From Armatimonadia bacterium (lineage in GTDB: Bacteria; Armatimonadota; Zipacnadia; Zipacnadales; UBA11051), in NCBI GenBank assembly GCA_039683575.1, contig JBDKRC010000190.1:1-25365 (forward strand): DNA of 25,365 nt. The letters run 5' to 3'. The position numbers were made by a program, and so were the translations under genes. Below the pieces are notes generated by a model. That model searched no databases, was not told where the DNA came from, and saw only the letters and a program-made list of their open reading frames with translations. Below, piece after piece: positions 1-25,365 of this stretch (its first letter is position 1; each line of letters starts with the position of its first letter).

Positions 1-209
1 TACTCGGCGTGGAAGGTCTGGATCGTCACGCCGCGCTCGCGCTCTTCAGGCGCGTTGTCAATCTGATCAAAGTCCAGCGCCTTCGTGTTCGTGGTCGCCG
101 CTAGACACTTCGTAATGGCCGACGTCAACGTCGTCTTGCCATGGTCTACGTGCCCAATCGTGCCCACGTTCACATGTGGCTTGTCGCGGACAAACTTCTC
201 CTTGCCCAT
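1..209 (-). CDS. tuf: Elongation factor Tu, N-terminal part (runs off window edge)
   Basis: Manual translation from ATG at 209: [33 protein letters not shown]...[24 protein letters not shown] just upstream; follows fusA. Not in the ORF track because it is truncated. Confidence 0.97.
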
Positions 210-331
210 GATGGCCTCCCAACACCTTGCGGTGTGTAATTGCCTCTACGAGGCGCATTCTCTGCTATGTGAGGGGCCGTAACAACCGGCCCATGCTCTT
301 TATCACGTCAGTCCCAGGCCAGCCCTCTCCC

Positions 332-2395
332 CTACCTCGCCCCAGCCGCCTCTTTCTCTTTCGGCGCCGGGAAATACGCGAACGGGGACATCGTGTAGGT
401 CGCCCGGCCCTGCGTCAGCGACCTCAGTTGCGTCGCGTATCCGAACATCTGCGCCAGCGGCGCATGCGCAATGATTGTCTGCGTGTTCCCTGGCGACGGC
501 CGCATCTCGACGATACTGCCGCGCCGTGCAATCAAGTCGTTCATCACGTCGCCCATGTACGTCTCGGGCGTCACGACCTCGACGGTCATCACGGGCTCCA
601 GGAGTTCCGGCGCGCCCTTTATGTAGGCCTCGCGGAACGCCATCCCCGCCGCAATTTTGAACGCCATCTCATTGGAGTCCACATCATGCGAGGACCCATC
701 CGTCACTACCGCCCGAACATCCACTACGGGGAAGCCATTGGCAGGGCCGGCCTCCAGCGCGTCTTTCGAACCGGCTTCCACCGCTGACATGAACTCTTTG
801 GGGATCGAGCCGCCCTTAGTGGCGTCCACGAACTCAAACCCCGTGCCCCGCTCCAGCGGCTCCAGCCGCATCTCAACGTCACCGAACATCCCGCGCCCAC
901 CGGTCTGCTTCACAAACCGCCCTCGCCCAGCGCACTCGCGGGAGATGGTCTCTTTATAGGCCACCTGCGGATTACCAACGGTCGTCGGCACGTTGAACTC
1001 GCGCTTCAGCCGATCCTTAACAATCTCAAGGTGCAGTTCGCCCATGCCAGAGATGATCTGTTGGCCGGTCTCTCGATCGGTCCGCACCGCGAACGTGGGG
1101 TCCTCGGTAACGATCTTCTGCAGGGCCTCGCCCAGCTTGTCTTCGTCAGCCTTGGCCTTGGCCTCGATCGCCATCGAGATCACGGGCTCTGGGAAGCTGA
1201 TCTGTTCCAGCATGAGCGGCTTGTCAACTGTGCACAGCGTATCGCCGGTTACGGACTTCCCGAGCCCGACGACAGCCACAATGTCGCCCGCCAGTGCTTC
1301 CTGGACGTCCTCGCGACGGTTCGCGTGCATCCGAAGCAACCGGCCCACTCGCACCTTCTGCCGACTGTTACTGTTGTATGCGGTCTGTCCGGTGGTCAGC
1401 TTGCCGGAATAGATCCGGACGTATGAGAGCTGCCCAACAAACGAGTCGGTAACCACTTTGAAAACCAGCGCCGCCAACGGACCGTCGGCGCTCGGCTCCA
1501 CCAGAATAGGCTCATCCTTCGTGGTGATGGCCTCAAGCGCCGGGACATCAAGCGGTGATGGCAGGTACTCCACAACGGCATCCAACAGGGGCTGAACGCC
1601 CTTGTTCTTGAAGGCACTCCCGCACAGCACCGGGACCAGATTCTTCTCCAGACATCCGCGCCTGATCGCCGCATTCATCTCAGCGGCCGTCGGCTGTTCG
1701 CCAGCGAAGTACTTCTGTTCCAACTCCGGGCACGTATCGGCCAACGCGACAATCAAGTGCTCCCGGAACGTCTCGGCCTTCTCCCGCAGGTTCGCGGGGA
1801 TCTCGTCGTAGACCGGCGTCTCGCCATACTCATCGCGCCAATAGATCGCACGCATGTGGATCAGGTCGATGGCGCCCTCGAAGTTCTCTTCTGCGCCAAT
1901 CGGGATCTGCAGGGCCAGAGCATCGGCTCCGAGCCTCATCCGCATCTGGTGCAGGACATCGTGGAAGTCCGCGCCCATGCGGTCCATCTTGTTCACAAAG
2001 GCGATCCGCGGGATGCTGTACTTGTCAGCCTGCCGCCACACAGTCTCCGACTGCGGCTGTACGCCACCGACGGCGCAGATGACTGCGACCAGACCGTCCA
2101 AAACTCTCAAAGAGCGCTCGACTTCTGCGGTGAAATCAACGTGACCAGGTGTGTCGATCAGGTTGATGCGGTGATCATTCCAAAAGTACGTCGTCGCGGC
2201 CGAGGTGATTGTGATGCCCCGCTCCATCTCCTGAGGGAGGTAGTCGAGCGTTGCGTTACCTTCATCAACTTCCCCGATCCGGTGCGTACGACCGGAGTAG
2301 AACAGCATCCTCTCGGACGTCGTCGTCTTACCGGCGTCTATATGAGCCGCAATACCAATATTGCGCGTTTTCTGCAATGAAACGTCTACAGCCAC
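332..2395 (-). CDS. fusA: Elongation factor G
   Basis: [49 protein letters not shown] motifs. Start set at GTG 2395 behind a GAGGAG RBS (ORF extends to 2410). Confidence 0.97.
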
Positions 2396-2440
2396 TGACT
2401 GACTCCTCAAATATCCCGAAACAGTTCACGAAAAGCGCCT

Positions 2441-2911
2441 CTACCAGCGATAGTGTGAGTAAGCCCGGTTAGCCTCCGCCATGCGATACACGTCTTCACG
2501 CTTGCGGTAGGCCGCGCCTTCGCGATTCGCCGCATCCGTCAGTTCCCGAGCCATTCGCTGGCGCATCGTCCGCTCGCCGCGCTTGCGCGCCGCGTCGACG
2601 ATCCAGCGCACCGACAGCGTGATCTGCCGCCGAGCCGATACCTCAACGGGTACCTGGTAGTTCGCGCCACCCACGCGCCGCGGGCGTACCTCGACCGCCG
2701 GCATCGTGTTGCGCACTGCCGCCTGCAGCACATCCAGCGGGTTCCCGCCGGTCGCCTCGGCGATATCGTCAAGCGCGCCGTAGAAAATCCTCTCGGCTGT
2801 GCTCTTCTTCCCGCCCAGCAGGATCTTGTTGACGAAGCGGCTTACCACTTCGCTGCCAAAGATCGGATCCGGCTCTACTCTGCGCTTGGAGATCTCGCCC
2901 TTTCGCGGCAT
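2441..2911 (-). CDS. rpsG: 30S ribosomal protein S7
   Basis: MPRKG... GKKSTAERI, RRVGGANYQVP, MAEANRAYSHYRW; 156 aa from ATG 2911 with AGGAG RBS. Confidence 0.97.
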   Translation of the reverse strand: MPRKGEISKRRVEPDPIFGSEVVSRFVNKILLGGKKSTAERIFYGALDDIAEATGGNPLDVLQAAVRNTMPAVEVRPRRVGGANYQVPVEVSARRQITLSVRWIVDAARKRGERTMRQRMARELTDAANREGAAYRKREDVYRMAEANRAYSHYRW

Positions 2912-3036
2912 CTGACTCGCTCCTAAAATCTTCGATCTTATCTCGACATCGCGGGCCGTACCGGCCGCGCGTCGTCCACCACTAACCCCAAATAACACAC
3001 CGGCAGTTCGCACTGCCGGTGGCAGATGACTCTATC

Positions 3037-3447
3037 TTACGCCTTCTTGGTGCCGTACTTGGAACGCGACTGCTTGCGTCCCTGCACGCCCTCAGCATCG
3101 AGGGTTCCGCGAATGACATGGTACTTCACGGAGTTCAGGTCCTTCACGCGACCGCCGCGAACCAGCACAACCGAGTGCTCGGCCAGGTTATGGCCCTCGC
3201 CCGGAATGTAAGCGGTGACTTCCTGCCGGTTGAACAGGCGGACGCGAGCGCACTTGCGAAGAGCCGAGTTCGGCTTCTTGGGCGTCTGCGCCCAGACCCT
3301 GGTGCACACGCCACGCCGCTGGGGTGCCCCATCAACCGCACGACCACGCCGCTTGAGGGCATTCCATGCCACCTTCAAAGCGGGGGTACTCGGCTTCCGA
3401 GCTTTCTTACCGCGGCCTTTGCGCACCAGTTGACTGATTGTAGGCAC
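3037..3447 (-). CDS. rpsL: 30S ribosomal protein S12
   Basis: [47 protein letters not shown] start with AAGGAG RBS; ~13-aa Firmicutes/Terrabacteria-type N-terminal insertion. Confidence 0.97.
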
Positions 3448-3527
3448 TGACCGACACTCCTTAACAATTGCCTTATGGGAAGGGTCGCCTGACCCTCGCG
3501 GCCGTCTCGGCCGTCATACATGCAGGG

Positions 3528-3569
3528 AACAAAAACGGCCCCTTGCCACCCTACGGTGGTAAAGGGGCC
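3528..3569 (-). terminator. Intrinsic terminator/attenuator in the rpsL leader
   Basis: Minus strand GGCCCCTT-TACCACC-GTAG-GGTGGC-AAGGGGCC followed by GTTTTTGTT, about 80 nt before the rpsL start. Confidence 0.75.
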
Positions 3570-3795
3570 TCGGAAACTCAATCGGATTGAAGCGCCAGTT
3601 ACTACCTCCGATAACGGAGGGGTTCCTGCCTGCTTCATCACCCCTTGTACAGCTTGCTGCCTCGCGTGATGCGACGCGATAACAAAGCAGCCTGAGTTCC
3701 GCAGCCCCACTGCAACGATGAAAACAGCCGAGTAGTTCGCAAGCTGGTGAACCAGCGCCTCGCAGCGCCCTAACAGCCGCGCTTTCCCGGCAGAC
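3528..3795 (-). ncRNA. Putative structured cis-regulatory leader RNA (or sRNA) upstream of the str operon
   Basis: Lies between a consensus promoter and a terminator; several hand-identified nested helices; no convincing protein ORF. Confidence 0.5.
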
Positions 3796-3800
3796 ACCAA

Positions 3801-3829
3801 AGTATACTCAGGGGCGGTCAGTCTGTCAA
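3801..3829 (-). promoter_or_regulatory. sigma70-type promoter of the str operon
   Basis: Minus strand TTGACA-17 nt-TATACT. Confidence 0.85.
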
Positions 3830-3901
3830 CCCATCCGACAGGCTTTCCGCCCCCTTTACACCACTTTTTTCACATTTCCAGCCCCACTTCAGCCCCAGCC
3901 C

Positions 3902-6900
3902 CTACTCTTCCTCGTCGACCTCTTCGTCATCCTCCACGTCAGGGACCTCTTCCTCAAACCCCACCAAGTCCTCCAGGTCCAGCTCCGGAACCGCATCGCG
4001 GTTGCCGAACTCGCTGATCAGGCGCTGCACTGCCTCTTCGGGAGTCTCTTCCCGCTTGGACGGGACGAACTCGGGCACTGCGCCGTCGGCAAGGTGGATA
4101 TCCCTGTCGCGGTGGATCGGCATCCCGCTGCCGGCCGGGATCAGACGCCCGATGATGACGTTCTCCTTGAGGCCCAGCAGCGGATCGCGCTTGTGGCCGC
4201 AGGCGGCTTCCGTAAGCACGCGCGTCGTCCGCTGGAATGAGGCCGCCGACAGGAAGCTCTCGGTCGCCAGCGAGGCCTGCGTGATACCGAGCAGGATCGG
4301 TTCGGCTGTTGCCTCGCGGCCACCGAACTCCTTGACCCGCTGGTTCTCATCCTCGAAGTCAAACCGGTCCACGATCTCACCCGGCAGGAACCGCGTGTCG
4401 CCGTGGTCCTTGATCTTCCGCTTCTTGAGCATCTGACGGATGATGACTTCGATGTGCTTATCGTTGATGCTAACACCCTGGGCCTTGTACACCATCTGGA
4501 CCTCGCGCAGGACATAGTCCTGCAGCCCGTCGGTGCCCTTCATTTCCAGGATGCTCTGCGGGTCCACCGGGCCCATTGTGAGCCGGTCGCCGGCCCGCAC
4601 CTCGGTGCCTTCGCGCACGAACAGCTCGCCACGGTAGGGCACAAGGTGAGCGGTGCTGATGCTGACATGCGTCACGCCAGCCTTCTTCAGCCGCATCCGG
4701 ACCTTCTTCAGGAGCTTCTCGCCAGCCTTGGCCAGTCGCGTCTTGCCGTCGGCCGAGATGACGTCCTCTGCCAGACGCTCCCCACGGATTACCCGCAGGT
4801 CGTCGAGGCTGTGCTGCGAGTGGATGACCACGCTGCGCAGACCCTTGGTTTCGATGGCGGCCACGGTACCGTCGACTTCAGCGGTAATGGCCTGCCCCTT
4901 GGGCGTCCGCGCCTCGAACAGTTCGACAACGCGCAGGAGACCGTGTACGGGCGTCTCCAGCACCTTCAGCATCTCCTTGATGGCCTTGCGCCGGGCGCGC
5001 CCGCCACCAGCCATGTCCAGAGACACCATACCCTTGTCGATGTCTTCATGCAGCGACCGCAGGGCCTGCTGCTTGCGCTTCTTAACGTCGGCCACGCCAG
5101 TGATGTACTGACCAGCGACGCCACCTGTGTGGAACGTCCGCATCGTGAGCTGCGTGCCCGGTTCACCGATGGACTGTGCGGCAATGATGCCAACCGCAGT
5201 ACCCGTCTCCACCAGCTTCTGGCGTGCCAGGTCGCGGCCATAGCACTTCGCGCAAATCCCGCTGCGAAGCTCACATGTGAGCGGAGACCTGACCTTGACC
5301 TTCTTGACGCCGGCGGCCACGATCAGGCCCGCCAGGCGCTCGTCGATCTCTTCATTGGCCGAAACGATCACTTCGCCGGTCTCGGGATGGATGATGTTGT
5401 CCGCCGCGGTCCGCCCGATGATGCGGTCTTCGAGCTTCTCCAGCGTCTCCATCGCCTGCCCGATGGGCAGTTCGGCACCGCAGTACTCGCACTTGCCCTC
5501 GCGCAGCACGTCTTCCTGACCGCACACCTGGCAGTGCAGCTCGTGCGAATACATATTCGCCGTCCACACACCTTCTGAGGTGCCGCAGTCATGGTCACGG
5601 ATCATGACGTCCTGCGCCACGTCCACCAGACGCCTGGTCAGGTAACCGGCGTCTGCGGTACGCAGAGCCGTGTCTGCCAGACCCTTGCGCGCGCCGTGCG
5701 TTGCCACGAAGTATTCCAGTACGTTCAGGCCCTCGTGGAAGTTGCTCTTTACGGGCAAGTCCTCGATCAGTCGGCCGAACGGGTCGCTCATCAGACCGCG
5801 CATCCCCGAAATCTGCGAGATGTGCGAGCGGTTGGCGCGTGCCCCGGAGTTGGCCATCATCCAGATCGAGTTGAAAGTGCCGATGTTGTTCAGAATGTCA
5901 TCAGCGACTTCCTCGCGGGCGCCCTGCCACAGTTCCAGTACTCGCTGCTCGCGCTCGTCTTCGAGGATGTAGCCCTTCTTGGCCGCGTCGTTGATCCGGA
6001 CGACCTCGCGCTCGGTCCGCGCGATAGTCTCTTCGCGGCGGGTCGGCACGTCCGTATCATCGATGCAGATGCTCAGACCAGAACGCGTGGCGTACTTGAA
6101 GCCCTGCTCCTTCAGATCGTCGAGCAGGCGCGCCGTGCGCTCCTGGCCGTAGCTGTGGTAGCAGCGCCGCACGATGTTCCCAAGCTCTTCCTTGGCGATG
6201 TCGTGGTTCAGGAACGGCATGTCCAGCGGCAGGACGCGGTTGAAGATAACGCGCCCTGGAGTAGTCTCATACCGCAGTCGCGCGCTGCCGGTAACGATCT
6301 TGCCACCGACGGGGAAGTAGCCACCCCCGCAGGCTTCCTGCAGCCGCATCTCGAGTGCCTCGATGATCCCCTGCGTCTTGTCCGCGATGTCTATTCGCAG
6401 TTCGGGAATCTCCGAGAAGCGTTCCTTCCACTGGCCCCTGTACGGCTGTTCCTCGGCGTCCATCATCTCCTGGGTCAGTTCGAACTCGATCCGGCGGTCC
6501 TTGACGGGATGCTCCTGGCCTACAACCTCAGCCACGATCCGCCGCAGGTCCAACTCGAGTTGCTCATCCAGTTCCAGGGCGTCGCCATTCTCGTCGTATG
6601 CTTCGAGGAAGATCTGCCCCAAACGCACCGTCACCGTGGCGTGAAGGTCAACCTTGCGGTGCTGGTACGCCGTGATAACGGTCTCGGCGCTCGGGAAGAG
6701 CCGTCCCGCGCCCAGGCCAGTCTTGTTCTCCTGGGTCATGTAATACGAACCCAGTACGATGTCATACTTGGGAGCGCAGATGGGCGCACCGTCTGCCGGC
6801 TTGAACAGGTTGCGAGACGCGAGCATCAAAAGCCGCGCTTCTGCCTGCGCATGGGCCGACAGCGGGACGTGTACTGCCATCTGGTCGCCGTCAAAGTCAG

Positions 6901-8755
6901 CGTTGAAGGCTTCGCAAACCAGCGGATGAAGCTGAATCGCCTTGCCATCAATCAGCCGGGGCTCAAATGCCTGAATACCCAGCCTGTGCAGCGTCGGGGC
7001 GCGGTTCAGCATTACCGGATGGTCATCAATGACCTCTTCCAGGGCGTCCCAGACTTCGCTGCGCAGCCGGTCCACCATGCGCTTGGCGGTCTTGATATTG
7101 GTGGTATGCCCCTGCTCAACCAGCCGGTTCATGACGAACGGCTTGAAGAGTTCCAGGGCCATTTCGCGGGGAAGCCCGCACTGGTGCAGCTTCAGTTCAG
7201 GGCCGACCACGATAACCGAGCGGCCCGAGTAGTCCACGCGCTTACCCAGCAGGTTCTTGCGGAAGCGCCCTTCCTTACCCTTGAGCATGTCGGACAGCGA
7301 CTTCAGCGGGCGACGGTTTGACCCGGTCACGGGCCTGCTGCGCCGGCTGTTGTCGATGAGGGCGTCTACGGCCTCTTGCAGCAGACGCCGCTCGTGGTTG
7401 ATGATCGACTCCGGCGCATTGATCTCAATGATCCGCCGCAGCCGGTTGTTGCGATTGATAACGCGCCGGTACAGATCGTTGAGGTCTGACGTAGCGAAGC
7501 GACCACCGTCAAGCTGCACCATCGGGCGCAACTCCGGCGGCAGCACCGGCACAACCTCCATGATCATCCATTCCGGGCGGTTCTTGCTGTTGCGGAAGGC
7601 CTCCACAACCCGCAGCCGCTTGACTGCGCGCAGGCGCCGGGCGCCGGTCCGCTCGTCAATCTCCTGCCGCAGGTCGTGCGCCAGTTCGTCCAGATCGATC
7701 TCAGACAGCAGATCGCGGACGGCTTCCGCGCCCAGACCGGCCTTGAACAGGTCTGCGAAGCTACCATCCAGACGATCCTCACAGACCTCGACGAGGTCCA
7801 TGAGCCGCCGGTACTCCATCTCGGAGATCAGCGTCTTGGGGGTCAGCTTGAACAGAAGCTCCGCGGCCTCGCCCAGATCGTCCAGCCGATGGCTGACTTC
7901 GCCCTGGGTCTTGAGGATCCGACGGCTCAGCTCTTCCTCGGTAATGGTCTCCCACTTCGAGTCCGCCTCGCTCATCGGCGCCGGGTAACCATCCTCATCA
8001 AGCTCGGCAAAGTCCTCGAGCTCATCCTCACTCAGGCTAAGAGCGCCACCCTCGTCCTCATCCTCGCCAAGCTCGCCCTCGAGCTCGTCAGTCTCCTCGG
8101 CTTCCCCTTCCGGTTCCTCTTCGCCCGCCGCTTCAGCAGCAGCATCCTCGGCCGCCGCCTGTACCGCTGCGGCTTCCTCAGCCGCCGCTTCGCGCACCTG
8201 GGTCTGCCGCAGGCCCTCTTCGTACTCCTCGCGCAGCCGGTCCACTTCCTGGTCGCGCGAATCCAGAATCGCCTGCTTCTCTTCGTTGATGGCCGCCAGG
8301 ATGTCCGCCCGCCGCCGCTGCAGCTTCTCGACATTGACGCTCGTGACGATATAGGAAGCGAAATACACGACTTCCTCAAGCGTCCGCCGCGACATGTCCA
8401 AAAGCAGGCTCACGGGGCTCGGAACGCCCTTGAGGTACCAACTGTGGCATACGGGGGCTGCGAGCTCAATATGTCCCATACGCTCCCGCCGCACCTTCGA
8501 ACGCGTGACTTCCACGCCGCAGCGGTCGCACTTGATTCCCTTGAACTTGACCTTCTTGTACTTGCCGCAATGGCACTCCCAGTCACGGGTGGGCCCGAAG
8601 ATCCGCTCACAGAACAGCCCGTCCCGCTCCGGCTTGTACGTGCGGTAGTTGATCGTCTCTGGCTTCTTTACCTCACCATAGGACCAACTGCGGATCTCCC
8701 GCGGCGAGGCTAGTCCGATAGTAATGGCATCAAAATCGGTAGTCGAGTTAGCCAA
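3902..8755 (-). CDS. rpoC: DNA-directed RNA polymerase subunit beta'
   Basis: [14 protein letters not shown]-terminal Zn cysteines, NADFDGD catalytic motif, [28 protein letters not shown]. Likely TTG start at 8755 after a GGAGGGAG RBS (ORF extends to ATG 8803). Confidence 0.98.
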
Positions 8756-8851
8756 CTGCTCTCTCTCCCTCCGAGTAATCTTGGCGTTCCAGCCCCTATC
8801 CATCCACCAGCGCTGTCCCTGACCTCTGCTCTTCCGGCCCTGCCCCGTGGC

Positions 8852-11800
8852 TTACCGGCCCTCATCCCCATCCGTCCGCAGGTCAAGCGCCTTACCCTCA
8901 CGATTCTCAACCCGCACGTCCAGACCGAGGCTCTGCATCTCGCGCACCAGGATCTTGAACGACTCCGGCGTCCCCGGCTCGCGGATGTTGTCATCCTTGA
9001 CGATGGCCTCATAGGTCGCCACGCGGCCCTGTACATCGTCAGACTTGACGGTCAGCATCTCCTGCAAGCAGTAGGCTGCGCCGTAAGCCTCCAGCGCCCA
9101 CACTTCCATCTCACCAAACCGCTGTCCACCCATCTGCGCCTTGCCACCCAGCGGCTGCTGGGTAATCAGGGAGTATGGGCCCGTGGACCGGGCGTGGATC
9201 TTGTCCTCAACCAGATGGAGGAGTTTGAGGATGTACATGTAACCGACCATGACCGGCTGGTTGAACGGTTCGCCCGTGCGCCCGTCGTACAGCCAGGCCT
9301 TGCCGGTCTTGGAGTCGAACCCGACGCGCTTCTCGAAGTTGGCCACTGCCGCCTGCAGTACCAATTGCGCCGCCTGTGCGTCCTTGGCCTGAGCAAACTC
9401 CGCCTCGTCAATCCCCAGCCAGTCCGCGAGTTCGCCCATGGCTTCCTTGCCCGCCGCCTGCAGTTGCTTCAGAACGGCCTGCTGCTGCTCGGCGTAGGTA
9501 CCGCTCAGAACGCTCGGGTCTACGATCTCCCCGAACATGTTGAGCTCGGTCTGAGCATAGGCATGTAGCGCGCGGGTGTACAGCAACTCCGCCACCTCGA
9601 GCATGCCCTCCTTGATCTCAGCAATGGATACGCCCTGGAAAACCGGGGTGATGTACGTCCGCCCCAACTTCTTGGCGATCCAGCCCACGTGCGTCTCCAG
9701 GAGCTGTCCGATGTTCATACGGGACGGCACGCCCAGCGGGTTCAGGCAGATGTCAATCGGCGTTCCGTCCGACAGGTAGGGCATGTTCTCAGGCGGCAGC
9801 ACCTTCGAGATGACGCCCTTGTTGCCATGGCGCCCCGTCAGCTTGTCGCCTACCATGATCTTGCGCTTTTGCGCCACATAGACGCGCACGAGCTGGTTCA
9901 CGCCCGGCTTCAGTTCGTCGCCCGGCAGCTTTCGCAGCCGGCCGCCGCAGCGGTCGCATTCCAGTTGCCCATCCAGCGGCTTGCCAAAGTCATAGATCGA
10001 CTCGCACCGGTCGCAGCGGTACTTGTAGCGGGAGAAGACCTTCGTCGCGATGACGATGCCCTTCTCGCCGTGCGGCACCCGCAGCGACACGTCTCGCATC
10101 TCCTCGGCCTTCTTACCGAAGATTGCGATAACGAGTTTCTCTTCCGCCGTCAGCTCAGACTGGCCCTTGGGGGCCACTTTGCCGACCAGGATGTCCTCAG
10201 CGCGAACTTCCGCGCCGATCCGCACCACGCCGCCTACATCCAGATCCTTGAGGGCTTCGTCGCCCACATTCGGGATATCGCGGGTGATCTCTTCGGGCCC
10301 GAGTTTGGTGTCCCGCGCCTCACATTCCCACTTCTCGATATGCACTGAAGACAGCACGTCGTCGCGCATCAACCGTTCGTTGATGAGCACGGCGTCTTCA
10401 AAGTTGTAGCCTTCCCACGGCAGGAAGCAGACCAGGCAGCTTTTGCCCAGCGCCAGTTCGCCGTCTCTGGTCGCCGCGCCGTCGGACAGCGCCTGCCCCT
10501 TCACTACCTTCTGGCCGCGCCGTACCAGACGCTTCTGGCTGATGCACGTGCCCATGTTGGTGCGCAGGAAGTTCGCCAGCGGGTAATCCACTTCAAGGCC
10601 CGAAGCGTAGCGCATCTTGACGTGGTCGGCGTCGGCCTCGGTAACCTCGCCGTCCTCGTCGGCCAAGAGTACGGCACCGGAGTCCTCGGCTGACCGCCGC
10701 TCGACGCCCGTCTTCACTACCGGCTGCTCGGTGATAAGGAGCGGCACTGCCTGCCGCTGCATGTTGGAGCCTGCCAGAGCGCGCACCGCGTCGTCGTTCT
10801 CCAGGAACGGGACGAGGGCCGTCGCCACCGAGAAGACCTGCTTGGCCGACACGTCGCAGTAATCCACCTCATTGGGCGTAACCTGCGGGAACGTGCCGCC
10901 CTTGCGCACAATGATCCGGTCGCGAACGAAGCGGCCCTTCTCGACGGGCTCGGAAATCGTCGCCACGTTGAACAGCTCTTCTTCGTCCGCTGTCAGGTAC
11001 TCGATTTCGTCAGTGAGCTTGCCGCCCTTGACCTTGCGATACGGGGTCTCAATGAAGCCGTACTGATCAAGACGGGCGTGCAGCGCCAGATAACCGATCA
11101 GACCGACGTTCGGACCTTCAGGGGTCTCAATCGGGCAGATTCGGCCATAGTATGAATGGTGTACGTCGCGGACTTCCAGCTTCGCGCTCTGCTTGGACAG
11201 ACCGCCAGGGCCCAGGGCCGACAGGCGCCGCTTGTGCGCCAGTTCCGCCAGCGGGTTGATCTGGTCCATAAACTGCGAAAGCTGGCCGCTGCCGAAGAAG
11301 CTGTTGATCGCCGCCGTAATCGGCTTGATGCTGATGATGGACTGCGGCGCCATGTCATCGGGGTCAAGGCTCGTCATGCGCTCCTTGGCCACACGCTCCA
11401 TGCGCAGGAAGCCGGTGCGAAGCTGCGTCTGCAGGAGCTCGCCCACAGCTTTGACACGCTTGTTCATCAAATGGTCAATATCGTCCACAGCGCCTTCGCC
11501 CTTCGACAGGTTCAGGAGGTAGTGAACGATGGCCACGATGTCACGGCGGGTGAGGATATGAAGGTCGGGGTTGACGTCGATCCCGAGCTTCTTGTTGATC
11601 ATATAGCGGCCGACGCGCGACAGATCGTACTTCTTAATATCGAAGAAGTACGCGCGCAGCAGTGACTCGGCGCTGTCGAGGATGGGCGGGTCGCCGGGGC
11701 GGATCTTGCGGTACACGTCCAGCAGGCCCTCTTCGGCCGTGTGCGTGTTGTCGTCCGCCAGCGTCATCCGGAGCTGGTGCGGCACCATGATGACGTTGAT

Positions 11801-12670
11801 CTCCTTGCGCCCCATGCGCAGGATCTCTTTGGCCTCACGCTCGTCAATCACGCTCAGGTGATCCACGATCGTCTCGCCGTCCTCGTTCAGCACGCGGTCC
11901 AGCGAGAAGTACTCATCGTGGGTCTCAAGGCCCGGTGCCGTGTCCTCATCGCGCTTGGTCAGGCTCGAAATGAGATCCTTCAGGGGGATGCGCTTGCGCG
12001 TGCCGAAGCAGCGCAGGATCTCTTCATCGGTGCCGGTGGGAGGCGTGTTGGGGTCCTCGCCCTCGACCTCGAGGTAGTCAAGCGCTCGCAGGAGCGTGGT
12101 GACCGGGAACTTGCGCGCCTGGCCGATCTTCACGCCAATTACGCCGCTGGCCGCGGTGTCAACTTCCACCCAGGCCCCGTCATTCGGGATAACCTGGGCC
12201 GAGTACAACACGCGCCCCGAGGAATCGATGGCATCACGGAAATATACCGAAGGAGAGCGGGAGAGCTGGCTGATGACGACACGCTCGGCGCCGTTCACAA
12301 GGAACGTGCCGCGCGTGGTCATCTGGGGCAACTCGCCCATGTAGACTTCGAACTCTTTGATCTCGCCGGTCTCTTTGTTGACCAGCCGGACCTTGGCATA
12401 CAGTGGCGCCTCGAACGTAGCGTCACGCTCGCGGCACTCCGGGATGCTCCGCTTGGCCTCGCCAATGCGGTAGTCCAGGAACTCCAGGGAGATGTTGCCG
12501 GTGTAGTCCTCAATTGGCGAGAAGTTGTCAAACAGCTCGCGCAATCCATGCTCAATGAACCACTCATACGAGGCTGTCTGAATCTCGATTAGATAAGGGA
12601 GTTCAATGATATCCGGGGTCTTACGCCGCGATTCGTACACGACGTTAGGCATCGCTTGTGAAGTTGCCAT
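8852..12670 (-). CDS. rpoB: DNA-directed RNA polymerase subunit beta
   Basis: [58 protein letters not shown]. Likely ATG start 12670 after GAGGAGG (ORF extends to 12730). Confidence 0.98.
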
Positions 12671-12761
12671 GTTCAGCGCAGTGCCTCCTCTAGTGGTGGT
12701 GCTTAACTGCAGTAGTAACCCCTCCGCCATGCGGGTACAGCGAGGACCGCTCTCCAGACAA

Positions 12762-12811
12762 GCAAAAAGCCCCCACTTCTCGACATCATCTTCTTGTCGA
12801 GAGCTGTGGAG
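12762..12811 (-). terminator. Terminator-like hairpin (possible attenuator) in the rpoB leader
   Basis: Minus strand CTCCAC-AG-CTCTCGACA-loop-TGTCGAGA-AGTGGGG-GC-TTTTTGC, between the promoter and the rpoB start. Confidence 0.55.
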
Positions 12812-12868
12812 TAACGGGGTAAATGGATCCTATGCAGTAACTTCTCGTGTCAGTCTCAAGGAATGTCA

Positions 12869-12896
12869 ATTATACAGCTTTTTTCCACTACGTCAA
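12869..12896 (-). promoter_or_regulatory. sigma70-type promoter for rpoBC
   Basis: Minus strand TTGACG-16 nt-TATAAT, with an A-tract in the spacer. Confidence 0.7.
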
Positions 12897-13223
12897 CCGC
12901 TAATTGGCGACCTACCGGCTCGCCCTGCCTGCTCGTAGCCAATGACCGCTCCAGGGCTGTCATGGTATGACATCGCTACATTACAGGCTCGACGCCGGCT
13001 CTCACCTGGGCGTAGCGTCACGGGGTGGTACATATAGCCAACAATCTCTCCACCCCTTCTGCCTCCCCGCGGCCGTGATTTCCCGCAATAACACGCGTCT
13101 GGGATGGCGGTGACTGCCCCGTCGGGACGTCTTCTCGGACCATGTTGCCCCCTCCGCCCCGCAGCCACTCTCAGGTTTGCAGCAAGACGCCATACTCAGC
13201 GGCGCAGCGGCGCCCGTAGGGGA

Positions 13224-13253
13224 TTGACGCCCCCGCCTCCGGCGGACTATACT
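13224..13253 (+). promoter_or_regulatory. sigma70-type promoter for the beta-barrel gene
   Basis: TTGACG-18 nt-TATACT about 45 nt upstream of the start codon. Confidence 0.6.
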
Positions 13254-13299
13254 GCCGCCGTCAGGCCTTCTCGGCCGACCCATCAGGGAGGTGACCAGG

Positions 13300-14013
13300 G
13301 TGCGTTGTTCTTTGCTCGTAGCTGCTGTATGTCTATTGCTCGTCGTCTCCGCCGCCTGTGCCCAGAGTTATGTCAGTGTATGGGAAGCCGGTGAGGCCAC
13401 ACAGACCTCGACTTCCTCGTGGTTTGGCAACGTCGGGATGATTGTAACACCGACAGCCGCCGTTCCAGCCCCCTCGGCGGCCACCGCACAGTGGCACCGC
13501 GTAGACCGCGATGCCGGCACTGTGGACGTCATTGGCGTGAACTTCGGCGTAACTAACTGGCTTGAGATCGGCGGCGCGCGCGTCGACGACGAAGCCGCTG
13601 AGGATGCCGAGGAGATCGCGAACGTCAAGGTCCTCCTCCCTGTCGCCAAGTGGTTTGATGAAGCCAACTGGCCCACAGTAGCCATTGGGGCTGTGGACGT
13701 CACCAACGAGCTGAACCGGTCTTTCTACCTGGTACTCAGCAAGGATCTCTCGGCGGGGACGCCTGCTCAGATCGCCAGGCAACTCAAGGTTCATCTGGGC
13801 GTCGCCGACAGCGATTCTGAGACTGGTGCGCTTGACGGCGTATTTGGCGGCATCGAGTTCGCAGCCTTCCGCGACGGCGTGGTCCAGGCTGAGTACGATG
13901 GGGACGCTTTCAACGCCGCCTTGCGCTACACCCCAATGGGCCGCATTTCGCTCGATATCGGCACCCTGGACAGCGACTTCGGGTTCGGTCTGACCTACCG
14001 CTCCAACTTCTAG
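13300..14013 (+). CDS. Exported outer-membrane beta-barrel protein, YjbH-like
   Basis: Signal peptide (MRCSLLVAAVCLLLVVSAACA-Q), G-x-IVTPTA motif near the N-terminus, amphipathic beta strands, C-terminal FGFGLTYRSNF (terminal Phe, BAM-type signal). GTG 13300 follows GGGAGGTG (ORF from 13291). Confidence 0.65.
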   Translation: MRCSLLVAAVCLLLVVSAACAQSYVSVWEAGEATQTSTSSWFGNVGMIVTPTAAVPAPSAATAQWHRVDRDAGTVDVIGVNFGVTNWLEIGGARVDDEAAEDAEEIANVKVLLPVAKWFDEANWPTVAIGAVDVTNELNRSFYLVLSKDLSAGTPAQIARQLKVHLGVADSDSETGALDGVFGGIEFAAFRDGVVQAEYDGDAFNAALRYTPMGRISLDIGTLDSDFGFGLTYRSNF

Positions 14014-14044
14014 GGGCGTTGACGTACGTCTAGCTGTAACCATC

Positions 14045-14074
14045 AGCCGCCCCGGCACCTGCCGGGGCGGCTTT
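14045..14074 (+). terminator. Hairpin terminator after the beta-barrel gene
   Basis: AGCCGCCCCGGCA-CC-TGCCGGGGCGGCT-TT perfect inverted repeat with short T run. Confidence 0.6.
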
Positions 14075-14152
14075 ACTGCGCGGGGGAGGTATCACCCCGC
14101 TCGTGGGCGAAGTAGCCCGCCAGCGGCCTACAACGATTGGAGACTTTGCACC

Positions 14153-15013
14153 TTGGACACCAGTACTTTTGCGACTTTCCCCCAGGGCGAATTCCTGCCG
14201 GGTACTCAGATTGAGGTTCGCACCCCTGACCTGCAGCGAGGGCGCCTGAAGTTCTGTCTGTTCGACTTCGACGGCACCATCTCGCTGATCCGGGAGGGCT
14301 GGCAGGAAGTCATGATCCCGATGATGGTGGACTTGCTTGAGGAGACATGCTCCGGCGAGACCCGCGAGCAGTACGAGGCGATCGTTTCCGAGTTCGTCAC
14401 GCGCCTCACCGGCAAGCAGACCATCTACCAGATGATCGAATTCGCCGAGAACATCGAAAAGCGCGGAAAGACCCCGCAGGACCCACTGGTATACAAGCAG
14501 ATGTACCTGGACCTGCTATGGGAGCGCATAGAGCACCGTGTAGCCGGGCTGCAAAGCGGGAGTGCCGACCCGGAGGACTGGATGGTTCCGGGTGCGCGGC
14601 GGATGCTGCAGCGGCTGGCGGACGCAGGTATCACGATGTATCTGGCCAGTGGCACCGATCACCGCTTCGTGGTCTCTGAGGCCCAGGCGCTGAAGGTTGA
14701 CCACTTCTTTGGCAAGTACATCTACGGCGCTCTGGACAACTACAAAGAGAGCTCCAAGAAGATCATCATCGAGCGCATCATTGCCGAGAACAACCTCCAT
14801 GGGCCGGAATTCTGTGGTTTTGGAGACGGCTTCGTGGAGATAGAGGACAGCAAGGACGCCGGCGGGCTGGCTGTGGGCGTGGCGACCGATGAGGAGACGC
14901 GCGTTGGCGTCAACGAGTGGAAGCGCAACCGCCTCATTCAGGCTGGCGCGGACATCATCGTGGCCGACTTTGGCGAGTGTGACAAGTTGCTTGACTATCT
15001 GGGCGTGTCTTAG
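14153..15013 (+). CDS. HAD-superfamily hydrolase/phosphatase
   Basis: Motif I FDFDGT, motif II LASGT, Lys motif, motif IV GDGFVE; GGAG RBS before TTG. Confidence 0.85.
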   Translation: MDTSTFATFPQGEFLPGTQIEVRTPDLQRGRLKFCLFDFDGTISLIREGWQEVMIPMMVDLLEETCSGETREQYEAIVSEFVTRLTGKQTIYQMIEFAENIEKRGKTPQDPLVYKQMYLDLLWERIEHRVAGLQSGSADPEDWMVPGARRMLQRLADAGITMYLASGTDHRFVVSEAQALKVDHFFGKYIYGALDNYKESSKKIIIERIIAENNLHGPEFCGFGDGFVEIEDSKDAGGLAVGVATDEETRVGVNEWKRNRLIQAGADIIVADFGECDKLLDYLGVS

Positions 15014-15067
15014 GGTGCGGAAGCCGGGCGAGACCCCTGGCATACCTACTCCGGGAGGGATCTACTG

Positions 15068-15931
15068 ATGAAGGCACCCTCGGTAGCCGCCACTGCGCGG
15101 ACCAGGTGCATGTTGTGTGGTAGTACAGAGTTCTCTGATCTCGTCGTGCCAGGCCAGTGCACGATGCGCTGCTGCCAGGGCTGCGGATTCTGGGTAAACT
15201 CCGGATACGAGCCCGACGAGGGCTGGTCTGCTCACTACGGCACGGAATACCAGGACAGCCTCTATGGTCGCGCCTCACGTCGCAAGCTACGCTCGGCGCG
15301 ATTCGCCGTGCGACAGATAGAGGGGCTGCGCTCCCCGGGGCGGCTGCTCGACATCGGTTCCTCCCTTGGCTACGTGGTCGCCGCCGCCCAGGAGCGGGGT
15401 TGGGACGCATACGGGGTGGATATCAGCGAGGATGCGGTGGTACGGTGCCAGGCCGAGGGGCTCAATTGCGCGCAGGGCGATATGCAGCACCTGCCCTACC
15501 CCGACGGTTTCTTCGATGTGGTGCATGCCAGGCATGTACTCGAACATGATCTGGAAGTATACGCCAGCCTCGAGGAGATGCGGCGTGTACTGGCCGAGGA
15601 TGGCCTGCTCGTGGTCGAGGTCCCGGACGCCGAGACCAGGAAGGTGAAGCGCGGCGGGGCCGGCTATGCCAAGTTCTGGTGGCCGGAGCACCATGTCTGT
15701 TTCACGGCAAAGACGCTGGCGGAGTTCATGAGGCGGGCAGGCTTCGCGTCGGTGCGATGGTCCGCAATGGCAGGACTGAATCGCGGCGGGGGCGGCACGC
15801 CCACGTTTCTGGTGTGGAAACTGGCGCACCTACTGAAGATGAGGCTGGGCCTGGCAACATATACCCAGGGCGTCTGGAGAAAGACCGGCGAGGCGAACTG
15901 GACGGGCGAGCCCAATGAGGCGACGGCCTAG
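15068..15931 (+). CDS. Class I SAM-dependent methyltransferase with N-terminal CxxC/CxxC zinc ribbon
   Basis: CMLC...CQGC; LLDIGSSLG motif I; GVDIS; FDVVHARHVLEH; GLLVVEVP. Confidence 0.85.
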   Translation: MKAPSVAATARTRCMLCGSTEFSDLVVPGQCTMRCCQGCGFWVNSGYEPDEGWSAHYGTEYQDSLYGRASRRKLRSARFAVRQIEGLRSPGRLLDIGSSLGYVVAAAQERGWDAYGVDISEDAVVRCQAEGLNCAQGDMQHLPYPDGFFDVVHARHVLEHDLEVYASLEEMRRVLAEDGLLVVEVPDAETRKVKRGGAGYAKFWWPEHHVCFTAKTLAEFMRRAGFASVRWSAMAGLNRGGGGTPTFLVWKLAHLLKMRLGLATYTQGVWRKTGEANWTGEPNEATA

Positions 15932-15985
15932 AGAGAGTGCGAGGATGCGGATCGGCCAGCACCTACACCCATGTATAGGAACACG

Positions 15986-16020
15986 AAGAGACGGAGCCCG
16001 TGGGCTCCGTCTCTTTCTTT
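15986..16020 (+). terminator. Terminator between convergent genes
   Basis: AAGAGACGGAGCCC-GT-GGGCTCCGTCTCTT followed by TCTTT. Confidence 0.7.
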
Positions 16021-16081
16021 GTGTCATCACAAGCGCAGTTCTGGGGGCACTTCCCCGCCGTTGTCACGAGAGCGGAGGTGC

Positions 16082-17131
16082 CTATCCCCGAGTGCCGTCA
16101 CCCACTGCAACCCGGCGCGGGTGGCCTTCGAGTAGCTGAACCGCCGCTTTGAGCATCTGCTCCATCGTGACTTCCTCAAGACATGGCCGGCCGTCCCCCC
16201 GCTTACATGGGTCAGAAGGCCGGCAGGGGCGAAACTCGCAGGCCGACCAGATGCCGATGGCTTTGTCACTGGTGGGGGCGCTACGGGTGGTGCTTGGCCC
16301 CATGGCGCACACTACCGGAGTGCCCAGGGCAAAGGCGTAGTGTGGCAGGCCAGAATCGTTTCCAACCGCGAGGTCGCAACGCGCCAGCAGGGCAGCAGCC
16401 TGGCCCAGGCTGGTCTTTCCCGCAATGATCACCGGAGCATGCTTCATGCCGGCGGCCAGGGCCTCGGCTCGCGGCACCTCGGGAGGACTACCGAAGATCA
16501 GGCACGTCGCACCTTTCTCCTCAGCCAGCCGGTCCCCGATCTGGCCGAAGCGCTCCGTCGGCCACTCTCGCGTGGGCTCTGCCGAGAACGGCAGCAACGC
16601 AACCACCGGATGCTTTCCCTCAAGCCCCAGTTCCTCCCACGCCTTTGCGGCAGCCGCCTGGTCTTCCGGGGACGGAAATAGCTCCGGTACGTAGTCGTCT
16701 ATGTTAAGGCCCAGATCCGAGCATTGCTCGAGGTAGTGCTGGGAGATGTACACATGGTCGCGGCGAGTGGGCATCCGGCGGGTGTAGAACATCTTGGCGC
16801 CCTCACGGGCGTCGTCGCGGCCGATGCGGATCGGGCTGGCCGACAGGGCGGTCACGAGACCGCTCTTGAGCAGGCACTGCAGATCGATGGTGATGTCGAA
16901 CTTGCCGCGAATCCTCGGCGCCAGAGCGCGCCAGGAGCTGAGCTTGCGGGGCTCGAGCACGAACACCTCATCAAGGTGAGGGTTATGCTTGATACCCGGC
17001 AAGGCCTTGGGTTCCACTACCCAGGCGAGATGGCAGTCAGGATAGAGCTGCTTGATCTGCCGGGCGACGGGCGTGCTCTGGATAGTGTCCCCGATGGCGG
17101 AGAGGCGGACTATGAGGATGCGTTTGGGCAT
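16082..17131 (-). CDS. Glycosyltransferase family 9 (LPS heptosyltransferase-like)
   Basis: MPKRILIVRLSAIGD, FDITIDLQ, REWP, GKTSL, VGNDSGLPH motifs typical of WaaC/WaaF-like GT9. Confidence 0.9.
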   Translation of the reverse strand: MPKRILIVRLSAIGDTIQSTPVARQIKQLYPDCHLAWVVEPKALPGIKHNPHLDEVFVLEPRKLSSWRALAPRIRGKFDITIDLQCLLKSGLVTALSASPIRIGRDDAREGAKMFYTRRMPTRRDHVYISQHYLEQCSDLGLNIDDYVPELFPSPEDQAAAAKAWEELGLEGKHPVVALLPFSAEPTREWPTERFGQIGDRLAEEKGATCLIFGSPPEVPRAEALAAGMKHAPVIIAGKTSLGQAAALLARCDLAVGNDSGLPHYAFALGTPVVCAMGPSTTRSAPTSDKAIGIWSACEFRPCRPSDPCKRGDGRPCLEEVTMEQMLKAAVQLLEGHPRRVAVGDGTRG

Positions 17132-17195
17132 GGGGTTTTCCACAGATAGAGCGTTCCTGCGAGGGCCACGGGCGAGCCGCCCGCGCCAGGGGTAC

Positions 17196-17666
17196 TTACG
17201 ACTTGGACTCGATACGCTGGAGCATGCTCGTGGTGGAGTGGCCTTCGAGCAGCGGCACAATCACGACTTCGCCCCCCAGTTCGCGCACGACGGGTGTCTC
17301 GGGCATCTTCTCGGGGTCATAGTCCCCGCCTTTGACCTGGATCTTCGGGCGCACGGCCTTGATCGTCTCGATGGGCGTGCTTTCGTCGAAGATGATGACA
17401 AAGTCAACGCAAGCCAGGGCCGTCAGTACGGCGGCGCGCTCCTCCTGGGGCACGAGCGGACGCTGGGGGCCTTTCAGGCCGCGGACTGAGGAGTCGGAGT
17501 TGAGGCCAACAACCAGCACGTCGCCAAGGCTGCGAGAGCGGTTGAGCAGCGAGAGGTGGCCCAAGTGCAAGAGGTCGAAGCAACCATTGGTGAAGACGAT
17601 GCGGGAAGTGTCGGAAAGGGTGTTGCGCAGGGCGCGGAAGGCTTCTCTGTCAACGACGAGACCCAT
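17196..17666 (-). CDS. rfaE2: D-glycero-beta-D-manno-heptose 1-phosphate adenylyltransferase (stand-alone RfaE/HldE domain II)
   Basis: VFTNGCFDLLHLGH, VVGLNSDSSVRGLKGPQRP, VKGGDY, GHSTT; GGAGG RBS before ATG 17666. Confidence 0.92.
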   Translation of the reverse strand: MGLVVDREAFRALRNTLSDTSRIVFTNGCFDLLHLGHLSLLNRSRSLGDVLVVGLNSDSSVRGLKGPQRPLVPQEERAAVLTALACVDFVIIFDESTPIETIKAVRPKIQVKGGDYDPEKMPETPVVRELGGEVVIVPLLEGHSTTSMLQRIESKS

Positions 17667-17739
17667 GTAATAACCTCCAATGGGGCGGGGCGAAGGCGCC
17701 GGGTAGGTAGTGCGACTGGTGTGAACGACGCCGCGGCTC

Positions 17740-17768
17740 AAGGTACACTAACGTCCGTGAATCGTCAA
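17740..17768 (-). promoter_or_regulatory. Possible sigma70 promoter for rfaE2-GT9
   Basis: Minus strand TTGACG-17 nt-TACCTT. Confidence 0.5.
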
Positions 17769-17820
17769 GAGCGCGGCCGGAGGTGCGGACGTGCGCGGCA
17801 CCGAATGTTAGGACACGCTT

Positions 17821-19350
17821 ATGAGAGGGATTTCCGTCGAAGATAGTTCCCAAGCCCGTCCCCGCAAAGCCGCCTGGCTCCTGTTCCTGGCGCTATTGTT
17901 GCTCTATGCGTCGACTGGCCGGTATTTCATAGACAACATCGATGGCGAAACGATGTATCTGACCACCCGCGCGATCACGCACGGCCGGCTGTGGATCGCG
18001 CCGGAGATGACCGCGAAGCTGAACGTCTGGCCCGGCCTGGGCGGCCACAACTACAGCGTACACAGTGTGTTCATGTCAGTCGCCGGCCTGCCGCTGTACT
18101 ACCTGGGGCTGGCGGTCACGAAACTCGTGCCAGGGCTGCCGGAGGGGCTCATCCTGAGGGCCTTCTGGCTGCTGGGACCGATGCTATACACGGCGGCGAC
18201 GGGAGCCTGGCTGCTGCTATTGCTGGGGCGGATGGGCTTCGGCTTGCGGCGCAGTGCGGCGGTGGCAGCGGTCTATGGTCTGGCCACCATGGCCTTTCCA
18301 TATGCCCGCTATTCATTCAGTGAGCCACTCAGCGCGCTACTGACGTTGGGTGCGACGTGGTTCGCGTGGAGGGTATGGGAAGCCAGTGAGGGCAAGGATG
18401 CCAGCCGCGGATATGGAGCCGCAGCTTGGTGTGGGGTATTCCTGGGGATGGGGCTGTTGACGCGACACGCCAATGCTGTGATTGTGCCGCTCTACATGGT
18501 CTTCCTCCTGGTGGCGGGATGGCGGCGACGGGAGGAGAGCATCTGGGGCCGTTTGGCGCCCACTGCGGTGGCGGCGGCCACGTTCGCTATCGGACTGGCG
18601 GCGTGGATGTGGTACAACTACGCGCGATTTGGGCACATCCTGATGACAGGCTCGGAGACTCAGGACTTCGTTCAGATGCAGAAGCCGAACGCCCTGCGTG
18701 CCGCGGCGTTCCTGATCTTCAGTCCGGGCAAGGGCCTGTTCTTCTACTGCCCTGTGATGATTGCGGCGACGGCAGGCTTCGTGTGGCTATACAGGCGGCG
18801 GCCGCAGTTCACGCTGTTGCTTGGCTCTGTGATCGTCGTCCATACGCTGTTCTACGCGGCTTGGCCGTATTACCTGGGCGACTGGTGCTGGGGGCCACGG
18901 TTCCTCGTGGACCTCCTGCCGCTATGGATCATCCCGCTGGCTGCGGTACCCCTGACGCGCCGGAGCAAGCCTGTGGTGGCGGGCCTGGTGGGCCTGTCGC
19001 TGGCGGTGCAACTCCTGGCAGTGGGAGTCTTCTACATGCGCTACTTCGACCGCGTGGTCGAGGAGCATGGGCATGTGAACTGGGTCTACCAATCGCCGGA
19101 GCGGACGCCGCTTCTGGGGGCGCTGCAGACCGCGCGCGAGCTGCGTTGGTCACGGCTGGACCTGGGGCAAATACTGGCCGGGGCGGCGCGACCAGGCGAA
19201 GGGCTCAAGACTGAACTGCGAACTACATTGGACATCTGGCCGGCCTATGCCTGGCGGTTTGGACTGCCATGGGCGGTATGGCTGGTTTGGGCACTGCAGA
19301 TGGTGGTAGTGGGGTGGCTGCTTTGCAGACTGAGAGCAACCACGCGCTGA
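17821..19350 (+). CDS. Multi-pass membrane GT-C fold glycosyltransferase (PMT/ArnT-like, lipid-carrier dependent)
   Basis: Many hydrophobic segments, acidic loop DNIDGE after TM1, FSEP, YNYARFG, SPGKGLFFY, WGPRF motifs. Confidence 0.7.
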   Translation: MRGISVEDSSQARPRKAAWLLFLALLLLYASTGRYFIDNIDGETMYLTTRAITHGRLWIAPEMTAKLNVWPGLGGHNYSVHSVFMSVAGLPLYYLGLAVTKLVPGLPEGLILRAFWLLGPMLYTAATGAWLLLLLGRMGFGLRRSAAVAAVYGLATMAFPYARYSFSEPLSALLTLGATWFAWRVWEASEGKDASRGYGAAAWCGVFLGMGLLTRHANAVIVPLYMVFLLVAGWRRREESIWGRLAPTAVAAATFAIGLAAWMWYNYARFGHILMTGSETQDFVQMQKPNALRAAAFLIFSPGKGLFFYCPVMIAATAGFVWLYRRRPQFTLLLGSVIVVHTLFYAAWPYYLGDWCWGPRFLVDLLPLWIIPLAAVPLTRRSKPVVAGLVGLSLAVQLLAVGVFYMRYFDRVVEEHGHVNWVYQSPERTPLLGALQTARELRWSRLDLGQILAGAARPGEGLKTELRTTLDIWPAYAWRFGLPWAVWLVWALQMVVVGWLLCRLRATTR

Positions 19351-19409
19351 CCCTTCCCGTGCCTGACGTCTGGGGCGGTGCGATACAGTTTCGGCAAGGA
19401 GAGATCTCT

Positions 19410-20297
19410 GTGTTTATCGACATTCATGTTCACACGCGGTATTTCCCGGGGCCAGAGCGCCTTTGTGGTGGAACCTATGCCACCCCTGAGGAGCTCATGG
19501 CAATGCTGAAGCCCCATGGGGTGCAGAAGGCGGTTATCTTGCCCAGCGCCAACCCCGAATGCGCCTTCATCATCGGCGGCATGGGTGACGCGCTGGCAGT
19601 GGTGGAGAAGTACCCGGATTTCTTCATCCCCTTCATGAATGTAGATCCGCGGCAGGTTAGCAACTCCCCCGACGCAGACCTGACCCACGTCATGAAGTAC
19701 TACAAGGAGCGGGGCTGCAAGGGTATCGGCGAGGTCTGCGCCAACCTGCCGTTCGATGACTCCCTGATGGAGAACCTCTTCAAGCACGCGCAGGCCAACG
19801 CGCTGCCCCTGTTGTTCCACATGGCGCCCAAGCAGGGCGGGTACTATGGCATAGTGGATCATCTGGGCCTGCCCCTGCTGGAGGGGGCGCTACGCAAGTT
19901 TCCGGACCTCACCTTCATCGGACACTCGCAGCCATTCTGGGCGGAGATCAGCGGAGACCTCACCGAAGAAGTGCGAAACAGCTATCCGAAGGGCCCTGTA
20001 ACCGAGGGCGGGGCGGTCGTGAGGCTCTTCAGGGAGTACCCCAACCTCTATGGCGACCTCTCCCCCGCCGCCGGCAGCGGCTTCAATGCCATCAGCCGTG
20101 ACCGCGAGTTTGGCTTCGCGTTCATGGAGGAGTTCCAAGACCGCCTGCTGTTTGGGTCGGACATCTGCGACCCGCGCAACCAGTTGACCCTGATCGGGTA
20201 CCTGAACGACGCAGTGGCCAACGGTGACCTGAGCCGCGAGGCCTATGACAAGATCTGTTACAAGAACGCGGAGAAGGTGCTTGGGATCAAGCTATGA
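19410..20297 (+). CDS. Amidohydrolase_2-family metal-dependent hydrolase (copy 1)
   Basis: FIDIHVH, GIGE, LFH, IGH, LFGSD TIM-barrel motifs; GTG at 19410 after AAGGAG. Confidence 0.85.
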   Translation: MFIDIHVHTRYFPGPERLCGGTYATPEELMAMLKPHGVQKAVILPSANPECAFIIGGMGDALAVVEKYPDFFIPFMNVDPRQVSNSPDADLTHVMKYYKERGCKGIGEVCANLPFDDSLMENLFKHAQANALPLLFHMAPKQGGYYGIVDHLGLPLLEGALRKFPDLTFIGHSQPFWAEISGDLTEEVRNSYPKGPVTEGGAVVRLFREYPNLYGDLSPAAGSGFNAISRDREFGFAFMEEFQDRLLFGSDICDPRNQLTLIGYLNDAVANGDLSREAYDKICYKNAEKVLGIKL

Positions 20298-21190
20298 GCG
20301 AAACCTACTTCATCGACACGCATGTACATGTCCGGGACCACATCTCACCGGAGCGGCTGAGTGGCGGGACCTATCCCAGCCCGGAGTTGGCGATGGAGAT
20401 ACTCAAGCCGCTGGGCATCAAGCGTGCGGTCATTCTCCCAGGCGTCCACGGGGACGGAGTGCATGACATCCAGGGCAACGGGGAGATTCTGACCATCTGC
20501 GAGCGGTACCCGGATTTCTTCATCCCGTTCATGAATCTGGCCCCCTCGCAACTGCAGAACCTGCCGACCACCGACCTCGGCCACCTGATGCGCTTCTACA
20601 AAGCCCACGGGTGCAAAGGCATCGGCGAGATGTCCTGCAACGTGCCGCTCGATGACCCGATGCTCATGAACCTGTTCCACCACGCCGAGGAGAACGAGCT
20701 ACCGCTGCTGTTCCATCTGGGGCACCAGAAGGGCGGCTGCTACGGCCTGATAGACCGGCTGGGGCTGCCGCTTCTGGAGCAGGCACTGAAGAGCTTCCCA
20801 CGGCTGCAGTTCATCGGCCACTCGCAGCCCTTCTGGGCGGAGATCAGCGGGGATGTGACTGAAGAGCTGCGCCACGGCTATCCCACGGAGCCAGTAGCCC
20901 CCGGCGGCCAGCTGGTTGAGCTGTTCCGCACCTATCCCAACCTGTATGCCGACCTCTCCCCCGCCACCGGCGGCAGCGGCTTCAACGCCATCCGGCGCGA
21001 CCCCGAGTTCGGCTATGCCTTCATGGAAGAGTTCCAGGACCGGCTGCTCTTCGCGACGGATCTGGCAGGCCCCAGCATCGACATGAAGCTGGTGCCGTAC
21101 CTGGCAGAGGCGGCGGAGCAGGGGAAGATATCGCAGACAGCGTTTGAGAAGATCGCGCACCAGAACGCCGAGAGACTGCTGCGCCTGTAG
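20294..21190 (+). CDS. Amidohydrolase_2-family metal-dependent hydrolase (copy 2)
   Basis: FIDTHVH, GIGE, LFH, IGH, LFATD; ATGA overlap with copy 1; clear paralog. Confidence 0.85.
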   Translation: MSETYFIDTHVHVRDHISPERLSGGTYPSPELAMEILKPLGIKRAVILPGVHGDGVHDIQGNGEILTICERYPDFFIPFMNLAPSQLQNLPTTDLGHLMRFYKAHGCKGIGEMSCNVPLDDPMLMNLFHHAEENELPLLFHLGHQKGGCYGLIDRLGLPLLEQALKSFPRLQFIGHSQPFWAEISGDVTEELRHGYPTEPVAPGGQLVELFRTYPNLYADLSPATGGSGFNAIRRDPEFGYAFMEEFQDRLLFATDLAGPSIDMKLVPYLAEAAEQGKISQTAFEKIAHQNAERLLRL

Positions 21191-21197
21191 ATGACGC

Positions 21198-21222
21198 GTA
21201 GGTGGGTGCGTCTCGCACCCAC
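21198..21222 (+). repeat. GTAG-type REP-like palindrome
   Basis: GTAG-GTGGGTGCG-TCT-CGCACCCAC in the intergenic spacer. Confidence 0.5.
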
Positions 21223-21245
21223 AGCTGCCGCATGAGGTAACGGCG

Positions 21246-22301
21246 ATGACAACGCACGAGCGCATGACTCGCGTGTACAACCATGAGAACCCTGACCGGG
21301 TGCCCATGCACGACGGCCCCTGGGCCAGCACGCTCGAACGGTGGTACCGTGAAGGGCTGCCTGCGGGCGTCGGCCCCCGAGAGTTCTTCGGTTGGGACTT
21401 CCTCGCCGGCTTCGGCACCGACAACAGCCCCCGCTTCCCCCTCGAGACCGTCGAGGAGACCGAGGAATATCGCATCCACACTACCCACTGGGGCGTGACC
21501 ATGCGAAATTGGCGGCACCGGGGGAGTGTGCCGGAGTTCCTCGACTTCGCCATCACCCGCGAGACCTGGCCGGAGATCAAGGAGCGCATGACCCCCGACC
21601 CGGAGCGCGTGAACTGGAAGCTGCTCGAGCACAACTTCCACCTCTGGCGCGAGCAGGGCGCCTGGATCACCGGCGGGGCGTGGTTCGGCTATGACGTCAT
21701 GGCAAGCTGGGTCGTCGGCTATGACCGCACCCTCATCGCCATGGCGGACGATCCCGAATTTGTGCAGGACTTCATCAACACGTGCCTTGAACTGGACCTG
21801 GCGCTGCTCGGCATGGTCTGGGACAAGGGCTACCACTTCGACTGCGTTCGCTGGCCCGACGACATGGGATACCGCAACGGGCTACTTTTCTCCAAGGACA
21901 TGTACCGGCGGCTGATCAAGCCCGCGCAGAAGCGGATGATCGACTGGGCGCACGAGCGCGGCCTGAAGACCATGCTGCACTCCTGCGGCAACATCATGGA
22001 CCTGATCCCTGACCTCGTCGAGATCGGCCTCGACAGCCTCAACCCCCTCGAACAAAAGGCGGGCATGGACGCGCTCAAGCTCAAGCGCGAGTACGGCGAC
22101 AAGCTCGTCCTCGAAGGCGGCATTGACGTCCGCAACATGACCGACGGGGCAAGGATCGAAGAGGAAATCCGGACCAAGCTCGAGGTCCTCAAACAGAACG
22201 GCGGATACATCTTCCACAGCGACCATTCAGTGCCGGAGGATGTGAGCTTCGCGGACTTCTGTCGCGTTACCGAACTGGCCCGCTACTACGGCCGCTACTA
22301 G
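21246..22301 (+). CDS. Uroporphyrinogen decarboxylase-like (URO-D/MtaA-CmuA superfamily) protein
   Basis: MTTHERM..PDRVP N-terminus, PDDMG, HSCG, NPLE, GGID, GGYIFHSDHSVP. Lacks the HemE RQAGR motif, so not true HemE. Confidence 0.85.
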   Translation: MTTHERMTRVYNHENPDRVPMHDGPWASTLERWYREGLPAGVGPREFFGWDFLAGFGTDNSPRFPLETVEETEEYRIHTTHWGVTMRNWRHRGSVPEFLDFAITRETWPEIKERMTPDPERVNWKLLEHNFHLWREQGAWITGGAWFGYDVMASWVVGYDRTLIAMADDPEFVQDFINTCLELDLALLGMVWDKGYHFDCVRWPDDMGYRNGLLFSKDMYRRLIKPAQKRMIDWAHERGLKTMLHSCGNIMDLIPDLVEIGLDSLNPLEQKAGMDALKLKREYGDKLVLEGGIDVRNMTDGARIEEEIRTKLEVLKQNGGYIFHSDHSVPEDVSFADFCRVTELARYYGRY

Positions 22302-22305
22302 CCTC

Positions 22306-22396
22306 GCCGTGTGGAGCGCGGGCATCCCTGCCCGCGGCCGTCCGCCGCCCCGACGCCGTTGCCGTAGCCGTGTGGAGCGCGGGCATCCCTGCCCGC
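22306..22396. repeat. Two identical 30-bp direct repeats with internal palindrome (GGAG-type REP-like)
   Basis: GCCGTGTGGAGCGCGGGCATCCCTGCCCGC at 22306-22335 and 22367-22396; stem GCGGGCA-TCCC-TGCCCGC. Confidence 0.8.
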
Positions 22397-22435
22397 ACGC
22401 CGTTATCACCGATGAACTTCCGCCTCCTCACAGAC

Positions 22436-22475
22436 AGAGCAGCCGGAGCAAATCGCTCCGGCTGCTCTCTTTCTT
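22436..22475. terminator. Likely bidirectional terminator between convergent genes
   Basis: AGAGCAGCCGGAGC-AAATC-GCTCCGGCTGCTCT 14-bp stem followed by CTTTCTT. Confidence 0.7.
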
Positions 22476-22489
22476 GCCCCTAATCTCTT

Positions 22490-23044
22490 CTACTGCAACG
22501 CCTTGGCTATCTGCGGCTGCGCGTCTTCCCACTCTGATACCATGCCGGCAAAAGCGTTAAAGATGCTCTCGGCAGCGACACCCTCAGCGGCGACAAGGGT
22601 CCTCCACCTGCAGCCGACTTCATTGTCATAGTCTATGTAGAGGTGCGTGAAATTCTGCTCGTCGTTAAGCTTGTTCATCACCTCAAGCACGTCAGCCCGC
22701 TTTGCTTTCGGAACAGACATCTTGGGGAAGAGCTCAATTACAACCATGCGTTCCGTGAGTGTGCCCTGTGCGTCTAGGGCATGGGGCACGCACCAGATGC
22801 AGGCCCCGAAGTCCGGGACGTTCTCTGCATCTACTTCCATCGCAAGCGTCATGCCGCCCTTGCCGTCTTCGTCCGGGACGATGTCGAAATCCAAGTCATG
22901 TGCATCCTTCATGAACCTCGCAATCGCCTTCTCCATGTCACCTTCTTTTTGGGTGACCTGAAGCATCACAGGCGCGGCCACGGCGGCGACAGCAGCCAGA
23001 CACGTCATCGCGATCAGCAGACTACGGCAGAAGCTGGTCATCAC
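22490..23044 (-). CDS. Exported hypothetical protein with YbjN-like (type III chaperone-like fold) domain
   Basis: Signal peptide (…CLAAVAAVAAP), segment VLEVMNKLNDEQNFTHLYIDYDNEV resembling YbjN-family N-x-x-N...Y-I-D-x-D; AGGAGG RBS. Confidence 0.55.
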   Translation of the reverse strand: MMTSFCRSLLIAMTCLAAVAAVAAPVMLQVTQKEGDMEKAIARFMKDAHDLDFDIVPDEDGKGGMTLAMEVDAENVPDFGACIWCVPHALDAQGTLTERMVVIELFPKMSVPKAKRADVLEVMNKLNDEQNFTHLYIDYDNEVGCRWRTLVAAEGVAAESIFNAFAGMVSEWEDAQPQIAKALQ

Positions 23045-23080
23045 ACGCTCCTCCTGGTTGTGCCGCCATGGCGACGGGCT

Positions 23081-24130
23081 CTAGACGACCGGAACCTCGC
23101 GGCCCTCTTCCCCACTCTTGTAGATCGCGTCGAGAATGCGCTGGGTGATCAGGGCCTGCTCGCCGGGGACAGGCGAGGGCTTGCCATGCTTGATCGCATC
23201 GACGAACGCGCGTACTTCCTCGCGGTGACCGGCGGGATCGGGGTACTTGAAGATCTCGGGCAGCACGCGCTCGAGGGTACCCTTGCGCTCGGTGACCATG
23301 GCGAGAGGCTCATACTGGCAGCCACCCTTCTCGCCGCAGACGGTGATGTTCATCGGCGCGGTCGGGATGTTGAGGGCCCAACTGCACTCCAGGGAAATGG
23401 TGGCGCCGTTATTGAAGCGGATGAGGCTGCACGAGAAGTCATCCGGCACCGTGTACTGCTTGGGAGCGAAGGGCACCAGCGGGCTCTTCTTGCTGGCGAT
23501 CTTGTTGTACACGCCTGCCGAAACGCTCACCGGCTCCGGGAACCCCATGAGCCACAGCGCCAAGTCCAGCACGTGAACTCCGAGGTCGTAGATCGGGCCG
23601 CCTTGCGAGAGTTCTTTGCTGACAAATCCCAGGCGGGCAGGGATGCCACGGGTGCGCAGATATTGCGCCCGAGCCCAGTAGATATCGCCGATGTCGCCGT
23701 TGTCCACCCACTGCTTCATCATCGCGCCGGCTTTGAAGAAGCGCAGCGTCTGGCCGATCATGAGCAGCTTGCCGGCTTTTTTGCTGGCCGCAATCATCTT
23801 GCGGGCCTGGTCGGCGCTAACGGCGATAGGCTTCTCGCAGAGCACGTGGCAACCAGCCTTCAGGGCATCAATGGTGGGCTGGAAGTGCCAGGAGTTGGGG
23901 GTGCAGACGGACACGATGTCGAGATTCTCTTTAGCGAGCATGTCGTGGTAGTCGCTGTAGCAGTTCTTGACGTCCAGCGATGCGGCCAGCGCGCAGGCAT
24001 CGAGCGCGTCCCGCGAGACATCCGACGCCGCCACAATCTCGACCTCGTCCTTGAGCGCCTGGTAAGCAGGCAGGTGGGCGCCACGGCAGATGCCGCCGGC
24101 ACCGATGAAACCGACACGTAACTTGGACAT
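23081..24130 (-). CDS. Gfo/Idh/MocA family oxidoreductase
   Basis: RVGFIGAGGI Rossmann motif, VCTPN..H, HVLCEKP, GGPIYDLGVHVLD; GGAGG RBS before ATG 24130. Confidence 0.92.
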   Translation of the reverse strand: MSKLRVGFIGAGGICRGAHLPAYQALKDEVEIVAASDVSRDALDACALAASLDVKNCYSDYHDMLAKENLDIVSVCTPNSWHFQPTIDALKAGCHVLCEKPIAVSADQARKMIAASKKAGKLLMIGQTLRFFKAGAMMKQWVDNGDIGDIYWARAQYLRTRGIPARLGFVSKELSQGGPIYDLGVHVLDLALWLMGFPEPVSVSAGVYNKIASKKSPLVPFAPKQYTVPDDFSCSLIRFNNGATISLECSWALNIPTAPMNITVCGEKGGCQYEPLAMVTERKGTLERVLPEIFKYPDPAGHREEVRAFVDAIKHGKPSPVPGEQALITQRILDAIYKSGEEGREVPVV

Positions 24131-24240
24131 AGCGTTAGCCTCCGGAAAGAACACTTGTGTAGCAGACTGCCGAGCGGGACTTCCACCGACTGGTGTAGGT
24201 TCCGAGTCTCGGGGGAGAAGACCTTTGCGCGAGGAGGGTT

Positions 24241-25365
24241 CTACCTGGCGCGTCTCAGGTAGACAGTCTCCTGAGGGAAAGCGTAGAGCCAGTCCTGCGG
24301 CGGCTGCCAACCAAGCAGACCGCTTAGCGGCGCGCGCCGTTCAGAGACGATGGCCGGGAGGTAGTTGGTGCGCAGGAAGGCCATGAAAGCCTCTGCATTG
24401 GGGTTGCGCACTCGCAACGCATCCCGGATTTCGAAGTTCGACAGCGCAAACACGAAGGGCTGCTCGCGCTGAAGAGAGGCCGGATCAAGCCCCGTCACCA
24501 ACAGGGGGCGTACAGGCGCCTTGAACTGGCCCCAGAAGGGGTTGCCGCGGAGGGCCTGTCCGCCGTTGCAGCGATCAACCGGGGGAGCGTTGAACCATGG
24601 CTCCCAGGCGAGGCCCACGGGACGGTCAGGAGGGGCCACCTGTCTGATGGTGCGCAGCGCAACGTCGCGTGGATCCGGCTCCTGGCGCAGTGATTGCGCC
24701 ATCCACAGCGAGGTGCCAAGAGCGGCGACAAGGCAGGCGCCTGGCAAGAGTACGCCGATAAGGCGTACCTCAACGCGGCGCCGGTAGAGACTTGCGGGAG
24801 CGGCTGCGAGGAGCAGCGCAATGACCGGCAGGAGCGCGACTTCATAGCGGCCGTAACGAACGTTTGCCATTGAGATCATGGCGAACCAGCAGGCACCAAA
24901 CACCACTACTCCAAGCGCAGGCCGCCACAGGCGCCTAACCGTGATCCCGGCCAGGCCCATCAGTGCGATGAGCGCTCCGCCGCCGGTGACCAGGAACAGG
25001 CCCAGACTGTGGAACAGCCAGCCGTTGGGGTCGGCCGAGCGCGCGGGCTCCTCCCCAACCTGCATGTGCTGCATCTCGAAGAGAATATCCCGGCGGGCGC
25101 TATCCCAGTCGAGGAGGGTGTAGGGAGACGTCAGTATGAAGGCTGCGGCGGCCATGACGAGCATGGCCAGAGGCTGCACGGCGACGAGGCGCACGGTGCC
25201 CTCTTCGCCTTCCCGGCGCGCAACGAAATGAGCTATCAATGGCGCGATCAGCACGATCGCGCCATTGTACTTCGTGGAGGCGGCAAGTCCTGCGAACAGC
25301 CCCGCAAGCAGGTAGTCGCGGGTGAGGGGCCGCCGCCCGATCCTGACCGCGTAAAGCAACGCGAG
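24241..25365 (-). CDS. Membrane GT-C glycosyltransferase (family 39/ArnT-like), C-terminal part; 5' end outside the window
   Basis: Open frame to the window edge; AGLFAGLAASTKYNG, FILTSPY, RY..LLP motifs with multiple TM segments. Confidence 0.7.
   Translation of the reverse strand, partial: LALLYAVRIGRRPLTRDYLLAGLFAGLAASTKYNGAIVLIAPLIAHFVARREGEEGTVRLVAVQPLAMLVMAAAAFILTSPYTLLDWDSARRDILFEMQHMQVGEEPARSADPNGWLFHSLGLFLVTGGGALIALMGLAGITVRRLWRPALGVVVFGACWFAMISMANVRYGRYEVALLPVIALLLAAAPASLYRRRVEVRLIGVLLPGACLVAALGTSLWMAQSLRQEPDPRDVALRTIRQVAPPDRPVGLAWEPWFNAPPVDRCNGGQALRGNPFWGQFKAPVRPLLVTGLDPASLQREQPFVFALSNFEIRDALRVRNPNAEAFMAFLRTNYLPAIVSERRAPLSGLLGWQPPQDWLYAFPQETVYLRRAR

Follow-up and report, generated by a model that had tools for sequence, protein, structure and literature searches.

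A structured leader RNA with a conserved terminator upstream of rpsL in Armatimonadota

The rpsL gene of an Armatimonadota bacterium is preceded by a structured RNA that is probably a cis-acting transcription attenuator heading the str operon (rpsL-rpsG-fusA...). The element was found in a 25,365-nucleotide stretch of DNA, hereafter the window, and represents a new RNA family inside a known, multiform functional kind, the rpsL leaders. In the proposed mechanism, a strong sigma-70-type promoter would start a leader of ~265 nt that ends at an intrinsic terminator (CCCCUC...GAGGGG and a U-tract), and RNA polymerase would reach rpsL only when this terminator does not form. The terminator C-run could instead be captured by AAGGGGGC, located between two hairpins (A and B), or by GGGGYUG, located before hairpin A. 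Capture would give an antiterminated fold with a predicted stability near that of the terminated fold. A factor binding conserved upstream modules would then shift the equilibrium between the folds and thereby control how much S12, S7, and EF-G is made. Candidate binding modules are the internal loop between helices P1 and P2 (AAG/AACU), the G-runs, and hairpin B. Switching between the folds is a predicted property of the leader.

An earlier note, made from the sequence of the window, had suggested an undescribed attenuator leader over rpsL-rpsG-fusA. This suggestion is supported by the lack of an Rfam match, the occurrence of the element as a single-copy unit across its order of uncultured Armatimonadota, the covarying pairs in P1, P2, and the terminator, and the conservation of the linker between the hairpins.

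Locus, promoter, and distribution

The genes around the element lie on the minus strand of the window, where rpoB (8852-12730) and rpoC (3902-8803) are followed by rpsL (3447-3037), rpsG, and fusA (332-2410). The product of fusA carries EF-G domains (Pfam). The rpsL gene (3037-3447, minus strand) encodes S12 (Pfam Ribosom_S12_S23, 1.5e-36) and would be the first gene governed by the leader. The gap between rpoC and rpsL comprises 454 nt (3901-3448), and measures 371-1004 nt in those of 30 relatives that have rpoC within reach. An open reading frame in this region (3375-3800, 141 aa) was rejected as coding sequence: it has no Pfam match, and the indel pattern of relatives is non-coding. A leader peptide behind the Shine-Dalgarno-like AAGGGG was also rejected, as no conserved start codon was seen in the alignments.

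A promoter scan identified a -35 hexamer TTGACA (3824-3829) and a -10 hexamer TATACT (3801-3806), separated by a spacer of 17 nt, both on the minus strand and both with counterparts at the matching place in relatives. This promoter (3829-3801) has 11 of 12 consensus matches and is the sole promoter-like site in 3000-4300, where shuffles lead one to expect 0.3; the earlier note had described it as near-perfect and had placed it correctly. Transcription of the leader would start near 3794. A promoter of the form TTGACA-N16-18-TATAMT is present in 29 of 30 upstream regions of relatives, the thirtieth being interrupted by a contig end. In a larger set of 58 genomes, defined below, the promoter is at the expected place in 51, with a -35 box of TTGACA (41) or TTGACT (10), a -10 box of TATACT (28), TATAAT (20), or other sequence (3), and a spacer of 17 nt (47) or 18 nt (4). 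For the remaining seven, the model match is mis-registered, and the promoter is visible in the printed flank for two.

A BLAST search with the leader against 60 relatives returned one match only, from the same genus. A protein-anchored search and a covariance model were therefore used. DNA around rpsL was taken from 30 relatives, and a covariance model (R1) was built from 29 leaders (alignment A1). This model has exactly one match in the window's own genome, and one match per genome in 58 of the 79 genomes of the class. The positive genomes are that of the window and 57 of the 66 other genomes of the order, and none of the 12 genomes of other orders is among them. Every inspected copy is upstream of rpsL and in the same orientation. 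The motifs AAGCGC, GCGAACUG, GGGGYUG, and AAGGGGGC are found in relatives at fixed distances 3' of the promoter, followed by the CCCCUC...GAGGGG hairpin and a U-rich tail. With promoter, motifs, and terminator all found again before rpsL in 58 genomes, the feature cannot be put down to chance.

Leader architecture

In relatives, the leader spans 210-318 nt from the -10 box to the terminator; in the window, the leader is ~265 nt long. The fold of a 353-nt leader sequence from the window beats 100 of 100 shuffles (z = -3.36). Covariation was assessed in a second alignment (A2) of 59 rows, comprising the 58 genomes and one spurious 50-nt row. Taken together, P1, P2, and the terminator have 92.4% of their cells paired, compared with 77.9% in shuffles, and 13 of their 17 pairs are changed on both sides. 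None of 500 shuffles reaches any of the five measures used, and pairing falls to 42-54% when the partner strand is slid by 1-3 columns. The earlier note had pointed to conservation and covariation of helices in relatives as informative, and these three helices covary strongly across the 58 genomes. Highly conserved unpaired nucleotides lie between variable helices.

The 5' domain consists of two helices (all coordinates here and below on the minus strand). P1 is formed by GCCGGG (3786-3791) and CUCGGC (3727-3732), and all five of its modelled pairs change on both sides in A2. The following segment, AAAG-CGCGGCUG (3774-3785; family motif AAGCGC), contains one side of an internal loop and the 5' strand of P2. 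Its counterpart, CAGCUUGCG-AACUA (3733-3746; family motif GCGAACUG), contains the P2 3' strand and the conserved opposite side of the loop. These columns are conserved in A1 and A2, and the P2 pairs exchange GC, AU, and GU. P1 (3791-3786/3732-3727) and the base of P2 (3781-3774/3746-3738) therefore flank a conserved internal loop in which AAG stands opposite AACU. The P2 cap (3747-3773) is variable, forming local hairpins that differ among relatives in length and sequence. Both helices favour their own partner strand, with duplex energies for own versus cross pairs of -10.2 versus -5.1 kcal/mol (P1) and -10.5 versus -5.4 kcal/mol (P2).

Downstream of P1 lies the conserved motif G1, GGGGCUG (3702-3708; family GGGGYUG), which is pairable with RRCCCC and is a candidate decoy for the terminator C-run. 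It is followed by a middle domain that the earlier note described as multi-stemmed and closed by a helix between CGGAACUCA (3693-3701) and UGAGUUUCCG (3571-3580, pairing as 3580-3571). Both strands are present in the window at these positions. The helix is kept only in two genera, g1 and g2, where it is present and compatibly varying in four genomes (for example, CAGGACG/CGUCCUG in one). As a family feature it gives no own-versus-cross signal (-6.9 versus -7.3 kcal/mol in 51 sequences). The closing helix is a local, lineage-specific feature and not a family-wide one. Other long-range pairings, between the segments after P1 and before the terminator and between the flanks of G1 and those of the linker, likewise gave no signal in own-versus-cross duplex energies.

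The two hairpins of the middle domain were found with the stems first attributed to them. Hairpin A (3692-3656; GGCUGC ... UCGCGU-CGCAUC-ACGCGA ... GCAGC) is identifiable from sequence and folding, and occurs in most families but is missing in genus g25. Hairpin B (3637-3589; UGAAGC ... CCUCCG-UUAU-CGGAGG ... GCUUCA) was identified in the same way, and its GAAGC/GCUUC stem and CCUC..GAGG apex recur in several families. Both hairpins are present in most members and are too divergent between families for a single MAFFT and RNAalifold consensus. Only their presence is stated here, and a consensus is withheld because the middle-domain structures returned by RNAalifold are inconsistent across family subsets. 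Between them lies the conserved linker GUACAAGGGG (3641-3650; family AAGGGGGC), the proposed antiterminator strand, whose core is pairable with CCCCU.

The leader ends in an intrinsic terminator hairpin, GGCCCCUUUACCACC-GUAG-GGUGGCAAGGGGCC (3537-3569; family CCCCUC ... GAGGGG), with an arm duplex energy of -27.5 kcal/mol, and a U-tract, GUUUUUGUU (3528-3536). In A2, 93.6% of the cells of this helix are paired and six of its nine pairs show double changes. The strong terminator reported at 3528-3569 is accordingly confirmed in position and covaries as a helix. It was not listed by a simple terminator scan because its stem has an internal loop, which the scan disallows. Across 57 members, the 12 nt that follow the stem contain 5-11 U. 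A non-conserved spacer (3448-3527) separates the terminator from rpsL, and in it a Shine-Dalgarno sequence, AAGGAG (3462-3457), precedes the rpsL GUG start codon at 3447.

Diverged versions also occur. Nine genomes beyond the R1 matches were inspected: four that the model had missed in the order (genera g23 and g25) and five from other orders. All four missed genomes have a promoter and a CCCCUC...GAGGGG terminator before rpsL, and their linker reads AAGGAGGC in g23 and GGGGGU in g25. In genus g25, which has neither G1 nor hairpin A, the linker and hairpin B come immediately after the P1/P2 domain. In genus g12, it is the P1/P2 domain that is missing. Given these losses of modules, the presumed sensor is not one fixed fold. 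In four of the five genomes from other orders, rpsL is closely preceded by a C-run/G-run terminator, which itself has a G-rich linker upstream; the fifth has the promoter only. A model of the 3' module alone (R2) was both insensitive, missing the window's own genome, and unspecific, and it retrieved 18 loci from other classes of the phylum, of which three are upstream of rpsL. The three come from a single family of another class (f37), in which each of the three genomes sampled has such a locus, and they carry a TTGACA-17-TATACT promoter, AAGGGGGC, and a CCCCUC...GAGGGG-U8 terminator. On this evidence, the core design predates the order.

Competing pairings at the terminator

A fixed-offset pairing scan with six anchor motifs recovered P1, P2, and the terminator, and only two further candidates. 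In the first, GGGGYU of G1 can pair with RRCCCC (pairable in 76-100% of 51 sequences). In the second, AGGGG of the linker can pair with CCCCU (82-100% of 57 sequences). Both G-runs are complementary to the same invariant CCCCUC arm of the terminator. Covariation is uninformative on the antiterminator core because both sides are nearly invariant, and 76.3% of cells are paired, compared with 76.6% in shuffles.

In several lineages, the bases upstream of the linker's AAGGGG match the interior of their own terminator (CACGAGGGGC/GCCCCUCGUG and GCACCAAGGGGC/GCCCCUCUGGUGC), and a further lineage-specific match links CAUCAGU, upstream of AAGGGG, with ACUGAUG in the terminator loop. In genomes of g12 with a linker weakened to GGAG, CGCGAAAGG matches CCUUUCGCG, and in g23 AAGGAGG matches CCUCCU through a shift in register. 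These lineage-specific matches of linker flanks to the terminator interior argue for the linker as an antiterminator strand. When the GGGG:CCCC core is left out, the linker extension still prefers its own terminator (own -7.45 versus cross -6.06 kcal/mol in 27 representatives), and 9 of 5000 permutations are as good. A control segment upstream of G1 has no own-pair preference (3887 of 5000 permutations). The signal is nevertheless modest, since a control segment downstream of the linker leans the same way, its own partner also being favoured (226 of 5000 permutations, 25 representatives).

Folding of nascent transcripts, that is, up to the emergence of the terminator 3' arm, places the C-run opposite the linker in 19 of 57 sequences, opposite G1 in 18, elsewhere in 14, and unpaired in six. 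One of the two G-runs is thus the predicted partner in 37 of the 57. In the predicted nascent fold of the window, the C-run pairs with G1, GGGGCU/GGCCCC being a continuation of the closing helix. The energy difference predicted between the terminated and the sequestered state has a median of 2.8 kcal/mol (range -5.5 to +10.2), with values of -117.2 (terminated) and -114.7 kcal/mol (sequestered) for the window. As modelled, the folds do not choose between the two candidate antiterminator strands, G1 and the linker.

The earlier note had cast the linker as a mutually exclusive antiterminator. Its high conservation and its complementarity to the terminator 5' arm in nearly all members agree with that role; the pairing lacks covariation, and G1 is an equally good partner. 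Judged from sequence, the proposed terminator/antiterminator logic has a good footing in conserved complementarity, aided by lineage-specific extensions, but it is unproven.

Function and relation to known leaders

If the element is an attenuator, its trigger may be feedback by a ribosomal protein of the operon, either S7 or S12. This is our best guess, offered tentatively, and it is the most economical one, in part because the rpsL-rpsG spacer offers no conserved operator in the order. Ribosomal-protein leaders of the Bacillota, such as those of L10 and L20, act by transcription attenuation under autogenous control by a protein encoded downstream. The Armatimonadota element resembles them in its structured leader and in the terminator/antiterminator choice and autogenous logic proposed here, and it differs from them in genes, folds, and phylum. 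A similarity to rRNA sites was also looked for: comparison with the 16S rRNA of four relatives yielded only short shared words (ACAAGCG and GAACUG), at scattered sites and at about the rate expected by chance.

An S7 operator of the E. coli type does not account for the element, which lies upstream of rpsL and not in the rpsL-rpsG spacer. Nor is such an operator general in the order, as the spacer is 20-256 nt long and unconserved in 30 relatives. A hairpin in the rpsL-rpsG spacer of the window, containing GCGAACUGCCGG, was rejected as a second operator, being unconserved even inside the genus. The E. coli S7 operator is located between rpsL and rpsG and is described as lacking conservation outside its own phylum (Fu et al. 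2013, PMC3616713). The two systems share an operon and, presumably, a feedback role for one of its ribosomal proteins. In E. coli, however, the operator lies in the spacer and acts on translational coupling, whereas here the element precedes rpsL and includes a terminator.

A small molecule could take the place of the protein. In such a riboswitch, a metabolite linked to translation capacity, perhaps (p)ppGpp or a guanine nucleotide, would be bound by the conserved nucleotides of the junction, and its binding would choose between terminator and antiterminator. The highly conserved unpaired nucleotides between variable helices fit this reading, as does a terminator expression platform with two predicted states of nearly equal energy. 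The stringent response controls genes for GTPases and ribosomal proteins, and the genes downstream of the leader encode both. We nevertheless consider a riboswitch unlikely. The element occurs once per genome, always at rpsL, in a gene context that points to no ligand, and the loss of whole modules in g12 and g25 would be unusual for a compact aptamer. Known riboswitch classes were rejected, as no aptamer model matches the window or the leaders of 20 relatives.

A bolder version of this idea, which we regard as a long shot, treats the leader as a bistable sensor of translation capacity. Transcription would be decided by (p)ppGpp, or by free 30S subunits on a Shine-Dalgarno-like decoy (AAGGGGG/AAGGAGG), with two G-rich decoys and the terminator 3' arm as rivals for one C-run, and S12, S7, EF-G, and downstream genes under control. 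If true, the leader would represent either a riboswitch class not seen before or a novel mode of attenuation by ribosome sensing, with an origin ancestral to a large part of the Armatimonadota.

The leader might alternatively be a stand-alone sRNA of ~265 nt with a function in trans, perhaps that of a protein sponge, with read-through into rpsL being secondary. Its promoter at or near consensus and its strong terminator do give it the appearance of a complete transcription unit, the terminator forms in the full-length minimum-energy fold of 44 of 57 members, and terminated leaders with trans action are known from other bacteria. Its constant position directly upstream of rpsL, in the same orientation, makes this reading improbable. 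The stretch from terminator to rpsL start is 44-194 nt long (median 76) and unconserved in 57 members, and none of the 57 spacers contains a second promoter with at least 9 of 12 consensus matches, the best reaching at most 8 of 12. In the absence of such a promoter, the str operon depends on read-through. 6S RNA was rejected as an identity: it is located elsewhere in 21 of 21 genomes, in the window's own on another contig, and the leader has no 6S match.

RNA-library contigs also bear on the sRNA reading. Parts of the stretch are represented in 13 RNA-library runs, of which four, all from one wastewater study, were examined. One contig spans 3854-3272, bridging promoter, leader, and terminator into rpsL; an origin from DNA is possible, and neither ends nor levels can be read from contigs. 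Further assembled contigs cover 3788-3477, 3781-3640, and 3633-3440. Contig ends at 3788 and 3781 (two runs) lie near the predicted start and are a weak hint at most, as contigs do not show RNA ends. The segment 3869-3970 is uncovered in the four runs of this one study, which is not counted as evidence. What the contigs do show is that RNA libraries contain the leader and the leader-rpsL junction.

Finally, the element could be a structured 5' UTR that works constitutively, its terminator leaky and no switch responding to a signal, in which hairpins stabilise or process the mRNA and the terminator either fixes the ratio of leader to operon or insulates the operon from rpoBC read-through. Imperfect U-tracts (24 of 57 members have 5-6 U in the 12 nt behind the stem), the lack of covariation support for the alternative pairing, and the lack of a terminator from the rpoC stop to the promoter in the window sequence speak for it, but it is doubtful in view of three G-runs and a C-run that are conserved in sequence and not in pairing alone, and of terminator complementarity that has been relocated in lineages with an altered linker (GGAGG in g23 and GGAG in some of g12). 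Unless the terminator arm is competed for, both points are difficult to account for.

The attenuator that we favour has no counterpart in Rfam. The window contains no match at gathering thresholds, the interval 3300-4000 gives only chance-level matches (E above 1) to unrelated snoRNA models, and the leaders of 20 relatives give nothing at E up to 0.1. The earlier impression that this is not a known family thus holds for the window and for 20 relatives. Rfam presumably includes curated rpsL leaders of Pseudomonas and Rickettsia. Unlike these, the Armatimonadota element is ~265 nt long, with five or six helices, two conserved G-run decoys, and no Rfam match. A literature search on riboswitches, structured RNAs, and ribosomal leaders in Armatimonadetes/Armatimonadota found no description of this RNA among the papers listed.

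According to Naville and Gautheret, rpsL is one of the genes that most frequently have an attenuator in front of them; they term the rpsL leader 'multiform', without common sequence or structure, with S7 as the suspected ligand (PMC2965389). As portrayed there, these leaders share with the present element a position as 5' leader of rpsL-rpsG-fusA-tuf, an intrinsic terminator before rpsL, and a possible antiterminator pairing. Because rpsL leaders have no common sequence or structure according to the same text (PMC2965389), the Armatimonadota element is best treated as a distinct family that belongs to the same functional kind. Another structured RNA that precedes rpsL in the str operon dates from 2009 (PMC2704228, as cited in PMC2965389); according to PMC2965389, it has no canonical terminator. 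By that account, both RNAs are structured and precede rpsL, and the present element differs in having one copy per genome and a clear terminator. The 20 new ribosomal leaders of Eckert and Weinberg include none for S12 or S7 (PMC7247131).

About 60 members of the family are aligned, and they come from a phylum whose molecular biology has hardly been studied. Supply of S12, S7, EF-G, and EF-Tu is governed by the str operon. To our knowledge, little has been established about its control outside Gammaproteobacteria, and no ligand has been assigned to the many 'rpsL leaders'. Being large and well conserved, with clear helices and a clean terminator, this leader family is a good substrate for finding the trigger. 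The family is missing from Rfam, and adding it would improve the annotation of Armatimonadota genomes.

Gene order and reading frames around the leader

The longest open reading frame assigned to rpoC, on the side upstream of the leader, is long (1633 aa), and its C-terminal tail is strongly acidic (3902-4060, minus strand). Upstream of rpoB, in 13005-15829, where the minus strand was considered, five minus-strand open reading frames gave no Pfam match, and rplJ-rplL are therefore not obviously ahead of rpoB in the window. Farther upstream, the gene at 16085-17260 encodes a family-9 glycosyltransferase, and the one at 17199-17741 is cytidylyltransferase-like. The 6S RNA of the same genome is located on another contig (C254:1058-1254), where it scores 66 bits, above the Rfam cut-off.

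For rpsG, the longest open reading frame (190 aa, minus strand) places the start too far upstream, at the GTG at 3013. The N-terminus that resembles S7, MPRKGE..., begins at the ATG at 2911-2909 (minus strand) and is preceded by a Shine-Dalgarno sequence, which results in an rpsL-rpsG spacer of 125 nt in the window. Within this region (2909-3036, minus strand), CACCGGCAG (3021-3013) pairs with CUGCCGGUG (3006-2998) in a 9-bp hairpin. The loop and 3' strand of the hairpin read GCGAACUGCCGG, a word identical to the conserved leader motif GCGAACUG. Among 30 relatives, the spacer shows no conservation, even inside the genus, and its length ranges from 20 to 256 nt.

Promoter and modules of the rpsL leader

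The A-rich tract GTGAAAAAAGTGG (3861-3880), which precedes the -35 hexamer of the leader promoter by approximately 35-45 nt, resembles in sequence the UP element of a strong promoter. Most of the relatives represented by loci L003-L032 have comparable A-runs at the matching position upstream of the -35 box.

The rpsL leader is built of modules, some of which are absent from particular genera. Leaders of genus g12 (L161-L169) are approximately 55 nt shorter because they lack the P1/P2 5' domain, while genus g25 (L171) carries P1/P2 but has neither hairpin A nor the GGGGYUG motif. The constant core consists of the linker, hairpin B, and the terminator.

A second terminator-like arm in family f6

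Leaders of family f6 (e.g., L135, L148, and L157) carry GAGACUCUUC, a near-copy of the terminator 5' arm, approximately 15 nt before the terminator, a short distance upstream of the true arm, GGCCCCUC. This near-copy misled alignment by the covariance model of the leader. Judged from its sequence, it may represent an additional competing element in this family.
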